Virus record (IMG/VR): IMGVR_UViG_2541047812_000004
Coordinates: 1-37,579 of that record
Source of the DNA: a virus
Lineage: Duplodnaviria; Heunggongvirae; Uroviricota; Caudoviricetes
Strand: one strand, 5' to 3'
Length of the DNA: 37,579 nucleotides
In this document: positions 1 through 37,579 of the stretch, in pieces
Numbering within the stretch: position 1 is the first letter of the stretch
How the letters are laid out: each line of letters starts with the position of its first letter
Notes under the pieces: generated by a model
The model's database searches: none
The model's input: the letters and a program-made list of their open reading frames with translations, nothing else
What the model was told of the DNA's origin: nothing
Made by a program: the position numbers and the translations under genes

Positions 1-1053
1 TTACGGGGTAATGCCAACCGCTGCCGCCACTTTGTCGCCACTTGGCAGCGTTGCCAGAGGATTGAAACGGAGCGCCGTTTCCAGATGATCCGGTGCCAGA
101 TGTGCGTAACGCATAGTCATTTTTATATCGTGGTGTCCGAGAATTTTTTGTAAGGCCAGAATGTTTCCACCCGACATCATGAAGTGCGCCGCAAACGTAT
201 GGCGCAGAACGTGTGTGAGTTGACCGCGAGGGAGCACGATAGACGTTTTTTCCATCACGGATAAAAATTGAAAATAGCAGTCTGTGAAGAAATTGAACCC
301 ATCAAGCGCCATGATCTCTTCGTAAAGCTCTTTACTGATAGGGATGCTTCTGTTTTTCTTCCCCTTCGTTCTCACAAAGGTGATTCGGTACTTGGTGACC
401 TGTGAGCGGGTAAGATTGATTGCTTCTCGCCAACGTGCGCCTGTACTTAGACATATTTTTACCACCAGTGCCAGAATTGGGTTCTGACGTTTGCAGTCAG
501 ACAGTAATTCGATGATCTGCTCATGTGTAAGCCATGCCATTTCCTTTTCTGCGATAGTGAATTTGCGCATCTTCTCTAATGGGTTTGGAAGTGTCCATTC
601 ACCCAGGCGGGAAAGTTCTCTGAAAACGCTGCTTAGATGGCTTTGCTCCAGGTTAACAGTAACTGGGCTTGCTCCTTTCTTCCATTTTTCACTGAAGTAG
701 ATTTCACCAGTAAGGCGTTTATCTCGATAGTGGGCAAACATTTTAGAGGTGAGATCGGTTGCAAGAGGATTGCCTAGAGCGTCAACCATCAGCAGCAATT
801 TGTCATAGACATGCTGTCCAGCAGTCAGAGATTTACCATGTAGTTTGAACCATAGCTCAACCACGTCTTTCAGGGTTCGACGATCCACTGATTCGCCCAG
901 CCAGGGCTTTGATTCGGTTTCTTCCATCGTGTGACGCTCAAAAGCCAGAGCTTCGCCTTTGGTGGCGAATTGTTTACGCACACGACGCCCACTTCGTCCG
1001 GCGGGGTAACATTCGCAAAGCCATTTCCCTGTGGTGAGTTTTCGTACTGCCAT
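1..1053 (-). CDS. int: Tyrosine integrase (P2 Int-like)
   Basis: Translation carries tyrosine-recombinase catalytic region (LSTGARWREA, HVLRHTFAAH, MTMRYAHL). Start placed at internal ATG 1053-1051 (MAVRKLTTGKW) rather than ORF-track start at 1209; stop at 1-3. Confidence 0.9.
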   Translation of the reverse strand: MAVRKLTTGKWLCECYPAGRSGRRVRKQFATKGEALAFERHTMEETESKPWLGESVDRRTLKDVVELWFKLHGKSLTAGQHVYDKLLLMVDALGNPLATDLTSKMFAHYRDKRLTGEIYFSEKWKKGASPVTVNLEQSHLSSVFRELSRLGEWTLPNPLEKMRKFTIAEKEMAWLTHEQIIELLSDCKRQNPILALVVKICLSTGARWREAINLTRSQVTKYRITFVRTKGKKNRSIPISKELYEEIMALDGFNFFTDCYFQFLSVMEKTSIVLPRGQLTHVLRHTFAAHFMMSGGNILALQKILGHHDIKMTMRYAHLAPDHLETALRFNPLATLPSGDKVAAAVGITP

Positions 1054-1241
1054 AAAAAATGCCCTCCAGTAGAGAGCATTTTTACTGTATATATAACCAG
1101 TGTCAATGTATGAAATCCTACGACCATACATCTCACTGAAGCCATAATGAAGTTGGCTATTCTTTTTGCTATGTGAGCATGTAACTTTTGCGGTTAACCT
1201 GCGGCTCATTTTTATTTTAGACGCAGATATAAAAACAAAAA

Positions 1242-1433
1242 TTATCGTGAGTTTTTAGTACAGATTTTTTTGGATTTACTAATAGTTCCATCATTGCAAA
1301 CGAATTTGCCATCTGAGGTACAGTGAGAAACACCTCCCTTTTTCCCTGAGCAGGGATAATTTCTAGCATAGGTAGTTAGTGGGTTTAATAACAAAGAACA
1401 TGACAAAACCACAAAAAATACCTTACCAAGCAT
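1242..1433 (-). CDS. Small secreted cysteine-rich peptide (63 aa), putative moron/lysogenic-conversion gene
   Basis: ATG at 1433 preceded by strong RBS GGGAGGA (complement of 1438-1444). N-terminal hydrophobic signal-like segment ([23 protein letters not shown]), then Lys-rich region with 4 Cys. AT-rich, 15 bp downstream of the repressor gene on the same strand. Confidence 0.55.
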
Positions 1434-1448
1434 AGTTTCCTCCCGGTA

Positions 1449-2105
1449 CTATTTAACATACTTGACTGTTAAACTTATAATTTTACCAATTATTTCAATG
1501 TCTTCTATCTTGCATTCGAAGACTCTGTTTCCACCCTCGACGAAGATTCTTCCACCGGGTAAACGAGTAATGTCACGGATCGTTATTTCGCCATCAATAC
1601 TTATTACCCATTTACCATCACGTATATCATCAAATTCTTTATCACAAATAAATTCAGAATTGTTATCTGTGATGACAAAAGGTTTTTTAAACGTAGAGGG
1701 TAGAAATCCCTTATCAAAAATATAAAAACCGTCTTTCTGCAATGCTCCATCAGACAATAAATATTTTTCTACTTCTATAGTATTTGTATTTGCTGATGCT
1801 TGCTTTGAACCATGCCCTGTTGTTAGCCAATTAAGCGAGGTGCCCGTTTCAAGGGCGCACTGGATTACCCAATCTGCTGGAAAAATATCACGCATATAGC
1901 GCGTTGCCATGGTGCTCTTAGAAACACCTAAATGATCACAGAGAGCCTGACGAGTACCGAACCCATATGCTTCAACTAAACGTTCTATGGCTTTCTTACC
2001 GCCGCTATTGAAATCCACAAGTCCTCCAAAGAAATCCAAAATTCGTTGACAGATTCCAAAAGCGATCTTAAAGTTGAACCAGAAGTGTTCTTTTGGAGCC
2101 TTCAC
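1449..2105 (-). CDS. CI-like immunity repressor (186 CI type, HTH N-terminal domain)
   Basis: HTH-like segment (QALCDHLGVSKSTMATRYMRD); divergent from cox/apl-cII operon. Start is GTG at 2105 (ORF track shows M); no alternative in-frame ATG upstream of the HTH. No Gly-Ser-Met S24 autocleavage motif seen. Confidence 0.7.
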   Translation of the reverse strand: MKAPKEHFWFNFKIAFGICQRILDFFGGLVDFNSGGKKAIERLVEAYGFGTRQALCDHLGVSKSTMATRYMRDIFPADWVIQCALETGTSLNWLTTGHGSKQASANTNTIEVEKYLLSDGALQKDGFYIFDKGFLPSTFKKPFVITDNNSEFICDKEFDDIRDGKWVISIDGEITIRDITRLPGGRIFVEGGNRVFECKIEDIEIIGKIISLTVKYVK

Positions 2106-2163
2106 TACTAATCACGACAAACAACGGCTCGCCACAAGCCATATCTAGAAGGAATGTTGCCTT

Positions 2164-2367
2164 ATGACACCTAACATTTCAATTACTCTGAATACACCAC
2201 ATGTCACAATCGAACGTTATAGCGAACTGACTGGCCTTTCTATTGATACGATTAACGACATGTTGGCTGATGGCCGACTACCTCGTCATCGTCTTCGTAA
2301 AGACAAAAAACGTGAAAAGGTAATGATTAACCTGGCTGCTCTGACTGTTGATGCTTTGTCTGCTTAA
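2164..2367 (+). CDS. Cox/Apl-like small DNA-binding regulator (excisionase/lytic-switch protein)
   Basis: 67-aa basic ORF, first gene of the rightward early operon divergent from the repressor; position equivalent to P2 cox / 186 apl. Confidence 0.6.
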
Positions 2368-2431
2368 TAGACGTCTATTTTCGCAATAAGACGCTGAGTT
2401 CGATTTTGCGATAAGTTCGGAGTTGAAAACC

Positions 2432-2941
2432 ATGTTTGATTACCAAGTTTCCAAACATCCACATTTTGATGAAGCCTGTCGTGCATTCGCACTGCGCCAC
2501 AATCTGGTGCAACTGGCAGAACGTGCGGGCATGAATGTGCAGATTCTGCGGAACAAGCTGAACCCAGCTCAACCTCATTTATTAACCGCACCAGAAATCT
2601 GGCTGCTTACCGATCTGACTGAAGATTCAACGTTGGTAGATGGTTTTCTGGCACAGATTCATTGTCTGCCATGTGTACCGATTAATGAGGTAGCAAAAGA
2701 GAAACTGCCACATTACGTCATGAGTGCAACCGCAGAGATCGGGCGTGTTGCTGCAGGTGCGGTATCTGGCGATGTAAAAACCAGTGCAGGTCGTCGTGAT
2801 GCTATCAGCAGCATTAACTCTGTAACACGACTGATGGCGCTGGCGGCTGTTTCATTGCAGGCCCGTTTACAGGCTAATCCTGCGATGGCGAGTGCAGTTG
2901 ATACCGTGACTGGCCTCGGTGCTTCATTCGGTTTGCTGTGA
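2432..2941 (+). CDS. cII: CII-like transcriptional activator (phage 186 CII family)
   Basis: Translation [23 protein letters not shown]... closely resembles recalled 186 CII. ATG at 2432 with GGAG about 10 nt upstream; the ORF-track start at 2423 is a TTG. Confidence 0.8.
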
Positions 2942-2948
2942 GGTGCTT

Positions 2949-3245
2949 ATGCTGACGAAAGAACCATCATTTGCATCGCTGCTGGTAAAACAAAGCCCGG
3001 CAATGCACTACGGTCACGGCTGGATCATGGGTGAGGATGGTAAACGCTGGCATCCGTGCCGTTCACAAGATGAATTGCTGTCTGAATTGACCACGGGGAA
3101 ACGGAGAAAGTCAAAATGTATGCAGCGGAAAGTGAAGTGGTTTATCAGTTTCGTTACAGAGGGGAGAGTTATTCAGTACCTGAAGATGATTTGCTCTGTT
3201 GTTATCCGTCGTTGTCGGGCGATGGCAGTTACTTTTTCACGCTAA
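2949..3245 (+). CDS. Hypothetical early protein (extent uncertain; 3' part overlaps next gene)
   Basis: ATG at 2949 with RBS GAGGTG 4 nt upstream, immediately after cII stop. The last ~130 nt overlap the 3116-3340 ORF in another frame, so the true C-terminus is doubtful. Confidence 0.4.
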   Translation: MLTKEPSFASLLVKQSPAMHYGHGWIMGEDGKRWHPCRSQDELLSELTTGKRRKSKCMQRKVKWFISFVTEGRVIQYLKMICSVVIRRCRAMAVTFSR

Positions 3246-3340
3246 AGGATGGGACGTTTTTACGGGGAGAGCAGGTTAAAGAGACGATACGAAAAAATGT
3301 ATCTCCTCTTGAACGTTACCGTAAGAACAAAGAACGATAG
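3116..3340 (+). CDS. Hypothetical early protein (74 aa)
   Basis: ATG at 3116 with GGAG RBS (3103-3106); compact co-directional operon. Confidence 0.55.
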   Translation: MYAAESEVVYQFRYRGESYSVPEDDLLCCYPSLSGDGSYFFTLKDGTFLRGEQVKETIRKNVSPLERYRKNKER

Positions 3341-3362
3341 TTGCGTTTTGGGGATATGAATT

Positions 3363-3704
3363 ATGGCAATTAATGGCGCTGCGGCAACTGTTCCATTAAG
3401 CCCCGGTGAACGCCTGAATGGACTTAATCACATTGCGGAGTTAAGGGCGAAAGTTTTTGGCCTGAATATTGAGTCAGAGCTTGAGCGGTTTATTAAAGAT
3501 ATGCGTGATCCACGGGATATCAATAGCGAACAAAATAAACGGGCACTGGCTGCCATATTCTTTATGGCAAAAATTCCAGCTGAACGTCATAGCATCAGCA
3601 TTAATGAGCTGACCACTGACGAAAAGCGGGAGTTGATTAAAGCAATGAATCATTTTCGTGCAGTGGTGAGCTTATTTCCCAGACGGCTAACCATGCCGAA
3701 TTAA
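3363..3704 (+). CDS. Hypothetical early protein (113 aa)
   Basis: ORF in co-directional early operon; no motif recognised. Confidence 0.55.
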   Translation: MAINGAAATVPLSPGERLNGLNHIAELRAKVFGLNIESELERFIKDMRDPRDINSEQNKRALAAIFFMAKIPAERHSISINELTTDEKRELIKAMNHFRAVVSLFPRRLTMPN

Positions 3705-3771
3705 CCAGCTAATGAAATTAATGGCGTAAACCCGCCGGGCATCCCTTTATCTAAATTCAGGAGAATTGATT

Positions 3772-4005
3772 ATGCGTAATATTGAAACCCTCACGACTAA
3801 AACCGGACCGGATGACGCAGGGCTTAATATTTTACTGACAGAGGCTCGTCTGGAAGAACGCCGGGCAAGGGCTGAAGCAATGGCTGCCCGCCTTGATAGG
3901 CTTGCGTGTCATATCACATCCCGCCAGCTAAACCACGTCGAAGCGGCAGAACTGCTGCGTGTGACCGCTGAAGCAATCCAGAACGAAGCGCAGGAGATCC
4001 ACTAA
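3772..4005 (+). CDS. Hypothetical early protein (77 aa)
   Basis: ATG at 3772 preceded by AGGAG (3759-3763); ORF-track start at 3766 is a TTG. Confidence 0.55.
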   Translation: MRNIETLTTKTGPDDAGLNILLTEARLEERRARAEAMAARLDRLACHITSRQLNHVEAAELLRVTAEAIQNEAQEIH

Positions 4006-4232
4006 TGGCTGATGCAATGGATCTCGTACAGCAGCGCGTTGAAGAAGAACGCCAGCGCCATATCCGTGCTGCCCGTGCCAAAACACCGGGCGTGTCTCGC
4101 GTGCTTTGCATTGAATGTGAAGCGCCAATTCCGCCAGCACGCCGCCGCGCCATTCCAGGAGTGCAGCTTTGCATTACCTGTCAGGAAATCGCAGAGCTGA
4201 AAGGCAAACATTACAACGGAGGTGCTGTATGA
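4005..4232 (+). CDS. TraR/DksA-family C4 zinc-finger protein
   Basis: Two CxxC pairs (CIECEAPIP...CITCQE) typical of TraR/DksA-type zinc finger; AGGAG RBS at 3992-3996. Confidence 0.7.
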
Positions 4233-4531
4233 CAGGGGCTGTGCGTATCCATCAATTAAAAATTGCACCTAAGTATTTCAACGCTGTGGTTGCAGGTCAA
4301 AAGACGGCTGAACTTCGTAAAGACGATCGTGGCTATAAAGTTGGTGATGTTCTTTCTCTTTGCGAATGGAAGCATGGCGTATTTACGGGTAGGGAATGGG
4401 CCGCGGTTATCTCTCATGTGCTTCCGGTTAATGACGTCATGGCAGTTTCAGAACAATGGGTGATGCTATCAATTCGCTCATTAACCCCATTAGAAGCTTT
4501 AGGATATGTTATTGCAGGAGGTGCTGTATGA
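4229..4531 (+). CDS. Hypothetical protein (possible ASCH-like fold)
   Basis: ATG at 4229 overlaps the upstream stop (ATGA); translationally coupled. Functional call is a weak recollection only. Confidence 0.5.
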
Positions 4532-5385
4532 GCACCATCCTGAAATGGGCGGGTAATAAAACCACCATTATGTCCGAACTGAAAAAATACCTTCCTGCTG
4601 GCACGCGACTGGTTGAACCTTTCGCGGGTTCTTGTGCTGTGATGATGGAGACGGATTACCCCAGCTATCTGGTTGCGGATATTAATCCTGATTTAATCAA
4701 CCTCTATAAAAAGGTTGCTGCTGATTGTGAGGCGTTTATATCTCGTGCCAGAGCTTTATTTGAGGAAGCAAACAGAGAGGTGGCTTATTACAACATAAGG
4801 CAGGAGTTTAATTACTCCACTGAAATTACTGATTTCATGAAAGCGGTATATTTTCTGTATCTCAATCGTCATGGTTACCGTGGGCTATGTCGCTATAACA
4901 AGAGCGGGTATTTCAACATTCCCTACGGTAATTATAAAAATCCGTATTTCCCTGAAAAAGAAATTCGCGCATTTGCAGAGAAAGCCCAGCGGGCAACGTT
5001 TATCTGCGCCAGCTTTGATGAAACGCTGGCGATGTTGAAGGCGGGGGATGTGGTGTATTGCGATCCGCCTTATGACGGTACGTTTTCCGGCTATCACACT
5101 GATGGCTTCACTGAAGATGACCAGTATCACCTGGCATCCGTTCTTGAACATCGATCATCTGAAGGTCATCCGGTCATTGTTTCTAACAGTGACACACCCC
5201 TGATCCGTTCGCTGTATCGCAATTTTACTCACCACTACATCAAGGCAAAACGCAGCATCGGCGTGGCAGCTGGTGAGAGTAAATCTGCAACAGAAATCAT
5301 CGCTGTTTCCGGGCCGCGCTGCTGGGTAGGATTTGATCCTTCGCGTGGCGTGGATTGTTCCGTCGTGTACGGAGTGCGTGCATGA
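4528..5385 (+). CDS. dam: DNA adenine methyltransferase (Dam-like, N6-adenine MTase)
   Basis: Motifs [16 protein letters not shown] and catalytic DPPY ([12 protein letters not shown]). ATG at 4528 overlaps upstream stop. Confidence 0.85.
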
Positions 5386-7796
5386 GCCATGCTGATATGA
5401 ACAACTGCAGCGGCTTTAACGAGGTCGCCGCAGCATTCTCATGGAACAGCCCGAAAAAGGCCATTAACCCTTATCTGGACCCGGCGGAAGTTGCGCCGGT
5501 TTCTGCGCTTTCAAACCTGATCACTCTGTACGCTGCCGATAACGAGCAGGAACAACTGCGCCGCGAGGCACTGAGTGATCAGGTCTGGGAGCGTTATTTC
5601 TTTAATGAATCCCGTGATCCTGTCCAACGCGAAATGGAGCAGGATAAGCTAATTAGCCGGGCAAAGCTGGCGCATGAGCAGCAGCGTTTTAATCCAGACA
5701 TGGCCATTCTGGCGGACGTCAACGCCCAGCCTTCCCATATCAGCAAGCCGCTGATGCAACGTATTAAATACTTCAGCAGCCTGGGCAGGCCAAAGGCTTA
5801 TTCCCGCTATTTGCGTGAGACGATTAAGCCATGCTTGGAACGACTGGAGCATGTACGCGACAGTCAGCTATCCACTTCTTTTCGCTTTATGGCAAGCCAT
5901 GAAGGGCTGGACGGCCTGCTGATCCTGCCTGAAATGAGTCAGGATCAGGTGAAACGCCTGTCCACCTTGGTAGCTGCGCATATGAGCATGTGCCTTGATA
6001 CAGCTTGTGGCGATTTGTATGCCACCGATGATGTTACGCCAGAAGAAATCCGCAAGACATGGGAAAAGGTGGCAGCGGAAACCCTGCGTCTGGATGTTAT
6101 CCCGCCTGCGTTTGAGCAACTCCGTCGGAAAAGAAACCGCCGTAAACCCGTGCCTTATGAACTCATTCCGGGTTCGCTGGCGCGTATGTTATGCGCCGAC
6201 TGGTGGTATCGGAAATTATGGAAGATGCGTTGCGAATGGCGGGAAGAGCAGTTGCGTGCTGTTTGCCTGGTCAGCAAAAAAGCATCTCCCTATGTCAGCT
6301 ATGAAGCCGTGATGCATAAACGTGAGCAGCGCCGTAAGTCGCTGGAGTTTTTCCGTTCTCATGAACTGGTGAACGAAGACGGCGACACGCTGGATATGGA
6401 AGACGTGGTAAACGCCAGCAGCAGCAACCCTGCGCATCGCCGCAATGAGATGATGGCCTGTGTTAAAGGTCTGGAGCTTATCGCGGAAATGCGCGGTGAC
6501 TGCGCCGTTTTCTACACCATCACCTGTCCGTCACGTTTCCATTCCACGCTAAATAACGGCAGGCCCAACCCGACCTGGACAAATGCGACGGTAAGACAAA
6601 GCAGTGATTATCTGGTCGGTATGTTTGCTGCATTTCGTAAGGCGATGCACAAAGCCGGATTACGCTGGTATGGCGTGCGGGTGGCTGAGCCGCATCATGA
6701 CGGTACAGTTCACTGGCACCTGTTGTGTTTTATGCGCAAAAAAGATCGCCGCGCCATTACTGCTTTGTTGCGTAAGTTTGCCATTCGTGAAGACCGCGAG
6801 GAGCTGGGTAATAACACGGAACCACGCTTTAAGTCTGAGCTGATAAACCCGCGCAAAGGTACGCCAACAAGCTACATCGCGAAATACATCAGTAAGAACA
6901 TTGACGGGCGTGGTCTGGCTGGCGAGATCAGCAAGGAAACGGGTAAATCCCTGCGTGATAACGCCGAATACGTTAATGCCTGGGCGTCTCTGCATCGTGT
7001 TCAGCAATTCCGCTTCTTTGGCATTCCGGGGCGTCAGGCTTACCGTGAACTGCGATTGCTGGCTGGTCAGGCGGCAAGGCAACAGGGGGACAAAAAAGCA
7101 GGTGCGCCGGTACTGGATAACCCGCGCCTTGATGCCATCCTGGCTGCCGCTGATGCTGGCTGTTTTGCCACCTACATCATGAAGCAGGGCGGCGTACTGG
7201 TTCCCCGCAAATATCACCTCATCAGAACCGCTTATGAAATCAACGAAGAGCCGACCGCCTATGGCGATCACGGTATTCGTATTTATGGCATCTGGTCACC
7301 CATTGCAGAGGGCAAGATCTGCACTCATGCGGTGAAGTGGAAAATGGTTCGTAAGGCCGTTGACATTCAGGAGGCGGCAGCCGACCAGGGCGCTTGCGCC
7401 CCTTGGACTCGTGGCAATAACTGTCCCCTTGCTGAAAATTTGAACCAACAGGAGAAAGATAAATCAGCTGATGGGGACACCAGAACGGACATTACCCGCA
7501 TGGATGACAAGGAGTTGCACGATTACCTGCACAGTATGAGCAAAAAAGAGCGCCGGGAACTGGCTGCAAGGTTACGCCTGGTGAAACCGAAACGGCGTAA
7601 AGACTACAAACAGCGAATTACAGATCATCAGCGACAGCAGCTCGTTTATGAGCTGAAGTCCAGAGGATTTGATGGCAGCGAGAAAGAGGTCGATTTACTC
7701 CTTCGCGGCGGCAGTATTCCGTCAGGAGCAGGCCTGCGTATCTTCTATCGGAACCAGCGTCTGCAGGAGGATGATAAATGGCGGAACCTGTATTAA
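5382..7796 (+). CDS. A: Replication initiation protein A (rolling-circle HUH endonuclease, P2 gpA-like)
   Basis: HUH-type motif ([10 protein letters not shown]) and active-site tyrosine region ([13 protein letters not shown]). ATG at 5382 overlaps dam stop (ATGA). Confidence 0.85.
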
Positions 7797-7890
7797 TTAC
7801 GCTGGTTAACAATTCGTGCTCTTAATAATACCAGGCATATCAGGCTGATGAGCGTAAAAAAACGTTTTACATCAGTAAGATTATTATATA

Positions 7891-7906
7891 CTGTAAATAT
7901 AAACAG
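7891..7906 (+). promoter_or_regulatory. LexA (SOS) box CTGT-N8-ACAG
   Basis: Sequence ctgtaaatataaacag matches the CTGT-N8-ACAG consensus with AT-rich spacer, 44 bp upstream of the ATG at 7950. Confidence 0.65.
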
Positions 7907-7949
7907 TGGTTATGTGTACAGTATTGCTTGTGGTGTCATAGGAGGAAAA

Positions 7950-8138
7950 ATGCAGGACTATTTTTTGGAGTCTTTGAAGCTCCAGCGCATTGATTTTTTT
8001 CTTAAGCTTGTAGCGGCTAGTGAGTGTAGTGATGAAGAGAAGGGGCTGGCCCTGCAGTGGGTTTCTGAACTGACAGATGAACTCATGGCAAAAATCAGAA
8101 CCCACGAATACAACCGCTCAATGGATGTCATCAGTTGA
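7950..8138 (+). CDS. Small SOS-regulated protein, possible Tum-type antirepressor module
   Basis: ATG at 7950 with GGAGG RBS (7941-7945); directly downstream of the LexA box. Antirepressor function is inferred from position only. Confidence 0.45.
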   Translation: MQDYFLESLKLQRIDFFLKLVAASECSDEEKGLALQWVSELTDELMAKIRTHEYNRSMDVIS

Positions 8139-8148
8139 GGTGACTTTT

Positions 8149-8382
8149 ATGCGCATTGAAATAATGATCGATAAAGAGCAGAAGATTAGCCAGTCTACCC
8201 TGGACGCCCTTGAATCCGAGCTTTACCGCAATCTGCGCCCCCTGTATCCCAAAACGGTAATTCGTATCCGTAAAGGTAGCTCTAACGGTGTGGAACTGAC
8301 CGGACTGCAACTGGATGAAGAAAGAAAACAAGTGATGAAAATTATGCAGAAGGTGTGGGAAGACGACAGCTGGCTGCATTAA
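8149..8382 (+). CDS. DinI-family protein
   Basis: MRIEIMIDKEQ...LDALESEL...KVWEDDSWLH resembles E. coli DinI (MRIEVTIAK...ALAGEL...ETWESADDWF). ATG at 8149 with GAGG RBS. Confidence 0.75.
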   Translation: MRIEIMIDKEQKISQSTLDALESELYRNLRPLYPKTVIRIRKGSSNGVELTGLQLDEERKQVMKIMQKVWEDDSWLH

Positions 8383-8517
8383 GAAACGTTGCTGGCGTCT
8401 GAACTTGTTTCTGGCGTCAGCAAGGTTGAACAACGAGCCCTTGCGAGGCGTTAGCTCTGTAGTGCATGTCTATGCCGCATGAGATCGCATGATCGTTTGA
8501 GGATCGTTTTTGCTAAG

Positions 8518-8542
8518 GCCCGCCAGAACTGGCGGGCTTTTG
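8518..8542 (+). terminator. Rho-independent terminator (GC hairpin plus T-tract)
   Basis: gcccgccag-aa-ctggcgggc followed by ttttg. Confidence 0.6.
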
Positions 8543-8684
8543 CGTAGATCATGCAGGTGCATGAAAACCACTACATAAAGCGGGCAGGCGTGGCGGGGAT
8601 ACGAGCGCGCGCAAGTGGCTGAGTGGGGGGAAGGCAAAACAAGCACCTGCAAGATGATGGCTGAATGGAAAAGTTTGTTGAAAA

Positions 8685-10763
8685 ATGCTAATTTTAGAAA
8701 CAACATATAAGTTTTTATCCACCTCGTTAAGGCTTTCTATGAGCAGTTTCTTTTATATCCAGCCTGATTTAAAAAATGATACAAATGCTGATTTTTTGAA
8801 CTCTGTTGAAGAGTATGCAAATACTCATCAAATGCAGATTTATGCAATAATGAATCCCTTAGGGGAAAATAAATATAAATATAATAGAGACGATGTTCTT
8901 ATTATATTAAGCCCAGGATACCAATTAGCGTTCGTTGCTTTTAGTGATGATGTTGATGGTATACAAAATTTTATAGAGGATTTTATAGAGGATTTAGGTT
9001 CCTTATCAGATAAATACAATTATAAAGATACAATTGGTAGGCCTCGAGCGTGGAAAGATAAACTTGTTACTGAGTGCTCATACGCTGATTTTAGTTTCGG
9101 TAATCTTGATAAGTTTTTTGATGAAATTAAAATTATTGATGGTGTTCTGGCTAAAAAGAGTGAGTTAATTATCTCTCTCTTAACAGGAAGTATCAATAAT
9201 ATTGATAAAGTTAAAGGCAATGTGCCAGATAATATACTTGACAAGGTTAAGCAAAAGATAATTTTGTTTGACGGAGATCAGACAAGGTTTGTATACCAAA
9301 AATTTGATAAGAAAAAAGTTGTTATTCAAGGATTATCAGGTACTGGTAAGACTGAACTATTGCTTCATAAGTTAAAGGAAATATATTTGGATAAGGAGAA
9401 TTTAAATAGTAAAATAATGTTTACGTGCCATAATAAAATATTGGCAGACAATATGAGAAAGAGAATTCCAGAGTTTTTCAACTTTATGAAGGTCGAGCAG
9501 CAGATTAGCTGGAATGAAAGACTTTGGTGTGTTAATGCATGGGGTTCTCAATATGACGGTAACTCTGGCGCATATAGATATATATGTGAATATTATGGAT
9601 TAAGTTTCTATCGTTTTAGCTATGTGATGACTTTCGATAAAGTATGTAGAATTGCGTTGGATGAACTAAAAAAGTTGCCAAGCAATGAATTTAAGCATTG
9701 CTTTGACTTTATGTTAATAGATGAAAGTCAGGATTTCCCATCAAGCTTCATTGAGCTTTGCGAGCTGGTAACTCGTGATACTATTTATGTTGCTGGTGAT
9801 ATATTTCAAAGTATATTTGATACTAATATCTCTAATGAGATACAGCCAGACTTTCTTCTAAGTAAATGCTACCGAACAGATCCAAGGACATTGATGTTTG
9901 CTCATGGTTTAGGTATGGGGCTATTTGAAGAAGAACCATTAACTTGGTTAATGAATAATGAATGGGAAGCCTGCGGTTATATAGTTGATGAATCGGTAAA
10001 AGGTAAGTTAAGATTAAAGAGAGAGCCACTAAGAAGATTTGAAGATGTAACGGATGCAAAAATACATAGTGTGGAATTAATTAATTCCACATATGAAACT
10101 GAAGAAGAGAATATTTTGGGTATACTCCGTAAAATTAAGGAGGAGAATCCTACTGTTTTGGCTGATGATATTGGTATCATCTTTATTGATCAGGCTAAGA
10201 CTATATTTAAAATCGCAGACAGACTTGAATTGAGCGTGCCTAGATTATTAGGATGGAAGGTTAATAAGGCATATGAAACAAAAGAAAAAATTAAAGACAC
10301 GTTATTCATAAGTAATAAAAACCATGTAAAAGGGTTGGAGTTTCCTTTTGTTATCTGTGTTACTCGTGATATTATCAAGAGCCATTCTTATCGAAATTCA
10401 CTATATATGATGTTAACTCGTTCCTTTATTAAGTCATATTTGCTTCTGGGAGATGGGAATAAAGACTTACAGAATGAGATAGAAAAGGGGTTAGATGCTA
10501 TTAATGAGCATGGTTATATGGATATTAACGTTCCACCGAGAGAAGTCATTTCAAAAATAAGAACAACAATCAAATATGATGAGAAAAATATATCTCATTA
10601 TGATTTGGTTACAAAGGTCTTCGATGACTTACAGATTGAGCCGATATTTCGTACATCCCTGTATAATACAGTAAAAACAATCATGCCTGATTCTTTTGAT
10701 GTCGATAAAATTACTACTCTTGTTCGGTTCAACTATGAAATAATGCTTCAGGAGTCGAAGTGA
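8685..10763 (+). CDS. SF1 (UvrD/Rep-like) helicase-family P-loop NTPase with unknown ~200-aa N-terminal domain; candidate defence protein
   Basis: Helicase motifs read from translation: I GLSGTGKT, II FMLIDESQDF, III VAGDIFQSIF, IV CYRTDPRTL, VI VKGLEFPFVIC. AT-rich. Alternative start ATG 8739 (MSSFFY..., RBS TAAGG) may be the true start. Confidence 0.75.
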   Translation: MLILETTYKFLSTSLRLSMSSFFYIQPDLKNDTNADFLNSVEEYANTHQMQIYAIMNPLGENKYKYNRDDVLIILSPGYQLAFVAFSDDVDGIQNFIEDFIEDLGSLSDKYNYKDTIGRPRAWKDKLVTECSYADFSFGNLDKFFDEIKIIDGVLAKKSELIISLLTGSINNIDKVKGNVPDNILDKVKQKIILFDGDQTRFVYQKFDKKKVVIQGLSGTGKTELLLHKLKEIYLDKENLNSKIMFTCHNKILADNMRKRIPEFFNFMKVEQQISWNERLWCVNAWGSQYDGNSGAYRYICEYYGLSFYRFSYVMTFDKVCRIALDELKKLPSNEFKHCFDFMLIDESQDFPSSFIELCELVTRDTIYVAGDIFQSIFDTNISNEIQPDFLLSKCYRTDPRTLMFAHGLGMGLFEEEPLTWLMNNEWEACGYIVDESVKGKLRLKREPLRRFEDVTDAKIHSVELINSTYETEEENILGILRKIKEENPTVLADDIGIIFIDQAKTIFKIADRLELSVPRLLGWKVNKAYETKEKIKDTLFISNKNHVKGLEFPFVICVTRDIIKSHSYRNSLYMMLTRSFIKSYLLLGDGNKDLQNEIEKGLDAINEHGYMDINVPPREVISKIRTTIKYDEKNISHYDLVTKVFDDLQIEPIFRTSLYNTVKTIMPDSFDVDKITTLVRFNYEIMLQESK

Positions 10764-11389
10764 ATAAAGAGTATTATTTTAGTCTGGAGCAGGCTCAGTG
10801 TGACTGGGCCTTTAAGCCAATACGAACAAAGAAAGATGTTATTGAAATATTGATGAGATTAATCAAACTAATTTCTGTTTATACAGAACCATGCGAACAG
10901 AATGTGGTTGGGAGAGTGAAACTTCATATATCAAAGATGAGTCGAGTTTTCTTCTTTAGTGAAAATAAATATTATTCTCTTGCATTTCCTTTTTTTCTTG
11001 ATGAAATTAATGGTCAGATTTTATTTAGTAGTCCAGAAATGGAGTGTATAGATAGTTTTGTAACATCAAAAGTCATTTCTTTTATTAATGACTCCTCTTA
11101 TTTGAATAGTTCTTCTTGGGCCTTTTTTGAACCATTGTTAAATATTGAAGAACATCAAGGTATTCCCGGGTTTTGGCCTTTTCTTAGAATGTTGTTAACT
11201 TATGAGGATGGTTATATTAGATATGATGTCGATGAAGAAAGGGCTAATGGAAATCGTCATCCATTATATCATTTCGACGTCTTTTATTCTAATCCGCCAA
11301 CGTTTAAAATTGGTTTGAATGCACATTATACAAATGATGAAATGATTGATTTTCTTGATAGGGAAACTGATTGTCGTTATTTGAAATGA
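10760..11389 (+). CDS. Hypothetical protein (209 aa), partner of the helicase-like gene
   Basis: GTG start at 10760 overlaps upstream stop (GTGA) with AGGAG 5 nt upstream; translational coupling. AT-rich; no recognisable motif. Confidence 0.6.
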   Translation: MNKEYYFSLEQAQCDWAFKPIRTKKDVIEILMRLIKLISVYTEPCEQNVVGRVKLHISKMSRVFFFSENKYYSLAFPFFLDEINGQILFSSPEMECIDSFVTSKVISFINDSSYLNSSSWAFFEPLLNIEEHQGIPGFWPFLRMLLTYEDGYIRYDVDEERANGNRHPLYHFDVFYSNPPTFKIGLNAHYTNDEMIDFLDRETDCRYLK

Positions 11390-11390
11390 T

Positions 11391-11422
11391 AAAATTTAGC
11401 TGGCATTAGCCAGCTAAATTTT
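11391..11422. terminator. Bidirectional hairpin terminator between convergent genes
   Basis: Perfect 14-bp inverted repeat aaaatttagctggc / gccagctaaatttt with 4-nt loop, exactly between the partner-gene stop (11389) and the Q stop (11426). Confidence 0.65.
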
Positions 11423-11425
11423 AAT

Positions 11426-12457
11426 TTACATCGTCAATGAGTAATTTTTGAATTGTATTACTGTATTGTCTAACCAATTATTTATTTCTTCGAGTATTTT
11501 TTGTAATGGAATAAGCTCATTACGCACAAATACATTCGCCGCCTTCTCCACATCCCCAAACCCTCCAACATTATTCGGCATAATCCCCATCATTTGCGGC
11601 GGCACGCGGTGCGCAGCCATCATGTCATCACGGCTCACGTTCTTGATATTCAGAAACTCATCCTTCGCCGCGACCTCTGACAACGGGATGATCTGAAGCC
11701 CGTCCTTTTTGCCGTTAGGCGAGTACATAAACAGGTTGCGGAAGTTGCCAGGGCCTTTGGCGCTTTTCATCGCATTGCGGAGGTTGTTCACATCCTCCTG
11801 GTTCTGCGCAGCGTCGGTCATGTACATGATGAAGCCAGCATGACTGCCGTTAATGTAATACTTTCGACGGAACAGCGTGGCGGACTCATTGAGCAGGGCG
11901 GACGGAATGGCAGAAAGATAGCCGGGCAGGCCGTAGATCTCCTGGTTAATGTCCGGTTCCATCAGATGAAAAATGCTGCCTTTCGTGAACTGATACGGCT
12001 GGGTTGTCATACCGTATTGCACAAACCAGTAGGTATCCAGGTCTAACCCGCGTCGGGTGTATTTTGCCAGAGCAGGCTCAAGGGCGATAACTTCACCGAA
12101 GCGGTTCGTGCGTTTCTCCAGGTAGGCGTTACCAAATACCAGATAGTCCTGCACAAAACGGGTAAATGCCTGCTGGCTGAGCAGCGGGTGGGGGATGTAG
12201 GTACTGGTCAGAATGTTGCATTTCACCGCAATTGGTGAACTGTGATGCACGGCGGCGCGGAAGGTGCGCGCCAGTCCGTCAAAGCTTACTGGCGGCTCAT
12301 ACCAGCGATCTGTCTGTACGCATTCCACATAGTCCAGTAGTTCGCGGCGGTCCAGAACAGGAACGGGATCACCGAAGCTGAATGCTTCGGCTGTAGTTTG
12401 ACTTTTATGCTGGATCTGGTTCGTCGACGCAGCGCGGTTCTTCTTACTCTTTCCCAT
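11426..12457 (-). CDS. Q: Portal protein (P2 gpQ-like)
   Basis: About 343 aa, convergent on the cargo; ATG at 12457 overlaps the P stop; size and order match P2 Q. Confidence 0.85.
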   Translation of the reverse strand: MGKSKKNRAASTNQIQHKSQTTAEAFSFGDPVPVLDRRELLDYVECVQTDRWYEPPVSFDGLARTFRAAVHHSSPIAVKCNILTSTYIPHPLLSQQAFTRFVQDYLVFGNAYLEKRTNRFGEVIALEPALAKYTRRGLDLDTYWFVQYGMTTQPYQFTKGSIFHLMEPDINQEIYGLPGYLSAIPSALLNESATLFRRKYYINGSHAGFIMYMTDAAQNQEDVNNLRNAMKSAKGPGNFRNLFMYSPNGKKDGLQIIPLSEVAAKDEFLNIKNVSRDDMMAAHRVPPQMMGIMPNNVGGFGDVEKAANVFVRNELIPLQKILEEINNWLDNTVIQFKNYSLTM

Positions 12458-14223
12458 CAAAAAATCTCCACAATATTACTGGTATTGGCGGACTCGCCCT
12501 GCAGTGGTTCGTTAAACAGTGCGTGCATTGTTGCCCAGGCCAGATCGGCGTGGCTGGCTTCTTCGCTGCGGCTGGCTTCATAGGTCGGGCGGTTGCCACT
12601 GGCGGTGGTGGAGCGACGGATTGCCATAAAGGACTGCGCTATGTCGGTGTGTCCGGCGTCAAACTCCAGACGGCGGTGGCTGATAATGTCGTAGGCCTTG
12701 AGTACCAGGGCGTTTTTAACGTTGGGGTTGTAGACAAACTCCCGGACGGCAGGAAAGAACGCTTTCACGTTCTCGTAAACTCCGTGACCGACACCTGTCG
12801 AGTCGATACCGATATAGGTCACGTTGTACTGTTCGGTCAGTTTTTTGATGGCGTCAGCCTGGGCGCGGAAGTCCATCCCGCGCCACTGGTAACGCTCAAG
12901 AATGCGAAACTTACCGCCTGGCACGGCTGGCGGTGCCACCACCACGCATCCGGCGCTGTCGCCGTTCTGCGTACCTTTTGCCGGGTCATAACCGATCCAC
13001 ACTTCGCGCCAGCCAAACGGGCGCAGGGCCAGAGCATGAAAGTCGGTCCAGACTTCCCAACTGTCCACCATGCACGCCTGCAGCTCGCTGAGCGGGAACA
13101 CGGACGCGAGATCGTCCACGAACTCACACATCAGCAGGTTCTGGTATTCGTCCGGGCTGTATTCCATGCGCAACTGGTCAAGGTCGAACAGGTTACAGCC
13201 GCCGCGCACCGCATCTTCCACGGTGACTATCTGGCGGTATTGCCCGTCTGCGCACAGCAGGCCGGGGGCCAGATTGCTGTGGGACAGGTCGATGTCCACC
13301 TTGTCAGCTTTGTTGCGTCCACGGTTGAACAGCGCACCGGACCAGAACGGATAAGCACTGTGGGTCAGGCTGGATGGCGTGGAAAAATAGGTTTGTCGCC
13401 ATTTCTTGTGAATAGCCATCCCGGAAGCCACTTTGCGCAGCTCCTGGAATTTCGGTATCCAGAAATATTCATCCAGATACAGGTTGCCGTGATAACTCTG
13501 GGCCGTGCGGGCATTGGTGCCGAGGAAGTAAAGCGTGGCTCCGTTAGGAAGCACCATCGGATCGCCTTTTAGCTCCACCTCGACTTCTTTGGCGAAGTCG
13601 ATGATGTATTGTTTAAAGACGTGGGCCTGAGCTTTACTGGCAGAAAGGAAAATCTGGTTACGTCCAGTAAGCAGGGCGTCAATCAGGGCTTCACGGGCAA
13701 AATAGAAGGTCGCGCCGATCTGGCGAGACTTCAGCAGGTTGCGGATGCGGTTGGTTTTTCCGGCTTCCCACCAGTGGCGCTGGTAGTTGAACATGGAGGA
13801 ATGGAAGATTTCTTCCAGCTTCTCAATCTGTTCATCGGTGAAGACATTCTTTTCCGGCTGACGGCGTGGGCCTTTGTTGCGGTTGGCGACGTTAGGGTTT
13901 AAGTCGGCTTCGTTGCCGCCATTGTTAAACTTGCCGATCCGCGCGTGGCGCTCTGACTGGCGCGCCAGCAGGTCAATCTCTTTGAAATCTTTCCCTTCTT
14001 TGTGCTCCTTCATAATGAGCTGGCAGTAGCGGGCGGCGGTGGTGAGCTGCATCTGATCCAGTGGCCCATAGTCACCCCACTTGTCGCGTTTCTTCCAGCT
14101 GTGAACAGTTGCAACTTTCTCGCCCAGCATTTCAGCAATGCGGGCTACGCGGTATCCCTGAAAGTACAGCAGCATGGCCTGCCGACGGGGATCGAGATCT
14201 GCGGGTGTCAGTGTGGTGTTCAT
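12457..14223 (-). CDS. P: Terminase large subunit (P2 gpP-like)
   Basis: 588 aa; ATG at 14223; position divergent from O as in P2. Confidence 0.85.
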   Translation of the reverse strand: MNTTLTPADLDPRRQAMLLYFQGYRVARIAEMLGEKVATVHSWKKRDKWGDYGPLDQMQLTTAARYCQLIMKEHKEGKDFKEIDLLARQSERHARIGKFNNGGNEADLNPNVANRNKGPRRQPEKNVFTDEQIEKLEEIFHSSMFNYQRHWWEAGKTNRIRNLLKSRQIGATFYFAREALIDALLTGRNQIFLSASKAQAHVFKQYIIDFAKEVEVELKGDPMVLPNGATLYFLGTNARTAQSYHGNLYLDEYFWIPKFQELRKVASGMAIHKKWRQTYFSTPSSLTHSAYPFWSGALFNRGRNKADKVDIDLSHSNLAPGLLCADGQYRQIVTVEDAVRGGCNLFDLDQLRMEYSPDEYQNLLMCEFVDDLASVFPLSELQACMVDSWEVWTDFHALALRPFGWREVWIGYDPAKGTQNGDSAGCVVVAPPAVPGGKFRILERYQWRGMDFRAQADAIKKLTEQYNVTYIGIDSTGVGHGVYENVKAFFPAVREFVYNPNVKNALVLKAYDIISHRRLEFDAGHTDIAQSFMAIRRSTTASGNRPTYEASRSEEASHADLAWATMHALFNEPLQGESANTSNIVEIF

Positions 14224-14269
14224 GGCACAAACCTACAGCCTTGAATGAAGGCTTTCCCCGCCTGCGGTT

Positions 14270-14287
14270 TGTGTGGTTGTCGGTACA
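14270..14287. promoter_or_regulatory. Ogr-type late promoter activator site (TGT-N12-ACA) in divergent P/O region
   Basis: tgtgtggttgtcggtaca = TGT-N12-ACA dyad between divergent P (start 14223) and O (start 14365). Confidence 0.6.
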
Positions 14288-14364
14288 AATACCGCGCATT
14301 GTTTCACTGCCCCCATCACCGCAACCATAAGGCTCCAGTAAGTTTTTCTAACGGAGCACGGCTC

Positions 14365-15198
14365 ATGACAGTGAAAGCAAAGCGTTTTCGCATCGGGGTG
14401 GAAGGTGCCACCACCGACGGACGCGAAATCCAGCGTGAATGGCTGGAACAGATGGCAGCCAGCTACAACCCGGCGGTGTATACCGCGCTGATTAACCTTG
14501 AGCACATCAAGTCTTATCTGCCGGACAGCACCTTTAACCGCTACGGCAAGGTGACGGCGCTGTTTGCTGAAGAAATCACGGAAGGTCCGCTGGCAGGCAA
14601 GATGGCGCTGTATGCCGACGTTGAGCCAACGGAGTCCCTGGTGGAGCTGGTGAAAAAAGGCCAGAAATTATTCACCTCTATGGAAGTCAGCCCGAAGTTC
14701 GCTGATACGGGCAAAGCCTACCTGGTTGGCCTGGCTGCCACTGATGATCCAGCCAGTCTGGGTACGGAAATGCTGACATTCAGCGCCAGTGCAGCCCAAA
14801 ACCCGCTGGCAAACCGCAAGCAGAATCCCGCTAATCTTTTTACCGCTGCAGAGGAAACGGTGATCGAACTGGAAGAAGTCCAGGATGACAAACCGTCCCT
14901 TTTTGCCCGCGTCACGGCGCTGTTCACCAAAAAAGAGCAGTCAGACGATACCCGGTTCTCTGATGTGCATAAGGCCGTGGAGCTGGTCGCCACTGAGCAG
15001 CAAAACCTGAGTGCGCGCACCGAAAAATCCCTGTCTGAACAGGAAGAACGCCTGTCTGAGCTGGAGACAGCCCTGCAGGCACAGCTGACCGCCTTTAACG
15101 AACTGGTGAATAAGCTGAGTCATGAAGACAGCCGCCAGGACTACCGCCAGCGTGCAACAGGCGGTAACGCCCCCGCTGACACTCTGACCAATTGCTGA
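14365..15198 (+). CDS. O: Capsid scaffolding protein (P2 gpO-like)
   Basis: ATG at 14365 (MTVKAKRFRIGVEGATTDGREI), RBS ACGGAG; upstream part of the track ORF rejected. Confidence 0.85.
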   Translation: MTVKAKRFRIGVEGATTDGREIQREWLEQMAASYNPAVYTALINLEHIKSYLPDSTFNRYGKVTALFAEEITEGPLAGKMALYADVEPTESLVELVKKGQKLFTSMEVSPKFADTGKAYLVGLAATDDPASLGTEMLTFSASAAQNPLANRKQNPANLFTAAEETVIELEEVQDDKPSLFARVTALFTKKEQSDDTRFSDVHKAVELVATEQQNLSARTEKSLSEQEERLSELETALQAQLTAFNELVNKLSHEDSRQDYRQRATGGNAPADTLTNC

Positions 15199-15214
15199 TG
15201 GAGCACAAAACCTG

Positions 15215-16273
15215 ATGAAGAAGAATACCCGCTTTGCTTTTAACGCTTACCTGCAGCAGCTGGCGCGTCTGAACGGTGTGGCAGTTGAAGAACTGTCCAG
15301 CAAGTTCACCGTGGAGCCGTCCGTGCAGCAGACACTGGAAGACCAGATCCAGCAGTCCGCCGCTTTCCTGACGCTGATTAACGTCACGCCAGTGACTGAG
15401 CAGTCCGGTCAGCTGCTGGGGCTGGGTGTTGGCAGCACCATTGCTGGAACCACTGATACCACCGCGAAAGAGCGTGAGCCTGTCGATCCGACGCTGATGG
15501 TCGATGTGGAATACAAATGCGAGCAGACCAACTTTGACACGGTGCTGACCTACGCGAAGCTGGATCTGTGGGCGAAGTTTCAGGATTTCCAGGTGCGCAT
15601 CCGTGACGCCATCGTGAAACGTCAGGCACTGGACCGCATCATGATCGGCTTTAACGGCGTGAAGCGTGCGAAAACCTCCAACCGTAGCGAAAACCCGCTG
15701 CTGCAGGATGTGAACAAAGGCTGGTTGCAGAAAATCCGTGAGGATGCACCGGATCACGTCATGGGCAGCACCACCACGGGCGGTGAAACCACACCGGGTG
15801 CGGTGAAAGTCGGGAAAGGTGGAGAATATGCCAACCTGGACGCCGTGGTGATGGATGCGGTCAATGAGCTTATCGACGTGGTCTACCAGGACGATGACGA
15901 TCTGGTGGTGATTTGCGGTCGTGAGCTGCTGTCTGACAAGTATTTCCCGCTGGTCAACAAAGAGCAGGAAAACAGTGAAAAACTGGCTGCCGATATGATC
16001 ATCAGTCAGAAACGCATGGGTGGCCTGCAGGCCGTGCGTGCGCCGTTCTTCCCGCCGAATGCGCTGCTGATCACCCGTCTGGATAACCTGTCCATCTACT
16101 GGCAGGAAGACACCCGCCGCCGTTCAGTTATCGACAACCCGAAACGTGACCGGATTGAAAACTTTGAATCCGTTAACGAAGCCTATGTGGTTGAGGACTA
16201 CCGCTGCGCCGCACTGGTGGAAAACATCCAGATTGGCGATTTCAGCGCCGCTGCAGCAGAAACCGGAGCGTAA
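15215..16273 (+). CDS. N: Major capsid protein (P2 gpN-like)
   Basis: Translation aligns along its length with recalled P2 gpN (KFTVEPSVQQTL..., VGKGGEYANLDA..., ENLSIYWQED...). Confidence 0.9.
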   Translation: MKKNTRFAFNAYLQQLARLNGVAVEELSSKFTVEPSVQQTLEDQIQQSAAFLTLINVTPVTEQSGQLLGLGVGSTIAGTTDTTAKEREPVDPTLMVDVEYKCEQTNFDTVLTYAKLDLWAKFQDFQVRIRDAIVKRQALDRIMIGFNGVKRAKTSNRSENPLLQDVNKGWLQKIREDAPDHVMGSTTTGGETTPGAVKVGKGGEYANLDAVVMDAVNELIDVVYQDDDDLVVICGRELLSDKYFPLVNKEQENSEKLAADMIISQKRMGGLQAVRAPFFPPNALLITRLDNLSIYWQEDTRRRSVIDNPKRDRIENFESVNEAYVVEDYRCAALVENIQIGDFSAAAAETGA

Positions 16274-16276
16274 CCC

Positions 16277-16927
16277 ATGAGCCTGAGTCCCGCACGGCAG
16301 CATCGCCTGCGCGTTCAGGCTGAACAGGCCGCCCGCGAGGGCGGCAGTGTTCGCCACGCGTCGGGCTATGACCTGATGCTGCTGCAACTGGCGGAAGACC
16401 GCCGCCGTCTCAAGGGCGTTCAGTCCACGGTCAAAAAAGCGGAAATCAAGGTGGAGCTGCTGCCGAAGTACGCCGCCTGGGCAGAGGGCGTCCTGGCTGC
16501 CGGAGGCACTCAACAGGATGACGTGCTGATGTACGTGATGCTGTGGCGCATTGATGCCGGAGATTATGCCGGGGCGCTGGAGATCGGGCGTCATGCCCTG
16601 CGTCATGGCTGGGTGATGCCGCTGGGTAACCGCAACATGCAGACCGTGCTGGCAGAGGAAATGGCAGACGCGGCGCAGAGCGCAATGCTTGCCGCCACCG
16701 GCTTCGATGTCGATCTGTTGCTGCAGACGCTGGAGCTGACAGACGGTCTGGATATGCCGGACCAGTCACGGGCGCGTCTGCATAAAGCGATTGGCGCTGT
16801 CCTGAGTGAAAGCAATCCGGCTTCCGCCCTTAATCATCTCAACCATGCGTTACAGCTCGATCCCCGCTGTGGCGTGAAAAAAGACAAACAGCAGCTGGAG
16901 CGCAGACTGCGCAATGACAGCCGCTGA
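16277..16927 (+). CDS. M: Terminase small subunit (P2 gpM-like)
   Basis: Resembles recalled P2 gpM (MYVMLWRIDAGDYAGALEI...); gene order. Confidence 0.85.
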   Translation: MSLSPARQHRLRVQAEQAAREGGSVRHASGYDLMLLQLAEDRRRLKGVQSTVKKAEIKVELLPKYAAWAEGVLAAGGTQQDDVLMYVMLWRIDAGDYAGALEIGRHALRHGWVMPLGNRNMQTVLAEEMADAAQSAMLAATGFDVDLLLQTLELTDGLDMPDQSRARLHKAIGAVLSESNPASALNHLNHALQLDPRCGVKKDKQQLERRLRNDSR

Positions 16928-17022
16928 CAGAACGTGCCCCCGCGCACGGGCGGCACGGGGTGGCGAAAGGCACTGCCACATCAAAACCCCGTCCACCGCC
17001 CTTTATTTCAGGAGAAAGCAGC

Positions 17023-17487
17023 ATGAAGTTTGTTGCGCCAGAACAGGCACCGGAACAGGCGGAAATCATCAGGAATACGCCGTTCTGGCCTGATGTGGAC
17101 CTGTCGGAGTTTCGCAGTGTCATGCGCACTGACGGCACGGTGACGCAGCCGCGTTTAAAGCAGGTTGCCCTGTCGGCAATTTCGGAGGTCAACGCAGAGC
17201 TGTATGAGTTTCGCAGACGCCAGCAGATGCTGGGATATGCCTCGCTGGCAGAGGTTCCGGCAGAACAGCTGGACGGGAAAAGTGAGCGCATTCAGCACTA
17301 TTTCAACGCGGTTTACTGTTGGGCACGCGCCATGCTCAACGAACGTTACCAGGACTATGACGCCACGGCATCCGGTGTGAAGCGGGGCGAGGAACTGGCG
17401 GAAGCCAGCGGTGATTTGTGGCGTGACGCCCGCTGGGCCATCAGCCGGGTGCAGGATGCGCCGCACTGCACAGTGGAGCTTATCTGA
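17023..17487 (+). CDS. L: Capsid completion protein (P2 gpL-like)
   Basis: ATG at 17023 with AGGAG RBS (17010-17014); order after M. Confidence 0.8.
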   Translation: MKFVAPEQAPEQAEIIRNTPFWPDVDLSEFRSVMRTDGTVTQPRLKQVALSAISEVNAELYEFRRRQQMLGYASLAEVPAEQLDGKSERIQHYFNAVYCWARAMLNERYQDYDATASGVKRGEELAEASGDLWRDARWAISRVQDAPHCTVELI

Positions 17488-17690
17488 TGAAAGTGCGTGC
17501 GCATCAGTATGACACGGTGGACGCGCTTTGCTGGCGTCATTACGGGCGCACGCAGGGTGTCACGGAGCAGGTACTGAAGGCAAATCCGGGGCTTGCCGAA
17601 TATGGCCCCTTTTTACCTCACGGGCTGCAGGTGGAGCTGCCGGACATTCCGACCACCACCACCGTGCAGACCGTCCAGCTATGGGACTGA
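17487..17690 (+). CDS. X: Tail protein X (P2 gpX-like)
   Basis: 67 aa, ATG overlaps L stop; size and position match P2 X. Confidence 0.8.
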   Translation: MKVRAHQYDTVDALCWRHYGRTQGVTEQVLKANPGLAEYGPFLPHGLQVELPDIPTTTTVQTVQLWD

Positions 17691-17693
17691 ATT

Positions 17694-17909
17694 ATGACGC
17701 TTGAGCGAATCAGCGCCTTTATCACGTATTGCATCGCCGTCGTGCTGGCCTGGCTGGGCGATTTGTCCATCAAGGATGCCTCAACGCTGGGCGGCCTGAT
17801 GATCGGTGTGCTGATGCTGGCTATCAACTGGTACTACAAACACAAAGCCTACCAGCTTCTGCGCGACGGGCAGATCTCGCGGGAGGACTATGAATCCATC
17901 AATCGTTAA
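17694..17909 (+). CDS. Putative pinholin (71 aa, two predicted TM segments)
   Basis: Two hydrophobic stretches (ISAFITYCIAVVLAWLG and LGGLMIGVLMLAINWYY) with charged C-terminus; immediately upstream of the endolysin. Confidence 0.65.
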   Translation: MTLERISAFITYCIAVVLAWLGDLSIKDASTLGGLMIGVLMLAINWYYKHKAYQLLRDGQISREDYESINR

Positions 17910-18405
17910 ACGCTGCCTTGTCGGGGCCGTGCTGGCTATTGCTGCCACGCTGCCGGGTTTTCAGCAGCTTCACACCTCCGTGGAGGGGCTGAAACTGATT
18001 GCCGATTACGAGGGCTGTCGTCTGCAGCCGTATCAGTGCAGCGCGGGTGTCTGGACCGACGGCATTGGTAATACATCGGGCGTCATTCCAGGCAAAACCA
18101 TTACGGAACGACAGGCAGCGGAAGGGCTGATCTCCAATGTGCTGCGTGTGGAGCGGGCACTGGAAAGGTGTGTGAAACAACAGCCGCCGCAAAAGGTGTA
18201 TGACGCGGTGGTGTCGTTTGCCTTCAACGTGGGAACGGGCAATGCCTGCAGTTCCACGCTGGTGAAATTGCTCAACCAGCGGCGCTGGGCGGATGCGTGC
18301 CGACAGTTGCCGCGCTGGGTTTATGTGAAAGGTGTGTTTAATCAGGGGCTGGATAACCGCCGTGCGCGGGAGATGGCCTGGTGCCTTAAAAGAGCTGGAC
18401 TATGA
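17890..18405 (+). CDS. SAR-type endolysin (T4-lysozyme-like muramidase with N-terminal signal-anchor-release segment)
   Basis: N-terminal weakly hydrophobic Gly/Ala-rich segment (CLVGAVLAIAATLPG) followed by catalytic E-x8-C/D-x5-T region (YEGCRLQPYQCSAGVWTDGIGNT). Confidence 0.75.
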   Translation: MNPSIVKRCLVGAVLAIAATLPGFQQLHTSVEGLKLIADYEGCRLQPYQCSAGVWTDGIGNTSGVIPGKTITERQAAEGLISNVLRVERALERCVKQQPPQKVYDAVVSFAFNVGTGNACSSTLVKLLNQRRWADACRQLPRWVYVKGVFNQGLDNRRAREMAWCLKRAGL

Positions 18406-18830
18406 CGCGTGCGCTGGCAGTAGTGGTGGCGCTGGCACTCGTTACGCTGGGCTGGCAGTCGTGGCGGCTTAACAGCGCCAGCCACACCATCGAAACGCAG
18501 CGCGCGGCGCTGAAAAGTAAAGCGCAAGAACTGACGAAGAAAAACAGCCAGCTGATCGGTCTGTCCATTCTGGTTGAAACCAACAACCGGGAGCAGGCGC
18601 GGCTCTACGCTGAAGCAGAACAGACCAGCGCACTGCTGAGACAACGACAACGCCGGATCGAGGAACTGAAACGTGAGAACGAGGATTTACGCCGCTGGGC
18701 TGATACTCCTTTGCCTGCTGACATTATCCGGCTGCGGGAACGTCCGGCACTCACCGGAGGTGCAGCTTACCGTCAGTGGTTGTCCGCGAGTGACGCCGTG
18801 TCGGCTGGAGCAGGCAGCGCCGCGCACTAA
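18402..18830 (+). CDS. lysB: Spanin inner-membrane subunit (LysB / Rz-like)
   Basis: N-terminal TM segment then coiled-coil-like charged region; position after the endolysin. Confidence 0.75.
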   Translation: MTRALAVVVALALVTLGWQSWRLNSASHTIETQRAALKSKAQELTKKNSQLIGLSILVETNNREQARLYAEAEQTSALLRQRQRRIEELKRENEDLRRWADTPLPADIIRLRERPALTGGAAYRQWLSASDAVSAGAGSAAH

Positions 18831-18963
18831 CGGTGATCTGAACGCATTGCTGGATGAAACGGAGGCCGCCTGGGCGGTCTGTGCAGACAAAGTGGACATG
18901 ATTATTGCGTGTCAGGAGCGAAACAGTGAACAAACCACAGTCCCTGCGCCACGCCCTCAATAA
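18673..18963 (+). CDS. lysC: Spanin outer-membrane lipoprotein subunit (LysC / Rz1-like)
   Basis: GTG start; lipobox LLTLSGC; begins inside lysB in another frame, as in P2 lysB/lysC. Confidence 0.7.
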   Translation: MRTRIYAAGLILLCLLTLSGCGNVRHSPEVQLTVSGCPRVTPCRLEQAAPRTNGDLNALLDETEAAWAVCADKVDMIIACQERNSEQTTVPAPRPQ

Positions 18964-19357
18964 AGCGGTGCCTTATGTCCGCAATAATCCGGACAAACTG
19001 CATCTGTTTGTGGATAACGGTTCGCTGGTTGCTACGGGGGCCAGCTCCATGTCATGGGAGTACCGTTACACCCTGAACGTGGTGATTGAGGATTTCAGCG
19101 GCGACCAGAATCTGCTGATGGCCCCGGTTTTGCTGTGGCTGCGGGATAACCAGCCCGATGCCATCAATAACCCAGCGTTACGGGAAAAGTTATTCACCTT
19201 TGAGGTGGATATTCTGCGCAATGATGTCTGTGATATCAGCCTGAACCTGCAACTGACGGAGCGTGTGCTGGTCAGCACTGACGGCAGTGTGTCGAGTGTT
19301 GAAGCTGTAGCGGAACCCGATGAACCTGAAGAAATGTGGACGGTAAAACGTGGCTGA
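18926..19357 (+). CDS. R: Tail completion protein (P2 gpR-like)
   Basis: Similar to recalled P2 gpR (FVDNGS..., YRYTLNVV..., PVLLWLRDNQPD). Start placed at GTG 18926 with AGGAG RBS; ORF-track start 18905 is a TTG. Confidence 0.75.
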   Translation: MNKPQSLRHALNKAVPYVRNNPDKLHLFVDNGSLVATGASSMSWEYRYTLNVVIEDFSGDQNLLMAPVLLWLRDNQPDAINNPALREKLFTFEVDILRNDVCDISLNLQLTERVLVSTDGSVSSVEAVAEPDEPEEMWTVKRG

Positions 19358-19796
19358 ACTGCAGAAGGTGGACGACTGGCTGAGTGCCTTGCTGGCGAAT
19401 CTGGAGCCAGCCGCAAGAAGCCGCATGATGCGCCAGCTGGCGCAGGAACTACGCCGGACACAGCAGCAGAATATCAGAATGCAGCGCAATCCAGATGGCA
19501 GCAGTTATGAACCGCGACGGGTAACAGCACGCAGCAAAAAAGGCCGCATCAAACGTCAGATGTTTACAAAGCTGCGCACCACAAAATACCTGAAAACTGC
19601 CGCCAGCGCCGACTCTGCCAGCGTGCAGTTTGAAGGCAAGGTACAGCGCATTGCCCGTGTTCACCATTACGGCCTGCGTGATCGCGTCAGTCGCAAAGGA
19701 CCGGAGGTCCGTTACGCAGAGCGTCGCCTGCTGGGTGTAAATGATGATTTATACTTTTTAACACGCCGCATTTTATTGCAATGGTTGGCGAGGTAG
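19350..19796 (+). CDS. S: Tail completion protein (P2 gpS-like)
   Basis: GTG start overlapping R stop; size about 148 aa as for P2 S. The last ~20 codons run into the AT-rich cargo boundary. Confidence 0.75.
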   Translation: MAELQKVDDWLSALLANLEPAARSRMMRQLAQELRRTQQQNIRMQRNPDGSSYEPRRVTARSKKGRIKRQMFTKLRTTKYLKTAASADSASVQFEGKVQRIARVHHYGLRDRVSRKGPEVRYAERRLLGVNDDLYFLTRRILLQWLAR

Positions 19797-19853
19797 AGTT
19801 GGTTGACTTTTTGTAGTTCCTACTCTAACCTCACCGATTGATTTTAGGTTATA

Positions 19854-21608
19854 TCAATCCCAAAATAAATTATTATTAATATTGCTCATATCGAAAGTGA
19901 AGTTCTTTTCTGTAATAGTTTCGTACCTTTGTTCATAGATTATTTTTACATATCTAAACCCCTGTGTTACAGAGCGAATTTTTCGGGGTTTTGATGCAAG
20001 CATAACAAGTATTTCAAATACTTTATCAAGATAGTTGTGGGTGTGTTCAACTAAAAGGGGGGTAAATTTACCACCTTTTCCAGAATGGACTATGTTATTT
20101 CTTGTTCTATAAATTCTTCTGAGTTGCCATTCTAATCTTAACTTATGGTTATCTAAAGTTGATTTAATTGACTCCGGGGATGAAACTATGTTTTTTATAT
20201 ACTCGAAACGATCTGAAAGCAATGTGTAATCACGAAATTTAGCGGATAAAGATTCCCTTACTGATTCGTATTCAGGAAGAATCATTATATTGGCTAGTTT
20301 GTGTTTCGCTTTTGCTCCAGGTATTCCTTTTAAATGTGAGTTTAGTATGTGTCTATTCCATAACAGCAGGTCTCGGGTAAGGTTGTCAATTAAGGAGTCT
20401 ATATATGTAATATTCAGGAATGGAATTATACTTGCAGTAATATGTTCTATTGTTGCTTGATCCTTGGATTTAGTGTCTGTCGGCACTAATGATTCAAGAG
20501 CTATCCATAGATTTAAAAGCTGATTTTCAACATTTTCACTTTTTAATGCCATTGAATGTAATTGAATACTTCTCAAGAACTTGGCAAATGAACTATTTTC
20601 TAGAGAAAACTCAGACATCAATGATTCAAGACGTTTCTTGGCCTTTTCATGCTTTAAGTCCTTGCATTTTTTCATGGGGTTAAGTCTTTCAGCCACTTTC
20701 AAAGAGTCTGTATCAGTTATAACGAAAGCTTCATTTGACCAAGTAGGTTTATCTTTATGATGATAAATATTTAAAAAGGATGATGCTAATTTAAGTAGGT
20801 TTTCAGCATTCTCTCTTGCTGAATAAGAATCAAAAGCTTCTATATTTGATACGCAAACTATCTTCTTTCGTTGCAGATTTCTAAAAAAAACATGTTGGGA
20901 AAATTCTTCTGGTGGTTCTTTCTCAACAGACAAAGAGAGTCTTTCGAAAGTTGGCTCTGCGCCTAAAAACACTGGTTCAACAATAAAATATATTTTGTAT
21001 TTCTTTTTTTCGAGTTTTATTAAATCAAAAAAAGAAGAGACATCAGTGTTATTTGATATTTTATTATTCCCATAATAAAAAAATTGCTGGGTTAAATTCT
21101 TAAGATTATGTTGGCTAAAGCCAATGTAGAGTAATAAACTGATATAATTTCTTGTTAGCTTGCGTATGATGCTTCTTTCCCAGTTAGGGGATGATAACTC
21201 TTGGGTGATAAGTTCTTCACTTTTTTCTTTATATAATTTGGGTGGTAATTGAATGACCAGCATTTCAATTATTGAGCTTCTCTCTTTAGGGCTTATGTTA
21301 GTATTTTTTAGTTTGTTGAGAAAAGCTTGGTAAGCATCGCCTAATAAATCTTGTGCTACTTTATCACATGACAAGTTATGTATTAATTCTGCGGTTAAAT
21401 GTTCAATATTTTTAGGCTGAATAATACCATCCTCAACATCTTTAATTGTATTTAAAGTTTCTACTCCAATTGTTGGGGTATTCATCACTGAGGGTTTGTA
21501 TGTGTCCAGTGTATAGTCAAATAGCATTTCATCCAGTAATTGCGCAAAATATACTAGTGCTTTACAAGTGTCTGGGCAATCCCATTTATACAAAGAACGA
21601 AATTTCAT
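19854..21608 (-). CDS. Large AT-rich cargo protein (584 aa) with C-terminal HEPN-like Rx4-6H motif; candidate abortive-infection/defence protein
   Basis: Uninterrupted 584-codon ORF, ATG at 21608, opposite strand to flanking S and V, in the P2 orf30 position. C-terminal segment RRIYRTRNNIVHSG fits the HEPN Rx4-6H signature. Confidence 0.7.
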   Translation of the reverse strand: MKFRSLYKWDCPDTCKALVYFAQLLDEMLFDYTLDTYKPSVMNTPTIGVETLNTIKDVEDGIIQPKNIEHLTAELIHNLSCDKVAQDLLGDAYQAFLNKLKNTNISPKERSSIIEMLVIQLPPKLYKEKSEELITQELSSPNWERSIIRKLTRNYISLLLYIGFSQHNLKNLTQQFFYYGNNKISNNTDVSSFFDLIKLEKKKYKIYFIVEPVFLGAEPTFERLSLSVEKEPPEEFSQHVFFRNLQRKKIVCVSNIEAFDSYSARENAENLLKLASSFLNIYHHKDKPTWSNEAFVITDTDSLKVAERLNPMKKCKDLKHEKAKKRLESLMSEFSLENSSFAKFLRSIQLHSMALKSENVENQLLNLWIALESLVPTDTKSKDQATIEHITASIIPFLNITYIDSLIDNLTRDLLLWNRHILNSHLKGIPGAKAKHKLANIMILPEYESVRESLSAKFRDYTLLSDRFEYIKNIVSSPESIKSTLDNHKLRLEWQLRRIYRTRNNIVHSGKGGKFTPLLVEHTHNYLDKVFEILVMLASKPRKIRSVTQGFRYVKIIYEQRYETITEKNFTFDMSNINNNLFWD

Positions 21609-21624
21609 TTTTGTTATTCCATAT

Positions 21625-21642
21625 TGTAAGACCGCTCATACA
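21625..21642. promoter_or_regulatory. Ogr-type late promoter activator site (TGT-N12-ACA) upstream of V
   Basis: tgtaagaccgctcataca = TGT-N12-ACA, about 47 bp upstream of the V ATG. Confidence 0.55.
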
Positions 21643-21688
21643 AATACATATGTTTTAAGATAAATGCAAGATGTTGAATCATTGCCCT

Positions 21689-22267
21689 ATGAACGCACAA
21701 CTAACCGAAATCATGCGCCTTATCACCAACCTGATCCGCACTGGGGTAGTCACCGAAGTGGACAGGGAAAACTGGCTTTGCCGGGTGAAAACGGGCGAGC
21801 TTGAAACCAACTGGATCAGCTGGCTGACGCTGCGTGCCGGGAATGCCCGCACATGGTGGCGACCATCGGAAGGTGAGCAGGTTGTGCTGCTGAGTCTGGG
21901 CGGCAATCTGGAAACCGCCTTTGCGCTGCCCGCTGTCTATTCGAATCAGTTCGCACCACCGTCTACGTCGGCGGACGCCTGCGTGACAGAACATCCTGAC
22001 GGCGCCTGGTTTGAATACGAACCCGCCACCGGGCGCTGGTATGTCAGGGGCATCAAATCAATGGTCATTGAGGCCGCTGACAACATCACCATGAAAACCA
22101 GTGAGTTTGTGCTGGAGGCTGACCGCACGCGTATTAACAGCGAAGTGGTGATCAATGGTGGCGTTACCCAGGGCGGCGGAGCGATGAGTTCTAACGGGAT
22201 CGTGGTTGATGCGCATCAGCATACTGGCGTTCTGAAAGGCGGCGACACAACCGGAGGCCCGGTATGA
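21689..22267 (+). CDS. V: Baseplate spike protein (P2 gpV-like)
   Basis: MNAQLTEIMRLITNLIRTGVVTEVD... parallels recalled P2 gpV N-terminus; start placed at ATG 21689. Confidence 0.85.
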   Translation: MNAQLTEIMRLITNLIRTGVVTEVDRENWLCRVKTGELETNWISWLTLRAGNARTWWRPSEGEQVVLLSLGGNLETAFALPAVYSNQFAPPSTSADACVTEHPDGAWFEYEPATGRWYVRGIKSMVIEAADNITMKTSEFVLEADRTRINSEVVINGGVTQGGGAMSSNGIVVDAHQHTGVLKGGDTTGGPV

Positions 22268-22623
22268 CGCTTTATAGCGGGATGAACAATACCAGCGGCA
22301 AAGCCATTACTGATATTGACCATCTGCGCCAGTCGGTGCGGGACATTCTGCTGACGCCGCAGGGTAGCCGCATTGCTCGCCGGGAATATGGTTCCCTGCT
22401 GTCGGCTTTAATAGATCAGCCACAAAATCCGGCGTTACGCCTGCAGGTCATGTCGGCTGTGTATGTGGCACTGAGTCGCTGGGAGCCACGGCTGACGCTG
22501 GATTCCATCACCATCAACAGCAATTTTGACGGTTCAATGGTGGTGGAGCTGACCGGGCGGCGGAATAACGGTGTGCCTGTGTCCCTTTCCGTATCAACAG
22601 GAGCAGAGAATGGCAGTGATTGA
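22264..22623 (+). CDS. W: Baseplate protein (P2 gpW-like)
   Basis: 119 aa, overlapping start/stop with V; gene order. Confidence 0.85.
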   Translation: MTLYSGMNNTSGKAITDIDHLRQSVRDILLTPQGSRIARREYGSLLSALIDQPQNPALRLQVMSAVYVALSRWEPRLTLDSITINSNFDGSMVVELTGRRNNGVPVSLSVSTGAENGSD

Positions 22624-23518
22624 CCTTTCGCAGTTGCCTGCGCCGCAGATTGTGGATGTGCCGAACTTTGAGACGCTGCTTGCCGAACGCAAGGCAGAAT
22701 TTGTGGCGCTTCATCCGAAAGATGAGCAGGAGGCTGTGATCCGCACGCTGGAACTGGAATCTGAACCCGTCACCAAATTGCTGCAGGAGAACGCTTACCG
22801 TGAGTTGCTTCTGCGCCAGCGCATTAACGAAGCCGCGCAGGCGGTGATGGTGGCTTACGCGATGGGCGGCGATCTGGACCAGCTCGCTGCCAACTACAAC
22901 GTGAAACGCCTGACGGTGACGACTGCTGATGATGACGCTGTGCCGCCCGTTGCAGCTGTGATGGAAAGCGATGAAGCGTTACGCCTGCGTGTGCCTGCAG
23001 CCTTTGAGGGGCTTTCAGTTGCGGGGCCAACTGCAGCTTATGAATTTCATGCCCGAAGCGCCGACGGTCGGGTGGCGGATGCCAGTGCAACCAGCCCGGC
23101 ACCTGCAGAGGTGGTGCTGACTGTCCTTAGCCGCGAAGGCGATGGAACAGCAGAAAAAGACCTGCTGGATGTGGTGGAGAAAGCCCTGAACAGTGAGAAC
23201 GTCCGCCCGGTGGCTGACCGTCTGACGGTTCGCAGTGCAGAAATCATCCCGTACCGCGTGGAAGCTACCATTTTTCTCTATCCGGGGCCGGAAGCAGAGC
23301 CGGTAATGGCAGCGGCAAAAGCCAGCCTGCAGAGGTACATTGCCAGTCAGACGCGGCTTGGTCGGGATATTCGCCGTAGCGCCATTTTTGCCGCGCTGCA
23401 TGTTGAGGGTGTTCAGCGTGTGGAACTGGCTTCCCCGCTGGCGGATGTGGTCCTGAACAAAACGCAGGCGGCATCATGTACGGAGTGGAGCGTGACCAAC
23501 GGGGGAACGGATGAATAG
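22610..23518 (+). CDS. J: Baseplate wedge protein (P2 gpJ-like)
   Basis: ATG at 22610 (MAVIDLSQLPAP...), 302 aa as in P2 J. Confidence 0.85.
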   Translation: MAVIDLSQLPAPQIVDVPNFETLLAERKAEFVALHPKDEQEAVIRTLELESEPVTKLLQENAYRELLLRQRINEAAQAVMVAYAMGGDLDQLAANYNVKRLTVTTADDDAVPPVAAVMESDEALRLRVPAAFEGLSVAGPTAAYEFHARSADGRVADASATSPAPAEVVLTVLSREGDGTAEKDLLDVVEKALNSENVRPVADRLTVRSAEIIPYRVEATIFLYPGPEAEPVMAAAKASLQRYIASQTRLGRDIRRSAIFAALHVEGVQRVELASPLADVVLNKTQAASCTEWSVTNGGTDE

Positions 23519-24116
23519 TCTGCTGCCACCGGGTTCAACACCACTGGAGCGCCGACTGGCACAAACCTGCAGCGGGATTTCTGATCTGCAGGTGCCGCTT
23601 CGTGACTTGTGGAATCCGGCAACCTGTCCGGTCAGTTTCCTGCCTTATCTCGCCTGGGCGTTCTCTGTGGATCGCTGGGACGAGGGCTGGACAGAAAGCG
23701 TCAAGCGCCAGGTGGTGAAGGATGCTTTTTATATTCATCAGCATAAAGGGACCACCAGTGCCGTGCGGCGGGTGGTGGAGCCGTTCGGCTTTCTGATCCG
23801 CATTATTGAGTGGTGGCAAACCGGAGAGGCACCGGGCACGTTTCGCCTGGATATCGGCGTGCAGGACCAGGGCATCACTGAAGATACCTATCTGGAACTT
23901 GAGCGACTGATAAGCGATGCCAAACCATGTAGCCGCCACATGATCGGCATGTCCATCAATCTGCAGACCAGCGGCCCGCATTGGGTGGGAGCCGCCAGCT
24001 ATCTTGGCGAAGAAATCACGATCTATCCGTATATCAACGAAACGATTATTTCCGGTGGCACCGCGCATGAAGGCGGGGCGGTCCATGTTATTGACACAAT
24101 GAGAGTGAATCCATGA
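23511..24116 (+). CDS. I: Baseplate protein (P2 gpI-like)
   Basis: Position between J and H; overlapping starts and stops. Confidence 0.8.
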   Translation: MNSLLPPGSTPLERRLAQTCSGISDLQVPLRDLWNPATCPVSFLPYLAWAFSVDRWDEGWTESVKRQVVKDAFYIHQHKGTTSAVRRVVEPFGFLIRIIEWWQTGEAPGTFRLDIGVQDQGITEDTYLELERLISDAKPCSRHMIGMSINLQTSGPHWVGAASYLGEEITIYPYINETIISGGTAHEGGAVHVIDTMRVNP

Positions 24117-25699
24117 GCACAAAATTTTATACCCTGCTAACGGATATTGGCGCGGCGAAACTTGCCAGCGCCGCCGCGCTCGGTGTGCCGCTAAAAATTA
24201 CCCATATGGCGGTGGGCGATGGCGGCGGAGTATTGCCAACGCCGGACGCCAAGCAGACGGCACTGGTAAATGAGAAACGCCGGGCTGCGCTGAATATGCT
24301 TTATATCGACCCGCAGAACAGTAGCCAGATTATTGCTGAACAGGTGATCCCTGAAAACGAGGGCGGTTGGTGGATACGTGAAGTGGGCCTGTTTGATGAG
24401 TCCGGGGCATTGATTGCCGTGGGAAACTGCCCGGAAAGCTATAAGCCGAAACTGGCTGAAGGCAGCGGGCGTACCCAGACCGTGCGCATGGTGCTGATTA
24501 CCAGCAGTACGGACAATATCATCCTGAAAATCGACCCTGCTGTAGTGCTGGCAACCCGTAAATACGTGGATGATAAAGTCCTGGAATTAAAGCTGTATGT
24601 GGATGACCAGATGAGAAACCACATTGCCGCACAAGATCCTCATACCCAGTATGCGCAGAAACATAATCCGACATTTACCGGAGAACCAAAAGCGCCGACG
24701 CCTGCAGCAGGAAATAACACCACTCGGATTGCGACCACAGAGTTTGTTCAGGCCGCTATTACTGCTCTGATTAACGGTGCGCCAGCCACGCTGGACACAC
24801 TGAAAGAAATTGCCGCAGCCATTAACAATGACCCGAAATTCAGTACCACTATTAATAATGCGCTGGCACTGAAAGCGCCGCTGTCGAGTCCGGCACTTAC
24901 TGGAACGCCAACAGCACCTACTGCGGCACAGTCGGTCAACAATACACAGATTGCCACTACGGCTTTTGTGAAATCGGCGATTGCAGGAATGGTGGGTTCT
25001 GCACCTGCGGCACTGGATACATTGAACGAACTGGCGGCGGCGCTGGGGAATGACCCGAACTTTGCCACGACAATGCTTAATGCACTGGCAGGTAAACAAC
25101 CGCTGGACAATACGCTGACTAATTTGAGTGGAAAGGATGTAGCTGGTCTTCTCACATACCTTGGTTTGGGAGAAGGCTCTGCATTACCGGTTGGGGTGCC
25201 TGTTCCGTGGCCTTCAGCCACTCCGCCAACAGGCTGGCTGAAATGCAATGGTGCGGCTTTTTCTGCTGAAGAATACCCGGAACTGGCAAAGGCTTACCCG
25301 ACCAATAAATTGCCTGATTTACGCGGTGAATTTATTCGTGGCTGGGATGATGGACGTGGAGTGGATGCGGGGCGAGCCTTGCTAAGTCTTCAGGATGACT
25401 CTTTTGAAGCTCACAGGCATGAGTCCTTTTTTTACGCGGGTATTTCACGCAATGAAACACCATTAAAAAATCTTCCAAGTTCAGACGAGATGCTGACTTT
25501 AAGTTCCACAACTAATGCCTTGTCCCCGGACAGTATTGATGCCACCAATTCGTTAATTGGTAATGATGATTACAACTGTCTGATTGAAGGAAATAAAAAT
25601 AACAAACGAACGGCAACGGGGTTGAGTACCAGTATTGTCGGTGCAGCAGAGACACGCCCACGTAATATTTCATTTAATTACATTGTGAGGGCTGCATGA
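24113..25699 (+). CDS. H: Tail fibre protein (P2 gpH-like), C-terminus inside an invertible segment
   Basis: Repeated fibre motifs (APATLDTLKEIAAAINNDP / APAALDTLNELAAALGNDP) and C-terminal LPDLRGEFIRGWDDGRGVD motif; the crossover site lies within the gene at 25149-25174. Confidence 0.85.
   Translation: MSTKFYTLLTDIGAAKLASAAALGVPLKITHMAVGDGGGVLPTPDAKQTALVNEKRRAALNMLYIDPQNSSQIIAEQVIPENEGGWWIREVGLFDESGALIAVGNCPESYKPKLAEGSGRTQTVRMVLITSSTDNIILKIDPAVVLATRKYVDDKVLELKLYVDDQMRNHIAAQDPHTQYAQKHNPTFTGEPKAPTPAAGNNTTRIATTEFVQAAITALINGAPATLDTLKEIAAAINNDPKFSTTINNALALKAPLSSPALTGTPTAPTAAQSVNNTQIATTAFVKSAIAGMVGSAPAALDTLNELAAALGNDPNFATTMLNALAGKQPLDNTLTNLSGKDVAGLLTYLGLGEGSALPVGVPVPWPSATPPTGWLKCNGAAFSAEEYPELAKAYPTNKLPDLRGEFIRGWDDGRGVDAGRALLSLQDDSFEAHRHESFFYAGISRNETPLKNLPSSDEMLTLSSTTNALSPDSIDATNSLIGNDDYNCLIEGNKNNKRTATGLSTSIVGAAETRPRNISFNYIVRAA
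25149..25174. repeat. hix/gix-like recombination site (left crossover site of invertible tail-fibre segment)
   Basis: ttctcacatacc-tt-ggtttgggagaa; 26-bp site with imperfect dyad symmetry; its right half is the exact reverse complement of the left half of the site at 26787-26812. Confidence 0.65.
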
Positions 25700-26304
25700 T
25701 GTATAACGCCATCTTAAATAATAAATTTATTGCCACAAAGGCAGGAGAGATTACCGTTTATAACTATGACAGTGAGACACGGGAGTATATTTCTGCATCA
25801 ATTGAATATCTTGCTGTGGGTGTCGGTATCCCCGCATATTCCTGTTTAGATGCTCCTGGCACACATAAGGATGGTTATGCAATCTGCCGTTCGGCAGATT
25901 TTAACTCATGGGAATATGTGCCAGACCATCGCGGTGAAGTTGTCTATAACACCGAAACGGGAGAATCAAAAGAAATCACAGCTCCGGGGGATTACCCTGA
26001 TAATACAACCACTATCGCCCCGTTAACGCTATACGATAAATGGGATGGTGAGAAATGGGTGACGGATACCGAGGCACAGCATAGCGCCGCAGTAGATGCA
26101 GCAGAAGCACAGCGCCAGTCGCTGATGGATACTGCAATGGCTTCCATCAATCTGATTCAACTGAAATTACAGGCCGGACGGAGTCTGACGCAGGCAGAAA
26201 CCAACCGACTTAACACGGTGCTGAATTACATTGACGCAGTGACGGCAACAGATACCAGCACCGCGCCTGATATTATTTGGCCTGTATTCCCTGAGACTGA
26301 TTAA
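25696..26304 (+). CDS. G: Tail fibre assembly protein (P2 gpG-like)
   Basis: Tfa-type N-terminus (MMYNAILNNKFI...) and C-terminal WPVFP; overlaps H stop. Confidence 0.8.
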   Translation: MMYNAILNNKFIATKAGEITVYNYDSETREYISASIEYLAVGVGIPAYSCLDAPGTHKDGYAICRSADFNSWEYVPDHRGEVVYNTETGESKEITAPGDYPDNTTTIAPLTLYDKWDGEKWVTDTEAQHSAAVDAAEAQRQSLMDTAMASINLIQLKLQAGRSLTQAETNRLNTVLNYIDAVTATDTSTAPDIIWPVFPETD

Positions 26305-26533
26305 CCTCAATTAGTATTGGTTCGCCTTTCTCATTAATTGTTAGCTCCATGCCCTGAGGAATTTCTGTAATAGTAAAAAACCAGTTGTCCTCCGGTAATT
26401 CAATAGCCCCGGTCACGTCATGAAGACCGGGGATTACTTCAGTCAAAGTAACTGGATTAAACAGGCGCACAATAAACCCTCCAGGAAAAAGCATTTGATG
26501 ATGGTCTGCCGTCGTACATCTGGCAGCGGGCAT
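26273..26533 (-). CDS. Possible alternative tail-fibre assembly gene (inverted cassette, may be truncated)
   Basis: Convergent with G, overlapping at the 3' ends, inside the invertible segment; only 86 aa and it overlaps the alternative fibre cassette, so integrity is doubtful. Confidence 0.35.
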   Translation of the reverse strand: MPAARCTTADHHQMLFPGGFIVRLFNPVTLTEVIPGLHDVTGAIELPEDNWFFTITEIPQGMELTINEKGEPILIEVNQSQGIQAK

Positions 26534-26786
26534 AAAAGCCGGTATTTGTTACCTGATCATCCACGATCATTGAAACGTGAACATTATTAGGTGTGCTCTC
26601 GTAATCCGTTCTTATTCTTTCCGCGATACTGATAAAACGTGAAAGTTTAGGCAGTGCAATTGGGTAAACAACTTTAGCCAGTCCATTATCATTAGATCCA
26701 CCGGTTCCAAATACTTCTATTGCACCATCTGACCAGCGTATCCATGCACCATTGGCATTAGCTCCTCGCTGAATGACATATCTGGC
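26457..26786 (-). other. Alternative tail-fibre C-terminal cassette (promoterless, fused to H only after inversion)
   Basis: Minus-strand frame reads through the right crossover site (FLNVGLGE...) and continues about 110 codons; it shares the LGLGE junction with H at the left site; no independent RBS or start expected. Confidence 0.55.
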
Positions 26787-26812
26787 TTCTCCCAAACCAA
26801 CGTTTAAGAAAA
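26787..26812. repeat. hix/gix-like recombination site (right crossover site)
   Basis: ttctcccaaacc-aa-cgtttaagaaaa; inverted relative to the site at 25149-25174 (shared 12-bp half-site ggtttgggagaa on opposite strands). Confidence 0.65.
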
Positions 26813-26867
26813 TGCAGCGATTACGACTAACTGGCATCATCCCCGATTTTTATTCAAGGAGATGATC

Positions 26868-27434
26868 ATGCTTATTGGTTATGTACGCGTGTCAACAAAT
26901 GACCAGAACACCGATTTGCAACGTAATGCACTGAATTGCGCGGGATGTGAGCGGATTTTTGAGGACAAAATCAGTGGCACTAAGTCCGACAGACCGGGGC
27001 TTAAAAAACTGCTTAGGACACTATCGGCAGGAGACACTCTGGTTGTCTGGAAGCTGGACAGGTTGGGGCGCAGTATGCGGCATCTTGTTACGCTGATAGA
27101 AGAGTTGCGCCAGCGTGGTGTGAATTTCCGAAGCCTGACTGACAGTATTGATACCAGCACCCCAATGGGCCGTTTCTTTTTTCATGTCATGGGGGCCTTG
27201 GCTGAAATGGAACGCGAACTGATAGTTGAACGTACCAGGGCAGGGCTGGCTGCAGCTCGTGTTAAAGGCAGAGTAGGTGGACGCCGTCCTAAGTTGACCA
27301 GCGAACAGTGGGCACAGATTGGGCGTTTACTCGAGGCCGGAGAATCAAGACAGCGTATTGCACTGATTTTTGATGTGGGCGTTTCTACCATTTATCGAAA
27401 ATTTCCGGCAAATAAGAGCAATGAATCTCCCTGA
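26868..27434 (+). CDS. Serine recombinase DNA invertase (Pin/Gin/Hin/Cin family)
   Basis: MLIGYVRVSTNDQNTDLQRNAL... with catalytic Ser in YVRVST is very similar to recalled e14 Pin; C-terminal HTH. Start at ATG 26868 with AAGGAG RBS. Confidence 0.9.
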   Translation: MLIGYVRVSTNDQNTDLQRNALNCAGCERIFEDKISGTKSDRPGLKKLLRTLSAGDTLVVWKLDRLGRSMRHLVTLIEELRQRGVNFRSLTDSIDTSTPMGRFFFHVMGALAEMERELIVERTRAGLAAARVKGRVGGRRPKLTSEQWAQIGRLLEAGESRQRIALIFDVGVSTIYRKFPANKSNESP

Positions 27435-27482
27435 ATCAGCTTTATTTTGATTATCCCTGAGAGCAGATAAATACCGTCATTT

Positions 27483-27500
27483 TGTGTGAATAACGGTACA
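27483..27500. promoter_or_regulatory. Ogr-type late promoter activator site (TGT-N12-ACA) upstream of FI
   Basis: tgtgtgaataacggtaca = TGT-N12-ACA, about 77 bp upstream of the FI ATG. Confidence 0.55.
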
Positions 27501-27576
27501 ACTGCGCTTAGCTGTTTGTCAGGCACAATCACTTCAACATAGGGCGAAGCCTAATCCAATCAGGAGGTTCGCCACT

Positions 27577-28749
27577 ATGGCTCAGGATTACCACCACGGG
27601 GTGCGCGTTGTTGAAGTCAACGAAGGCACCCGATCCATTACCACGGTGAGCACCGCCATCGTGGGTATGGTCTGCACGGGCGATGATGCCGATGCAAAAA
27701 TGTTTCCTCTTAATAAACCCGTGCTGATCACTGATGTGCTGACTGCCAGCGGTAAAGCGGGTGAGTCCGGTACGCTGGCCCGTTCGCTGGACGCCATCGC
27801 TGACCAGGCAAAACCCGTGACCGTTGTTGTGCGTGTGCCGCAGGGTGAAACGGAAGAAGAAACCACGACCAATATCATCGGAGCAGTGACCGCTGAAGGT
27901 AAAAAAACAGGCATGAAAGCCCTGTTATCTGCCCAGTCACAGCTCGGCGTTAAACCGCGCATTCTCGGCGTGCCAGGTCACGACACGAAGGCGGTAGCTA
28001 CTGAGTTGCTGAGCGTGGCGCAAAGCCTGCGTGGGTTTGCTTACCTGTCAGCGTATGGTTGCAAGACGGTGCAGGAAGCAATCACTTACCGTGAAAACTT
28101 CAGTCAGCGTGAAGGAATGCTGATCTGGCCCGACTTTACTGGCTGGGACACGGTGCTGAATGCCGAAGCAACGGCTTATGCCACCGCCCGTGCGCTCGGT
28201 CTGCGCGCCAAAATTGATGAGCAGACCGGATGGCACAAAAGCCTGTCCAACGTGGGCGTGAACGGTGTCACCGGAATTTCTGCTGATGTGTTCTGGGATC
28301 TGCAGGACCCGGCAACCGATGCAGGTCTGCTGAACCAGAACGACGTCACCACGCTTGTGCGCAAGGATGGTTTCCGCTTCTGGGGTTCCCGCTGTCTGAG
28401 CGATGATCCGCTTTTTGCTTTCGAAAACTACACCCGCACGGCGCAGGTGCTGACGGACACAATGGCAGAAGCGCACATGTGGGCGGTGGACAAACCGCTG
28501 AACCCGTCGCTGGCGCGCGACATTATCGAAGGTATCCGCGCCAAAATGCGCAGCCTGGTCAGTCAGGGCTATCTCATTGGTGGTGATTGCTGGCTGGACG
28601 AGTCGGTGAACGATAAAGACACGCTGAAAGCCGGGAAGCTCACCATCGACTACGACTACACGCCAGTGCCGCCACTTGAAAACCTGATGCTGCGTCAGCG
28701 CATCACCGATCAGTACCTGGTGAATTTCTCCAGCCAGGTCAGCGCGTAA
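27577..28749 (+). CDS. FI: Tail sheath protein (P2 gpFI-like)
   Basis: 390 aa; AGGAGG RBS; order FI-FII-E-T. Confidence 0.9.
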
Positions 28750-28758
28750 GGGGACAAT

Positions 28759-29274
28759 ATGGCTTTACCACGCAAATTAAAACACCTGAACCTGTTTAAC
28801 GACGGGAACAACTGGCAGGGGATCGTTGAGTCGCTGACGCTGCCGAAATTCACCCGCAAATATGAGAAGTATCGCGGCGGCGGTATGCCGGGGGCGGTGG
28901 ATGTGGATTTGGGACTGGATGACAGTGCACTGGATACAGAATTTTCCATTGGTGGTACTGAGCTGCTGCTGTTTAAGCAGATGGGCAAAGCCACGGTGGA
29001 TGGCATCCAGTTGCGCTTTACCGGCTCTATCCAGCGTGATGATACCGGGGAAGTGCAGGCCGTGGAGCTTGTGGTGCGTGGACGTCACAAAGAAGTGGAT
29101 TCCGGCGAGTGGAAGACGGGCGAAAGCAACACCACCAAAGTGACCAGTACCAACAGCTACGCGAAGCTGACTATCAATGGTGAGGTGCTCTATGAAGTGG
29201 ACCTTATCAACATGGTGGAAATTGTGGACGGTGTGGACCTGATGGAAGCGCACCGCAACGCCCTCGGCCTCTGA
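28759..29274 (+). CDS. FII: Tail tube protein (P2 gpFII-like)
   Basis: 171 aa following the sheath gene. Confidence 0.9.
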   Translation: MALPRKLKHLNLFNDGNNWQGIVESLTLPKFTRKYEKYRGGGMPGAVDVDLGLDDSALDTEFSIGGTELLLFKQMGKATVDGIQLRFTGSIQRDDTGEVQAVELVVRGRHKEVDSGEWKTGESNTTKVTSTNSYAKLTINGEVLYEVDLINMVEIVDGVDLMEAHRNALGL

Positions 29275-29328
29275 TGTATCTGAACGGCGCGGAATGCCGC
29301 GCCAGAACCTAATTTACAGGACAGCAAA

Positions 29329-29631
29329 ATGAGCGATAAGCAGACTGAAAAGACCATTCAACTGGATACCCCCATCATGCGTGGTAAAACTGAAATCACC
29401 GAAATTGTGCTGCGTAAACCGCAGTCCGGTGCGCTGCGCGGTACACGCCTGCAGGCCATTATGGATATGGATGTGAACGCGATGATGACCGTGATCCCCC
29501 GCATCTCCAGCCCGGCGCTGACTGCACAGGAAATTGCAGAGATGGACCCGGCAGATCTCACTGCCATGTCGGTTGAGGTTGTCACTTTTTTGTTGAAGAA
29601 GTCGGTGCTTGCCGGTTTACCGACAGCCTGA
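29329..29631 (+). CDS. E: Tail assembly chaperone E
   Basis: 100-aa ORF immediately upstream of the tape measure; contains slippery T6G near its 3' end. Confidence 0.85.
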   Translation: MSDKQTEKTIQLDTPIMRGKTEITEIVLRKPQSGALRGTRLQAIMDMDVNAMMTVIPRISSPALTAQEIAEMDPADLTAMSVEVVTFLLKKSVLAGLPTA

Positions 29632-29765
29632 CGGTTGACGATCTGGTGGCAGATATCGCCACCATTTTTCACTGGCCGCCATCCGTTACTGACGTTATGC
29701 CGCTGACCGAAGTGCTGGAATGGCGGTATAAAGCGATTCAGAGAAGCGGGGCCAACGATGAGTGA
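29329..29765 (+). CDS. E': E+E' fusion produced by programmed -1 ribosomal frameshift
   Basis: Slippery heptamer T-TTT-TTG at 29586-29592; the -1 frame stays open (FFVEEVGACRFTDSLTVDDLVADIATIFHWPP...) to TGA at 29763-29765, overlapping the T start. Confidence 0.7.
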
Positions 29766-32700
29766 TAATAACCTGCGCCTGCAGGTCATTCTTAATGCGG
29801 TTGACAAACTCACCCGCCCATTCCGTGCTGCACAGGCCAGTTCGAAAGAGCTGGCTGGCGCAATCAGAAACTCCCGTGACGCATTAAAGCAACTCAATCA
29901 GGCGGGTAACAGCCTGGAAAAATTTCGCAAGCTGCAGGCCGATAACAAAAAGTTAGGCGACAGGCTGAACTATGCCCGACAGAAGGCAAATTTGCTTAGT
30001 TCTGAGCTGGAAGCGATGGAACAACCATCACAACGGCACCTTGTGGCTTTAGGTCGGCAAACGCTGGCAGTCCAACGCCTGGAAGAACAACAAAAATATT
30101 TGCAGAAGCAAACGGCGCTTGTGCGTGCAGAACTGTACCGGGCGGGAATTTCTGCGAAAGATGATGCGGGAGCAACTGCCCGTTTAGCCCGTGAAACATC
30201 ACGTTATAACCAGGAACTTTCGAAACAAGAGGCGCGGCTGAAGCGACTGGGGGAAGCTCAGCGCAGGATGAATGCGGCGCGTGCCAGTTATGCCCGTTCG
30301 CTGGAGGTGCGTGATCGTATTGCAGGTGCCGGAGCCACCACCACGGCTGCAGGGCTGGCAATGGGCGCACCAGTGATGGCGGCAGTAAAAAGCTATACCA
30401 GCATGGAAGATGCCATGAAAGGTGTGGCAAAGCAGGTCAATGGTCTGCGTGACGATAATGGCAACCGCACCGCGCGTTTTTACGAAATGCAGGATGCCAT
30501 CAAGGCTGCCAGCGAACAGTTGCCGATGGAAAACGGTGCTGTGGACTTTGCCGCACTGGTTGAAGGTGGTGCGCGCATGAACGTCGCAAATCCTGACGAC
30601 AGCTGGGAAGACCAGAAACGTGACCTGCTGGCCTTCGCCAGCACGGCAGCAAAGGCGGCAACAGCCTTTGAGCTGCCAGCGGATGAACTGTCAGAAAGTC
30701 TGGGGAAAATCGCCCAGCTCTACAAAATCCCTACCCGCAATATTGAACAGCTCGGTGATGCGCTGAACTATCTGGATGATAACGCCATGTCGAAAGGGGC
30801 AGACATCATTGATGTCATGCAACGCCTGGGCGGTGTGGCTGATCGTCTGGATTATCGTAAAGCGGCGGCGCTGGGTTCCACCTTTCTGACACTGGGCGCT
30901 GCGCCAGAGGTTGCAGCCAGTGCAGCAAACGCGATGGTGCGTGAATTGTCCATTGCCACCATGCAAAGCAAGAGTTTCTTTGAAGGGATGAATCTGCTGA
31001 AACTCAATCCTGAAGTGATTGAAAAGCAGATGACGAAGGATGCGATGGGAACTATCCAGCGTGTGCTGGAGAAGGTGAACGCACTGCCGCAGGACAAGCG
31101 TCTGTCTGCCATGACCATGTTGTTTGGTAAAGAGTTTGGCGATGACGCGGCGAAACTGGCAAACAACCTGCCGGAACTACAGCGCCAGCTAAAACTGACA
31201 GCGGGCAATGATGCGCTCGGTTCCATGCAGAAAGAATCCGACATCAACAAGGACTCACTTTCTGCTCAGTGGTTGCTGGTTAAAACCGGAGCGCAGAATA
31301 CCTTCAGCAGCCTGGGCGAAACGCTGCGCCAGCCGCTGATGGATATTCTGTACACGGTGAAAAGCGTTACGGGAGCGTTGCGTCGCTGGGTGGAAGCTAA
31401 CCCGGAACTGACGGGCACACTGATGAAAGTAGCCGCTATTGTGGCTGCGGTTACCGTAGGCCTCGGCACCTTGGCTGTGGCGCTGGCTGCAGTGCTGGGG
31501 CCGCTGGCAGTCATCCGTCTGGGATTCTCTGTGCTGGGCATCAAAACGTTACCTTCCGTTACGGCAGCAGTAACACGAACCAGCAGCGCGTTGTCCTGGC
31601 TGGCTGGCGCTCCACTGGCAGTGCTGCGACGCGGGCTTGCTTCATCGGGTAACGCAGCGGGTTTACTTACTGCGCCGTTGTCGTCTTTGCGCCGTACGGC
31701 ATCACTGACGGGAAATGTCCTGAAAACTGTAGCAGGTGCGCCGGTTGTACTATTGCGGTCTGGATTATCCGCTTTACGTGCTGTTGCTGTGATGTTTATG
31801 AATCCTCTGGCGGTACTGCGCAGTGGACTGGCTGCCGCAGGCGCGGTGCTTCGTGTGCTTGCATCTGGTCCGCTGGCGATGCTGCGCGTTGCCCTGTATG
31901 CCATATCTGGTCTGTTAGGTGCTCTGCTCAGTCCGATAGGTCTTGTGGTTACTGCACTGGCGGGCGTGGCGCTGGTTGTCTGGAAATACTGGCAACCCAT
32001 CACCGCATTTCTCGGTGGCGTGGTGGAAGGGTTCAAAGCGGCGGCAGGTCCCGTCAGTGCTGCATTCGAACCACTTAAGCCTGTGTTTCAGTGGATTGGC
32101 GACAAAGTACAGGCGCTGTGGGGTTGGTTTACTGATCTGCTGACGCCCGTTAAGTCGACCTCTGCCGAACTGCAGAGTGCAGCGGCAATGGGGCGGCGAT
32201 TCGGGGAGGCACTGGCGGAAGGGCTGAATATGGTCATGCATCCGCTGGACTCCCTGAAATCCGGCGTTTCCTGGTTGCTGGAGAAACTCGGCATTGTCAG
32301 TAAAGAGGCCGCAAAGGCAAAACTACCGGAAAGCGTGACGCGTCAGCAACCTGCGACGGTGAATGCAGACGGTAAAGTGATGATGCCATCGGGTGATTTT
32401 CCGTCATGGGGATATGGCTTTGCGGGGATGTATGACAGCGGCGGCTATATCCCGCGCGGGCAGTTCGGCATTGTCGGTGAAAACGGGCCTGAAATTGTTA
32501 ACGGCCCGGCAAACGTGACCAGCCGGAGAAATACAGCTGCACTGGCTGCCGTTGTCGCCGGAATGATGGGTGTTGCTGCCGCGCCAGCAGAGCTTCCACC
32601 GTTGCATCCTTTGGCGCTTCCCGCGAAAGGCGGTGAAGCGATGGTGAGTTGTGCAGCTACTGTGCCGCCCATTTACCGGATTGAAGCACCGACGCAGATC

Positions 32701-32835
32701 ATCATCCAGACACAGCCAGGACAAAGTGCGCAGGATATTGCGCGGGAGGTGGCCCGCCAGCTTGATGAACGTGAACGCAGGCTGAAGGCAAAAGCCAGGA
32801 GTAACTACAGCGATCAGGGGGGATACGACGCATGA
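29758..32835 (+). CDS. T: Tail tape measure protein (P2 gpT-like)
   Basis: 1025 aa, Ala/Leu-rich with coiled-coil-like N-terminal region and internal repeats; follows E/E'. Confidence 0.9.
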   Translation: MSDNNLRLQVILNAVDKLTRPFRAAQASSKELAGAIRNSRDALKQLNQAGNSLEKFRKLQADNKKLGDRLNYARQKANLLSSELEAMEQPSQRHLVALGRQTLAVQRLEEQQKYLQKQTALVRAELYRAGISAKDDAGATARLARETSRYNQELSKQEARLKRLGEAQRRMNAARASYARSLEVRDRIAGAGATTTAAGLAMGAPVMAAVKSYTSMEDAMKGVAKQVNGLRDDNGNRTARFYEMQDAIKAASEQLPMENGAVDFAALVEGGARMNVANPDDSWEDQKRDLLAFASTAAKAATAFELPADELSESLGKIAQLYKIPTRNIEQLGDALNYLDDNAMSKGADIIDVMQRLGGVADRLDYRKAAALGSTFLTLGAAPEVAASAANAMVRELSIATMQSKSFFEGMNLLKLNPEVIEKQMTKDAMGTIQRVLEKVNALPQDKRLSAMTMLFGKEFGDDAAKLANNLPELQRQLKLTAGNDALGSMQKESDINKDSLSAQWLLVKTGAQNTFSSLGETLRQPLMDILYTVKSVTGALRRWVEANPELTGTLMKVAAIVAAVTVGLGTLAVALAAVLGPLAVIRLGFSVLGIKTLPSVTAAVTRTSSALSWLAGAPLAVLRRGLASSGNAAGLLTAPLSSLRRTASLTGNVLKTVAGAPVVLLRSGLSALRAVAVMFMNPLAVLRSGLAAAGAVLRVLASGPLAMLRVALYAISGLLGALLSPIGLVVTALAGVALVVWKYWQPITAFLGGVVEGFKAAAGPVSAAFEPLKPVFQWIGDKVQALWGWFTDLLTPVKSTSAELQSAAAMGRRFGEALAEGLNMVMHPLDSLKSGVSWLLEKLGIVSKEAAKAKLPESVTRQQPATVNADGKVMMPSGDFPSWGYGFAGMYDSGGYIPRGQFGIVGENGPEIVNGPANVTSRRNTAALAAVVAGMMGVAAAPAELPPLHPLALPAKGGEAMVSCAATVPPIYRIEAPTQIIIQTQPGQSAQDIAREVARQLDERERRLKAKARSNYSDQGGYDA

Positions 32836-33317
32836 TGATGGTGCTTGGATTGTACGTGTTTATGCTGCGCACCGTGCCGTATCAGGAACTGCAGTATCAG
32901 CGCAGCTGGCGACATGCGGCTAACAGCCGGGTAAATCGTCGTCCGTCCACGCAGTTTCTGGGACCGGATAACGACATGCTGACGCTTTCTGGTGTTCTTA
33001 TGCCGGAGATAACAGGCGGCAGGCTGTCGTTGCTGGCACTGGAGCTGATGGCAGAACAGGGGAAAGCATGGCCTCTGATTGAAGGCAGCGGCACGATTTA
33101 CGGCATGTATGTGATTGAGGGACTGAATCAGACTAAAACGGAGTTTTTCCGCGACGGTATGCCGCGCCGGATTGAGTTCACCCTGTCGCTCAAACGGGTG
33201 GATGAATCCCTGTCCGATATGTTCGGTGATCTCAGTGCGCAACTGAATAATCTGCAGGGAACGGCAACATCTGCCTTAAGCGATATCAGTAAAACGGTGG
33301 GAGGGCTTCTGTCGTGA
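32832..33317 (+). CDS. U: Tail protein (P2 gpU-like)
   Basis: 161 aa, ATG overlaps T stop; order T-U-D. Confidence 0.85.
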   Translation: MMMVLGLYVFMLRTVPYQELQYQRSWRHAANSRVNRRPSTQFLGPDNDMLTLSGVLMPEITGGRLSLLALELMAEQGKAWPLIEGSGTIYGMYVIEGLNQTKTEFFRDGMPRRIEFTLSLKRVDESLSDMFGDLSAQLNNLQGTATSALSDISKTVGGLLS

Positions 33318-34414
33318 ATTTCAGCTCTGAACTGCTTAACAAAGGCAACAAAACACCGGCATTCAGCATCAGTATTGAAGGCAGGGATATCACCACTGTG
33401 CTGGACAACCACCTGATGGGGCTGACGCTGACGGATAACCGGGGATTTGAAGCGGACCAGCTTGATCTGGAGCTTGACGACGCCGATGGAAAAATCGTGC
33501 TGCCGCGCCGTGGTGCGGTCATTACGCTGGCGCTGGGCTGGAAGGGGCAGCCGCTTTTCCCGAAAGGGGCATTCACGGTGGACGAGATTGAACACACTGG
33601 CGCACCGGACCGCCTGACTATCCGGGCGCGAAGTGCTGATTTTCGTGAAGCGCTGAATACCCGCCGTGAAAAATCGTGGCACAAGACCACGGTCGGGGAA
33701 GTGGTGAAGGAAATAGCTGCGCGTCACAAACTGAAGATGGCACTGGGTAAAGACCTGTCGGATAAACCCGTGGATCATATAGACCAGACTAATGAGAGTG
33801 ACGGCAGTTTTCTGATGCGGTTGGCGCGCCAGTACGGTGCTATTGCGTCGGTGAAAAATGGCAATCTGTTATTCATCCGACAGGGACAGGGCAAAAGCGC
33901 CACAGGTAAACCACTGCCAGTGATCACTATCACACGCAAGGACGGCGACAGTCACCGATTTACCCTGGCAGATCGCGGAGCCTACACGGGCGTAATTGCC
34001 AGCTGGTTGCATACCCGTGAACCCGCGAAGAAAGAAAGCACTACAGTGAAGCGTAAGCGCAGGACCAAGAAGCATAAGAAAGAGCCGGAAGCGAAGCAGG
34101 GCGATTACCTGGTGGGTACGGATGAAAACGTGCTGGTACTTAATCGCACTTATGCCAACCGTAGCAACGCCGAACGAGCGGCAAAAATGCAGTGGGAACG
34201 CCTGCAACGCGGTGTTGCGTCATTCTCGCTGCAACTGGCAGAAGGACGGGCAGATCTTTATACGGAAATGCCTGTGAAAGTCAGTGGCTTTAAACAGCCG
34301 ATAGATGATGCGGAATGGACCATTACGACTCTGACACATACCGTCAGCCCGGATAACGGTTTTACGACCAGTCTGGAGCTTGAAGTGAGGATTGATGATT
34401 TCGAAATGGAATGA
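33314..34414 (+). CDS. D: Tail protein (P2 gpD-like)
   Basis: 366 aa, GTG start overlapping U stop; order. Confidence 0.85.
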   Translation: MNFSSELLNKGNKTPAFSISIEGRDITTVLDNHLMGLTLTDNRGFEADQLDLELDDADGKIVLPRRGAVITLALGWKGQPLFPKGAFTVDEIEHTGAPDRLTIRARSADFREALNTRREKSWHKTTVGEVVKEIAARHKLKMALGKDLSDKPVDHIDQTNESDGSFLMRLARQYGAIASVKNGNLLFIRQGQGKSATGKPLPVITITRKDGDSHRFTLADRGAYTGVIASWLHTREPAKKESTTVKRKRRTKKHKKEPEAKQGDYLVGTDENVLVLNRTYANRSNAERAAKMQWERLQRGVASFSLQLAEGRADLYTEMPVKVSGFKQPIDDAEWTITTLTHTVSPDNGFTTSLELEVRIDDFEME

Positions 34415-34504
34415 TTCTTCGCAATGGAGAACTTTTAAGTTTGCAAAATGGAATAATGCGGTATCATTGTTGTGAATTTAGCAAAAATGGGGAGAACTCG
34501 AAAA

Positions 34505-34723
34505 ATGATGATTTGCCCACTGTGTGGAAGTGCCGCCCATACTCGCAGCAGTTTTCAGGTATCTTCATTGACCAAAGAGCGTTACAACCAGTGCCAGAAC
34601 ATTAACTGCAGCCATACTTTTGTTACCCATGAAACTTTTGTTCGTTCGATTGCAACGCCAAAAGAGTCAAATCCGGTTCAGCCGCATCCAATGAAATCAG
34701 GACAGGTGGCGCTCTCTCTTTGA
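34505..34723 (+). CDS. ogr: Late transcription activator, Ogr/Delta zinc-finger family
   Basis: CPLCGSAAH...CQNINCSHTF matches Ogr CxxC...CxxxxC zinc-finger pattern (recalled P2 Ogr: CPLCQHAAH...CQNVNCSATF). Start ATG 34505; ORF-track start at 34472 rejected. Confidence 0.85.
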   Translation: MMICPLCGSAAHTRSSFQVSSLTKERYNQCQNINCSHTFVTHETFVRSIATPKESNPVQPHPMKSGQVALSL

Positions 34724-34800
34724 CGCTGCCGCCATTTTGTCGCCATCATTAAAAAACAGTGCTTCTAACTTTATGATTTTAAAAGGCATAAATTTCAGGC

Positions 34801-34853
34801 AACAAAAAACCCATCAACCTTGAACCGAAATGGCGGGGTTGATGGGCTCCACA
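34801..34853 (-). terminator. Rho-independent terminator on minus strand (probable ybjL terminator, near prophage right junction)
   Basis: 10-bp inverted repeat cccatcaacc / ggttgatggg; on the minus strand the hairpin is followed by TTTTTTG (complement of caaaaaa at 34801-34807). Confidence 0.5.
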
Positions 34854-34959
34854 AAATGGGGACATCAAAGAAAAGCAGTGGCACTAATTAAGACTGATGC
34901 CCTGCGGAAAAGTTCTGCGGTTGTGCAAAAAAAATTTCATTTTCAGGGCAACTTCAGTT

Positions 34960-36645
34960 TTATCCTAATCCTGGCCATACCATGACGATGATTGTCCCTG
35001 CCAGCGTCAGCAGGACGTTGGCGATTGCATAGGTGCCCGCATAGCCCAGCGCCGGGATGTTACTGCGAGCTGTATCACTGATGATCTCCATTGCCGGCGC
35101 GCAGGTGCGTGCGCCCATCATTGCGCCGAACAACAGTGCGCGGTTCATTCGCAATACATAAGCACCGAACAAGAAACAGATAACCACTGGCACAAGACTG
35201 ACAATCAATCCGGCAATCAACATCTGACCGCCAATCGCGCCCAGGCCGTTATTAATACCGCTACCGGCGCTCAGACCAACGCCTGCCATAAACACCATTA
35301 AGCCGAACTCTTTCACCATGCTTAATGCACCCTGCGGAATGTAACCGAAGGTCGGGTGGTTAGCGCGCATAAAGCCCAGCATAATTCCGGCGAATAACAA
35401 CCCGGCAGCGTTCCCCATGCCGAAACTGAATGTGCTGAACTGGAAGGTGATCATCCCGATCATCAGCCCAATAACAAAGAAGGCGCAGAATGCCAGCAAG
35501 TCAGTGACCTGGCTGTGAATCGAGATAAAGCCGATGCGATCGGCGATGGTTTTTACGCGACGGGCATCGCCGCTGACTTGTAAAACGTCACCTTTGTTAA
35601 GCACGACGTTGTCATCTATCGGCATCTCAATCTGGCTACGAATGACGCGGTTAAGGAAGCAACCGTGATCGGTCAACTTCAGTTGTGCGAGACGTTTGCC
35701 AACGGCGTTATGGTTTTTAACGACCACTTCTTCAGTGACGATACGCATGTCGAGAAGGTCACGATCGAAAACTTCTTTGCCGTTACGGAAGCTGGGATCG
35801 AGTCGTGCGTGGGCGTCGGGATAGCCTACCAACGCTATTTCATCGCCCATTTGTAGCACAGCATCACCGTCTGGATTTGCCAGAATCCCGTTACGTCGAA
35901 TACGTTCAATGTAGCAGCCAGTTTGTCGATAAATACCCAGTTCACGCAGATTTTTGCCGTCGGTCCAGGCCACCAGCTCCGGGCCGACGCGGTAGGCGCG
36001 GATCACCGGTAAATAAACCTTACGGTTGGCATCAGTGTCCAGGCCACGTTCGCGGGCGATTTGCTGGGCGCTGGTCTGTAAGTCCTGATGCTGCAATTTC
36101 GGCAAGTAACGCGCACCAACAATCAAACTCACCAGACCGATTAAATAGGTTAAGGCATACCCGAGGCTCAGATTATCCAGTGCCAGTGAGAGCTGCCTGC
36201 TTTCCATGCCGGAATGACGCAGTGTATCGCCAGCACCGACCAGAACCGGTGTCGACGTCATAGAGCCAGCTAACATACCGGCCGTCAGGCCAATATCCCA
36301 GCCAAACAGCTTACCTAACCCTAAGGCGATCACCAGCGCACTGCCAACCATCACCAGTGCTAACATTAGGTAATTTTTCCCATCGCGAAAAAAAATGGAA
36401 AAAAAGTTCGGTCCGGCTTCGACCCCGACGCAGAAAATAAACAGCATAAAGCCAAGATTAAGCGCGTCGGTGTTAATGCTGAAATGTTGTTGGCCTAATA
36501 ACAGCGATACGACTAAAACGCCAATGGAATTACCCAGTTGGATCGAACCAAGTCGTAATTTCCCGAGACATAGCCCAAGCGCGAGGACCACAAATAATAA
36601 CAGAATGTAATTCCCATTTAACAATTCGGCGACGTTTATATTCAC
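34960..36645 (-). CDS. ybjL: Putative transporter YbjL (host gene)
   Basis: 561-aa polytopic membrane protein matching recalled E. coli YbjL in length and N-terminus ([18 protein letters not shown]...); GTG start. Confidence 0.85.
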
Positions 36646-36914
36646 GGAGGCTAACTTCTTGTTTACTAGTAAGCTGTTGAAAGAAATGGTAATTTACGAT
36701 AATGTTTTTTACCAGAATTCAGGGCGCAGATTCATTCAGCGCACCTAAACGATAGTAAAGTAACAATATATTTTACTAGTGTAATCACATTAGGTATCAA
36801 CGGCTATATGAATTGCGTTGGCCTATATTAGCATGGAATGCGAAGCGGCTTTATCTTACTGAACGCCACACTGGCGAAAAATGTGTTCGATAGACGCAGT
36901 GTCAGGAGGAACGA

Positions 36915-37292
36915 GTGAAACATAAACAACGTTGGGCGGGGGCAATCTGCTGTTTTGTCCTCTTCATTGTGGTGTGTCTTTTTCTGGCGACGCACATGAA
37001 AGGCGCTTTTCGGGCTGCCGGGCATCCTGAAATCGGTTTGCTATTTTTCATTCTTCCTGGTGCAGTTGCCAGCTTCTTTTCACATCGTAGAGAAGTCCTG
37101 AAACCTCTGTTTGGCGCAATGCTGGCGGCACCCTGTTCGATGCTCATTATGCGGCTGTTTTTTTCACCGACGCGCTCATTCTGGCAAGAGCTGGCATGGT
37201 TATTAAGTGCGGTGTTCTGGTGTGCGCTGGGGGCATTGTGTTTCTTATTTATCAGTAGTTTGTTTAAACCACAGCACAGAAAAAATCAATAA
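36915..37292 (+). CDS. ybjM: Inner membrane protein YbjM (host gene)
   Basis: 125-aa membrane protein; GTG start with AGGAGGA RBS; E. coli ybjL-ybjM-grxA synteny. Confidence 0.8.
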   Translation: MKHKQRWAGAICCFVLFIVVCLFLATHMKGAFRAAGHPEIGLLFFILPGAVASFFSHRREVLKPLFGAMLAAPCSMLIMRLFFSPTRSFWQELAWLLSAVFWCALGALCFLFISSLFKPQHRKNQ

Positions 37293-37321
37293 AGCCCTCA
37301 ACGCGAGGGCTTGTCAGACGA

Positions 37322-37579
37322 TCAGGCGTCCAGATTCTCTTTCGCCCATGCAGCAAAATCGGTATAGCCGCCGATATGTTGCTGATCGACAAAAATCTGC
37401 GGCACGGTTTCTACGGGTTTACCTGCCTTTTGTTGTAGATCTTCTTTAGTGATCCCTTCCGCACGAATATCTACATACTGATACTGGAAATCATCGCGTT
37501 CATTGCTCAATTTCTCAGCCAGATCTTTTGCACGCACACAGTAAGGGCAACCCGGACGACCAAAAATAACGGTTTGCAT
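37322..37579 (-). CDS. grxA: Glutaredoxin 1 (host gene)
   Basis: 85 aa with CPYC active site (MQTVIFGRPGCPYCVRAKDLAEKL...); start codon is the last three bases of the window. Confidence 0.9.
   Translation of the reverse strand: MQTVIFGRPGCPYCVRAKDLAEKLSNERDDFQYQYVDIRAEGITKEDLQQKAGKPVETVPQIFVDQQHIGGYTDFAAWAKENLDA

Follow-up and report, generated by a model that had tools for sequence, protein, structure and literature searches.

A predicted secreted YdcA-family cargo gene in the lysogenic operon of a 186-like prophage and a possible envelope-binding role for its product

A short open reading frame (ORF) lies between the repressor and integrase genes of a prophage in IMG/VR record IMGVR_UViG_2541047812_000004, and its place raises three questions: whether so small an ORF is a real gene, whether it is expressed in the lysogen, and what its product would do there. 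We analyzed the whole stretch of 37,579 nucleotides (hereafter the window), which consists of a P2/186-like prophage with host flank and opens with the left arm of the prophage. A preliminary description made from the sequence had proposed that the ORF encodes a small secreted cysteine-rich peptide and is a lysogenic-conversion moron. The ORF is very probably a real cargo gene for a secreted protein. It is also already known, as a prophage cargo gene of the named YdcA family that is catalogued in NCBIfam, PHROG, Pfam, and RefSeq. The account that we favor on balance, taken as a whole, is that of a secreted YdcA cargo gene, co-expressed with the repressor, whose product would serve as a DNA- or polyanion-binding module in the cell envelope; the inferred mechanism is the weakest step of this account.

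Coding status and family assignment

The ORF was assigned to the YdcA family by several curated models and records.

1242..1433, minus strand: coding sequence of the YdcA-family pre-protein, 63 aa plus stop, ATG start (ORF list, NF007463, phrog_6000, WP_000900883.1, and the diverged allele L166)

The NCBIfam model NF007463 matched residues 5–63 over its entire length (model positions 1–58 of 58) with 115.8 bits against a cutoff of 93 (E 5e-34), and phrog_6000 matched with an E value of 1.9e-34. Pfam family PF27300 was precomputed both on the cluster representative (P0001), which is 98% identical to the window protein, and on all close homologues, and an identical protein is present in RefSeq as WP_000900883.1, named "YdcA family protein." The three features that define the family were all found in the window protein, namely the model score, a predicted signal peptide, and the four-cysteine motifs, here PCSGxKGG and CxDGxxSxS; its 63 aa compare with a family length of about 55–65 aa (alignments A1 and A4). 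A GULLO2-like Pfam match (E 0.075) was rejected as due to chance.

Substitution patterns point to a protein under constraint. Relative to the diverged allele L166, which is 93.8% identical, the ORF showed 11 synonymous changes and 1 non-synonymous change (dS 0.31, dN 0.007, dN/dS about 0.02), and the part encoding the mature peptide carried 8–9 synonymous and no non-synonymous changes. A homology search found the mature domain at 70%–80% identity in phages of Moraxella, Acinetobacter, and Haemophilus. These results bear directly on the possibility that the ORF is non-functional, either an ORF that arose by chance or what is left of a decaying gene in the spacer between cI and int. Such a reading draws on the ORF being short, AT-rich, and without known function, and at its composition a run of 63 consecutive sense codons has a probability of about 0.0085 per frame. 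However, the family homology and the strong excess of synonymous changes exclude a chance ORF, and the matches to curated models, the conserved domain in phages of other hosts, and the absence of non-synonymous change in the mature domain speak equally against decay. We regard the non-functional reading as refuted and give it almost no weight.

Placement behind the cI repressor gene

We place ydcA, with near certainty, in the lysogenic operon of a 186-like (Peduoviridae) prophage that is integrated between rcdA and rybB. Its immediate neighbors on the minus strand are as follows.

1449..2018, minus strand: 186-type cI repressor gene (PF07022, E 3e-31; PF16452, E 9e-29; RefSeq start 2018)
1434..1448, minus strand: spacer between cI and ydcA, 15 nt, with the Shine-Dalgarno sequence GGGAGG at 1439–1444 (read from the sequence)
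1..1053, minus strand: tyrosine integrase gene int (PF24624, PF00589; RefSeq start 1053)

The initial account of a 63-aa ORF with a strong ribosome-binding site, 15 bp after the repressor gene and on the same strand, proved exact. The cI stop codon TAG at 1449–1451 is followed by 15 nt, TACCGGGAGGAAACT, and then by the ydcA ATG, and by direct reading GGGAGG stands 5 nt from that ATG. The mechanically called cI ORF extends up to a GTG at 2105, with the RefSeq start at 2018. After cI, the plus strand carries a cox/apl-like gene, cII, fil, and the replication genes.

Base composition gave a more qualified result. The ORF is AT-rich relative to int, as had been claimed (GC 0.354 versus 0.481), and it deviates from the prophage as a whole (0.499) in the manner of morons. 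However, the 3' half of cI (GC 0.33) and the spacer (GC 0.351) are equally AT-rich, so the low-GC block corresponds to a module of cI and the ORF, and AT-richness does not single out the ORF on its own.

Predicted expression signals

Sequence features around the operon suggest that ydcA is transcribed together with cI.

2046..2074, plus strand: pR-like lytic promoter, TTGACA-17-TAAAGT (promoter scan; matches the position of phage 186 pR relative to cI and apl)
1055..1083, minus strand: 13-bp hairpin flanked by an A-tract and a U-tract (RNA fold; conservation)

In a promoter and terminator scan, nothing resembling either kind of signal appeared between cI and the ORF, and since no promoter of its own was found, ydcA would ride on the cI transcript. 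The pR-like promoter faces the lysogenic operon. By analogy with phage 186, a pL-type promoter that drives cI and ydcA and is convergent to pR is expected; pL itself was not located by the promoter scan. We consider co-expression of ydcA with cI likely, and its position in the cI operon predicts expression in the lysogen.

The hairpin downstream of the ORF may delimit this unit. A single nucleotide separates its end from the int ATG, and the Shine-Dalgarno sequence of int, GGAGGG, lies buried within it. Its folding energy was -17.5 kcal/mol (z -4.7), with 0 of 200 shuffled sequences as good. The sister prophages L166 and L167 both retain it, with a U.G pair replaced by C-G, and at this position phage vB_EcoM-813R9 carries another hairpin with a T-run. 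It is the first strong hairpin with a U-tract downstream of the ORF and forms part of a conserved int-proximal segment. We interpret it as a probable attenuator or leaky terminator at the end of the cI-ydcA unit, an arrangement that would make cI and ydcA the steady-state lysogenic unit and keep int low. A plus-strand terminator-like site at 1188–1204 was rejected as weak, as it includes three G.U pairs.

A variable cargo slot

Comparison with phage 186 indicates that ydcA occupies an additional segment in the operon. The lysogenic operon of phage 186 consists of pL, cI, int, and orf69, with cI and int overlapping by 1 nt, while in the window 395 bp separate the two genes (1054–1448). Because cI and int abut in phage 186, ydcA is inserted cargo, and its site in the lysogenic operon is a variable one. 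The match to sequenced phages whose cargo differs ends at position 1131, which places the inserted segment at approximately 1132–1448, made up of the gene and an AT-rich tail.

1132..1241, minus strand: 3' untranslated tail of the inserted cargo segment, GC 0.35 (similarity limit at 1131; composition)

The contents of this slot varied among relatives. The sister E. coli prophage L167 carries ydcA together with a KAP-family NTPase gene whose product matches the defence candidate PDC-S20 (E 2e-171). The slot of phage vB_EcoM-813R9 holds the gene for a 558-aa ATPase, and that of Klebsiella phage 4LV2017 encodes a 349-aa hypothetical protein. A recent survey counts the integrase-primase interval of P2-like phages among their minor defence hotspots (PMC13586616). 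The window protein itself matched no PADLOC defence family at E ≤ 0.001.

Placement behind a repressor gene recurred across the family. Among approximately 78 species-level loci, a repressor gene lay upstream of the ydcA homologue in 17 (nine of the 186 CI type and eight HTH_3), and an integrase gene lay just downstream in five. Clustering of all neighbors within 5 kb across these loci gave no conserved partner gene. We interpret the varied positions, the recurrent placement behind repressors, and the lack of a partner as the behavior of a mobile, self-sufficient cargo gene.

A parallel in gene order was found in the Haemophilus phages HP2 and S2, which are distant P2-like phages. They share the order cI-ydcA-int, with a 60-aa homologue (54% identity; L001:2920–3102) that is without annotation in the deposited records and whose ATG overlaps the cI stop codon. 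Unlike the window, they carry a second secreted cargo gene, orf1(S), between the ydcA homologue and int. The repeated placement behind P2-like repressors in distant hosts, including the HP2 copy, argues for selection for expression in lysogens.

Classical lysogen-expressed morons and accessory genes include bor, lom, and rexAB of lambda and old, tin, and fun of P2. Like these, the window gene is lacking in the prototype (186), is AT-rich, sits in a variable slot, and is positioned for expression from the prophage. It differs in having no detected promoter of its own and in being far smaller than the known defence cargo of the P2 group. The proposal that the gene is a moron was supported in that it is extra relative to phage 186, the slot holds other cargo in relatives, and the family occurs elsewhere in unrelated phages and in chromosomes; lysogenic conversion would be a putative effect of it.

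Predicted signal peptide and mature domain

The predicted pre-protein divides into a signal peptide and a conserved cysteine-rich domain.

1365..1433, minus strand: Sec signal peptide, codons 1–23 (MLGK, 12-residue core, NPLTTYA; rule-based, with predicted signal peptidase I cut after Ala23)
1245..1364, minus strand: mature 40-aa peptide, codons 24–63, the conserved YdcA domain with four invariant cysteines (invariant columns, no non-synonymous changes, AF2, and hhalign)

The N-terminus, which had been described as signal-like and hydrophobic, is of the Sec type by rule, with a single Lys (K4), a 12-residue hydrophobic core, and T-Y-A at -3/-1. A compatible -3/-1 site and a hydrophobic core were kept in 180 of 183 distinct family members; we note that these signal peptide calls are heuristic, as they use simple -3/-1 and hydrophobicity rules. 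Across the family, the sequence of the N-terminal 20–25 residues varies freely and stays hydrophobic, with a small residue at -3 and mostly Ala at -1; the latter is invariant in alignment A1 and invariant or nearly so in A2. A free core with a fixed cleavage context is the signature of Sec export with a signal peptidase I cut, and we infer Sec-dependent export of the pre-protein, with cleavage after Ala23. The alternative of a lipoprotein was rejected: the VLSC at residues 9–12 is too near the N-terminus, its Cys is not conserved, and a lipobox context is absent in homologues.

The mature peptide contains 7 Lys, 2 Arg, 2 Asp, and 4 Cys (4293 Da, pI 9.7, charge +7), in agreement with the earlier reading of a Lys-rich mature part with four cysteines, all of which are invariant across the family. 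A fifth Cys sits inside the signal peptide. Behind the variable signal peptide, the conserved four-cysteine domain spans about 34 aa, with the consensus (N/R)xPCSGxKGG(V/I)xxC...(F/Y)xCx(D/N)GxxSxSxxxC after the cleavage site and invariant columns P, C, S, GG, C, C, S, S, and C in the family alignments. The net charge of the family domain had a median of +4 (range -1 to +8), compared with +7 in the window protein. AlphaFold models showed a short turn followed by a beta-hairpin, with pLDDT of 83–90 over the domain when the signal peptide was included, and the AF2 model of the mature peptide alone reached 80.7. A Cys/His metal site was rejected, as the His of the "SHC" motif is kept only in close relatives and is replaced elsewhere by R, S, A, K, Y, G, or D.

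The small size, two predicted disulfides, and +7 charge resemble those of defensin-like peptides and would suit a cationic antimicrobial or bacteriocin-like peptide that is released against competitors. We consider this very unlikely. The peptide has a Sec signal only, without an outer-membrane export system, and no immunity or processing gene adjoins ydcA in any of the approximately 78 loci. In addition, a single-copy homologue belongs to the core genome of E. coli K-12, and the fusions to nucleases described below do not fit a released toxin.

Distribution of the family

The gene is common in E. coli, and the family extends well beyond it. The gene was present in 628–648 of 5426 complete E. 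coli genomes (approximately 12%), and at least 534 IMG/VR contigs carry a relative. A scan of viral contigs recovered only near-identical E. coli prophages (80 loci at 98%–100% identity); family diversity was drawn from the species-level genome scan, not from viral contigs. The family comprises 445 clusters at 50% identity and spans alpha-, beta-, and gamma-proteobacteria. A tblastn search of 50,697 phage records gave matches only in those of Moraxella, Acinetobacter, Haemophilus, and Pseudomonas phages, and in the Moraxella and Acinetobacter phages the ydcA homologue stands among structural genes. Chromosomal homologues are found in many bacteria. The UniRef cluster label "Conjugal transfer protein" is unsupported, with only 58 plasmid records that carry a relative, mostly from Acinetobacter and Rhizobium.

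Relationship to Legionella Dis2

Structure and profile comparisons both pointed to Dis2 of Legionella (Lpg0823). Foldseek searches with two independent models gave the same top PDB match each time, chain AN of 7MUC/7MUD, with 38%–44% identity, a query TM-score of up to 0.62, and E values of 0.1–0.3, which are this weak because the domain is so small. When the family profile was compared with PDB sequences, Dis2 ranked first (E 3.4e-4, or 0.011 with the mature part only). We collected 203 Dis2 homologues and aligned 35 of these for profile comparison; hhalign of the mature-only YdcA profile against lobe 1 of this 35-sequence alignment gave a probability of 93.4% and an E value of 2.6e-7 over 26 columns at 46% identity, a span that covers the first three of the four cysteines. 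Several Dis2 homologues already carried a precomputed PF27300 match. Based on these profile and model comparisons, we conclude that the YdcA domain is homologous to a single Dis2 lobe, and two disulfides formed in the periplasm would give the mature +7 peptide the small knot of one such lobe. Matches to LDL-receptor class A and lysozyme in the PDB profile searches (E 0.05–0.8) were rejected as chance cysteine patterns. The lpg1681 family gave a weak match (E 0.11).

Dis2 and the window protein are alike in being secreted and cysteine-rich, and each Dis2 lobe, with the pattern CC-x-MGG-x-YC...VCN(N/D)G-x-S...C, can be aligned to the YdcA domain. They differ in that Dis2 has two tandem lobes with extra cysteines (CC and YC) and five disulfides, whereas the window protein has one lobe and four mature cysteines. 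Dis2 is also a stoichiometric part of the Dot/Icm outer-membrane cap, whereas the window holds no type IV secretion system (T4SS) genes. With its single lobe and no T4SS association, the window protein does not qualify as a Dis2. Cryo-EM density shows the disulfides of Dis2 (PMC8486379), and Dis2 has been described as Legionella-specific (PMC12716638) and as without structural relatives (PMC8486379). The comparison ties the YdcA family, including K-12 ydcA, to a solved structure, that of the Dis2 lobes.

Nuclease association and proposed function

Longer family members suggest a possible ligand for the domain. The catalytic Pfam domains in those that we examined all belonged to secreted nucleases, of three unrelated folds: SNase (P0106), Endonuclease_NS (P0159, P0183, P0190, and L118), and PLDc_2 (P0181). 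Nuclease fusions made up 5 of 150 listed clusters. For each of the SNase, Endonuclease_NS, and PLD types, the YdcA domain lies between the signal peptide and the catalytic domain. A secreted SNase gene also adjoins ydcA in four alphaproteobacterial species (loci L104, L143, L152, and L153). Other longer members consisted of tandem domain repeats or carried charged tails.

Secreted nucleases may carry accessory DNA-binding domains. The YdcA domain resembles these in its placement within the fusions; unlike them, it stands alone in the window protein. For a small, basic, disulfide-locked module that occurs recurrently on secreted nucleases, the simplest reading is that it binds DNA or another polyanion, or that it is a targeting module. 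This association provides a testable idea for the ligand of YdcA.

The preferred account would run as follows. Synthesis of the pre-protein would accompany that of cI and so take place in the lysogen, with most transcripts stopping at the hairpin before int. Once exported and folded by its disulfides, the 40-aa peptide would form a free-standing binding module of the cell envelope. Since the domain precedes three unrelated secreted nucleases and is found beside SNase genes, its ligand would most likely be a polyanion, above all DNA. In the lysogen, the periplasmic peptide might then target extracellular DNA or DNA on its way in, and the outcome could be an exclusion-like or an envelope-fitness benefit that would also favor the prophage.

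These steps differ in strength. That the YdcA domain is a putative DNA- or polyanion-binding module is a tentative assignment, and a protective role against foreign DNA or phage seems to us unlikely. A broader version, in which the knot shared by YdcA and the Dis2 lobes is a widespread extracytoplasmic DNA-binding mini-domain and the free copy that P2-like prophages, from E. coli to Haemophilus, carry behind the repressor gene is a periplasmic DNA-trapping exclusion peptide of their lysogens, is more speculative still, and we would call it a long shot. If DNA binding were true, a conserved y-gene would gain a function, and a simple mechanism of exclusion at the envelope would be indicated. Similarly, a DNA-trapping peptide would interfere with DNA entering from superinfecting phage, conjugation, or transformation, and this would be exclusion of a new kind, enzyme-free and acting at the level of the envelope.

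Several observations count against the preferred account. The nuclease fusions are a small minority, and a module for anchoring or targeting would explain them just as well. The family is not uniformly strongly basic, as its charge ranges from -1 to +8. The window protein matched no PADLOC model, no conserved partner gene was found, the scan did not locate pL, and the one phenotype reported for E. coli ydcA is sensitivity to 3-hydroxypropionate. Finally, Dis2, the sole homologue with a known cell location, contacts proteins and is not known to touch DNA.

This last point leads to an alternative in which the peptide is an accessory of an envelope machine in the manner of Dis2. The knot would bind outer-membrane lipoproteins or a secretin- or secretion-system-like complex from the periplasmic side, and the prophage would thereby mask or alter a receptor or a DNA-entry route, so that superinfection exclusion would come from protein contact and not from DNA binding. 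Dis2 sits under the outer membrane, where it contacts DotK, DotC, and DotD, and its deletion has little effect (PMC12716638). Homology to the Dis2 lobes is consistent with such a role, as are the fusion of one other family member to the periplasmic VasL domain of type VI secretion systems (T6SS) and the location of the gene in a lysogenic operon, in a slot that elsewhere holds defence candidates. However, neither a T4SS nor a T6SS is encoded in the window, the two lobes and extra inter-lobe cysteines of Dis2 contrast with a single lobe here, no defence model was matched, and the nuclease fusions are left unexplained. We regard this alternative as rather unlikely.

The chromosomal counterpart in E. 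coli K-12

The preferred account must also be weighed against what has been reported for chromosomal ydcA. YdcA of E. coli K-12 (b1419, 57 aa) belongs to the same family as the window protein, with a signal peptide followed by the domain PCSG-KGG-(I/V)SHC...FVCNDG-S-SKK-C, and the two proteins are 51% identical overall and agree at most positions of the conserved domain. They differ in setting, as the K-12 gene is a single-copy chromosomal gene of the core genome, next to rydC and hokB, whereas the window gene lies in a prophage. They are also separated by the family models: against the K-12 sub-model NF007462, the window protein scored only 68.5 bits (cutoff 118) and passed NF007463 instead. 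E. coli YdcA has been described as a small protein of unknown function that is predicted to be periplasmic (bioRxiv 10.1101/2024.02.12.579971). The only phenotype reported for E. coli ydcA is that its deletion renders E. coli W sensitive to 300 mM 3-hydroxypropionate, a sensitivity that is cancelled by deletion of yieP, and the gene is reported to be YdcI-regulated and acid-induced (PMC7642389).

These reports suggest a further alternative, that the prophage copy acts in tolerance of envelope stress such as acid or organic acids, as the chromosomal gene may do, so that an extra copy would raise host fitness with no role against phage or DNA. Both the deletion phenotype and the acid-linked regulation are in keeping with this, and the chromosomal and prophage proteins share the whole domain. 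On the other hand, the phenotype is a single, indirect one, from one study, and was lost in the yieP background, and neither the recurrent placement behind phage repressors nor the nuclease fusions would be explained. We judge a purely stress-related role improbable, slightly more so than the Dis2-like one.

Finally, the name ydcA is also used for non-homologous genes, one in B. subtilis, one in the gonococcal genetic island, and one on plasmid pS88, where it denotes an adenine methylase.

Integration site and control of the lysogenic operon

The RybB sRNA gene is found just past the right end of the prophage, and RefSeq places rcdA on the opposite flank; the insertion point is therefore between rcdA and rybB.

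34801-34879, (-): RybB sRNA gene (Rfam RF00110, 105 bits)
1449-2105, (-): mechanical cI open reading frame, GTG start at 2105
1055-1083, (-): strong hairpin flanked by an A- and a U-tract (fold -17.5 kcal/mol, z -4.7)

With the GTG start, the pR-like promoter at 2046-2074 would fall inside cI. The RefSeq start is an ATG at 2018, giving a gene of 570 nt, and the layout of phage 186 agrees with this start.

The hairpin ends 1 nt upstream of the int ATG and sequesters the int Shine-Dalgarno sequence within it. Phage 186 is arranged differently, with int coupled to cI through an overlap of 1 nt. Sister prophages retain this hairpin, and because the related phage vB_EcoM-813R9 has a different hairpin and T-run at the equivalent position, sequence comparison suggests that attenuation of int is conserved.

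Cargo genes in the cI-int slot and elsewhere

In a sister prophage from E. coli FDAARGOS_1251 (locus L167, NZ_CP069445.1), the ydcA gene is followed by a KAP-family NTPase gene and then int, so the slot can hold two cargo genes. Other candidate defence cargo was found within the window.

L167:142-1473, (-): KAP-family NTPase gene (PADLOC PDC-S20, E 2e-171)
8685-10763, (+): helicase-like protein, 692 aa (PADLOC 'Helicase' PDLC03002, E 2.9e-28)
10760-11389, (+): 209-aa open reading frame overlapping the helicase-like gene
19854-21608, (-): 584-aa gene on the reverse strand (PADLOC ApeA, E 1.4e-13)

The helicase-like protein also had weak GajB/RecD-like matches, and the 209-aa open reading frame had no matches. 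Both genes lie between the replication and portal genes, the interval where P2-like phages have their main defence hotspot. The ApeA-matching gene lies within the tail-gene block and is probably a further defence cargo gene.

Variants of the YdcA family

A Methylococcales metagenome-assembled genome (locus L118) carries two paralogous Endonuclease_NS genes 1.6 kb apart, only one of which has an N-terminal YdcA domain, making them a natural pair for testing the contribution of this domain.

L118:2423-3298, (+): Endonuclease_NS paralogue
L118:4878-5936, (+): Endonuclease_NS paralogue

In betaproteobacterial and Pseudomonas-type members (P0056-P0062; loci L127, L132, L148, L162 and others), the motif occurs a second time in degenerate form, reading C-x-C...C-TGPRGG-x-YC...SG-x-KSY. 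At several of their loci, the YdcA gene is flanked by an HTH_3 repressor-proximal gene and a P2-type gpD gene, once more a position at a prophage end. The 65-aa member P0008, from one genome, is a variant of the prophage YdcA protein that reads KKIILVLGKKGG in the region of the first conserved Cys and differs from it at the C-terminus; this copy has probably undergone a frameshift or is decaying.

Follow-up and report, generated by a model that had tools for sequence, protein, structure and literature searches.

The repressor CI of the P2/186-like prophage described here is very probably a 186-type protein that does not cleave itself and is switched off indirectly, through a LexA-controlled TumA-like antirepressor encoded about 6 kb away. 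Antirepressor-mediated induction represents the best-supported and most likely mechanism, because the module at 7.9 kb of the window (the whole 37,579-nt stretch of DNA that was analysed) is homologous to the p95-tum operon of coliphage 186. The protein encoded at 1449-2018 is assigned on its sequence to the 186 CI family of immunity repressors, and sequence comparison confirmed that it has no LexA-type Ser-Lys autocleavage apparatus, while its modelled C-terminal domain keeps a LexA-like fold. It represents an uncharacterised immunity type of a known family. No new principle is involved, as the split tumA/tumB operon and the dyad-less S24-like fold of 186 CI are already documented and the mechanism proposed here is already established for 186 and its relatives. 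The chief value of the analysis lies in the correct annotation of a 189-aa repressor starting at GTG 2018. Of 5,426 complete E. coli genomes, 152 (~3%) contain the operator and N-terminal region that mark this immunity type.

The immunity region and the start of cI

The repressor locus sits in the immunity region of a P2/186-like prophage, a region with the same gene-by-gene layout as the annotated record of coliphage 186. The cI and int genes run leftward, and apl and cII run rightward from a promoter adjoining the cI start. The genes concerned are as follows.

1-1209, minus strand: int, integrase
1242-1433, minus strand: 63-aa open reading frame between cI and int
1449..2018, minus strand: cI, corrected model of 189 aa, with GTG start at 2018-2016 and stop at 1451-1449
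2164..2367, plus strand: apl/cox-like excisionase-repressor gene (phrog_575, E 1e-29), in the position of 186 apl
2423-2941, plus strand: cII, 186-type
5355-7796, plus strand: replicase A gene

[quoted passage not shown] Megablast matches in the phage collection covered int (1-1131) and apl-cII (2113-3000) only, and the cI segment had no near DNA match there. Near-identical cI genes are present in E. coli chromosomes, in which they are annotated as 'phage repressor protein CI'.

The first-pass annotation gave the repressor 218 aa, and a frame of 218 codons is indeed open on the minus strand from a GTG at 2105 to the stop at 1449. This gene model is nevertheless judged to be wrong. The true start is placed at GTG 2018, since five independent lines of evidence converge on this codon, and the product is accordingly 189 aa long. 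In most homologues, Met1 aligns to the V30 codon of the 218-aa frame (e.g., 'MDFNNGGKK...' and 'MNLEKGG...'), and the N-terminus of 186 CI lies no more than 3 residues from the GTG-2018 position. NCBI annotates the protein with 189 aa in identical E. coli prophages, RefSeq lists 570 nt in E. coli C51, and RefSeq calls in four E. coli prophages range from 187 to 191 aa. Among relatives, the codon in the column at 2018 is GTG, ATG or TTG, each of them a start codon. Before it stands a Shine-Dalgarno sequence that is kept across 7 relatives as GGAGG, once as GGAGT. Moreover, a seven-sequence DNA alignment places a coding signature exactly here: variable sites at the first, second and third codon positions number 6/5/48 of 58 in the gene body 3' of 2018 and 6/4/4 of 29 in the 87 nt of 2019-2105, so that the third-position variation typical of the gene body sets in at 2018. 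The elements found upstream of this start are listed below.

2023..2027, minus strand: Shine-Dalgarno sequence GGAGG, 4 nt 5' of GTG 2018, read from the sequence
2019..2105, minus strand: 29-codon N-terminal extension, considered spurious, with no third-position bias, a frame-breaking indel in one relative and several invariant blocks
2046..2074, plus strand: pR-like lytic promoter TTGACA-17-TAAAGT, directed towards apl (consensus scan, 10/12)
2035 (plus), 2055 (plus) and 2091 (minus), cluster 2035..2097: three TCCAAAA heptamers within tandem 21-nt units, in invariant blocks

The segment 2019..2105 is read as conserved DNA that does not code for protein and holds the pR-like promoter along with candidate operators. 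The promoter lies in a block that is 100% conserved among relatives, and its position relative to the cI start is that of 186 pR. TCCAAAA occurs 5 times in the whole window, 3 of these copies being at 2035..2097, and these heptamers may serve as CI half-sites over pR. A pL proposed by analogy with 186 at ~2182-2154 on the minus strand (TTGAAA-17-CAACAT) was a poor match and is not claimed.

It is very unlikely that the 218-aa form initiated at GTG 2105 is a real product or a second isoform, with a functional extension and an expression limited by a weak ribosome-binding site. The frame open from 2105 has an open equivalent in 6 of the 7 sequences (the window included), relatives also keep the GTG at 2105, lengths of 212-218 aa are annotated by JGI and in some NCBI records, and by analogy with 186 a pL transcript should include the extension. 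However, the extension shows the codon-position pattern given above instead of a third-position bias, and both the -35 and the -10 of the pR-like promoter lie within it on the opposite strand. One relative (L004) has lost 1 nt of the extension, which puts the upstream GTG out of frame with the gene, and has an ATG at the V30 column. Furthermore, 2105 has no Shine-Dalgarno sequence before it whereas 2018 has GGAGG, and 186 CI, most homologues and the RefSeq calls all start at the equivalent of 2018. The earlier argument that a GTG start with a weak Shine-Dalgarno sequence may limit repressor expression consequently fails, because it was based on the wrong codon; the real GTG follows a strong GGAGG.

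Domain fold and autocleavage residues of CI

The corrected protein consists of two domains typical of the 186 CI family. Their positions, together with that of the residue facing the catalytic lysine of the S24 peptidases, are given below.

1803..1991, minus strand: N-terminal HTH DNA-binding domain, Phage_CI_repr (PF07022, E 3.3e-31)
1476..1772, minus strand: C-terminal oligomerisation domain (CTD), Phage_CI_C (PF16452, E 8.8e-29)
1575..1577, minus strand: codon of Arg148, aligned by hhalign with catalytic Lys156 of LexA and Lys192 of lambda CI

The PF07022 match bears out the N-terminal HTH that had been claimed for the repressor. CI matches the solved 186 CI structure 2FJR with an E-value of 2.8e-31 and is 33% identical to 186 CI over 175 residues. 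Residues R13, L26, R43, P47, W64, L65, G135 and P154 are near-invariant among 56 homologues. An AlphaFold2 model built on these homologues has a mean pLDDT of 91, with an N-terminal domain of five predicted helices (pLDDT >90). The predicted CTD superimposes on 2FKD, the CTD of 186 CI, with a target-normalised TM-score of 0.93 and an rmsd of 1.6 A (Foldseek). In the same kind of search against the PDB, the CTD also matched T. maritima LexA (E 5e-7, probability ~1.00) as well as E. coli LexA, the lambda CI CTD and UmuD' (E 1e-4 to 1e-2, probability ~1.00); beyond the 186 CI entries, every significant match was LexA, the lambda CI CTD or UmuD'. This result agrees with the literature, in which the 186 CI monomer is described as folding very much like that of lambda CI (PMC2995052). 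In profile comparison, the CI family aligned over 97 columns with a 3-sequence S24 mini-profile (hhalign E 1.9e-4, probability 48%), in which the LexA and lambda CI sequences, though not that of UmuD, were validated by their Pfam scores. Against single LexA or lambda CI sequences, the probabilities were low (4.7% and 0.2%). The modelled CTD thereby appears as a catalytically dead relative of the S24 fold that is used for oligomerisation, and not as an unrelated domain. Its S24-like fold explains both the weak Pfam S24 match and the generic 'peptidase S24' name in databases. One source names the 218-aa form 'phage repressor protein C with HTH and peptidase S24 domain', which is a generic COG label.

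The catalytic elements themselves were sought by profile, motif and alignment. With PF00717 (Peptidase_S24), CI scored 15 bits (E 0.02), below the gathering score of 23.3; the sub-threshold match covers only profile positions 56-116, the C-terminal half, and no S24 domain with an intact dyad was detected. The positive controls LexA and lambda CI scored 125.5 and 100.4 bits with the same library, and 186 CI gave no PF00717 match in the same scan. The Ala-Gly cleavage site had been reported as absent, and no AG or CG dipeptide occurs anywhere in the 189-aa protein; as the absence of AG from ~190 residues is not unusual alone, the weight rests on the profile, alignment and fold evidence. The linker likewise contains no conserved column in the 56-sequence alignment. 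The reported absence of a Gly-Ser-Met motif and of the catalytic dyad also stands: CI contains no G-S-M motif, and among the 56 homologues neither Ser nor Lys is conserved at any position of the CTD. The highest Ser column reaches 59% and holds Thr146 in the present CI, and the highest Lys column, that of K179 in the final strand, reaches 57%. The catalytic Lys fell reproducibly, in three independent hhalign runs (LexA, lambda CI and the 3-sequence S24 profile), on Arg148, whose column is variable across the family (R24, N9, Y7, K5, S5, others) and is therefore not under catalytic constraint. The LexA segment 'SGMSMKDIGI', which carries Ser119, falls in or beside a 9-residue gap. Ser119 itself stands opposite the gap or opposite Lys111, a variable column, with an uncertain register at this point and a gap that differs between alignments.

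Homologue searches point in the same direction. A phmmer search of 1.84 billion representative proteins returned 298 relatives only. The S24 family is very large, so these are too few for that family to have been reached. In a separate homologue search, PF00717 was absent from the CI relatives listed with precomputed Pfam domains. The first-pass view that no S24 character is recognisable thus stands for the motifs and needs amending for the fold, which resembles LexA, lambda CI and UmuD' and is accompanied by a sub-threshold S24 profile match.

The same fold and profile match, along with the 'peptidase S24 domain' in one source's protein name, are what could be adduced for a cryptic S24-type autoprotease in the CTD, triggered by RecA* and working with non-canonical residues such as Thr146 or another hydroxyl paired with Arg148 or Lys179. 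Such an activity is considered extremely improbable. It would have to operate in a protein with no cleavage-site dipeptide and with the Ser-bearing segment deleted or unmatched, on a Lys-equivalent column that is R, N, Y, K or S among relatives, and the database name is the generic label mentioned above. Additionally, Shearwin et al. are said to have found in 1998 that Tum inactivates 186 CI reversibly and not by cleavage. The 'peptidase S24' label, a generic name that some pipelines apply, should not be used for this CI.

The SOS module at 7.9 kb and the route of induction

The second component of the proposed switch lies 3' of the replicase A gene. It is interpreted from its sequence as homologous to the SOS operon p95-tum of 186, with tum split into tumA and tumB as in PSP3 and Fels-2, and has the following parts.

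7889..7908, plus strand: LexA box TACTGTAAATATAAACAGTG, upstream of the SOS operon
7950..8138, plus strand: tumA-like gene, 62 aa, putative antirepressor, with AGGAGG before the ATG (phrog_698, E 3.6e-38)
8149..8382, plus strand: tumB/DinI-like gene, 77 aa (phrog_189, E 1.5e-29)

The pattern CTGT-N8-ACAG has a single match in the window, inside TACTGTAAATATAAACAGTG. When this site is aligned with those of 186 p95, PSP3 and three prophages, TACTGT...ACAGT does not vary, and the equivalent site is annotated as a LexA site in the 186 record. A strict scan found no sigma-70 promoter at the box; on our own reading, TTTACA (7866-7871) with a short spacer to TATACT may be the promoter there.

Tum is a LexA-controlled antirepressor that binds 186 CI, blocks its operator binding and sequesters it (PMC3121763, PMC7708051). 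PSP3 and Fels-2 have tum as two separate genes, the antirepressor gene first and a dinI homologue behind it (PMC3121763; also PMC7708051, PMC5322425), the role of the upstream half as antirepressor resting on a personal communication cited in PMC3121763. The PSP3 record annotates tumA with 'UV induction of prophage' and also contains tumB. The 62-aa protein of the window is likely homologous to the N-terminal half of Tum. BLASTP gave no similarity of this protein to 186 Tum or PSP3 TumA, and a modest relationship emerges at the profile level only: residues 1-70 of 186 Tum match phrog_698 at E 5.9e-6, both proteins match phrog_8554 and phrog_1993 (the PSP3 TumA family), and hhalign aligned the family of the 62-aa protein with 186 Tum over columns 3-43 to 3-43 (E 1.3e-4, probability 54%). 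TumB shares 78% identity with its PSP3 counterpart and 41% with residues 71-145 of 186 Tum, the C-terminal half of that protein. The related prophages L010 and L011 have the tumA-like gene, and a DinI-like gene was undetected in them, which suggests that TumB is dispensable for the task of the module.

Together, these elements suggest the following course of induction. In the lysogen, the N-terminal HTH of CI would bind operators that overlie the rightward lytic promoter between cI and apl, and the CTD would form a wheel, as in 186. RecA* should be unable to trigger CI self-cleavage, because CI has no cleavage site, no Ser as nucleophile and no Lys as general base. DNA damage would lead to LexA cleavage and de-repress the promoter at ~7.87-7.91 kb. 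By analogy with 186 and PSP3, the 62-aa TumA-like protein would then be made, bind CI reversibly and inactivate it, so that CI leaves its operators and the rightward promoter is de-repressed by the sequestration. The co-transcribed DinI-like TumB probably modulates RecA filaments. A fit with the antirepressor strategy of 186 and a tie to the LexA-boxed module had both been put forward by the first-pass annotation; the former is supported by a 186-type CI without the dyad and a p95-tum homologue, and the latter by the invariant LexA box, the DinI-like gene and the probable TumA homology at profile level.

Alternatively, the repressor could be 186-like in a prophage that the SOS response does not induce via the 7.9-kb module, the 62-aa frame having another role or target and the prophage behaving like the non-inducible P2 or answering another signal. 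This is unlikely. The homology of the 62-aa frame to the Tum N-terminal half is at profile level only, and it is called hypothetical in all database entries, but the gene occupies the exact position of tum, 3' of replicase A and directly behind an invariant LexA box. It is followed by the DinI-like half, and its product aligns with the N-terminus of Tum in register from residue 3. A further point in favour of the alternative is that TumA is 98-100% identical beside CI proteins whose CTDs are 30-45% identical, which would be surprising if the CTD were the target; the N-terminal domain, 84-96% conserved in these prophages, is however an equally plausible target of TumA.

This last point derives from a comparison of eight prophages with a common operator region. 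Their CI N-terminal domains are 84-96% identical and the rest of the early region 76-100%, whereas the CTDs fall into at least six types with a mutual identity of 26-46%. TumA is 98-100% identical across four of these CTD types. In the relatives L010 and L011, the CTD is 36% and TumA 47% identical on a backbone of 80-96%. A co-variation of TumA with the CTD, as expected of a CTD target, was considered and rejected: L010 and L011 fitted it, and three E. coli prophages refuted it, with CTDs at 33-52% and TumA at 98-100%. If TumA is the antirepressor, its constancy beside diverged CTDs makes the conserved N-terminal domain the more likely target. At the loci with an examined flank, the CTD type varies in step with the cargo gene that separates cI from int. 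This gene is variable, encodes a KAP NTPase, a HEPN-like protein or 355/357-aa proteins, and is represented in the window only by the 63-aa frame. Such a pattern points to an exchange of cassettes that have one of their ends within cI. A broader reading can be offered only tentatively and is rather doubtful: the CTD would be an exchangeable, hypervariable cassette, TumA would recognise the conserved N-terminal domain, and other forces would drive the diversification of the CTD. If it is true, these could include the need to keep repressor wheels unmixed, evasion of the CTD-decoy inducers made by competing elements, and hitch-hiking with the variable defence cargo between cI and int. The hypervariability of the CTD against a constant N-terminal domain, constant operators and a constant TumA is the one point that could be worth further work.

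For the induction of this prophage type, the preferred model runs from LexA through TumA to the sequestration of CI, a reversible and titratable process, and irreversible RecA-stimulated cleavage would be the wrong model. Such reversible sequestration affects predictions of induction thresholds and of cross-talk among co-resident prophages.

Comparison with known switches

Coliphage 186 is the closest known system. Its CI has the same Phage_CI_repr and Phage_CI_C domains, no Ser-Lys dyad, and a cI gene that together with int faces apl-cII. The operator region of 186 has no DNA similarity to that of the window, which indicates a different immunity type. The cI start is a GTG behind GGAGG in the window and an ATG behind a poor Shine-Dalgarno sequence in 186, the proteins have 189 and 192 aa, respectively, and the window differs from 186 in the small 63-aa frame between cI and int. 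186 CI forms a heptamer-of-dimers wheel and acts at three pR operators and the flanking sites FL and FR; the corresponding hints in the window are the TCCAAAA cluster and the 21-nt units. In PSP3 and 186 p95, an invariant LexA box stands directly upstream, as in the window. In PSP3, as probably in the window, a small homologue of the N-terminal half of Tum precedes a separate DinI-like gene, whereas tum is fused in 186 (PMC3121763). The 62-aa protein of the window belongs to PHROG 698 and PSP3 TumA to PHROG 1993. After tumB, the window lacks an orf97 homologue and carries low-GC helicase cargo instead.

LexA, lambda CI and UmuD (S24, PF00717) share with CI the arrangement of an N-terminal DNA-binding domain and a C-terminal beta domain, as well as the fold. 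CI also aligns with them at the strand motif 'D-G/D-E-x-T-x-[KR]-x-L' and at the terminal 'G-K-V/I' strand. In contrast to these proteins, CI would be inactivated by an antirepressor, by analogy with 186, and not by RecA*-stimulated self-cleavage. The same logic of an uncleavable repressor and a LexA-controlled antirepressor outside the immunity region is found in the Gifsy prophages (dinI-gfoA) and in N15 AntC (PMC3121763). In these systems, a dinI homologue is co-transcribed with the antirepressor, as in the window (PMC3121763). In Gifsy, however, dinI comes first, the reverse of the order in the window, and the repressors and antirepressors are from unrelated families. The C repressor of P2, from the related P2-like phages, is also not cleaved by RecA* (PMC5322425, PMC2995052). 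It is half the size of 186 CI, has no sequence similarity to it, and is associated with no SOS antirepressor (PMC2995052), which is why P2 is non-inducible (PMC2995052). The switch of the window is of the 186 type and not of the P2 type.

Possible exchange within the immunity region

The C-terminal domain of CI is hypervariable among the window and the related prophage loci L006 and L010–L015, comprising at least six types with 26–46% identity between types. The following intervals were compared with these loci:

1449–1781, (−), C-terminal domain of CI
1210–1448, interval between cI and int

In prophages carrying divergent C-terminal domains, the N-terminal domain of CI is 84–96% identical, and the operators, Apl, CII, and TumA are almost unchanged. 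In the loci with the flank examined, the type of C-terminal domain tracks a variable cargo gene sitting between cI and int, which encodes a KAP NTPase, a HEPN-like protein, or proteins of 355/357 aa. The same interval of the window holds a 63-aa ORF only, with no larger cargo gene. Together with cI, this ORF is AT-rich (38% GC at 1001–2000), compared with 48% in int and 46–53% in the early operon; this low GC content agrees with the immunity cassette having been exchanged horizontally.

Length is a further source of diversity, as many CI relatives (P0009–P0028 and others) have 286–327 aa. One of them is encoded by the phage PSP3:

L002 1219–2079, cI of PSP3, product of 286 aa

According to Pfam, PSP3 CI has two Phage_CI_repr HTH stretches followed by one C-terminal domain. 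The query matches the other long forms in a second stretch that begins near their residue 94–131, behind about 100 additional N-terminal residues.

SOS module and low-GC islands

Two enterobacterial prophages sharing the immunity N-terminal domain of the window carry a tumA-like gene (47% identical) behind the same LexA box:

L010 5424–5603, tumA-like gene
L011 4865–5050, tumA-like gene

A DinI-like tumB is not detectable in either locus, and thus the SOS module can dispense with the DinI half.

The window also contains two low-GC islands:

8685–11389, 33% GC, directly 3′ of tumB
19854–21608, (−), 33–40% GC, inside the late region

The first encodes a 692-aa superfamily-1 helicase of UvrD/GajB-like type, whose N-terminal half is novel, as well as an overlapping 209-aa ORF without a match in Pfam or PADLOC. 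The island probably represents cargo for defence against phages, at an established P2/186 hotspot where relatives have different cargo (DndB-like, reverse transcriptase, PIN, GmrSD). Coliphage 186 has orf97 at this position. The second island encodes a 584-aa ORF with no Pfam match, possibly another cargo or defence gene.

Leader hairpin and candidate operators

The leader of cI contains an invariant hairpin, kept in all seven aligned relatives. It lies downstream of the predicted pL and ahead of the cI start, and may serve as an attenuator or as a binding region for Apl:

2124–2142, (−), GC-rich hairpin GGCTTGTGGCGAGCC, then a T-rich run

The heptamer TCCAAAA occurs five times in the 37.6-kb window, and three copies cluster over the pR-like promoter:

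2035 (+), 2055 (+), and 2091 (−), TCCAAAA heptamers
1671–1691, weaker look-alikes, some 380 bp leftward
2423–2432, weaker look-alikes, some 415 bp rightward, at the cII start

The clustered copies (2035–2097) lie within three tandem 21-nt units (interval 2010–2072), in blocks 100% conserved among relatives, and are candidate CI half-sites. The weaker flanking look-alikes recall the FL and FR sites of coliphage 186.

Follow-up and report, generated by a model that had tools for sequence, protein, structure and literature searches.

The 37,579-nucleotide stretch of viral DNA analysed here (the window) carries a P2-family prophage of the 186/Fels-2 type, in which the region directly downstream of replication gene A is, with a probability of about 0.9, the SOS-induction operon of a Fels-2-like (186-type) P2-family prophage, pairing a LexA-repressed antirepressor gene with a DinI-like gene and inducing the prophage with no cleavage of its repressor. 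The sequence features, homologies and conservation described below were observed in this analysis; the requirement of LexA cleavage and of the small open reading frame (ORF) for induction is a result of others, obtained in the 98%-identical phage DuoHS. The split Tum module and its function are already known from the literature, from database annotation and from genetics in a near-identical prophage, and the modest addition made here is a colicin-type double LexA operator together with its clade-specific distribution.

Position and organisation of the operon

The tum-type module occupies the interval between the end of gene A (7796) and a cos-like site matching cos of phage 186 (Table 1). An initial annotation had placed an SOS box, a 62-amino-acid (aa) ORF and a DinI-family ORF after gene A and had likened them to the LexA-controlled antirepressor gene tum of phage 186; all three were recovered at the coordinates it gave, and in 186 the LexA-controlled promoter p95 and tum likewise follow gene A. 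Its description of two separate cistrons also holds, with a TGA stop codon at 8136–8138 followed by a new ribosome-binding site and an ATG at 8149, and the module therefore shares its split TumA/TumB form with PSP3 and Fels-2. For the upstream cistron, a mechanical ORF list gives a longer version of 96 aa from an ATG at 7848, a start lying 5' of both promoter and operator; the 189-bp version adopted here is the one used by RefSeq in E. coli HS and Fels-2.

Downstream of the DinI-like gene, an intrinsic terminator more stable than any of 200 shuffled sequences, and kept in Fels-2 3' of STM2726, is likely to mark the end of the two-gene operon. No homologue of orf97, a gene of both 186 and Fels-2, was found 3' of the DinI-like gene in the window.

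Table 1. Features of the prophage and of its predicted SOS-induction operon (window coordinates)
Feature	Position	Strand	Details
Integrase	1–1209	−	
186-type CI immunity repressor	1449–2105	−	Phage_CI_repr, E 3.3e-31; Phage_CI_C, E 8.8e-29
CII homologue	2423–2941		
Replication gene A	5355–7796		Phage_GPA, E 4.5e-128; directly 5' of the SOS operon
Candidate −35-like hexamer TTTACA of the tum promoter (186 p95 equivalent)	7866–7871	+	Read from sequence
Putative −10 region	7887–7894	+	TATACT, 7887–7892 (15-nt spacer), or TACTGT, 7889–7894 (17-nt spacer)
LexA box 1 (distal)	7891–7906	+	CTGTAAATATAAACAG; perfect core, 59 nt 5' of the 62-aa ORF
LexA box 2 (proximal)	7906–7921	+	GTGGTTATGTGTACAG; one base in common with box 1
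Shine–Dalgarno AGGAGG of the 62-aa ORF	7940–7945	+	Read from sequence; kept in Fels-2 and DuoHS
tumA-type antirepressor gene, 62 aa	7950–8138	+	ATG 7950; TGA 8136–8138
Shine–Dalgarno GAGGTGA of the DinI-like ORF	8137–8143	+	Shares bases with the tumA stop codon; same sequence in Fels-2 and DuoHS
tumB, DinI-like gene, 77 aa	8149–8382	+	ATG 8149; TAA 8380–8382
Intrinsic terminator, likely operon end	8517–8541	+	GGCCCGCCAG-loop-CTGGCGGGC, then UUUU; fold energy −25.1 kcal/mol, z −5.1
cos-like site	8587–8605		GGCGTGGCGGGGATACGAG; matches 186 cos

Essentially the same element is found in Fels-2 (STM2728/STM2726.1), in DuoHS, a prophage of E. coli HS (tum and a DinI-like gene), and in SopEPhi (orf10/orf11), with the same double LexA box, ribosome-binding sites and gene order. 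DNA identity to Fels-2 is 97.8% across 7797–8560, the mean column identity of an alignment of the window with DuoHS and Fels-2 is 98%, and the SopEPhi homologue of the 62-aa protein is 88.7% identical. Differences from Fels-2 and DuoHS comprise three base changes in the spacer of LexA box 2, an 86% identity of the DuoHS CI repressor, and an extra gene after the DinI gene that is missing in the window and whose Fels-2 copy, at 732 bp, has the length of 186 orf97. The Fels-2 record itself refers to TumB of PSP3.

The two cistrons and the halves of 186 Tum

The product of the downstream cistron matches Pfam accession PF06183 along the whole profile (positions 1–63 of 63; E 6.6e-23, 81.3 bits against a cutoff of 24.2), E. 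coli DinI (PDB: 1GHH; E 2.7e-6, residues 1–75) and PHROG 189, annotated as 'RecA filament binding protein DinI', and aligns with residues 71–145 of 186 Tum at 41% identity (E 3e-24); no PADLOC model matched it. By analogy with E. coli DinI, and with the 186 annotation 'modulates SOS induction', the protein probably modulates RecA filament activity. Among 33 loci from different species, the DinI gene lies 3' of the small ORF in 19 and is missing in 14, and the small ORF occurs with no DinI gene in phages ESSI-2, ESSI2_ev015, vB_YenM_06.16-2, vB_YenM_324 and ENT90; the DinI gene appears to be a dispensable, optional accessory.

The 62-aa product of the upstream cistron, which shares 98% identity with both Fels-2 STM2728 and the tum product of DuoHS (ECHS_RS04495), belongs to PHROG 698 (E 3.6e-38) and had no match in Pfam, PADLOC or a PDB profile search. 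The correspondence with 186 Tum drawn in the initial annotation is direct for the DinI ORF, at the 41% identity given above, and for the 62-aa ORF it fails in pairwise BLASTP and emerges in profile comparison. Pairwise BLASTP aligned the 62-aa ORF with neither 186 Tum nor PSP3 TumA, nor did it align these two proteins with each other. A family profile built from an 18-member alignment of diverse relatives of the 62-aa ORF, by contrast, aligned with 186 Tum in hhalign (probability 94.9%, E 4.4e-8; residues 4–43 to 4–43, collinear); Tum residues 1–70 match PHROG 698 at 5.9e-6, again collinearly, and the 62-aa ORF and the N-terminus of Tum both match PHROG 8554. The connection to PSP3 TumA is fainter, consisting of a match of the 62-aa ORF to PHROG 1993, the TumA family, at 2.2e-3, and a weak match of its family profile to TumA itself (E 0.011). 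The motif in common with Tum is roughly E-x-[IV]-x-[LI]-[QE]-R-[IV]-[DE]-h-h-x-[KR]-L-x-A-x-x-x-C-x-x-x-[DE]-[KR]-x-[LI]-A-[LI]-x-h-[ILV]-[AS]-E-[LI]. On these profile comparisons, the 62-aa protein is remotely homologous to the N-terminal ∼43 residues of 186 Tum; with the match of the DinI half, each cistron thus has its homologue in one half of Tum. The 'hypothetical protein' of 62 aa annotated in thousands of genomes can accordingly be named a TumA-type antirepressor; in some databases it is called 'levan regulatory protein'.

AF2 predicts a hairpin of two helices for the 62-aa protein (pLDDT 91.5); a Foldseek search of viral structures with this model returned nothing below E 0.4, the fold being too simple to be informative. 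A survey of 66 representative relatives, by hit length and match position and, for five of the six longest hits, by sequence, found the small-ORF domain never N-terminal in a protein of Tum length, the arrangement expected of a fusion to DinI. The five long hits compared by sequence carry the domain at or near the C-terminus in what are apparently mis-called or chimeric ORFs.

Phage 186 (p95–tum–orf97) shares with the window the position of the module after gene A and just before cos, a LexA site overlapping the −10 region, the homologous N-terminal domain and DinI-like C-terminal part, and a 186-type CI. The fused antirepressor–DinI polypeptide of 186, a single Tum protein of 146 aa, was not found in the window, where a stop codon ends the first protein and a second one has its own ribosome-binding site; 186 further differs in its single LexA box, in the presence of orf97 downstream and in a CI of 33% identity. 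In the 186 record, tum follows p95 with the annotation 'expression repressed by LexA; inhibits CI DNA binding', and three internal-start products of the gene are listed, including a GTG-initiated, DinI-only form of 77 aa; because 186 thus makes a separate DinI-only product, the split form differs less from 186 than is first apparent.

In PSP3 the same split order follows gene A and is preceded by a LexA box, with tumA annotated as 'similar to 5' end 186 tum; UV induction of prophage' and tumB as 'similar to dinI and 3' end of 186 tum'. As summarised in Lemire et al. 2011 (PMC3121763), which cites Bunny et al. 2002, tum is split by a stop codon in Fels-2 and PSP3, the upstream half in PSP3 being the antirepressor and the downstream half a DinI homologue. 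PSP3 is set apart by its single LexA box, a longer CI, and a TumA that belongs to PHROG 1993 instead of 698 and is barely detectable as a relative. A LexA-repressed operon of a small antirepressor and a dinI homologue, supporting induction with no repressor cleavage, has also been described for Gifsy-1/Gifsy-3 and Fels-1 (GfoA, GftA, FsoA; PMC3121763); in those operons dinI comes first, and the repressor family is lambdoid.

Probable LexA control and induction with an intact repressor

The distal LexA box (box 1) is the sole CTGT-N8-ACAG within the window. The bare core is statistically unremarkable, with 0.46 occurrences expected per window and at least one in 38 of 100 shuffles, and the extended form TACTGT-N8-ACAGT (7889–7907) is unusual, with 0.02 expected and occurrence in 2 of 100 shuffles. 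The 20-mer consensus of LexA sites is TACTGTATATATATACAGTA, with which the box 1 20-mer, TACTGTAAATATAAACAGTG, agrees at 17 of 20 positions. Box 1 is present with at most one core mismatch in all 31 related loci that come from different species and include upstream DNA, and in alignment it coincides with the LexA site annotated at 186 p95. The arrangement characteristic of the 186 Tum type, a LexA operator overlapping the promoter of an antirepressor gene, is thereby found in the window.

The hexamer TTTACA would serve as an element of the tum promoter by analogy with the annotation of 186 p95. The candidate −10 region overlaps box 1, its TACTGT version with a 17-nt spacer being the one annotated for p95, and both the TTTACA hexamer and its distance from the −10 region are preserved in SopEPhi, Klebsiella ST437-OXA245phi4.1 and Yersinia MLG42 despite differing spacer sequences. 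A sigma-70 consensus scan of 7700–8700 found no promoter, the TTTACA promoter having been missed because its spacing falls outside 16–18 nt. The likely hexamers combine either with a 15-nt spacer or with a weak −10 hexamer at 17 nt.

The repressor on which the antirepressor would act matches the structure of 186 CI (PDB: 2FJR; E 1.9e-31), and its translation probably begins ∼28 codons 3' of the GTG at 2105. Its Pfam matches are the two CI domains only, with no hit to Peptidase_S24. In 186, Tum inactivates CI by binding to it and preventing operator binding, in the account of Lemire et al. 2011 (PMC3121763, citing Shearwin 1998), and by analogy with 186 Tum and PSP3 TumA the 62-aa protein may bind CI directly. 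The pairing of the antirepressor with this particular CI is an assumption, since the repressor is only 86% identical to that of DuoHS and the differences cluster in its N-terminal, DNA-binding portion.

Genetic evidence is available for DuoHS, where either deletion of tum or a lexA(Ind-) allele abolishes induction by mitomycin C (the Phollow study, 2025, PMC12055606). The supplement of that study gives tum as ECHS_RS04495, a 189-bp gene between the replication endonuclease gene and the DinI-like gene, and the deletion-junction primers map to window positions 7930–7952 (one mismatch) and 8136–8158 (no mismatch). The in-frame deletion therefore removes exactly the homologue of the 62-aa ORF, fusing its start and stop codons and keeping the DinI gene with its ribosome-binding site. 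The proposal that the prophage has an SOS-induction route independent of repressor autocleavage, already made in the initial annotation, is supported both by a 186-type CI lacking a peptidase domain and by the loss of inducibility in these DuoHS mutants.

In the lysogen, LexA bound to the double operator at 7891–7921 would cover the −10 and start region, so that both small genes would be silent. Upon DNA damage, activated RecA would promote self-cleavage of LexA and the promoter would open; the two-helix 62-aa protein would then bind CI and relieve the lytic promoter, and with CI kept off that promoter the prophage would enter lytic growth with its repressor uncleaved. The DinI-like protein would meanwhile modulate the activity of the RecA filament, tuning the SOS signal.

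Two other accounts of the region have been weighed against LexA control of an antirepressor encoded by the 62-aa ORF. That the LexA box is a chance match, the ORFs being constitutive or lytic accessory genes and induction following another route, would accord with the frequency of the bare core in a window of this size and with the empty promoter scan; this is, in our estimate, close to negligible, given the rarity of the extended motif and a double motif expected 0.00 times, the conservation of box 1 in 31 of 31 related loci, its positional homology to the annotated LexA site of p95, the block of DuoHS induction by lexA(Ind-) (PMC12055606), and a CI matching two 186-type domains and no peptidase domain. 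That the DinI-like protein is instead the trigger of induction, with the 62-aa ORF a leader or an unrelated regulator, is also highly improbable, if slightly less so: a curated family exists for the DinI part alone, the 62-aa ORF lacking any Pfam, PADLOC or PDB match, and in 186 the presence of both parts in one polypeptide means that whole-gene genetics cannot separate them, yet in DuoHS induction was lost on deletion of the small ORF with the DinI gene and its ribosome-binding site intact. The assignment of antirepressor activity to the upstream gene of PSP3 (as summarised above), the lack of a DinI gene beside the small ORF in several phages and in 14 of the 33 loci, and the annotation of the 77-aa DinI-only product of 186 as a modulator and not an inducer all point in the same direction, towards the 62-aa protein as the antirepressor.

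A second LexA box and its counterparts in colicin operators

The initial annotation had described a single canonical SOS box; the perfect core of box 1 bears this out, and the operator is in fact double, a second box having been overlooked. Box 1 and box 2 form two LexA 16-mers offset by 15 nt, immediately 3' of the −10 region or over it, and the combined double-box pattern (7891–7922) is expected 0.00 times and was absent from all shuffles. The right half of box 2, ACAG, is perfect; the left half is poor, GTGG having two mismatches against CTGT, and box 2 alone might not bind LexA.

Close counterparts of this operator have been found upstream of colicin genes. The 20-mer of box 2, CAGTGGTTATGTGTACAGTA, recurs unchanged as the promoter-proximal box on plasmids for colicin N and colicin R, a run of 22 contiguous bases, CAGTGGTTATGTGTACAGTATT, is shared identically with both, and the operators align base-for-base. 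A 51-nt operator query matched 834 plasmid records, mostly small and mobilizable; in two examples, one plasmid for colicin N and one for colicin R, the match lies directly 5' of the colicin gene. The likeness extends to two 16-mers with one common base, a strong distal box and a proximal GTGG...ACAG; the differences are unrelated downstream genes, an unrelated −35 region, and a box 1 right half that is a perfect ACAG in the window as against CCAG in colicins N and R. Two LexA dimers have been reported to bind colicin operators, in which a proximal box with a weak left half is the norm, and colicins with double boxes, among them N, R, E1 and K, are reported to have a basal expression below detection and to be switched on in few cells (PMC2994835); for colicin N, HI values of 7.55 (distal) and 11.61 (proximal) are listed (PMC2994835, Table 3).

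Related loci, gathered by a single-protein scan of genome contigs, were divided by the right half of box 2. Of the 31 loci with upstream DNA, 21 carry a second box, again at +15 and with an intact ACAG, a conservation that is partly by construction because ACAG was itself the classifying criterion; the unselected T and TAT positions flanking box 2 are also conserved among these loci, and the spacers vary, three positions of the N8 spacer differing among the window, Fels-2 and DuoHS. The double-box loci span Escherichia, Citrobacter, Kluyvera, Raoultella, Enterobacter, Serratia and Pantoea stewartii, and the 10 loci with a single box are mostly from Pantoea, Erwinia and Tatumella; a lone LexA box is also found in 186, PSP3, ESSI-2 and the Yersinia phages.

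By analogy with the colicin operators, both boxes may be occupied by two LexA dimers, in which case no basal antirepressor would be made and the promoter would fire late or under strong SOS. We tentatively suggest, at a little under even odds, that the Fels-2-type tum promoter, unlike those of 186 and PSP3, is such a colicin-type double operator, with a higher induction threshold and less spontaneous induction than in single-box relatives, and that the 22-base identity with colicins N and R could reflect cassette exchange between Col plasmids and P2-like phages and not convergence. The competing reading, in which only box 1 works, box 2 is passenger or 5' untranslated sequence, and repression is single-site as at 186 p95, is rather unlikely; it draws on the two mismatches in the left half of box 2, the sufficiency of a single box in 186, PSP3, ESSI-2 and the Yersinia phages, the lack of box 2 in 10 of 31 related loci, and the three variable N8 positions, which indicate some freedom. 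Against it stand the same weak-left-half proximal box in colicin operators reported to hold two LexA dimers and the listing of the colicin N proximal box with its own HI value (both PMC2994835), the exact match between the window's box 2 20-mer and its proximal counterpart in the colicin N plasmid examined, and the retention of offset, ACAG and flanking T/TAT in 21 loci from several genera across varying spacers. No description of a double operator in Fels-2-type phages was found in the literature searched, a set that leaves Bunny et al. 2002 outside. A double LexA operator could account for Fels-2-like phages differing from 186-like ones in spontaneous induction.

The module would couple lytic induction to DNA damage, with no cleavage of the repressor, in very common enterobacterial prophages, and is thus of relevance to antibiotic-triggered phage release and to the spread of prophage cargo genes. 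It was found in 1144 of 5426 complete E. coli genomes, around one-fifth, in many P2-like phages of Klebsiella and Salmonella, and in Citrobacter and Enterobacter.

Operator architecture and start codon of the small antirepressor gene

Across the 33 related genome loci compared (L017–L049), clade and LexA operator architecture go together. Almost all Enterobacteriaceae loci, where the small tumA-type ORF is about 81–100% identical, carry a double box 52–67 nt upstream of the start codon. A single box is the rule in Pantoea and Erwinia (71–78% identical), most of whose loci place it at −38 or −39; both Tatumella loci (79–81%) also have one box, at about −95. In three loci (L018, L032 and L034) the second box is a better one, its left half reading GTGT. 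Many database entries for the small protein are given as 84–106 aa (P0005, P0007 and P0008 among them), because gene callers take in-frame upstream start codons, for example the ATG at 7848 (window 7848–8138); all of these extended starts precede the LexA operator, and are probably mis-called.

The probable right end of the packaged genome

Beyond the tumB/DinI-like gene, a cos-like site (Features from the int–cI interval to the portal gene, table below) was recognised by comparison with phage 186: it agrees with what results when the right end of 186 (...CATAAAGTGGGCA) and its cos (GGCGTGGCGGGGAAAGCAT) are joined. By this match, the packaged genome would carry the tum operon at its extreme right. 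Between the tumB/DinI-like gene and this site, window 8383–8560 lacks the gene found after the DinI part in 186 (orf97) and Fels-2 (STM2726), with the sequences that flank this gene retained; orf97 is annotated in 186 with ‘expression from plasmid blocks 186 infection’. A stable hairpin within this interval is followed by the sequence GGTTGAACAACGAGCCC..GCGAGGCGTTAGC, and the same conserved block occurs downstream of orf97 in 186, where the aligned position before it, read by eye, holds a different inverted repeat; the 186 record carries no annotation for either the block or its preceding repeat. Hairpin and block together (window 8385–8460) may form part of the packaging region.

Features from the int–cI interval to the portal gene
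Feature	Position	Strand	Remarks
63-aa ORF	1242–1433	−	between int and cI; N-terminus signal-peptide-like
Stable hairpin	8385–8427		−23.5 kcal/mol, z −3.3; within 8385–8460 feature
Gene missing from window (186 orf97/Fels-2 STM2726)	L001 3645–4376 and L002 7605–8336 (comparison loci)		compared with window 8383–8560
cos-like site	8587–8605		GGCGTGGCGGGGATACGAG; 5′ of it: CATAAAGCGGGCA; basis: match to 186
Two genes, cos to portal gene	8685–11389		692-aa UvrD-like helicase and 209-aa protein

A cargo-like segment between cos and the portal gene

The two-gene segment that follows cos looks like foreign cargo: its G+C content is only 31–34%, against ∼50% in the phage DNA on either side. Fels-2 and DuoHS, the Fels-2-like prophage of E. 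coli HS, have other genes at the same spot. The best PADLOC match in the segment was ‘Helicase’ (PDLC03002, 2.9e-28), accompanied by GajB and DRT-helicase matches, both weak, and the 209-aa protein returned no Pfam match; the two products are possibly an anti-phage defence pair.

CI repressor and the int–cI interval

As listed (1449–2105, minus strand), the CI ORF has a GTG start that makes it 28 codons longer at the N-terminal end than the CI proteins of DuoHS and 186. Its C-terminal ∼90 residues are nearly identical to those of DuoHS CI, whereas the N-terminal DNA-binding part is divergent, which suggests, at the level of sequence, a different immunity specificity combined with a shared C-terminal domain. 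The slot of the 63-aa ORF is occupied by a 192-bp hypothetical gene in E. coli HS, and by a DUF2511 gene in PSP3.

Follow-up and report, generated by a model that had tools for sequence, protein, structure and literature searches.

Two coupled genes beside cos in a P2-like prophage: a candidate anti-phage cassette distantly related to Helicase + DUF2290

Introduction

The closest described counterpart of the genes considered here is Helicase + DUF2290, the canonical form of which comes from a P4-like satellite of Klebsiella pneumoniae SB5961 and protects against T7 only (Rousset et al. 2022, PMC9122126). It is called Rst_HelicaseDUF2290 in DefenseFinder and helicase-DUF2290 in PADLOC; DUF2290 itself is Pfam PF10053, and PADLOC PDLC02998/PDLC02999. 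In the canonical loci (L010-L015) a helicase of about 700 aa and a partner of about 217 aa are encoded in that order and directly adjacent, the genes being 3-6 bp apart. A literature search found no published mechanism for the canonical system.

The DNA analysed, called the window, is a stretch of 37,579 nucleotides from an IMG/VR virus record (IMGVR_UViG_2541047812_000004). Within it two adjacent genes, of the STM2767 and STM2766 families, had been put forward in the original prediction as an undescribed anti-phage system. They are not undescribed, since the pair already stands in two published catalogues. Entry 119 in Table S5 of the P2-hotspot catalogue of Rousset et al. 2022 (PMC9122126) reads “DUF2290 | NERD/AAA_19/UvrD_C” and covers 26 loci; the second protein of the window differs from it by one residue (P136S) and the helicase is identical over the 399 helicase residues compared. 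Table S10 of DefensePredictor (2026) has the partner cluster, WP_001031670.1, among its predicted novel defence genes, as a remote relative of DUF2290 (95.2% HH probability to the DUF2290 protein of Rst_HelicaseDUF2290, at a coverage of 24%), with log-odds of 8.9 where the strict cut-off is 4. The proteins also have names. Both are full-length members, above the cut-offs, of NCBIfam NF053713 (STM2767 helicase) and NF053714 (STM2766 helicase-associated protein), though these are naming families only and carry no functional or defence annotation, and the RefSeq annotation of the E. coli N9 copy already uses STM2767/STM2766. Given its presence in the two catalogues, the pair will not surprise specialists. 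It is absent from the tested tables S2A/S2B of Rousset et al. and from the accessions in the tested tables of DefensePredictor, and a literature search (STM2767/STM2766, WP accessions, DUF2290) found no functional study of the window's lineage.

Judged from sequence, the pair is a distant relative of Helicase + DUF2290 and a reasonable defence candidate that has already been catalogued. The reading preferred here, with a probability of roughly 0.7, is that the two genes form an anti-phage cassette, carried as dispensable cargo of a P2-like prophage, and that STM2767/STM2766 is a sister lineage of Helicase + DUF2290.

A cargo island between cos and gene Q

The position of the pair is defined by two features.

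8650..11425, no strand assigned: AT-rich cargo island in the interval from cos to the stop codon of portal gene Q, marked by its GC contrast
8587..8605, no strand assigned: cos of the prophage, with the 19-nt cohesive-end sequence GGCGTGGCGGGGATACGAG, matching P2 cos GGCGAGGCGGGGAAAGCAC

The P2-like prophage has the gene order integrase, CI, replication endonuclease A, DinI, island, portal Q and terminase P. The island is 2.8 kb long and consists of two translationally coupled genes. Its GC content (8650-11425) is 0.321, as against 0.512 in the rest of the window; along the profile the values are 0.31-0.35 from 8600 to 11400 and 0.52-0.60 in the phage genes on either side. Reading frames, GC content and neighbouring genes all bear out the initial description of an AT-rich two-gene cargo at the cos-proximal variable locus between A and Q.

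The further proposal, that this is the slot which in P2 holds tin and old, was right as to the A-Q interval but not as to the side of cos. Window positions 8555-8612 match the P2 cos junction (78% over 58 nt, E 2e-8), and the cos site at 8587-8605 forms the left border of the cargo slot, placing the island between this site and the Q stop codon. Like Old and Tin it is non-essential AT-rich cargo inside the gpA-gpQ interval of a P2-type genome. However, tin and old occupy the A side of cos and are transcribed leftward, whereas the island is on the Q side and is transcribed rightward. The locus is thereby an example of P2-type phage cargo being carried on either side of cos. The proteins themselves are unrelated to Old (ABC-ATPase plus TOPRIM) and Tin: searches of PADLOC, Pfam and NCBIfam gave no matches to either, as had been expected from the letters alone.

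The helicase

The upstream gene of the pair encodes the larger protein.

8739..10763, + strand: STM2767-family SF1 (UvrD-like) helicase, 674 aa (NCBIfam NF053713)
8739..9233, + strand: helicase N-terminal domain, residues 1-165, delimited by AF2 secondary structure and invariant columns
9330..9353, + strand: helicase motif I (Walker A), reading GLSGTGKT, at residues 198-205 in the 674-aa numbering
9714..9737, + strand: helicase motif II (Walker B), reading LIDESQDF, at residues 326-333 in the 674-aa numbering
10401..10424, + strand: helicase motif VI, LYMMLTRS, conserved across homologues

The long open reading frame 8685..10763 (+ strand, 692 aa) from which the prediction started is present, and it does encode an SF1 helicase core with its motifs. 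Its start coordinate is another matter. The true start is most likely the ATG at 8739, giving 674 aa, and the ATG at 8685 is probably unused, since the NCBIfam model starts at residue 20 of the 692-aa form, the protein is 674 aa long in RefSeq and in most database copies, and there is an AGG 7 nt upstream of 8739.

Membership of NF053713 is clear (990.8 bits against a cut-off of 550, model positions 2-665 of 665). Besides the motifs listed above, AGDIFQSI, CYRTDPRT and VKGLEFPFV can be read in the translation. The core residues of the helicase motifs, including all of GLSGTGKT and DESQD, are invariant in 40 homologues. By sequence the protein is an intact SF1 ATPase, with a core homologous to that of the canonical Helicase + DUF2290 helicase. 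A sequence-profile search of the PDB with the helicase family gave no match at E up to 0.01.

The presence of an extra N-terminal domain ahead of the helicase core, also part of the original prediction, is confirmed. In the AF2 model its topology is alpha-beta-beta-beta-alpha, which is compatible with a NERD / PD-(D/E)xK-like fold, and the block FIEDFIEDLGSLSDKYNYKDTIGRPRAW within it is strongly conserved. Rousset et al. 2022 (PMC9122126) labelled this N-terminus NERD, and for the tested canonical homologue HHpred gives NERD at 98.1%. A D…(D/E)xK triad is visible neither in the window helicase (DDVLIILSPGYQLAFVAF) nor among the invariant columns of the family, and a scan of 40 helicase family members with Pfam NERD (PF08378) gave no match.

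The partner

The downstream gene, its junction with the helicase gene and its most conserved segment are as follows.

10760..11389, + strand: STM2766-family helicase-associated protein, 209 aa, GTG start (NCBIfam NF053714)
10760..10763, + strand: 4-bp GTGA in which helicase stop and partner start overlap (translational coupling), with AGGAG 5 nt upstream
11204..11317, + strand: conserved C-terminal core of the partner, EDGYIRYDVD … HPLYHFDVF … TFKIGL, the region in common with DUF2290

The partner matches NF053714 over the whole of the model (212 bits against a cut-off of 70, positions 1-207 of 207). It had been described as having no recognisable motif, and direct HMM searches agree: there is no match to Pfam at E up to 10 or to PADLOC at E up to 1. 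Eleven of its residues are invariant in 59 homologues (G151, Y152, R154, Y155, D158, H167, P168, H171, D173, K183 and G185). The C-terminal core is its best conserved segment, at 61% versus 36-48% in its other parts, and may be an active site or bind a ligand. The AF2 model of the partner has a pLDDT of 88, and the model has no fold neighbour in the PDB or in BFVD (Foldseek against BFVD gave none at E up to 0.001); a sequence-profile search of the PDB with the partner family returned one match, attributed to chance.

Relation to Helicase + DUF2290

Kinship with the helicase-plus-DUF systems of P2 and P4 hotspots had been suspected, correctly as judged by profile alignment, gene layout and location. 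Alignment of the two helicase families with hhalign gave a probability of 99.85% (E 1.5e-30, 416 columns, 24% identity), and the match takes in lineage-specific segments (AWG…G-Y and the C-terminal subdomain). The window helicase and the canonical one are 26% identical over 215 aa by BLASTP. The PADLOC model PDLC03002 “Helicase” also matches the window protein (2.9e-28), although the match is partial (model positions 178-356 of 707) and scores 96.5 bits, as against 447 bits for the first 399 aa of the canonical helicase; on the canonical P4-borne helicase the model reaches 2e-134. The relationship is one of the core. Helicase N-termini of the two lineages do not align significantly with each other (hhalign E 0.035, probability 1.5%), so that for this domain no relationship is detectable.

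For the partner, hhalign of the family against DUF2290 gave 83% (E 8.5e-6) and 90% (E 1.7e-6) over 46-48 columns. Of 16 control runs, made by reversal and block shuffling, 15 gave an E of at least 0.0086, and the lowest E of any control was 4.6e-4. The confident part of the profile alignment amounts to about 47 of the 209 residues, and forcing a longer alignment did not extend it beyond the C-terminal core, leaving some 150 N-terminal residues with no detectable relationship. Within the core, the partner residues align with the DUF2290 invariants R136, D138, H149, P150, H153 and R163, and what the two have in common can be written as R-x-D, about 10 residues, H-P-x-x-H, about 10 residues, K/R. 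DUF2290 is the only Pfam family matched by more than one of the 59 partner homologues (6 of 59 have sub-threshold matches to PF10053, the best at 2e-4). The window partner itself is matched neither by Pfam DUF2290 nor by PDLC02998/PDLC02999, whereas canonical DUF2290 proteins in the same test gave 1.8e-77 and 1.1e-28. Pairwise BLASTP of the partner with canonical DUF2290 found nothing. With no DUF2290 HMM matching its partner, the pair is not a clean member of the named family.

Gene order, gene sizes and location in the cos-proximal hotspot of P2/P4 elements complete the likeness. The helicase (674 aa) and partner (209 aa) genes of the window are on the same strand with a 4-bp overlap, and each of the nine further loci examined for this lineage has the helicase gene immediately 5′ of the partner gene.

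Setting the lineages side by side reduces the partner to a single short invariant core (R-x-D…H-P-x-x-H…K/R), and so to the exact residues for mutation. It also suggests that detection models for Helicase + DUF2290 be widened. The sister lineage is large, the partner profile matching 794 clusters at 50% identity, and its partner is missed by the Pfam and PADLOC models.

Possible roles of the two proteins

If the pair works as a defence cassette, the helicase and its partner may form a complex in which the helicase would act as an ATP-driven sensor or motor, bearing a nuclease-like but apparently non-catalytic N-terminal domain. The helicase would engage phage DNA, for instance free ends or replication intermediates. 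The Arg/Asp/His/His/Lys cluster of the partner could then be the effector site, either of a metal-dependent hydrolase or for nucleotide binding, and the partner, once licensed by the helicase, would block phage replication. Its faster-evolving N-terminal 150 residues may set specificity.

The roles might instead be the other way round, with the NERD-like N-terminal domain of the helicase as a nuclease effector and the DUF2290-like partner as phage sensor or regulator, much as a sensor is paired with a nuclease/helicase in other defence systems. This argument takes up the NERD annotation of Rousset et al., the 98.1% HHpred result for the tested homologue and the modelled topology, which would suit a PD-(D/E)xK fold. 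It also takes up the faster evolution of the partner (40% identity between P2-type and P4-type copies, against 62% for the helicase), which is typical of parts that contact phage proteins. However, the missing triad in the window helicase and in the family's invariant columns, and the lack of a Pfam NERD match in any of the 40 members, speak against a nuclease, and the most enzyme-like invariant cluster of the pair lies in the partner, in its best conserved segment. Swapped roles appear doubtful.

A bolder extension of the preferred reading, offered tentatively and itself rather unlikely to hold as a whole, is that STM2766 and DUF2290 make up one superfamily with a fold new with respect to solved and viral predicted structures. 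Its conserved cluster would be a new helicase-licensed effector site, perhaps that of an enzyme of unusual chemistry, such as a nuclease or one that processes nucleotides, and the phage range of the P2-borne form would differ from that of the T7-only canonical system. Were it true, the pair would be an entry point to the mechanism of the Helicase-DUF2290 group.

Defence or another function

Of 5426 complete E. coli genomes just 5 carry the island, in the same slot every time. Megablast and tblastn searches of an isolated-phage collection gave no match. In Klebsiella and Enterobacter, P4-like satellites carry homologues in their cargo slot, and on 4 of 5 IMG/VR contigs homologues have P2-type Q and P as neighbours. 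One homologue is found off phages, on a Bacteroidota chromosome.

This distribution bears on whether the genes serve defence at all. They could be an accessory helicase module for replication, recombination or packaging of the P2/P4-type element, or a selfish addiction module; the cassette adjoins cos together with replication and packaging genes, the literature search found no phenotype for the lineage, and SF1 helicases are frequent in phage DNA metabolism, as in PHROG family phrog_1967 “DNA helicase”, which the window helicase matches at 6e-16. That match is the weaker one, however, the best PHROG matches of both proteins being to families without known function. Most P2-like prophages do without the island, so that it is dispensable, its slot holds exclusion or defence genes in relatives, and the occurrence away from phages fits an element-specific function poorly. 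With a validated defence system as closest characterised relative and the DefensePredictor log-odds of 8.9 for the partner, a non-defence function is distinctly improbable.

A defence system independent of the named families, having converged on a generic layout of SF1 helicase plus small protein, is very improbable: the partner does fail the DUF2290 HMMs and pairwise BLASTP, the PADLOC helicase match does cover only part of its model and DefensePredictor does place the partner among putative novel defence genes, apart from its known-system calls, but the helicase profile match is well above generic SF1 similarity, the partner invariants are those of DUF2290 in order, relative position and protein size with controls far lower, intermediate family members reach the DUF2290 HMM, and the label of Rousset et al. 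for the pair is already DUF2290 plus NERD/UvrD.

Other named systems were considered and rejected. Gabija, composed of the OLD-family nuclease GajA and the UvrD-like helicase GajB, resembles the pair in joining a UvrD-like SF1 helicase to a second protein, and GajB HMMs match the helicase core weakly (E 8e-7 to 0.035). These matches are short (about 65 aa), partial and much weaker than that of PDLC03002; the second gene of the window has no PADLOC match, and the helicase lacks a partner of the GajA, OLD, TOPRIM or ABC-ATPase kind. For Hachiman, Nhi and DRT helicases, either the partner is absent or there is no HMM support.

Flanking signals

The island is enclosed by two inverted repeats.

8512..8549, + strand: terminator-like GC-rich hairpin and T-run, 3′ of the DinI-like gene (inverted repeat)
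11390..11423, no strand assigned: perfect AT-rich hairpin (15-bp stem, 4-nt loop) where the partner gene and Q converge

The upstream one (inverted repeat I9, arms 8512-8526 and 8529-8543, then TTTTGC) would, from its sequence, separate the island from the early A operon as an insulator. A consensus scan for a sigma-70 promoter from this terminator to the helicase start found none. Inspection by eye gives TGGAAA-N17-(TGc)TAATTT (8666-8694) as, at best, a weak promoter candidate.

The downstream hairpin had been noticed as a perfect 14-bp structure at 11391..11422 closing the unit against Q. It is perfect and does close the unit, but it is one base pair longer, with arms at 11390-11404 and 11409-11423 that are 100% complementary. 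It folds with a free energy of -20.8 kcal/mol (z = -7.5), a value matched by none of 200 shuffled sequences. An Rfam scan of the island gave sub-threshold chance matches only, on this hairpin. It is unlike the GC-rich tQ terminator of P2 in sequence and is probably a bidirectional terminator brought in with the cargo.

Position and boundaries of the island

The AT-rich two-gene island (8650-11425) is real and very probably a defence cassette. It represents a divergent form of a system already known and named, and the island itself has been catalogued twice. It is set in a P2-like prophage, whose A side carries the integrase, CI, a Dam-like methylase, replication endonuclease A and DinI and whose Q side carries portal Q, terminase P and the genes for capsid and tail. 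According to Rousset et al. [quoted passage not shown] The features of the interval, and of a second island discussed at the end, are as follows.

Features of the two AT-rich islands and of the cos region
8512-8549, GC-rich terminator-like hairpin followed by a T-run, between the A-DinI operon and the first island
8587-8605, prophage cos, GGCGTGGCGGGGATACGAG, by alignment to the P2 cos junction
8685..10763, + strand, helicase ORF as mechanically called, a long ORF in the interval
10760..11389, + strand, partner ORF with a GTG start
11390-11404 / 11409-11423, closing hairpin, 15-nt arms, 100% complementary, 4-nt loop
19854..21608, - strand, 584-aa ORF of a second AT-rich island, GC about 0.33

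The low GC first noticed by eye is borne out: 0.321 for the island against 0.512 for the remaining window, and 0.31-0.35 across 8600 to 11400 against 0.52-0.60 in the phage genes either side. An ORF scan finds the helicase and partner frames to be the sole long ORFs between the island ends. The stop of the first and the start of the second share GTGA, and AGGAG lies 5 nt upstream of the GTG, which argues for translational coupling, as had been proposed. The hairpin closing the unit is perfect, as originally described, but its arms are 15 nt rather than 14; it folds at −20.8 kcal/mol (z = −7.5), with none of 200 shuffles folding equally well.

Placement of the cargo in the A-Q interval stands, but not its equation with the slot of the P2 exclusion genes. 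In P2, tin and old are found on the A side of cos, between it and gene A, whereas here the cargo is on the Q side. The match of window 8555-8612 to the P2 cos junction (78% over 58 nt) locates cos and thereby places the island in the stretch from cos to the stop of Q, which forms the left end of the packaged genome. An inverted repeat (8548-8563 / 8640-8655, ATCATGCAGGTGCATG / CAAGCACCTGCAAGAT, 88% complementary) brackets cos, and the cargo begins right after its right arm. Between gene A and cos there are a small ORF within 7848..8138 (no Pfam match; a 62-aa hypothetical protein in RefSeq) and a DinI-like gene at 8149..8382 (Pfam DinI, 6.6e-23); these, with the terminator-like hairpin, are phage backbone and not part of the AT-rich island. 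Since that hairpin separates the A-DinI operon from the island, transcription of the island should start from a promoter of its own; a consensus scan finds no strong one.

The helicase and its partner

Helicase motifs I, II, III, IV and VI, read earlier from the translation, are all present together with motif V, and the core residues are invariant in 40 homologues. The Pfam families UvrD_C_2, UvrD-helicase and AAA_19 match barely over threshold. NF053713, "STM2767 family DEAD/DEAH box helicase", matches at 990.8 bits (cut-off 550). The start is almost certainly ATG 8739, giving 674 aa, and not ATG 8685 as first assigned, because the homologues and the NCBIfam model, which begins at residue 20 of the long ORF, point to it, RefSeq and nearly every copy in the databases have this length, and AGG lies 7 nt upstream of 8739. 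PHROGs divides the protein between two function-unknown families, phrog_16361 (residues 23-331) and phrog_13375 (residues 337-684), which suggests that the gene is split or truncated in some of its phage genomes.

The N-terminal 165 residues have no Pfam match in any of the 40 family members. Their predicted structure is a helix, three strands and a helix, a modelled topology that would fit a PD-(D/E)xK or NERD-like fold. No D…ExK triad is visible in the strands (DDVLIILSPGYQLAFVAF); the invariant residues of the family alignment fall in a block after them, FIEDFIEDLGS.SDKY.YK..IGRPR.W.

The partner, earlier described as lacking a recognisable motif, indeed matches nothing in Pfam or PADLOC on family search. 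NF053714, "STM2766 family helicase-associated protein", does match it (212 bits, cut-off 70), and NCBIfam treats the two proteins as a pair. The family is large, with 794 clusters at E up to 1e-3 in a profile search of 1.84 billion representatives. Across 59 aligned members there is a C-terminal invariant cluster (G151, Y152, R154, Y155, D158, H167, P168, H171, D173, K183, G185), and the segment that holds it is better conserved than any other part of the protein (mean identity 61%, other parts 36-48%). In PHROGs, phrog_13184 matches the partner through its C-terminal core alone (residues 138-208).

Relationship to Helicase + DUF2290

The likeness suspected in the original prediction to helicase-plus-DUF systems of P2/P4 hotspots holds on profile comparison, by which the pair in the window and Helicase + DUF2290 are sister lineages. 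In the canonical system, whose sequences were taken here from the tables of Rousset et al. 2022 (PMC9122126), the second protein is a genuine member of PF10053 (HHpred 100%, E 3e-54) and the helicase N-terminus is NERD-like (98.1%) (PMC9122126). The layout in the window recurs at canonical loci from Vibrio, Gloeothece and an enterobacterial metagenome, where a partner of 216-220 aa directly follows a helicase of about 700 aa.

The two helicases share 26% identity over 215 aa by BLASTP. PADLOC PDLC03002 "Helicase" models the helicase of the canonical system, matching the initial 399 residues of that protein at 2e-134; it reaches the window helicase at 2.9e-28, across the 1A domain only. Profile-profile comparison aligns the families at 99.85% probability (E 1.5e-30, 416 columns, 165-608 against 180-646) and gives no confident alignment of their N-terminal domains.

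For the partner, BLASTP finds no match to canonical DUF2290. With hhalign, the STM2766 family aligns to DUF2290 at 83% (E 8.5e-6), rising to 90% (E 1.7e-6) with deeper alignments, over just 46-48 columns at the same relative position (152-199 of 209 and 134-179 of 217). Matched invariant residues are R154/R136, D156/D138, H167-P168/H149-P150, H171/H153 and K183/R163. Among 16 controls, one reversed and 15 block-shuffled alignments, E was 0.0086 or worse in 15, and the best, one block shuffle, reached 4.6e-4. In a Pfam scan of all 59 partner homologues (E up to 10), no family but DUF2290 is matched by more than one member (six, best 2e-4). As judged from these alignments, homology extends over the helicase core and the partner C-terminal core, other regions having diverged past HMM detection. 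The window lineage is missed by PADLOC and Pfam models, and the comparison narrows attention to a small candidate active site in Helicase + DUF2290-type partners.

The description of the pair as undescribed has to be withdrawn. It is entry 119 in Table S5 of Rousset et al., labelled "DUF2290" and "NERD/AAA_19/UvrD_C", at 26 P2 loci (PMC9122126). The entry's partner differs from that of the window by one residue (P136S), and the 399 helicase residues given are identical. The per-locus sheet includes NZ_CP029057, the best E. coli match to the island, with WP_001031670 as "hypothetical"; the pair is absent from the tested-system tables of that study (PMC9122126). DefensePredictor Table S10 holds a 209-aa protein, cluster representative WP_001031670.1, mean log-odds 8.90 (strict cut-off 4), as a "Putative novel defense gene", with Rst_HelicaseDUF2290~DUF2290 as its nearest known relative (coverage 0.239, probability 95.2), and the tables of cloned systems lack the accession (PMC13092281). 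That DUF2290 result and the hhalign result here are essentially the same. Literature searches on STM2766/STM2767, their WP accessions and DUF2290 brought up no functional or mechanistic study.

Distribution

Of 5426 complete E. coli genomes, five carry the exact island, at 99.7% identity and in the same prophage slot each time. Four of five IMG/VR loci have the pair, 61-87% identical, adjoining Q and P genes of the P2 type. Klebsiella and Enterobacter P4-like satellites have homologues at their cargo end (62% identity for the helicase, 40% for the partner), so both lineages circulate in P4 hotspots; in four such loci (L004-L007) the pair, at 7967-10630, occupies the cargo slot after integrase, AlpA and primase (D5_N/Pox_D5) genes. 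In Emticicia (Bacteroidota) a chromosomal pair lies beside an HTH/peptidase-M78 gene. In each of the nine independent loci the partner gene directly follows the helicase gene, and the partner diverges faster than the helicase.

Proposed mechanism

Anti-phage action has been shown for the canonical lineage only, and there protection is against T7 only (PMC9122126). In the window pair the ATPase and helicase motifs are intact and the partner shares with DUF2290 a compact set of invariant polar residues. By analogy with helicase-containing defence systems such as Gabija and Hachiman, the helicase may serve as sensor or motor on phage DNA, driven by ATP, and the partner would be the effector, or be made one through licensing by the helicase. 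The N-terminal nuclease-like domain has no visible catalytic residues and would more likely serve in DNA-end binding, partner binding or oligomerisation. A less likely arrangement has the roles reversed, with the NERD domain as nuclease and the partner as sensor.

Other defence-like cargo

The 584-aa ORF of the second island occupies the P2 orf30 slot, with the virion-morphogenesis gene (19350..19796) on one side and baseplate gene V (21671..22267) on the other. It has no match in Pfam; PADLOC ApeA (PDLC02157) matches residues 337-535 (E 1.4e-13), and the ORF is probably another defence cargo, HEPN/ApeA-like and consisting of one gene. In a related prophage of E. coli N9 (L001), the orf30 slot holds a different, 218-aa gene (23572..24228).

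On an enterobacterial metagenome contig, represented by L014 and L015 (7104-10619 and 2760-6275), the canonical Helicase + DUF2290 pair is followed by a 1171-aa protein with AAA_11/AAA_12 helicase domains and a PLDc_2 domain. This resembles a Mokosh-type helicase plus PLD nuclease in architecture, so the locus is probably a small defence island next to an integrase.

Follow-up and report, generated by a model that had tools for sequence, protein, structure and literature searches.

In the present study, a 209-aa protein encoded directly after an SF1 helicase gene in the window (the whole 37,579-nt stretch of phage DNA that was analysed) is proposed to be the obligate small subunit of a Helicase+DUF2290-type anti-phage module that sits as swappable cargo at a P2 hotspot; we place the probability of this reading at about 0.7. 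The initial annotation had spoken of a two-gene defence module. The self-contained pairing of a helicase with a small partner is upheld, and so is a defence context, because the pair occupies the P2 gpA-gpQ hotspot, is low-GC cargo and is homologous to the validated Helicase+DUF2290 system; the STM2766/STM2767 clade may itself be active in defence.

Family assignment of the two proteins

The small gene (positions 10760 to 11389, + strand) had been described as unannotatable. This description does not hold, since NCBIfam names both proteins through NF053714 and NF053713 and the pair is listed in Table S5B of Rousset et al. 2022. For the small protein, the match is to NF053714, "STM2766 family helicase-associated protein", at E 7.5e-63 and 212 bits (curated cut-off 70 bits); its residues 3-209 cover profile positions 1-207 of 207. 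The helicase gene (8739 to 10763, + strand) encodes 674 aa from the ATG at 8739; the mechanical open reading frame reaches back to the ATG at 8685 (692 aa), and the start given by PGAP and in Table S5B reads MSSFFY. The helicase matches NF053713, "STM2767 family DEAD/DEAH box helicase", at E 3e-298 and 990.8 bits over residues 20-687 (cut-off 550 bits), and the Pfam domains UvrD_C_2, UvrD-helicase and AAA_19 were found in it. PADLOC model PDLC03002, which was confirmed to be the helicase model of the Helicase-DUF2290 system, gave a partial match at residues 182-364. All of the SF1 motifs checked (Walker A/I, II, III, IV, V and VI) are conserved, and the motifs GLSGTGKTE, DExQD, AGDxxQ, YRT, KGLEF and TRS are conserved across the family. 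In Table S5B, system 119 (26 occurrences, P2 gpA-gpQ hotspot) is labelled DUF2290 and NERD/AAA_19/UvrD_C, and its small-protein sequence equals that of the window but for one residue. The helicase and small-protein pair is therefore already catalogued, since 2022, as a candidate anti-phage module of P2-like prophages; the pair of the window is absent from the constructs cloned in PMC9122126. The literature on STM2766/STM2767 consists of deletion-mapping mentions only. These family names derive from genes in the fljAB neighbourhood of Salmonella Typhimurium LT2 and serve as naming models only.

The composition of the small protein agrees with its earlier description as acidic, aromatic-rich and without a transmembrane segment: the pI is 5.06 (30 D+E vs 21 K+R), F, Y and W make up 16.7% of the residues, and a transmembrane segment is discounted because the maximum Kyte-Doolittle(19) value is 1.18. 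The protein has no Pfam match at E<=1 and no PADLOC match, and phrog_13184 matches its residues 138-208. The AF2 model was obtained with a pLDDT of 89.6 and a pTM of 0.87; no solved structural relative of this model was found, and no similarity to a solved nuclease of the PD-(D/E)xK, Toprim or other known fold was observed.

Relationship to DUF2290

Second, sequence comparison supports the small protein as a distant relative of DUF2290, in a sister clade. The published label, obtained with HHpred by Rousset et al. 2022 (Table S5B), is DUF2290. In our comparison using hhalign, residues 153-201 were aligned to DUF2290 with a probability of 82.7% (E 9.5e-6); with 245 sequences the probability was 76%, again at E about 1e-5, and the matches span only the C-terminal 45-47 columns. 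The matched motif, IRYDxD...HPxxHxD, is invariant in both families. Weak matches to Pfam PF10053 (DUF2290) were obtained for five of the 39 STM2766 family members (best 2e-4), and likewise for the PADLOC DUF2290 models (5 of 39, best 6.7e-5), with no match of the window small protein itself to either at E<=10. The N-terminal 150 residues have no hhalign homology to DUF2290 (E 0.5; best local match, an FPF/PCPF motif), and among the matches listed in iterated protein searches with profile A1 only STM2766 family members, and no DUF2290 proteins, were present. A global alignment of STM2766 with DUF2290 is meaningless. The order of secondary-structure elements is similar in the AF2 models of the two proteins; the DUF2290 model was compared for element order only, because it was built from 7 sequences and reached a pLDDT of 65. 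The helicases lead to the same relationship, as at all seven plasmid loci inspected the gene next after a distant homologue of the window helicase (tblastn, 24-29% identity, E 1e-11 to 1e-20) is annotated as DUF2290. Between the two helicase clades, the N-terminal domains matched only weakly in a profile-profile comparison (E 0.033).

The conserved part of the small protein is the region of residues 149-202 (11204 to 11365, + strand), delimited from invariant columns, hhalign and the AF2 model. The C-terminal module found there comprises three beta-strands and a helix, the strands lying at residues 153-157, 170-174 and 182-186 in the AF2 model. Invariant or near-invariant residues of the family are E149, G151, Y152, R154, Y155, D156, D158, H167, P168, H171, D173, K183 and G185, and the cluster common to STM2766 and DUF2290, which is carried by the three-stranded module, can be written as Arg/Asp/Asp - His/His/Asp(His) - Lys(Arg).

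Proposed mechanism and division of labour

Herein, we propose a mechanism for the module. The small protein would be made from the helicase mRNA, probably by translational coupling, and would most likely form a complex with the SF1 helicase, which may serve both as an ATP-driven motor and as a sensor engaging foreign DNA that is replicating or damaged. An effector or nucleic-acid-handling site could be provided by the small subunit through its conserved polar, metal-site-like cluster, and phage (or plasmid) replication would be blocked as a result. A more specific version, which is tentative and in our estimate rather unlikely, takes the Arg/Asp/Asp-His/His/Asp-Lys cluster as an unrecognised metal-dependent nuclease or hydrolase site. 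If the cluster were such an active site, the small protein would be the effector, delivered or unleashed by the helicase on replicating phage DNA, and the variable N-terminal ~150 residues would set the trigger or target specificity.

The division of labour might also be the reverse, with the small protein acting in regulation, specificity or the sensing of a trigger, and the helicase, through its N-terminal domain and its motor, acting as the effector. This arrangement is possible, although we do not favour it. The N-terminal domain of the helicase (~190 aa) is conserved, with D99, E102, D103, K110 and R119 nearly invariant, and Rousset et al. assign it to NERD (nuclease-related domain). However, that label derives from published HHpred results only; no NERD domain (PF08378) was present among the hmmscan matches listed for 65 N-terminal domains of the family, nor in six canonical ones, and the canonical NERD signature D...ExK is not conserved in the STM2767 clade. 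In P. aeruginosa, compensatory mutations that ease the cost of a plasmid fall in PA1372/PA1371, a pair of this system type (PMC11637435); that the helicase gene PA1372 was identified among their targets speaks for a helicase effector. An orphan relative of the small protein (L081), found without a helicase near a gene pair encoding TIR-like and transmembrane proteins, would fit a module that is reusable with other effectors, but it is one locus only, with a gap of 1.4 kb. Moreover, the residues that stay invariant between STM2766 and DUF2290, whose sequences cannot be aligned elsewhere, are Asp, His and Arg, which resemble a catalytic or metal site more than a recognition surface.

Pairing across genomes and the P2 hotspot

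Third, the two genes travel together. Among 80 loci with a homologue of the small protein, which span Proteobacteria, Campylobacterota, Bacteroidota, Firmicutes, Cyanobacteria, Nitrospira and CPR, a helicase gene lies directly upstream on the same strand in 77; of the three unpaired loci, one (L045) lies at a contig edge and another (L079) is an IS3-truncated remnant. The pairing is close to obligate, and the occurrence of homologues mostly without the helicase, which the initial annotation had named as evidence against its proposal, was not observed. The STM2766/STM2767 clade comprises 795 clusters at 50% identity from many phyla. No conserved third gene was detected among 110 neighbours from 29 loci. 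The neighbours are heterogeneous and include components of RM, Wadjet (JetD), DISARM (DrmMII), PARIS (AriA), Septu (PtuA) and MADS; several are thus defence genes, and no enrichment is claimed from this listing.

In the window, the module is contained in a low-GC cargo segment (8627 to 11425) in the gpA-gpQ hotspot of a P2-like prophage, a defence hotspot defined in PMC9122126. The composition profile gave a GC content of 31-34% for the cargo vs 52-56% for the phage backbone, and the module lies between gpA and DinI-like genes on one side and the portal gene gpQ on the other. When positions 8400-11450 were used as the query, the full module was present in five of 5,426 complete E. coli genomes, and some match was obtained in 1,277; the remaining matches listed share only the first 215-227 nt of the query. 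Directly 3' of the small-gene stop, where the small and portal genes converge, a perfect 15-bp hairpin with a 4-nt loop is found (11390 to 11423; RNA fold dG -20.8 kcal/mol, z -7.7), and none of 200 shuffles folds as well. This hairpin is probably a bidirectional terminator, and it was not flagged by a consensus terminator scan because the T run falls inside the stem. A P2/186-type cos sequence had no match within 3 mismatches.

Two further explanations of the module can be weighed against this distribution. In one, the genes form a pair resembling a toxin-antitoxin system, in which the small protein restrains a genotoxic helicase (cf. RqlI/RqlH) and the module mainly stabilises its mobile element. 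The tightly coupled operon with its stoichiometric design and the carriage on prophages and plasmids are compatible with such a role, and Rousset et al. cite RqlHI as an earlier example of a helicase that its partner keeps in check. However, the module is found rarely and as exchangeable cargo at a hotspot where defence genes predominate, is widespread on the chromosomes of unrelated phyla, and has a canonical relative that protects phage-specifically, so this explanation is considered improbable. In the other, the prophage would use the pair outside defence, as an accessory helicase for replication, recombination or repair together with its loader or adaptor. The module does adjoin the replication gene gpA and a DinI-like gene, and SF1 helicases commonly act in replication and repair. 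Despite this, its presence in so few of the E. coli genomes, when the flanking P2 backbone is matched in 1,277, its foreign GC content, and the finding of the pair away from phage genes in many phyla, among heterogeneous neighbours that include defence components, make a non-defence role quite improbable.

Junction and start codon of the small gene

Fourth, the organisation of the junction is consistent with coordinated synthesis of the two proteins. The small gene is an open reading frame of 630 nt with a GTG start. The junction reads CTTC AGGAG TCGAA GTG A, in which the Shine-Dalgarno-like AGGAG (10750 to 10754, + strand) falls within the last helicase codons and is separated from the GTG by a 5-nt spacer. 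Because the GTG occupies 10760-10762 and the helicase TGA 10761-10763, the two genes overlap by 4 nt (GTGA, 10760 to 10763, + strand). These elements, pointed out in the initial annotation, are read directly from the sequence. The identical 4-nt overlap is the commonest junction among 77 related loci (20 loci), and the distance from the helicase stop to the small-gene start is between -20 and +15 nt in 72 of them. The coupled co-expression suggested earlier fits this geometry, from which co-translation and translational coupling of the helicase and small genes are inferred.

The GTG at 10760 is supported as the start of the small gene. RefSeq/PGAP calls the identical 630-nt CDS, again in overlap with that of the helicase, in an E. 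coli genome sharing 99.7% identity with the module region. Homologues of the small protein are ~205-220 aa long and their alignments begin at residue 1-3; residues 20-32 (PIRxKxxxIEILM) are conserved in the family, and residues 3-39 have a pLDDT of 90-96 in the AF2 model. The initial annotation had considered an in-frame ATG at 10850 as an alternative start; its coordinate needs correction, as position 10850 is a TTG (L31) and ATG first occurs in frame at 10853 (M32). A separate promoter for such a start was looked for and nothing in its favour was found: the promoter-like scan gave 13 sites vs 15 expected, which is no excess, and none on the + strand between 10376 and 10853. A true start at TTG 10850 or ATG 10853, giving a ~178-aa protein with its own promoter, is hardly credible, for although GTG is a minority start codon and both downstream codons are in frame, residues 1-31 are conserved across the family from K3 through PIRxK and IEILM, are confidently modelled as strand 1 and two helices, are included in the alignments of homologues, follow a Shine-Dalgarno sequence placed for the GTG, and coincide with the N-terminus given by PGAP and by Rousset et al.

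Significance

Helicase+DUF2290 is a validated anti-phage system, and in P. aeruginosa a gene pair of this type (PA1372/PA1371) has been linked to a plasmid's fitness cost. Since the Pfam DUF2290 model and the DUF2290 models of PADLOC v2.0.0 miss the small protein, systems of this type are probably under-counted by such tools. The comparison of the two clades narrows attention to ~50 residues, some seven of them polar, that have survived divergence elsewhere in the protein and might offer a precise target for mutagenesis. In practical terms, the gene pair of the window is best annotated simply as a defence candidate of Helicase+DUF2290-like type in the P2 hotspot.

Comparison with known systems

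Several known systems combine a helicase that senses the state of DNA with a second, smaller protein as the possible effector, as in Hachiman (HamA and HamB) and Gabija (GajA and GajB), and GajB is, like the window helicase, a UvrD-like SF1 protein. However, HamB of Hachiman is an SF2 (Ski2-like) helicase and HamA is a DUF1837 PD-(D/E)xK nuclease encoded upstream, whereas GajA of Gabija is an OLD-family ATPase-Toprim nuclease. Hachiman was rejected, as no PADLOC HamA or HamB match was obtained and the helicase is SF1 UvrD-like; Gabija was rejected, as only weak partial GajB matches (7.9e-7, short helicase-core stretches) and no GajA-like gene were found. The Nhi and PD-T systems were also rejected on the PADLOC results.

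Both proteins of the window are full-length members of the NCBIfam STM2766/STM2767 families, well above the curated cut-offs. Relative to the Helicase+DUF2290 system (DefenseFinder Rst_HelicaseDUF2290; PADLOC helicase-DUF2290), whose canonical form blocks T7 (PMC9122126), the pair represents a divergent clade: the N-terminal 150 residues of the small protein are unalignable with DUF2290, and the window helicase matches the PADLOC helicase model partially at 2.9e-28, as against a full-length match at 4.7e-298 for a canonical member. In other respects the two have much in common. The SF1 helicase of ~670-720 aa (AAA_19/UvrD_C_2) comes first and a partner gene of ~210-260 aa comes second, abutting or overlapping it; canonical loci have the same gene order, and their junctions range from 11-14 nt of overlap to a gap of 5 nt. 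The helicases are homologous and the partners share a similar order of secondary-structure elements, both types occupy defence hotspots in prophages, satellites and plasmids, and both partners end in the same C-terminal module, IR(Y/I)DxD...HPxxHx(D/H)...(K/R).

Family identity and relationship to DUF2290

The 209-aa product of the ORF at 10760-11389 (+ strand), which the initial annotation had regarded as unannotatable, is a divergent member of a published and validated type of defence system. Pfam and PADLOC gave no match for this protein; it belongs to the NCBIfam family NF053714, "STM2766 family helicase-associated protein" (E 7.5e-63), and the helicase matches NF053713, "STM2767 family DEAD/DEAH box helicase" (E 3e-298), both being equivalog models. 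The STM2766 family comprises 795 clusters at 50% identity, with M60, R62, S73, P77, F78, L145, E149, G151, Y152, R154, Y155, D158, H167, P168, H171, D173, K183 and G185 invariant in the family alignment. Moreover, the pair had already been listed by Rousset et al. 2022 (PMC9122126, Table S5B) as system 119, "DUF2290 | NERD/AAA_19/Uvr_D_C" (26 occurrences), with sequences identical to the window pair save one substitution in the small protein, and this published entry assigns the pair to the DUF2290 type.

Several comparisons bear on the relationship to DUF2290. First, Pfam DUF2290 (PF10053) gave weak matches in 5 of the 39 aligned family members (best 2e-4), and the PADLOC DUF2290 models gave similar weak matches among these 39 (best 6.7e-5). 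Second, tblastn of plasmids with the window helicase returned close relatives and, at 24-29% identity (E 1e-11 to 1e-20), a group of more distant ones; the next gene was annotated "DUF2290 domain-containing protein" in all seven inspected loci of this group (Lactococcus, E. coli, Bacillus, Acinetobacter, Corynebacterium, Nostoc and Agrobacterium). Third, in profile-profile comparison STM2766 aligned with 13 DUF2290 proteins over 47 columns (probability 82.7%, E 9.5e-6; 76% with a 245-sequence profile), and the aligned motifs, IRYDxD...HPLxHxD...FKIG in STM2766 and IRIDFD...HPxxHxH...TRI in DUF2290, are the invariant residues of both families. The N-terminal 150 residues showed no alignment with DUF2290 in this comparison, and the only part common to both proteins is a three-stranded module. 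Both AF2 models run in the same order through a long helix, a meander of 4-5 strands, 3-4 helices, three strands and a helix at the C-terminus, the DUF2290 model being only moderately confident. A full STM2767/STM2766-type pair was also observed on the conjugative dairy plasmid pUL021B of Lactococcus lactis (L082:3983-6603), and differs from the canonical DUF2290 pair carried by pUC047C (L083); its helicase is 34% identical and its small protein reached an hhalign probability of 99.9%, the two are annotated merely as 'ATP-binding domain-containing protein' and 'hypothetical protein', and PADLOC did not recognise the small protein.

Pairing with the helicase and translation start

The operon logic of the initial annotation was right. 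When one genome per species was scanned, 80 loci encoding relatives of the small protein were observed in Gamma- and Betaproteobacteria, Campylobacterota, Bacteroidota, Lachnospiraceae, Paenibacillus, Cyanobacteria, Nitrospira and a CPR bacterium; a predominance of homologues without the helicase, which would have spoken against the pairing, was not observed. Because 77 of the 80 loci have a gene homologous to the window helicase (42-61% identity) directly 5' of the small gene and in the same orientation, the distance from helicase stop to small-gene start is -20 to +15 nt in 72 of these 77, and no third gene was common to the loci among the four nearest neighbours in 29 of them, the module is a self-contained two-gene pair. 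The commonest junction is the 4-nt overlap present in the window (20/77). The three exceptions were a contig edge, an IS3-cut remnant and an orphan. The remnant (L079:106-1567), an example of module decay, was reduced to the C-terminal 101 codons by an IS3-family insertion with transposase OrfA/OrfB on the opposite strand. The orphan, on the Virgibacillus flavescens chromosome (L081:5644-8600), is the sole intact relative without a helicase among the 80 loci; it is 250 aa long with an N-terminal extension. Upstream of it, at a distance of 1.4 kb, are genes for a 268-aa TIR-like protein (motif DIFLSHSHGDKK) and for a 133-aa protein containing three hydrophobic segments. The locus may have decayed, or it may hint that the STM2766/DUF2290-like module can be paired with other effectors.

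In the window, the start codon of the small gene and the stop codon of the helicase overlap (GTGA, with the GTG at 10760), an AGGAG (10750-10754) precedes the GTG by 5 nt, the ORF runs to 11389, and the protein is acidic (pI 5.06), aromatic-rich (16.7%) and without a hydrophobic segment, as initially described; PGAP annotates an identical CDS. ATG first occurs in frame at 10853 (M32), position 10850 being TTG, and a downstream start with a separate promoter found no support. Since homologues (~205-220 aa) align from residue 1-3, the PIRxKxxxIEILM motif at residues 20-32 is kept in the family alignment, the N-terminal strand and helices are confidently modelled by AF2, and a promoter scan detected no promoter-like site ahead of 10853, the GTG at 10760 is supported as the true start. 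The junction geometry suggests that translation of the two genes may be coupled. A perfect 15-bp hairpin (11390-11423; dG -20.8 kcal/mol, z -7.7) lies directly 3' of the stop codon.

Genomic context

The window is a P2-like prophage, in which the replication endonuclease gpA (5355-7796) is followed by a small phrog_698 ORF, a DinI-like gene ending at 8382, the helicase gene (8739-10763) and the 209-aa ORF, both on the + strand, and then the portal (11426-12460) and large terminase (12457-14223) genes on the - strand. The gpA to portal gpQ interval of P2-like phages was defined as an anti-phage cargo hotspot by Rousset et al. 2022 (PMC9122126). The GC content is 31-34% in the two-gene segment versus 52-56% in the flanks. 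Among 5,426 complete E. coli genomes, 1,277 had some match to the query; the whole segment was found in 5, all with the phage portal gene next, and the remaining matches listed are confined to the initial 215-227 nt of the query (8400 to about 8626). Because the whole segment is present in so few genomes and the flank match in many more, the segment is rare, swappable cargo.

Other features of the region were also observed. A DNA adenine methylase gene (4456-5385), directly upstream of gpA and overlapping it, has the same annotation in a RefSeq relative and is outside the helicase/small-gene finding. The DinI-like gene is followed by an inverted repeat of high GC content (GGCCCGCCAGAACTGGCGGGCTTTT, 8518-8541) that looks like an intrinsic terminator between the phage early operon and the cargo; it was not flagged in the scan of the + strand. 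The sequence GGCGTGGCGGGGATACGAG (8588-8606), just before the end of similarity to other E. coli P2-like prophages at ~8626, resembles the 19-nt cohesive-end sequence (cos) of P2/186-type phages and may correspond to it, the first 13 nt being identical, with 4 mismatches overall and no match at 3 or fewer. If this is cos, the cargo would sit between cos and the portal gene.

Helicase features and proposed mechanism

All SF1 motifs checked in the helicase are kept (Walker A GLSGTGKTE, DExQD, AGDxxQ, YRT, KGLEF and TRS), and ATPase and translocase activity is therefore expected. The conserved N-terminal domain of ~190 aa carries D99, E102, D103, K110 and R119; its published NERD label was not confirmed by HMMER, and the D...ExK signature is absent from it in this clade. 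Residue 80 (692-aa numbering; 8922-8924), within the consensus L-x-P-K-H-K-I of this domain, is Gln in the window and in the Table S5B copy, and Lys in 95% of 65 family members. The mechanical ORF begins at ATG 8685 (692 aa, adding 8685-8738); ATG 8739 (MSSFFY..., AAGG 6 nt upstream) is the start used in homologues, by PGAP and in the published sequence, and this 674-aa form is probably the real one.

In the module common to STM2766 and DUF2290, the invariant or nearly invariant residues are R154, D156 and D158 (strand 1), H167, H171 and D173 (loop and strand 2) and K183 (strand 3), and their alternating spacing would place them on one face of each strand. Because Asp, His and Arg survive while the surroundings diverge, the pattern suggests a metal-binding/catalytic or nucleic-acid-binding site more than a protein interface. 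In the best-supported model, a complex of helicase and partner would act on foreign DNA that is replicating or damaged, and the effector site would be that of the small subunit. In the main rival these roles are reversed, the small subunit being regulator or sensor and the helicase the effector. P. aeruginosa PA1372/PA1371, now classed as Helicase+DUF2290, is a target of compensatory mutations relieving plasmid cost (PMC11637435). This result fits interference with foreign replication. The original San Millan 2015 study reportedly linked the effect to SOS induction. Caution is called for, as no protection against the phages tried was seen with a Helicase/DUF2290 homologue from Lactococcus.

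Comparison with known systems

The assayed Helicase+DUF2290 system, from a Klebsiella P4-like satellite, blocked T7, and the window-type pair is absent from the constructs cloned in that study (PMC9122126); the defence role of the present clade is a putative one. The canonical loci inspected have the same gene order as the window, with junctions from an 11-14 nt overlap to a 5-nt gap. PADLOC PDLC03002, the helicase model of the Helicase-DUF2290 system, matches a canonical member at full length (4.7e-298) and the window helicase partially (2.9e-28). The 2022 catalogue already contains precisely this pair at precisely this hotspot. The present study adds the observation that the small protein of this clade is missed by the DUF2290 models of both Pfam and PADLOC v2.0.0, quantifies the synteny across phyla, independently confirms the DUF2290 homology and delimits it to the C-terminal module only, and provides a list of the residues common to the STM2766 and DUF2290 clades.

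Follow-up and report, generated by a model that had tools for sequence, protein, structure and literature searches.

We found that the lysis genes of this prophage are likely to form the lysis cassette, four genes long, that is usual in P2-like prophages of the Fels-2/Elveevirus type, in which a holin of the HP1 family would trigger a signal-anchor-release (SAR) endolysin of the P1 Lyz type by the mechanism proposed below, followed by two spanins. The stretch of viral DNA that was analyzed (37,579 nt; hereafter, the window) is a complete P2-like prophage, extending from an integrase gene (1-1209) to a point beyond gene D, for late control (33314-34414); by analogy with a close relative, ogr presumably comes right after D. 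The prophage adjoins a transporter gene of the aspartate:alanine-exchanger family, which corresponds to ybjL by synteny with a close relative. The cassette is real, ordinary and already described, and it contains nothing new; the account that follows assigns its two central genes to their families and weighs how they might act.

The cassette is bounded upstream by the tail protein gene gpX (17487-17690, + strand; Pfam Phage_tail_X, 117 bits; 61% identity to P2 X), which is itself preceded on its 5' side by gpL (16960-17487; identified by Pfam search, 40% identity to P2 gpL), and downstream by the tail completion genes gpR and gpS (18905-19796, + strand; Pfam P2_Phage_GpR and Phage_tail_S; 54 and 38% identity to P2 R and S, respectively). 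Its first gene encodes the 71-aa holin, a probable pinholin (17694-17909, + strand), and the second the 171-aa endolysin, a glycoside hydrolase family 24 (GH24) lysozyme (17890-18405, + strand). The two ORFs overlap by 20 nt, and a Shine-Dalgarno sequence, GGGAGG, can be read within the 3' end of the holin gene, just 5' of the endolysin ATG (17881-17886, + strand). An earlier note on this DNA had proposed a 71-aa protein with two transmembrane (TM) segments followed by an endolysin with a Gly/Ala-rich N-terminal segment, and both proved to be genuine, overlapping ORFs at the coordinates given there. The ATG of the i-spanin gene lysB (18402-18830, + strand) overlaps the endolysin stop codon (ATGA). 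Its product scored 174.4 bits against TIGR03495 (cut-off 92.75) and is 35% identical to P2 LysB over 75 aa in the C-terminal half. The o-spanin gene lysC (18673-18963, + strand) lies in the +1 frame relative to lysB, begins inside lysB and ends 133 nt past it, and is thus overlapped rather than embedded; LysC scored 124.7 bits against NF038368 (cut-off 27), matched Pfam LysC, is 42% identical to P2 LysC, and carries a lipobox, LSGC, with Cys21.

All gene junctions from gpL to gpS are tight, and in a consensus scan of positions 14000-20000 neither promoters nor terminators on the + strand of this block exceeded the shuffled expectation. Taken with the 20-nt overlap of hol and lys and the ATGA junction of lys and lysB, this fits a single co-transcribed late operon, and the cassette would be transcribed as part of O-N-M-L-X-hol-lys-lysB-lysC-R-S. 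Of 5426 complete E. coli genomes, 1041 (about a fifth) contained a region of 1.6 kb spanning the cassette at ~98% identity, and the holin gene adjoined the endolysin gene in all 80 of the closest IMG/VR loci; therefore, these are conserved genes and not chance ORFs. The closest viral-contig loci are all 96-99% identical, which makes them useless for covariation, and they were used to count short and long forms of the junction between lys and lysB (see below).

In P2, the genes Y-K-lysA-lysB-lysC are found between X and R, i.e., at the same late-operon position that the window's cassette occupies between gpX and gpR. Flanking genes and spanins are P2 homologs, P2 LysB and LysC sharing the overlapped architecture of those of the window, and the earlier description of a P2 backbone with P2-type lysB/lysC spanins was therefore accurate. 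The two genes between them differ. P2 Y belongs to Pfam Phage_holin_3_2 (PF04550) and has three hydrophobic stretches, whereas the window's holin has two and gave no PF04550 match in the Pfam search. P2 K, which resembles lambda R, is soluble and has no N-terminal hydrophobic segment, whereas the window's endolysin has one and showed no significant similarity to K (BLASTP E = 0.016 over 24 residues). A counterpart of P2 lysA is absent from the window's cassette. Since Y and K are unrelated to the window's pair and lysA is missing, the claim that the cassette is not of the P2 holin/lysozyme type holds. The same note saw in this a modular exchange of lysis genes. Nonhomologous replacement inside a P2-type late operon is a fair description. 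Any exchange may have gone in either direction, because a pair of this kind is also present in HP1, which belongs to the Peduoviridae as a distant member, and mosaicism of this sort was already known. Among 508 phage records with a gpX homolog, 129 carry the P2 Y-type holin and 83 carry the window type.

The endolysin matched Pfam PF00959 (Phage_lysozyme) with 138 bits, and its best relative of solved structure was P1 Lyz (1XJT, 4.3e-26), ahead of R21 of phage 21 (3HDE, 2.2e-17). Residues 9-24 (CLVGAVLAIAATLPGF; 17914-17961, + strand) form an uncharged run of 16 residues, C9-LVGAVLAIAATLPGF, that follows K7 and R8 and is predicted to be the SAR segment. Its Kyte-Doolittle value is 2.11 and its Gly/Ala/Thr content 44%; in hydrophobicity and Gly/Ala content it falls among the anchors of three characterized SAR endolysins, namely P1/P7 Lyz, HP1 Lys and R21. 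Downstream lies the catalytic region, Glu41-8X-Cys50-5X-Thr56, with a putative caging cysteine, Cys43 (18010-18057, + strand), as placed by alignment with E42, C44, C51 and T57 of P1/P7 Lyz; the motif EGCRxxPYxCxAGVWTDGIGNT is conserved. The E-8X-C/D-5X-T triad and the regulatory disulfide have been described for P1 Lyz (PMC3556154, citing Xu et al., 2005), in which the catalytic Cys is kept in a disulfide until activation (PMC3556154, citing Xu et al., 2005). P1/P7 Lyz (1XJT, inactive; 1XJU, active) has in common with the window's endolysin the triad E-8X-C-5X-T, a caging Cys two residues past the Glu, and an SAR segment that contains a Cys. The proteins are 36-37% identical, and the window's endolysin does not have the 12-residue insertion of the C-terminal lobe. 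On these sequence features, the enzyme is very likely a P1-type SAR endolysin, and its three cysteines together with the P1 triad predict activation by disulfide isomerization rather than by the mechanism of R21.

The distribution of the anchor cysteine bears on whether the N-terminal segment stays on the enzyme. Among homologs drawn from 1.84 billion representatives clustered at 50% identity, a Cys occurred in the TM segment of all 20 that had an N-terminal TM segment and both active-site cysteines, and in none of the five TM-bearing homologs with another active-site pattern (Fisher p = 1.9e-5, a value that ignores relatedness and shared ancestry). Such co-occurrence is expected if the segment remains on the mature enzyme and supplies the isomerizing thiol, and it argues against a cleaved signal peptide. 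That alternative would have the N-terminus act as a Sec signal peptide cut after A16-I17-A18, releasing a soluble, secreted enzyme whose timing of lysis is independent of anchor release. The K7 R8 n-region, short h-region and A-X-A motif have the look of a signal peptide, and SignalP predicted one for the homologous HP1 Lys (PMC7312051). However, the specific conservation of the segment's Cys with the Cys43/Cys50 pair is sensible only if the segment stays attached, and a constitutively secreted, active lysozyme would cause premature lysis; we regard cleavage as highly improbable. Another 31 homologs without an N-terminal TM segment still have both active-site cysteines. Some of these are gene fragments; others seem to be GH24 enzymes that have a catalytic Cys and are truly soluble, and these were perhaps derived from SAR ancestors, a derivation that has been proposed for phiCbK (PMC3556154).

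Regulation might instead follow R21, with the SAR domain refolding into the catalytic domain and repositioning the catalytic Glu, and with no role for a disulfide. R21 is a significant homolog (2.2e-17) with the same order of SAR segment and GH24 domain, and the earlier note had drawn its analogy here. Yet R21 has the catalytic Asp44 and Val37 at the positions of Cys50 and Cys43 and no Cys in its SAR domain, and the window's endolysin scored better against P1 Lyz and fits the three-cysteine pattern. This makes R21-like control very unlikely, and we retain the P1 Lyz type for the enzyme.

The 71-aa protein is, by its profile matches, a class II holin of the HP1 family. It scored 36.7 bits against Pfam PF16080 (Phage_holin_2_3, the HP1 holin family; gathering score 28.8) over residues 6-57, and matched PHROG 20, 'holin,' at 1.9e-26; its match to PF04971 (P21 S) was 23.2 bits, below the gathering score of 26. 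PF16080 was found in nearly all of its database homologs, many of which are named 'HP1 family phage holin,' the name that PGAP also gives to the window's protein. Direct comparisons with HP1 Hol were not significant (BLASTP E = 0.19; hhalign probability 4.6%; ~22% identity in a MAFFT alignment), so that membership in the HP1 family derives from the Pfam HMM only. The first transmembrane domain (TMD1, aa 6-22, ISAFITYCIAVVLAWLG; 17709-17759, + strand) is the more hydrophobic helix, with a Kyte-Doolittle value of 2.12 and 35% Gly/Ala/Ser/Thr. TMD2 (aa 29-48; 17778-17837, + strand) has a value of 1.74 for aa 29-45 and contains G34xxxG38; across 16 homologs, G34 never varies and G38 hardly does. 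Leu42 takes the third position of what would be a glycine-zipper-like face of small residues. Counts of Lys/Arg (one at the N-terminus, one in the loop and five in the C-tail) fit the N-in/C-in topology of a class II holin. No dual start was found, since the N-terminus reads MTLERIS and Met1 is the only Met before residue 36.

Phage 21 likewise encodes a 71-aa, two-TMD class II holin, a GH24 SAR endolysin and then spanins, in that order. BLASTP of the holin against S21 returned no alignment. A profile of 16 holin sequences compared with S21 by hhalign gave only weak similarity, with a probability of 63% and E = 6.9e-5 and with both TMDs covered. S21 carries a GxxxSxxxG motif. Its TMD1 has a Kyte-Doolittle value of 0.49 and 65% Gly/Ala/Ser/Thr and is releasable, as opposed to 2.12 and 35% for the window's TMD1, and it begins MKSM, giving a Met1/Met4 dual start, whereas the window's holin has no second start codon. 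The contrast between the two TMD1 helices is drawn by a simple hydropathy measure, not by a topology experiment. Since TMD1 of the window's holin does not look releasable and the dual start is missing, the S21 mechanism is not simply transferable to it. The pairing had been likened to S21/R21, which was right in kind, but phage 21 is not the closest model: PF04971 was matched below threshold, S21 was not aligned by BLASTP, and P1 Lyz outscored R21. HP1 Hol/Lys and P1 Lyz are closer models.

Haemophilus phage HP1 (Peduoviridae, Hpunavirus) is P2-like, as is the window's prophage, and its Hol and Lys were studied experimentally in 2020 and interpreted as a likely pinholin and SAR endolysin (PMC7312051). 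HP1 Hol is a small, two-TMD PF16080 holin without a dual start, encoded directly 5' of the endolysin gene and overlapping it, and HP1 Lys is a GH24 SAR enzyme that agrees with the window's endolysin in its Glu, its caging and catalytic cysteines, its Thr and the Cys of its anchor; a LysB-like gene lies 3' in HP1 as well. The two systems differ in that the HP1 cassette sits after the tail tube gene, whereas that of the window lies between gpX and gpR, and in that the weaker helix is TMD1 in HP1 Hol but TMD2 in the window's holin. In P1, the pinholin gene lydD is located 3' of lyz, and the gene for LydA, the main holin, belongs to another operon that is not linked to it (PMC9025707). LydD of P1/P7 was also tried as a relative of the window's holin; no similarity was found and the two are unrelated.

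From its family membership and gene pairing, the holin is a probable pinholin, and small holes are favored with moderate confidence. Pinholin behavior has precedent: S21 holes are reported to be too small for soluble endolysin or beta-galactosidase (summarized in PMC6139136), and HP1 Hol killed cells without lysing them, gave no leakage of beta-galactosidase and was needed for phage release (PMC7312051). However, pairing with a SAR endolysin is no proof of small holes, since P1 Lyz works also with the canonical holin LydA (PMC9025707). The holin might accordingly make large, nonspecific holes, with the SAR endolysin just responding to depolarization, as with LydA and Lyz in P1. Consistent with this, P1 Lyz functions both with LydA and with the pinholin LydD (PMC9025707), TMD1 of the window's holin matches the P2 Y helices in hydrophobicity and is unlike a SAR domain, and the protein has no dual-start antiholin. 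There was also a BLASTP match of the holin to TMD2-TMD3 of P2 Y (E = 1e-4, in a single comparison). We rejected this weak match as compositional: it was accompanied by no PF04550 match and was lost in the profile comparison, where the probability was 2.8% for P2 Y and 63% for S21. Further against large holes, the Pfam search pointed to the HP1 family and, below threshold, to P21 S, with no match to the P2 Y family; HP1 Hol gave no beta-galactosidase leakage (PMC7312051); and a holin of this family adjoined a SAR-type endolysin in 80 of the 80 closest loci. Large holes are thus a minor possibility, and we keep the pinholin assignment as probable.

Within that assignment, the route of triggering may differ from that of S21. 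In this enterobacterial branch of the HP1 holin family, which is very common, the firm hydrophobicity of TMD1, the weaker TMD2, the lack of a dual start and the lack of an accessory membrane ORF in the short form of the cassette would be compatible with a mechanistically distinct class of pinholin, in which, for example, TMD2 is the mobile helix or triggering depends on concentration only, without an antiholin. The authors of the HP1 study likewise speculated that TMD2, rather than TMD1, was the mobile helix (PMC7312051). We consider such a distinct class quite unlikely at present.

By homology, the four products could act as follows. The 171-aa lysozyme would be exported by Sec without cleavage and stay tethered to the inner membrane, on its periplasmic side, through its weakly hydrophobic anchor (aa 9-24), and a disulfide between Cys43 and the catalytic Cys50 would keep it inactive. 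Meanwhile, the 71-aa class II holin would accumulate in the membrane and depolarize it at a set time, most likely via small holes, hole size being the step of this mechanism in which we have least confidence. Upon depolarization the anchor would leave the bilayer, and the thiol of Cys9 would attack the Cys43-Cys50 disulfide and free Cys50, which would then complete the Glu41-Cys50-Thr56 triad, as shown for P1 Lyz. After degradation of the wall, the LysB/LysC spanin would fuse the inner and outer membranes.

The same gene set occurs in Fels-2, SopEPhi, RE-2010, Klebsiella phage 4LV2017 and Escherichia phage Cartapus (Felsduovirus/Elveevirus), with holins 80-100% identical and endolysins up to 98% identical to those of the window. 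Identical holins are encoded by phage Cartapus (Elveevirus) and by Klebsiella prophages, and those of Fels-2, SopEPhi and RE-2010 are 80% identical. Fels-2 and most close relatives have, in addition, a pair of small membrane ORFs separating lys from lysB, which the window and Cartapus do not have. In Fels-2, the ORFs are 77 and 49 aa long and lie in an insert of ~380-430 bp (3211-3586 of the Fels-2 locus, L006), whereas in the window lysB is directly 3' of lys (18402-18405). An insert of the same size was present in 54 of the 77 closest IMG/VR loci in which both genes were located. The two small ORFs were compared with P2 LysA and were not similar to it; their products may be lysis regulators. 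The Fels-2 endolysin is annotated in RefSeq (NC_010463; L006 2697-3206) from a GTG, which leaves the SAR segment truncated. Starting from an ATG located 33 nt upstream, which overlaps the holin stop codon as in the window, restores MNPSIVKRCLVVAVLAIAATLPGF with the conserved Cys9.

Other regions of the prophage were also noted. In P2-like prophages, anti-phage cargo is known to cluster in the slot between gpS and gpV, which corresponds to P2 orf30. In the window this slot holds a 584-aa ORF (19854-21608, - strand; GC ~0.33) that matched the ApeA defense-protein model of PADLOC (1.4e-13) and had no Pfam or NCBIfam match, and in a close relative the same slot holds an AAA ATPase and a DUF4435 protein. 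A second low-GC island (~0.33) lies between a replication gene and the portal gene (8685-11389, + strand). It encodes a 692-aa, UvrD-like SF1 helicase (PADLOC 'Helicase,' PDLC03002, 2.9e-28; weak GajB matches) and a 209-aa protein without a Pfam or PADLOC match, and is probably defense cargo. Just past the presumed tail-fiber and fiber-assembly genes, which were assigned by position and by a close relative, a serine recombinase/invertase gene (26862-27434, + strand; 190 aa, Resolvase and HTH_7) is accompanied by an opposite-strand ORF of 127 aa with no Pfam match. This region (26457-27434) may be a tail-fiber inversion switch; the recombinase is a pseudogene in a close relative.

Much of the cassette's description exists in the records. 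PGAP labels its genes 'HP1 family phage holin,' 'lysozyme,' 'LysB' and 'LysC'; the Fels-2 record already describes the holin ('2 transmembrane domains; putative holin') and points out that the endolysin resembles P1 Lyz; and phage Midge, a distant P2-like relative, has a cassette of this kind with the annotation 'holin class II | SAR endolysin.' The KP12 study recognized this endolysin as a P1-Lyz-like SAR enzyme and sought a partner pinholin (PMC9902359). P2-like phages share two lysis modules in circulation, one being the alternative to the other; the finding correctly tells them apart, and it matters little beyond annotation. As a refinement, it specifies the endolysin as a predicted disulfide-regulated SAR enzyme of the P1 Lyz type and the holin as class II of the HP1 family, names that correct the loose labels 'lysozyme,' 'secretory protein' and 'lysis protein' as well as truncated starts such as that of the Fels-2 RefSeq endolysin. 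Being so common in prophages of E. coli, Salmonella and Klebsiella, the cassette would lend itself to studies of the triggering of HP1-family holins.

What the first reader, a model, noticed from the sequence alone, without database searches (positions are those of the whole stretch)
19797..21688. Single 584-aa AT-rich gene inserted between S and V (P2 orf30 position) with a HEPN-like C-terminal motif
The S-V junction is the second known variable site in P2. Here it holds one long minus-strand ORF (19854..21608), opposite in orientation to the flanking late genes and strongly AT-rich. Near the C-terminus the segment RRIYRTRNNIVHSG fits the HEPN Rx4-6H RNase signature found in many abortive-infection proteins. 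The N-terminal ~480 aa are unassigned. The S gene's last ~20 codons run into the AT-rich boundary, suggesting the insertion replaced the native S 3' end.
Basis: partly seen in the sequence, partly recalled or inferred. Interest (0 to 1): 0.8.

Follow-up and report, generated by a model that had tools for sequence, protein, structure and literature searches.

The report
Known ApeA antiphage RNase in P2 prophage
The AT-rich gene between the tail genes S and V of this P2-like prophage encodes ApeA, a HEPN ribonuclease anti-phage defence protein.

Summary
A 584-aa minus-strand ORF (19854..21608, GC about 0.32 against about 0.57 in the flanks) lies between P2-type S and V.

The protein matches PDB 9HXJ "Ec3ApeA" at 582 of 584 residues. 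It is 40% identical to Ec2ApeA and clearly homologous to the founding ApeA (Ec1ApeA). A 2026 preprint reports that ApeA proteins form doughnut-shaped oligomers of HEPN dimers and cut tRNA anticodon loops, causing abortive infection. Ec3ApeA is a dodecamer that gives moderate phage protection.

These two residues are invariant or nearly so in 119 homologs.

All 15 ligand-pocket residues of Ec2ApeA are conserved here, so I infer activation by 5'-phosphorylated deoxydinucleotides. This has not been shown for Ec3ApeA.

The exchanged module is about 19749-21681. It includes the last 16 codons of S, as a homologous variant that leaves S intact. It also carries a terminator-like hairpin and its own copy of the Ogr-type pV activator site. 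The layout is exactly that of P2 orf30.

The slot is empty or holds other cargo in related prophages. ApeA alleles at 42-100% identity occupy it in Escherichia, Klebsiella and Pantoea.

Verdict: interpretation supported, already known, low interest.

The parts
19854..21608 (-). apeA gene (Ec3ApeA allele), 584 aa, a single-gene HEPN RNase defence system
   Evidence: ORF. 582/584 identical to PDB 9HXJ Ec3ApeA; Ec2ApeA E=9e-135; Ec1ApeA E=1.9e-11. PADLOC ApeA E=1.4e-13.
21012..21608 (-). N-terminal domain (residues ~1-199). Supplies pocket residues T36, Y37, S40, V41, M42, E74, R149, R153
   Evidence: Domain limits transferred from Ec2ApeA (1-198) through the alignment.
20679..21011 (-). Mid domain (residues ~200-310)
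   Evidence: Transferred from Ec2ApeA 199-309.
20583..20615 (-). Loop equivalent to the Ec2ApeA regulatory loop (residues 332-342). It has S335/E337/N338 where Ec2 has R334/R336/K337
   Evidence: Alignment. S/E is the majority state among 119 homologs. Loop function shown only for Ec2ApeA.
19857..20603 (-). Split HEPN_ApeA domain (residues ~336-584)
   Evidence: Ec2ApeA 335-583. The PADLOC ApeA match covers 337-535.
20085..20102 (-). Catalytic HEPN motif R503-N-N-I-V-H508 (Rx4H)
   Evidence: Aligns with Ec2 R502/H507. R is 119/119 and H is 118/119 in homologs. Ec2 R502A and Ec1 R521A abolish defence.
19749..21681 (.). The exchanged cargo module as a whole (about 1.93 kb)
   Evidence: Left break at 19748/19749 in 320 E. 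coli genomes. Identity to the empty-site phage drops from ~97% to ~63% from about 19749 on. Right break at 21682. No flanking direct or inverted repeats.
19749..19796 (+). Variant last 16 codons of S (LYFLTRRILLQWLAR instead of VEAMTRDMILQWLAG), which travel with the cargo
   Evidence: The same end occurs in the other ApeA carriers L002 and L004.
19787..19835 (.). Strong hairpin between the convergent S and apeA genes, at the position of the P2 O-operon terminator
   Evidence: MFE -26.9/-29.1 kcal/mol, z -4.8/-5.7, 0 of 200 shuffles as good. P2 annotates a rho-independent terminator here. A different perfect hairpin sits at the same place in the Klebsiella module. The terminator scan did not call it because there is no clean T-run.
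21625..21642 (+). TGT-N12-ACA dyad, the likely Ogr/Delta activator site of the late pV promoter
   Evidence: Its centre is 55.5 nt before the V ATG. The spacing is 55.5-56.5 nt in five other P2-like phages with different sequences. In P2 the annotated activator site is centred 55.5 nt before the annotated V transcription start, which is the first base of the V CDS.
21609..21688 (.). 80-nt divergent control region. It must hold the apeA promoter and contains pV
   Evidence: No sigma-70 consensus was found here, so the apeA promoter is not identified.
19350..19796 (+). S (tail completion / virion morphogenesis), 148 aa, intact
   Evidence: phrog_26 E=1.6e-47; PF05069.
21689..22267 (+). V (baseplate assembly/spike), 192 aa
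   Evidence: phrog_9992; differs at only one residue from V of phage 500465-1.

Best explanation
The gene encodes ApeA (the Ec3ApeA allele), a single-protein anti-phage defence system carried as a moron in the S-V (orf30) slot of a P2-like prophage of E. coli.

**Shown by others, for a protein differing from this one at only two residues or for close family members:**
- The protein forms HEPN-mediated dimers that assemble into a doughnut-shaped dodecamer, with the HEPN active sites facing a tRNA-sized central channel.
- Expressed in E. coli, it gives moderate protection against some phages.
- Family members Ec1ApeA and Ec2ApeA cut tRNAs in the anticodon loop when activated. This stops translation and aborts infection.

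**Inferred here:**
- All 15 residues of the Ec2ApeA ligand pocket are conserved. This protein is therefore most likely switched on by the same kind of signal: 5'-phosphorylated deoxydinucleotides ending in G, released when a lytic phage degrades host DNA.
- R503 and H508 are the catalytic pair.
- The relay from pocket to active site probably differs in detail from Ec2ApeA, because the two regulatory-loop arginines are absent.
- The gene arrived by homologous exchange of a roughly 1.9-kb module. The module brings its own S 3' end, an operon terminator and a pV activator site, so the phage late operons stay intact.
For: - **Identity:** 582/584 to 9HXJ Ec3ApeA, with full-length homology to Ec2, Ec1 and Ec4ApeA. 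PADLOC ApeA E=1.4e-13.
- **Published function and structure:** (bioRxiv 10.64898/2026.01.26.701840).
- **Catalytic and pocket residues:** mapped. R503 is 100% and H508 99% conserved, and 12 of 15 pocket residues are at least 95% conserved, across 119 homologs whose mean identity to this protein is 48%.
- **Purifying selection:** dN=0.13 against the Klebsiella allele, with synonymous sites saturated.
- **Single-gene system:** only phage core genes flank it in all 7 places shown, and in the Klebsiella and Pantoea loci.
- **Module boundaries and slot architecture:**
Against: - No ligand density was seen in the pockets of ApeA homologs other than Ec2ApeA, so deoxydinucleotide binding is unproven for Ec3ApeA.
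- tRNA cleavage and the HEPN-mutant controls were done for Ec1 and Ec2, not Ec3.
- Protection was only "moderate", and it was measured under a T7 promoter on a plasmid rather than from the prophage.
- No sigma-70 consensus lies upstream of the gene.
- The regulatory-loop residues R334, R336 and K337 of Ec2 are S, E and N here.
- The only carrier among 5,426 complete E. coli genomes has a frameshifted copy.
- This window's protein differs from the tested one at two residues (T135 where the solved protein has I, V190 where it has A), neither at a known functional site.
Confidence: 0.85

Rival explanations
1. It is ApeA, but it is triggered by something other than deoxydinucleotides, such as another small nucleotide or a phage RNA structure. 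It might also act non-abortively by cutting phage RNA directly, as reported for Ec1ApeA against ssRNA phages.
For: - Ec1ApeA does not respond to deoxydinucleotides and has a different phage range.
- Ec1ApeA is reported to cleave RNA-phage genomes without killing the cell.
- No ligand density was seen in Ec3ApeA.
- The regulatory loop differs from Ec2.
Against: - Ec1ApeA's differing specificity goes with substitutions of several pocket residues (E74D, R490D, S40K, H487T and others).
- Here all 15 Ec2 pocket residues are kept, and they are nearly invariant across the clade.
Confidence: 0.2
2. In its native prophage the gene is silent or decaying cargo. It could be xenogeneically silenced AT-rich DNA with no effective promoter, contributing little or nothing to host immunity.
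For: - No promoter consensus in the 80-nt upstream region.
- GC of 0.32 in a 0.57 background.
- The EC416 copy is frameshifted.
- It is rare: 1 of 5,426 complete E. coli genomes.
- It gave only moderate protection even when overexpressed.
Against: - The ORF is intact here.
- The exact protein is listed in 79 blocks of the assembly collection.
- There is strong purifying selection and near-invariant catalytic and pocket residues.
- Alleles at 42-100% identity are maintained in the same slot in three genera.
Confidence: 0.12
3. It serves the prophage itself, for example as a toxin that stabilises lysogeny or as a function in P2 morphogenesis, rather than excluding other phages.
For: - It sits inside the late gene cluster.
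- Overexpressed ApeA is toxic.
Against: - There is no partner antitoxin gene.
- The slot is empty in close, evidently complete relatives, including isolated phages.
- P2 orf30 at this site is annotated as nonessential.
- A 46% homolog sits in an integrase/restriction-modification island outside any phage.
- Direct anti-phage activity has been reported.
Confidence: 0.03

Closest known systems
Ec3ApeA (PDB 9HXJ; Juozapaitis et al., bioRxiv 10.64898/2026.01.26.701840)
   Same: 582 of 584 residues identical over the full length. It is therefore the same protein for practical purposes: a dodecameric doughnut of HEPN dimers with Zn2+ at the dimer interface and moderate anti-phage protection.
   Different: Two substitutions (T135 here vs I, V190 here vs A), neither at a pocket or catalytic position. 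The paper never mentions a prophage. The native context (P2 S-V slot, antisense, with its own terminator and pV site) is described only here.
Ec2ApeA (PDB 9HXI and related entries)
   Same: Full-length homolog with 40% identity. Same three-domain layout, the same catalytic R/H, and all 15 pocket residues conserved, 14 identical plus I41V.
   Different: - Ec2 is a decamer and Ec3 a dodecamer.
- Regulatory-loop R334/R336/K337 are S/E/N here.
- Interface residues Q99, I112 and E554 differ.
- pdNG binding and activation, and in-vitro tRNA cleavage, are shown only for Ec2.
Ec1ApeA (founding ApeA, WP_000706972.1; first described in the large defence-system screen cited)
   Same: Significant homology over residues 19-535 (E=1.9e-11). 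Single-gene HEPN defence with a catalytic Rx4H motif.
   Different: Distant in sequence. Several pocket residues are substituted in Ec1, and it does not respond to deoxydinucleotides. It also restricts some ssRNA phages non-abortively.
Other HEPN anticodon nucleases and toxins (PrrC/RloC, HepT)
   Same: A HEPN Rx4-6H active site formed across a dimer. tRNA is the target for ApeA, as for PrrC. HepT is the closest structural homolog of the ApeA HEPN core.
   Different: There is no ABC-ATPase (PrrC), no MntA-type antitoxin (HepT) and no linked restriction-modification system. The large N-terminal and Mid domains, the ligand pocket and the ring assembly are specific to ApeA.
P2 orf30 and the P2 late-gene accessory/defence hotspot
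   Same: Same slot, same antisense orientation, and the same order: S, terminator, cargo, pV activator site, leaderless V. The site lies within the P2 late genes, where a 2026 survey reports defence hotspots ("within the late genes" and "downstream of GpL"). Whether the S-V slot is specifically one of them was not checked.
   Different: The orf30 protein (261 aa) is unrelated to ApeA (best BLASTP E=0.37). Neither of the two P2 hotspot papers I searched mentions ApeA in its main text.

Membership tests
ApeA defence system | Full-length sequence homology to experimentally characterised ApeA proteins, including the founding member Ec1ApeA | tested here: met
   phmmer against PDB: Ec3ApeA 582/584 identical; Ec2ApeA E=8.7e-135 (residues 1-581); Ec1ApeA E=1.9e-11 (19-535); Ec4ApeA E=8.2e-8. 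PADLOC ApeA HMM E=1.4e-13.
ApeA defence system | C-terminal HEPN domain with an Rx4-6H catalytic motif | tested here: met
   R503-NNIV-H508 aligns with Ec2 R502/H507. R is 119/119 and H is 118/119 in homologs. The HEPN fold is solved for the near-identical 9HXJ.
ApeA defence system | Single-gene system with no conserved partner gene | tested here: met
   Only P2 core genes flank it in all 7 places shown for the exact protein and in the Klebsiella and Pantoea loci. The Burkholderia homolog has unrelated neighbours.
ApeA defence system | [quoted passage not shown] | tested here: met
   All 15 Ec2ApeA pocket residues are conserved, 14 identical plus I41V. 12 of 15 are at least 95% conserved across 119 homologs.
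ApeA defence system | Higher-order doughnut oligomer of HEPN dimers | not testable with these tools
   Reported by cryo-EM for Ec3ApeA (dodecamer, 9HXJ), which differs at two residues. Not recomputed here.
ApeA defence system | Anti-phage activity that depends on the HEPN active site | not testable with these tools
   Ec3ApeA gave moderate protection on a plasmid. Active-site mutants were tested only for Ec1 (R521A) and Ec2 (R502A).
ApeA defence system | Cleavage of tRNA anticodon loops on activation | not testable with these tools
   Shown in vivo for Ec1ApeA and in vitro for Ec2ApeA, not for Ec3ApeA.
Deoxydinucleotide (pdNG)-activated ApeA (Ec2ApeA type) | Pocket residues that read the 3' guanine and 5' phosphate (E74, main chain of 41/42, R148, R152, R490, Y401, Y469, Y525, H487, Q494) | tested here: met
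   All are present at the aligned positions: E74, V41/M42, R149, R153, R491, Y402, Y470, Y526, H488, Q495.
Deoxydinucleotide (pdNG)-activated ApeA (Ec2ApeA type) | Regulatory loop arginines R334/R336 that relay ligand binding | tested here: not met
   S335 and E337 here. S/E is the majority state of the clade, 104/119 and 86/119. The relay described for Ec2 cannot be assumed to apply.
Deoxydinucleotide (pdNG)-activated ApeA (Ec2ApeA type) | Demonstrated binding of, and activation by, pdNG | not testable with these tools
   The paper saw no comparable ligand density in homologs other than Ec2ApeA. No binding data are reported for Ec3ApeA.
Pfam HEPN_Apea / Pfam HEPN families | Match to a Pfam HEPN model above the gathering threshold | tested here: not met
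   No Pfam HEPN hit, even at E<=1. The only hit was MauJ at E=0.09, below its cutoff. This reflects model sensitivity and is not evidence against the fold, which is solved.
P2 orf30 family | Sequence homology to the P2 Orf30 protein | tested here: not met
   Best BLASTP E=0.37 over 59 residues. Only the genomic slot is shared.

The most novel reading that the evidence does not exclude
The Ec3-type ApeA clade is an old resident of the P2 S-V slot, with alleles at 42-100% identity in Escherichia, Klebsiella and Pantoea.

Two things could follow:
- Sensing of deoxydinucleotides from host-DNA breakdown may be the clade-wide trigger. The pocket is nearly invariant, while the Ec2-specific arginine relay is the exception.
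- The slot's wiring may switch apeA off during the prophage's own late phase, so that P2 does not abort itself. The gene is convergent with the O operon and lies back-to-back with the Ogr-dependent, leaderless pV promoter inside one 80-nt region.

None of this is discussed in the ApeA or P2 hotspot papers read here.
Probability: 0.15. Interest if true: 0.4.

Novelty: already known. Interest (0 to 1): 0.2.

Why it matters
As a discovery it does not matter much. The protein has already been expressed, tested against phage panels and solved by cryo-EM as Ec3ApeA.

What this analysis adds is modest:
- **Native home of Ec3ApeA:** it sits in the P2 orf30 slot and is exchanged as a module. The module carries the last 16 codons of S, a terminator-like hairpin and a pV activator site.
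- **Testable trigger:** it should be activated by pdNG deoxydinucleotides, like Ec2ApeA, despite lacking Ec2's regulatory arginines.
- **Annotation gap:** Pfam, NCBIfam and PHROGs give no significant match, and NCBI calls the protein hypothetical. PADLOC matches only a third of its model. This may be why surveys of P2 hotspots do not list it.

Tried and rejected
- **Family libraries:** Pfam, NCBIfam and PHROGs scans of the protein gave nothing significant.
- **Phage records:** tblastn against 50,697 phage records found no ApeA homolog. DNA searches there matched only the S and V flanks.
- **P2 Orf30 as a relative:** rejected.
- **Transposon-like insertion:** rejected, with no flanking direct or terminal inverted repeats. 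The breakpoints lie in homologous phage DNA.
- **Structured RNA in the region:** no Rfam match at E<=1.
- **apeA promoter:** the sigma-70 scan found nothing in 21609-21688, and fewer sites in the region than in shuffles. By eye, a TACAAT lies 14 nt before the ATG, but it has no credible -35 element.
- **Terminator:** the intrinsic-terminator scan found none. The hairpin at 19787-19835 is strong but lacks a clean T-run, so "terminator" rests on its position matching the P2 annotation.
- **dN/dS:** could not be computed as a ratio because dS is saturated.
- **Structure prediction and fold search:** not run, because a cryo-EM structure of a protein differing at only two residues already exists.
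Full report
**1.

- The window has a 584-aa ATG-initiated ORF on the minus strand at 19854..21608.
- GC is 0.30-0.35 through 19850-21650, against 0.54-0.61 on both sides.
- The upstream + strand gene (19350-19796, 148 aa) is P2-type S (phrog_26 tail completion, E=1.6e-47; PF05069).
- The downstream gene is V (21689-22267, 192 aa; baseplate assembly V, PF04717).
- The window as a whole is a P2-like prophage. It is collinear at 96-97% identity over most late and replication genes with a prophage of E. coli EC416, integrated between rcdA and ybjL.

**2. What the protein is**

- PADLOC matches its ApeA model over residues 337-535 (E=1.4e-13). Pfam, NCBIfam and PHROGs give nothing significant.
- A search of PDB sequences settles the question:

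| PDB chain | Protein | Match to this ORF |
|---|---|---|
| 9HXJ | Ec3ApeA | 582 of 584 residues identical (differences: T135 here vs I, V190 here vs A) |
| 9HXI and related | Ec2ApeA | E=8.7e-135, residues 1-581 |
| 9HXN | Ec1ApeA (founding member) | E=1.9e-11, residues 19-535 |
| 9HXM | Ec4ApeA | E=8.2e-8 |

- The source paper is bioRxiv 10.64898/2026.01.26.701840. It reports the following:
  - ApeA is a single-protein HEPN defence system acting by abortive infection.
  - Ec1ApeA cuts tRNAs in the anticodon loop during infection, and Ec2ApeA does so in vitro.
  - Monomers have an N-terminal domain, a Mid domain and a split HEPN domain of about 250 residues.
  - HEPN dimers assemble into rings. 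Ec1, Ec2 and Ec4 are decamers, and Ec3ApeA is a dodecamer.
  - Ec3ApeA gave "moderate" protection against phages when expressed from a plasmid.
  - Ec2ApeA is switched on by 5'-phosphorylated deoxydinucleotides ending in G, bound in a pocket far from the active site.
- A second preprint (10.64898/2026.03.20.713152) shows that Ec1ApeA also restricts some ssRNA phages, non-abortively.

**3. Residue-level checks made here**

- I aligned this protein with Ec2ApeA (40% identity).
This pair aligns with Ec2 R502/H507, and R502A abolishes Ec2 defence.
- All 15 Ec2 pocket residues are conserved, 14 identical plus I41V, where only the main chain contacts the ligand.
- Across 119 full-length homologs whose mean identity to this protein is 48%:
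  - R503 is invariant and H508 is present in 118 of 119.
  - 12 of the 15 pocket residues are at least 95% conserved.
- The regulatory-loop residues R334/R336/K337 of Ec2 are S335/E337/N338 here. S and E are the majority state of the clade (104/119 and 86/119). The arginine relay described for Ec2 is therefore the exception rather than the rule.
- The gene is under purifying selection. dN is 0.13 against the 80%-identical Klebsiella allele, while synonymous sites are saturated.

**4. Most likely mechanism**

- Shown by others for the near-identical protein: the ring assembly and anti-phage activity.
- Shown for family members only: anticodon-loop cleavage, abortive infection and ligand activation.
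- Inferred here from the fully conserved pocket: Ec3ApeA senses the same class of ligand (pdNG deoxydinucleotides from host-DNA degradation by lytic phages) and then cuts tRNAs with the R503/H508 site.
- Caveats:
  - No ligand density was seen in homologs other than Ec2.
  - The relay loop differs from Ec2.
  - Nothing is known about expression from the prophage.

**5. The slot and the module**

- Two isolated relatives, Escherichia phage 500465-1 and Klebsiella phage 4LV2017, have only 68 nt between the S stop and the V start.
- *V side.* Homology to these relatives resumes at 21682.
- *S side.*
  - BLAST extends to 19794, but identity falls from about 97% to about 63% over the last 57 nt of S.
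  - In 320 other complete E. coli genomes with this S gene, high-identity homology stops at window 19748/19749. Only EC416, the one other ApeA carrier, continues past it.
  - The last 16 codons of S therefore belong to the exchanged module.
  - They encode a homologous S end of the same length (LYFLTRRILLQWLAR versus VEAMTRDMILQWLAG), so S is intact.
- *No transposon signature.* There are no flanking repeats.
- *Layout.* P2's own record gives the template: S, a putative O-operon terminator, antisense nonessential orf30, the pV activator site, then V. The V transcription start is annotated at the first base of the CDS, and the activator site is centred 55.5 nt upstream of it. The window reproduces this:
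  - A strong hairpin lies at 19787-19835 (z -4.8 and -5.7).
  - A TGT-N12-ACA dyad lies at 21625-21642, centred 55.5 nt before the V ATG.
  - The dyad has the same spacing in five other P2-like phages with different sequences.
- *Other occupants of the slot.* In related prophages the slot is empty (strain WP5-W18-ESBL-11) or holds an antisense DUF6216 gene (strain 3150). Orf30 itself is unrelated to ApeA.
- *Literature.* A 2026 survey reports P2 defence hotspots within the late genes, including one "downstream of GpL". Whether the S-V slot is specifically one of them was not checked. Neither hotspot paper I searched mentions ApeA in its main text, and the ApeA paper never mentions prophages.

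**6. Distribution**

- The exact protein is listed in 79 blocks of the assembly collection. All 7 places shown lie between S and V of P2-like prophages.
- An 80% allele in Klebsiella and a 42% allele in Pantoea sit in the same slot and orientation.
- A 46% homolog in Burkholderia sits in an integrase/restriction-modification island.
- Only 1 of 5,426 complete E. coli genomes carries this allele, and that copy is frameshifted by a 1-nt deletion.
- No deposited phage genome carries an ApeA homolog.

**7. Verdict**

- The object is already known. It is a near-identical allele of a protein with a solved structure and published phenotype, in a recognised accessory-gene slot of P2.
- New here, and modest:
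  - the native genomic context of Ec3ApeA and the exact module boundaries;
  - the prediction of pdNG sensing from a fully conserved pocket, despite a different relay loop;
  - an annotation gap in Pfam, NCBIfam and PHROGs.
- Interest is low (0.2).

Noticed in passing
window 8685-11389 (+): The other classic P2 variable site (between replication gene A and portal gene Q, the tin/old position) holds a 692-aa UvrD-like SF1 helicase (PADLOC 'Helicase' PDLC03002 E=2.9e-28; Pfam UvrD_C_2, UvrD-helicase, AAA_19). A translationally coupled 209-aa protein follows, with no family match. The otherwise collinear EC416 prophage has a P-loop NTPase there instead. This is a candidate two-gene defence system.
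   Followed up: partly
window 26862-27434 (+), with 25075-27575: A 190-aa serine recombinase of the Hin/Gin invertase type (Resolvase E=1.7e-52 plus HTH_7) lies between the tail-fibre assembly gene and the sheath gene. This stretch is not collinear with EC416. It suggests an invertible tail-fibre (host-range) segment. The same gene is present in L004.
   Followed up: no
window 21625-21689; L001, L003, L004, L011, L016, L017: The TGT-N12-ACA dyad is centred 55.5-56.5 nt before the V start codon in every P2-like phage examined. P2's record puts the V transcription start on the first base of the CDS. V therefore appears to be translated from a leaderless mRNA across the group.
   Followed up: partly
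L002 (E. coli EC416), equivalent to window 21077: The only complete E. coli genome with this apeA allele has a 1-nt deletion. It splits the gene into two annotated 'hypothetical protein' CDSs of 372 and 195 aa. This is either gene decay or an assembly error.
   Followed up: partly
protein residues 335-338 (window 20595-20606): The regulatory-loop arginines that are functionally important in Ec2ApeA (R334, R336) are a minority state. 104 of 119 homologs have S and 86 of 119 have E at these positions. E at the second position is the very substitution (R336E) used in the hyperactive Ec2 'Trip' mutant.
   Followed up: partly
L019 (E. coli strain 3150) 3049-3855: In this relative the S-V slot holds an antisense DUF6216-family gene whose 3' end overlaps the last ~59 nt of S. 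The slot therefore has several alternative cargoes that reach into the S 3' end.
   Followed up: no
window 4456-5385 (+): A D12-class (Dam-type) orphan N6-adenine DNA methyltransferase lies in the early region (Pfam E=3.3e-76; PADLOC oMTase E=6e-111). It is also present in EC416.
   Followed up: no
window 19854-21608 (annotation): Public annotation calls this protein and its relatives 'hypothetical protein'. Pfam (including its HEPN models), NCBIfam and PHROGs all miss it, and PADLOC's ApeA model matches only about a third of its length. Automated defence-system surveys may under-count this ApeA clade.
   Followed up: partly

Follow-up and report, generated by a model that had tools for sequence, protein, structure and literature searches.

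The DNA analyzed here, called the window throughout, is a stretch of 37,579 nt that represents a P2-like (Peduoviridae) prophage with an integrase at its left end. The sequenced phages closest to it are Escherichia phage 500465-1 and Klebsiella phage 4LV2017. A plus-strand ORF at 34472..34723 encodes a late activator of the Ogr/Delta zinc-finger family (Pfam Ogr_Delta, 6.7e-22, residues 15-60), and a host permease gene comes next. The ORF is given here as listed, and its actual start is probably internal.

Between genes S and V, the GC content falls from ~0.56 in the flanks to ~0.32 across an AT-rich island of ~1.9 kb. This island carries a single ORF of 584 codons on the minus strand (19854..21608; GC ~0.32). 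The gene on its left is S (19350..19796, plus strand; Pfam Phage_tail_S, 1.1e-39), which functions in tail completion or virion morphogenesis, and the gene on its right is V (21689..22267, plus strand; Pfam Phage_base_V and Apex), which encodes the baseplate spike. V is followed by ORFs on the same strand, and W, J, and I domains could be recognized in the corresponding genes of relatives. The putative V promoter heads this late morphogenetic operon (V W J I H G).

S and the 584-aa ORF converge on a short gap that holds a strong hairpin (19787..19835). Its minimum free energy is -26.9 kcal/mol on the plus strand (z = -4.3) and -29.1 kcal/mol on the minus strand (z = -5.7). Its shape recalls a bidirectional terminator that lacks a clean T-run, and a consensus terminator scan did not call it. 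A search of Rfam over 19600..21900 returned no RNA family match. The record for phage P2 has a putative O-operon terminator at the position that the hairpin occupies in the window.

On the other side of the island, the 584-aa ORF and V diverge from a non-coding gap that, as read from the sequence, spans 21609..21688 (80 bp). The CAT at 21606..21608 is the reverse-strand ATG of the ORF, and V opens with ATG AAC GCA at 21689. A mechanically compiled ORF list begins V at the in-frame ATG 21671 instead. The annotated V starts of relatives and the point at which homology begins both indicate that the genuine start is 21689.

The product of the 584-aa ORF is identical at 582 of 584 residues, over its full length, to Ec3ApeA (PDB 9HXJ, found by PDB sequence search), from which it differs by T135I and V190A. 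It also aligns with Ec2ApeA (E = 8.7e-135) and Ec1ApeA (1.9e-11), and PADLOC reports an ApeA match (1.4e-13) in its C-terminal part, while Pfam gave no match for the protein. Translation and alignment reveal the HEPN R-x4-6-H motif as R503-NNIV-H508 (RNNIVH). By homology, the cargo is assigned as the known anti-phage gene apeA, which encodes a single-protein HEPN abortive-infection defense. A GGA resembling a Shine-Dalgarno sequence lies 9 nt before the apeA ATG (21618..21620, minus strand), and it recurs at the same spacing in cassettes whose ApeA proteins are 42-81% identical. This conservation, together with the N-terminus of the PDB construct, supports 21608 as the actual start of apeA.

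The preprint that solved the structure (bioRxiv 10.64898/2026.01.26.701840) describes ApeA as a single-gene abortive infection system that cuts tRNA anticodon loops and is switched on by deoxydinucleotides. It credits Ec3ApeA with “moderate protection” when the gene is expressed from a T7 promoter, and a term search of its text turned up neither a prophage context nor a native promoter for Ec3ApeA. The window therefore places a structurally solved protein in its native context, which is the S-V slot of P2-like prophages.

The predicted late promoter of gene V

Within the 80-bp gap, TGT (21625..21627) is followed by 12 nt (AAGACCGCTCAT) and then by ACA (21640..21642). This dyad core, TGTAAGACCGCTCATACA, occupies 21625..21642, and one further pair of matching nucleotides extends it to TTGT-N12-ACAA (21624..21643). 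Its center at 21633.5 lies 55.5 nt before the V ATG. The TGT-N12-ACA pattern is the consensus published for Ogr-dependent late promoters (PMC3931495). The first-pass annotation had reported this dyad, had placed a divergent cargo gene beside it with a start codon ending at 21608, and had proposed the dyad as the Ogr site of the V late promoter. The sequence confirms the dyad and the cargo gene, and both the position of the dyad and the presence of an Ogr/Delta gene support its proposed role as activator site. The close adjacency of dyad and cargo also stands, although the spacing is 16 nt and the reported 17 bp is merely the difference between two coordinates.

The bare TGT-N12-ACA motif is not enriched in the window, where it occurs 10 times compared with 9.8 +/- 3.1 times in shuffled sequences. 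Because it occurs at the level of chance, the argument for an activator site leans on its position and on an extended form of the motif. The extended form, TTGT-N11-TACAA, is enriched, with three sites in 37.6 kb against 0.27 expected, and none of 100 shuffles equaled this number. Besides the site before V at 21624, it occurs only at 14269 in the divergent P/O late promoter region (14269..14288) and at 27482 upstream of FI, where the F late promoter is expected (27482..27501). These three sites are the late-promoter positions of a P2-type genome.

The corresponding region of P2 (orf30 and P_V, NC_001895 9439..10308) is organized in the same manner, with an AT-rich, non-essential gene that lies between S and V and diverges from V. 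The P2 record gives the order as S, a putative terminator, the divergent orf30 (start 10224), an activator site (10239..10266), and V (10308). The activator site is annotated as “activator binding site; activation of pV promoter,” and a “transcription start site for V operon” is placed at 10308, on the V start codon. The distance from activator center to V ATG is 55.5 nt in both phages. Likewise, orf30 and V are separated by 83 bp, compared with 80 bp between apeA and V, and the orf30 start lies 14 bp from the activator site as annotated in P2, or 18 nt when measured to TGT, where the apeA start lies 16 nt from TGT. The two loci differ in cargo, as orf30 has no known function whereas the window carries ApeA, and in the dyad itself, which is TGT-N11-ACA in P2 and TGT-N12-ACA here. 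The two promoters are otherwise unrelated, and the V proteins are mostly 30-60% identical across alignment bins. Because P2 shares the layout, the back-to-back arrangement is ordinary for this locus.

P2 gene V is a textbook example of a leaderless mRNA. A search of the literature for a leaderless P2 V mRNA found nothing, and the claim leans on the annotation of NC_001895. When this annotation is transferred to the window and combined with the comparative signals described below, V transcription would be expected to start on the V ATG at 21689, and the V mRNA would be leaderless.

An alignment anchored at the V ATG compared eleven independent promoter types, comprising nine types from the S-V interval of close relatives, P2, and a cassette from Pantoea. 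The only columns kept in at least nine of the 11 types are T at -66/-65, A at -47, A at -11, and T at -7. The two T columns belong to the left half-site of the dyad and the A at -47 to the right half-site. The A at -11 is present in 10 types and the T at -7 in nine (binomial tails of 1e-4 and 1e-3, respectively). We interpret these two columns as the defining bases of a -10 element whose spacing matches transcription that begins at the V ATG. In the window they fall in the -10-like hexamer AATCAT (21677..21682, plus strand).

Neither a V Shine-Dalgarno sequence nor any common sequence before the ATG was found in any cassette type. This absence provides independent comparative support for a leaderless V mRNA, which in turn explains how a variable segment can reach the V ATG. 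A leaderless mRNA would leave the whole promoter free to be swapped together with the cargo. Taken together, the dyad, its spacing, and the -10-like hexamer fit a predicted Ogr/Delta-dependent late promoter of the P2 type.

Cassettes in the S-V slot

To type the S-V interval, 80 viral contigs were selected by a V protein identity of 98% or more with the window. In 64 of these phages the slot is empty, with just 68 bp between S and V. The others carry eight different cassettes, that of the window among them, and each consists of a single ORF divergent from V. The cassettes are AT-rich, with GC contents of 0.33-0.36. The likely cargo start lies ~4-40 nt from the dyad across cassette types, some of these starts being internal start codons chosen by hand, and the start in the Pantoea cassette is 50 nt away.

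In all nine S-V types, TGT-N12-ACA begins between -63 and -65 from the V ATG, and the chance of finding a dyad in this register is ~1e-3 per type. The sequence between dyad and ATG is otherwise unrelated from one type to another. Over the 45 nt from dyad to ATG, the window and the empty allele are identical at 15 positions (chance 0.23), and the GC content is 29% in the window versus 58% in the empty allele. By comparison, V is 96-100% identical in nucleotides to that of the closest empty-site relatives, and in every type no less than 87% of its nucleotides (26/30) match from the first 30-nt bin onward. Homology with the empty-site relatives resumes at the V ATG.

The left edge of the variable segment can be placed in a similar manner. 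The GC content falls from ~19700-19800, and the last ~47 nt of S (from ~19750) are recoded and AT-rich. Homology of S with the empty-site relatives stops after ...GTAAATGATGAT, and the last ~15 codons (19750..19796) read …DDLYFLTRRILLQWLAR in the window but …DDVEAMTRDIILQWLAG in the empty-site phages. Because these terminal codons are recoded, the left cassette junction lies inside S, ~47 nt before its stop codon, and we regard the 3′ end of S from ~19750 as part of the variable segment.

Cassettes that carry ApeA in other hosts offer a further comparison. Those from Citrobacter, Klebsiella, and a metagenome phage (60-81% protein identity) keep a region of 80-83 bp between cargo and V. This region is 61-80% identical among the ApeA cassettes, compared with 36-55% identity at apeA third codon positions. 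In these alignments, the 80-bp promoter region co-varies with the cargo and not with V.

The first-pass annotation had suggested that the cargo inserted right beside an essential late promoter and left that promoter intact. This account does not agree with the comparison above, in which the promoter core matches the empty-site promoter at only one position in three and the promoter itself is part of the AT-rich variable segment. Nor is the layout special to this insertion, as all eight cassette types and P2 orf30 have it. Because the promoter sequence differs by type while the dyad keeps its register, each cassette carries its own predicted V promoter. On this evidence, the promoter is best described as a component of the exchanged unit rather than as a sequence that the insertion spared. 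The tempting story of a lucky insertion is thereby corrected, since the essential V promoter would belong to an exchangeable accessory cassette.

The cassettes have probably been swapped by homologous recombination within S and V. A full cassette would span ~19750 to 21688 and include the recoded tail of S, the hairpin, apeA, and its own P_V, and it would move between phages through recombination in the conserved coding sequences on either side. Such swaps would retain only what the activator and RNA polymerase need, namely the dyad, its spacing, A at -11, and T at -7. The eleven promoter types can accordingly be viewed as natural “promoter replacements” before the same gene that dissect the needs of an Ogr-type promoter.

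The same rule holds across 80 further loci drawn from the true P2 clade, where the content between S and V is again variable and low in GC. In three cassettes of this clade (L141, L119, and L169), however, the V-proximal ~25-35 nt are common with the empty allele. The right junction can therefore fall inside the promoter instead of at the ATG.

The S-V slot resembles the hotspots known as old/tin, Z/fun, and orf30 in P2-like phages, which are small, low in GC, and high in turnover, and which carry cargo that is defensive or uncharacterized. The orf30 locus is described as one of three recognized places at which P2-like phages have acquired genes horizontally (PMC3091744), and a tail-gene hotspot accounts for 16% of P2 defense systems in a recent survey (PMC13586616). 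The “TO region” refers to tin/old and is distinct from the S-V slot (PMC6823313). Of the three hotspots the S-V slot is the least described, and term searches of hotspot papers found no statement that a late promoter lies within the variable unit. The apeA/V pair is an ordinary case of a known arrangement, and the carriage of promoters by cassettes is a modest general point.

Other cargos in the slot include a 311-aa protein that PADLOC lists as the candidate PDC-S15 (8.5e-32) and a protein of ~390 aa with an R-x4-H motif (RDKIAH) and no database match; both belong to cassettes on two further contigs (L082, 3764..4945; L058, 3980..4915). Four additional S-V cassette cargos had no match in PADLOC.

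Prophages of Citrobacter, Klebsiella, and Pantoea carry ApeA homologs in this slot that are 42-81% identical. Two metagenome sequences add a 64% identical homolog between S and V remnants of a decayed prophage, and a 60% identical homolog beside S on a contig that stops before the full V gene. A copy in Burkholderia is not phage-borne and adjoins a restriction-modification system. The exact cassette of the window is rare and occurs in one of 5426 complete E. coli genomes, that of E. coli EC416 (NZ_AP027404.1, 3811950..3813899; 99.7% identity). The annotation of EC416 shows two hypothetical proteins under the cassette match, and a 372-aa fragment cluster (P0015) exists. The gene may be split in this strain.

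An intact homolog (77% identity) is also present in the chromosome of Serratia marcescens (L010, 2880..4755), where an RND efflux gene flanks it on one side and a PAD_porph gene on the other; this arrangement was seen on 11 contigs. The copy keeps ~130 nt of the phage gap and ~45 nt of the 5′ end of V, and the right half-site of its dyad is disrupted (ACA to ATA). The locus resembles a domesticated relic of a P2-like prophage that has decayed. We considered this remnant as a natural experiment on the dyad, but a hand count put divergence at a uniform ~80% across the region and thus gave no sign of selective dyad decay.

Expression of apeA across the shared 80 bp

The nearest genes upstream of apeA, from V onward, run in the opposite direction. 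Read-through is therefore unlikely, and the apeA promoter must fall within the 80 bp or the very beginning of V. Unfortunately, a consensus sigma-70 scan found nothing for apeA in or near the 80 bp, and a PWM scan of all cassette types gave only matches that were weak, inconsistent in position, or inside an ORF. Four candidates picked by eye were set aside as poor or not conserved. These are TTGCAT-17-TATTTG, TTATCT-17-TATGAG, TTGTAT-16-TGGAAT (which would make apeA leaderless), and TTCGGT-17-GGCAAT (which reaches into V).

Between them, the dyad, the V -10 region, and the apeA ribosome-binding site can account for all blocks conserved among the ApeA cassettes. The conserved pattern is thus fully covered by P_V and this ribosome-binding site, and nothing positively marks an apeA promoter. 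The first-pass annotation held that the cargo promoter must overlap the Ogr site. Its location in or just beyond the 80 bp is upheld by the orientation of the neighboring genes, whereas no promoter could be located within that interval.

Any apeA start within the gap would put the dyad in the core promoter or the leader of apeA. From this geometry, the apeA promoter must overlap P_V or, at most, the first nucleotides of V. Transcription from the two start points would then diverge across less than ~80 bp, so that both promoters could not be occupied together. Given the established footprint sizes of RNA polymerase, two polymerases would not be expected to fit on both promoters at once. Mutual exclusion of the apeA and V promoters is therefore a likely prediction.

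We judge it probable that the 80 bp comprise an Ogr-dependent P_V inside a swappable cassette, with an apeA promoter overlaid on it and likely occluded. The parts of P_V would be the activator dyad at -55.5, the weak -10 element AATCAT, and a start on the V ATG, and apeA would have its own Ogr-independent promoter atop P_V or in the first nucleotides of V. In a lysogen, where Ogr is absent, apeA would most likely be expressed constitutively at a low level. During late lytic growth, Ogr and RNA polymerase on P_V would leave apeA occluded rather than activated. More tentatively, every S-V defense cassette might carry its own Ogr-responsive P_V over the promoter of its defense gene, so that late activation shuts off the resident abortive-infection toxin. 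If the overlap does work as a switch, it would show a prophage silencing its own abortive-infection gene during its own lytic cycle.

It is conceivable, if doubtful, that no coupling exists at all, and that the tight packing reflects a genome size limited by the capsid, with apeA expressed weakly at all times and unaffected by Ogr. P2 and P4 elements generally keep their accessory loci compact (PMC9122126), and every conserved position in the gap is accounted for by P_V and the apeA ribosome-binding site. Furthermore, cargo starts lie anywhere from 4 to 50 nt from the dyad in different cassettes, a spread that speaks against a precise common mechanism. Nevertheless, polymerases could hardly serve both promoters at the same time, and some interference would be hard to avoid.

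It appears unlikely that cargo in the slot is read from a shared antisense promoter in the first ~60 nt of V, with the 80 bp serving as leader. Such a promoter would be in keeping with V codons ~7-17, which are near-invariant in nucleotides even where V is only ~55-65% identical, and with the Serratia remnant, which retained its segment of V along with the gene. In some cassettes a -35-like TTCGGT (V codons 5-7) also pairs with a good -10 by the V ATG, as with TACAAT in Klebsiella and TATGAT in Citrobacter, both read by eye, and TATTAT in L058. The -10 of the window, however, is a poor GGCAAT, and none of the top four PWM matches starts inside V. Because the N-terminus of V is conserved as protein, this constraint alone would explain much of the nucleotide conservation.

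The insertion of a foreign gene just upstream of a pre-existing V promoter, which would make the close spacing accidental, is very improbable. This reading would accommodate the sharp drop in GC between S and V, and also the empty 68-bp gap of many close relatives, which already has the dyad in the same register. It is at odds with the divergence of the promoter core in sequence and in GC content beside a nearly identical V, with the occurrence of eight unrelated cassettes that each have a different promoter sequence and a dyad in register, and with the co-divergence of the 80 bp and apeA across hosts.

The remaining reading relies on the P_P/P_O region of P2, where one activator site (3057..3087) serves starts that lie 56 and 55 nt away on its two sides and both are activated. 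The P/O region and the S-V gap of the window share the activator family, the type of dyad, and a divergent pair of genes around a single site, and the extended dyad here is perfectly palindromic at its ends. Unlike in P2 P/O, the left-hand gene in the window begins 25 nt from the dyad center. With this spacing in place of ~55 nt, the P/O mechanism cannot apply at apeA/V.

Accordingly, we give almost no credence to a bidirectional co-activation of apeA and V by Ogr. The first-pass annotation had raised both a coupling of the cargo to late-gene activation and its repression; geometry excludes activation in the P/O manner, whereas repression or occlusion is plausible. The mirror-image start, 55.5 nt leftward from the dyad center, would fall at 21578, 30 nt within an apeA ORF whose N-terminus and ribosome-binding site are conserved and whose N-terminus matches the solved protein. 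Cargo starts across the cassettes are estimated at ~4-40 nt from the dyad where at least 46 nt are needed (only Pantoea, at 50 nt, could fit). A defense gene that serves the lysogen would, moreover, presumably not be restricted to late expression.

Other features of the prophage

V codons 7-17 (21707..21739; GAA ATC ATG CGC CTT ATC ACC AAC CTG ATC CGC) are nearly invariant, and V codons 11-20 of Pantoea are 97% identical in nucleotides despite a V gene that is otherwise ~55-65% identical. This invariance may reflect protein constraint, homogenization at a junction, or an embedded signal. As proof of an embedded antisense promoter it was set aside, being confounded by protein conservation.

Elsewhere in the window, the plus-strand region 8685..11389 encodes a UvrD-like SF1 helicase of 692 aa, with a PADLOC “Helicase” match (2.9e-28) and weak matches to GajB. 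A 209-aa ORF that overlaps the helicase gene had no family match. The locus is probably a second defense system of the prophage, and by analogy with P2 gene order it would correspond to the A-to-Q (old/tin) hotspot. Downstream from the presumed tail-fiber ORFs, a serine DNA invertase (26862..27434; Resolvase and HTH_7) lies beside minus-strand ORFs (26273..26840). The arrangement suggests that 26273..27434 is a Gin/Cin-type invertible host-range segment.

At the P/O region, the dyad center (14278.5) lies 55.5 nt from the first ATG of terminase gene P (14223), and the strand of gene P has TAGGTT at -12..-7 (region 14212..14288). Gene P of the window phage may therefore also be leaderless, unlike P2 gene P, which has a 23-nt leader.
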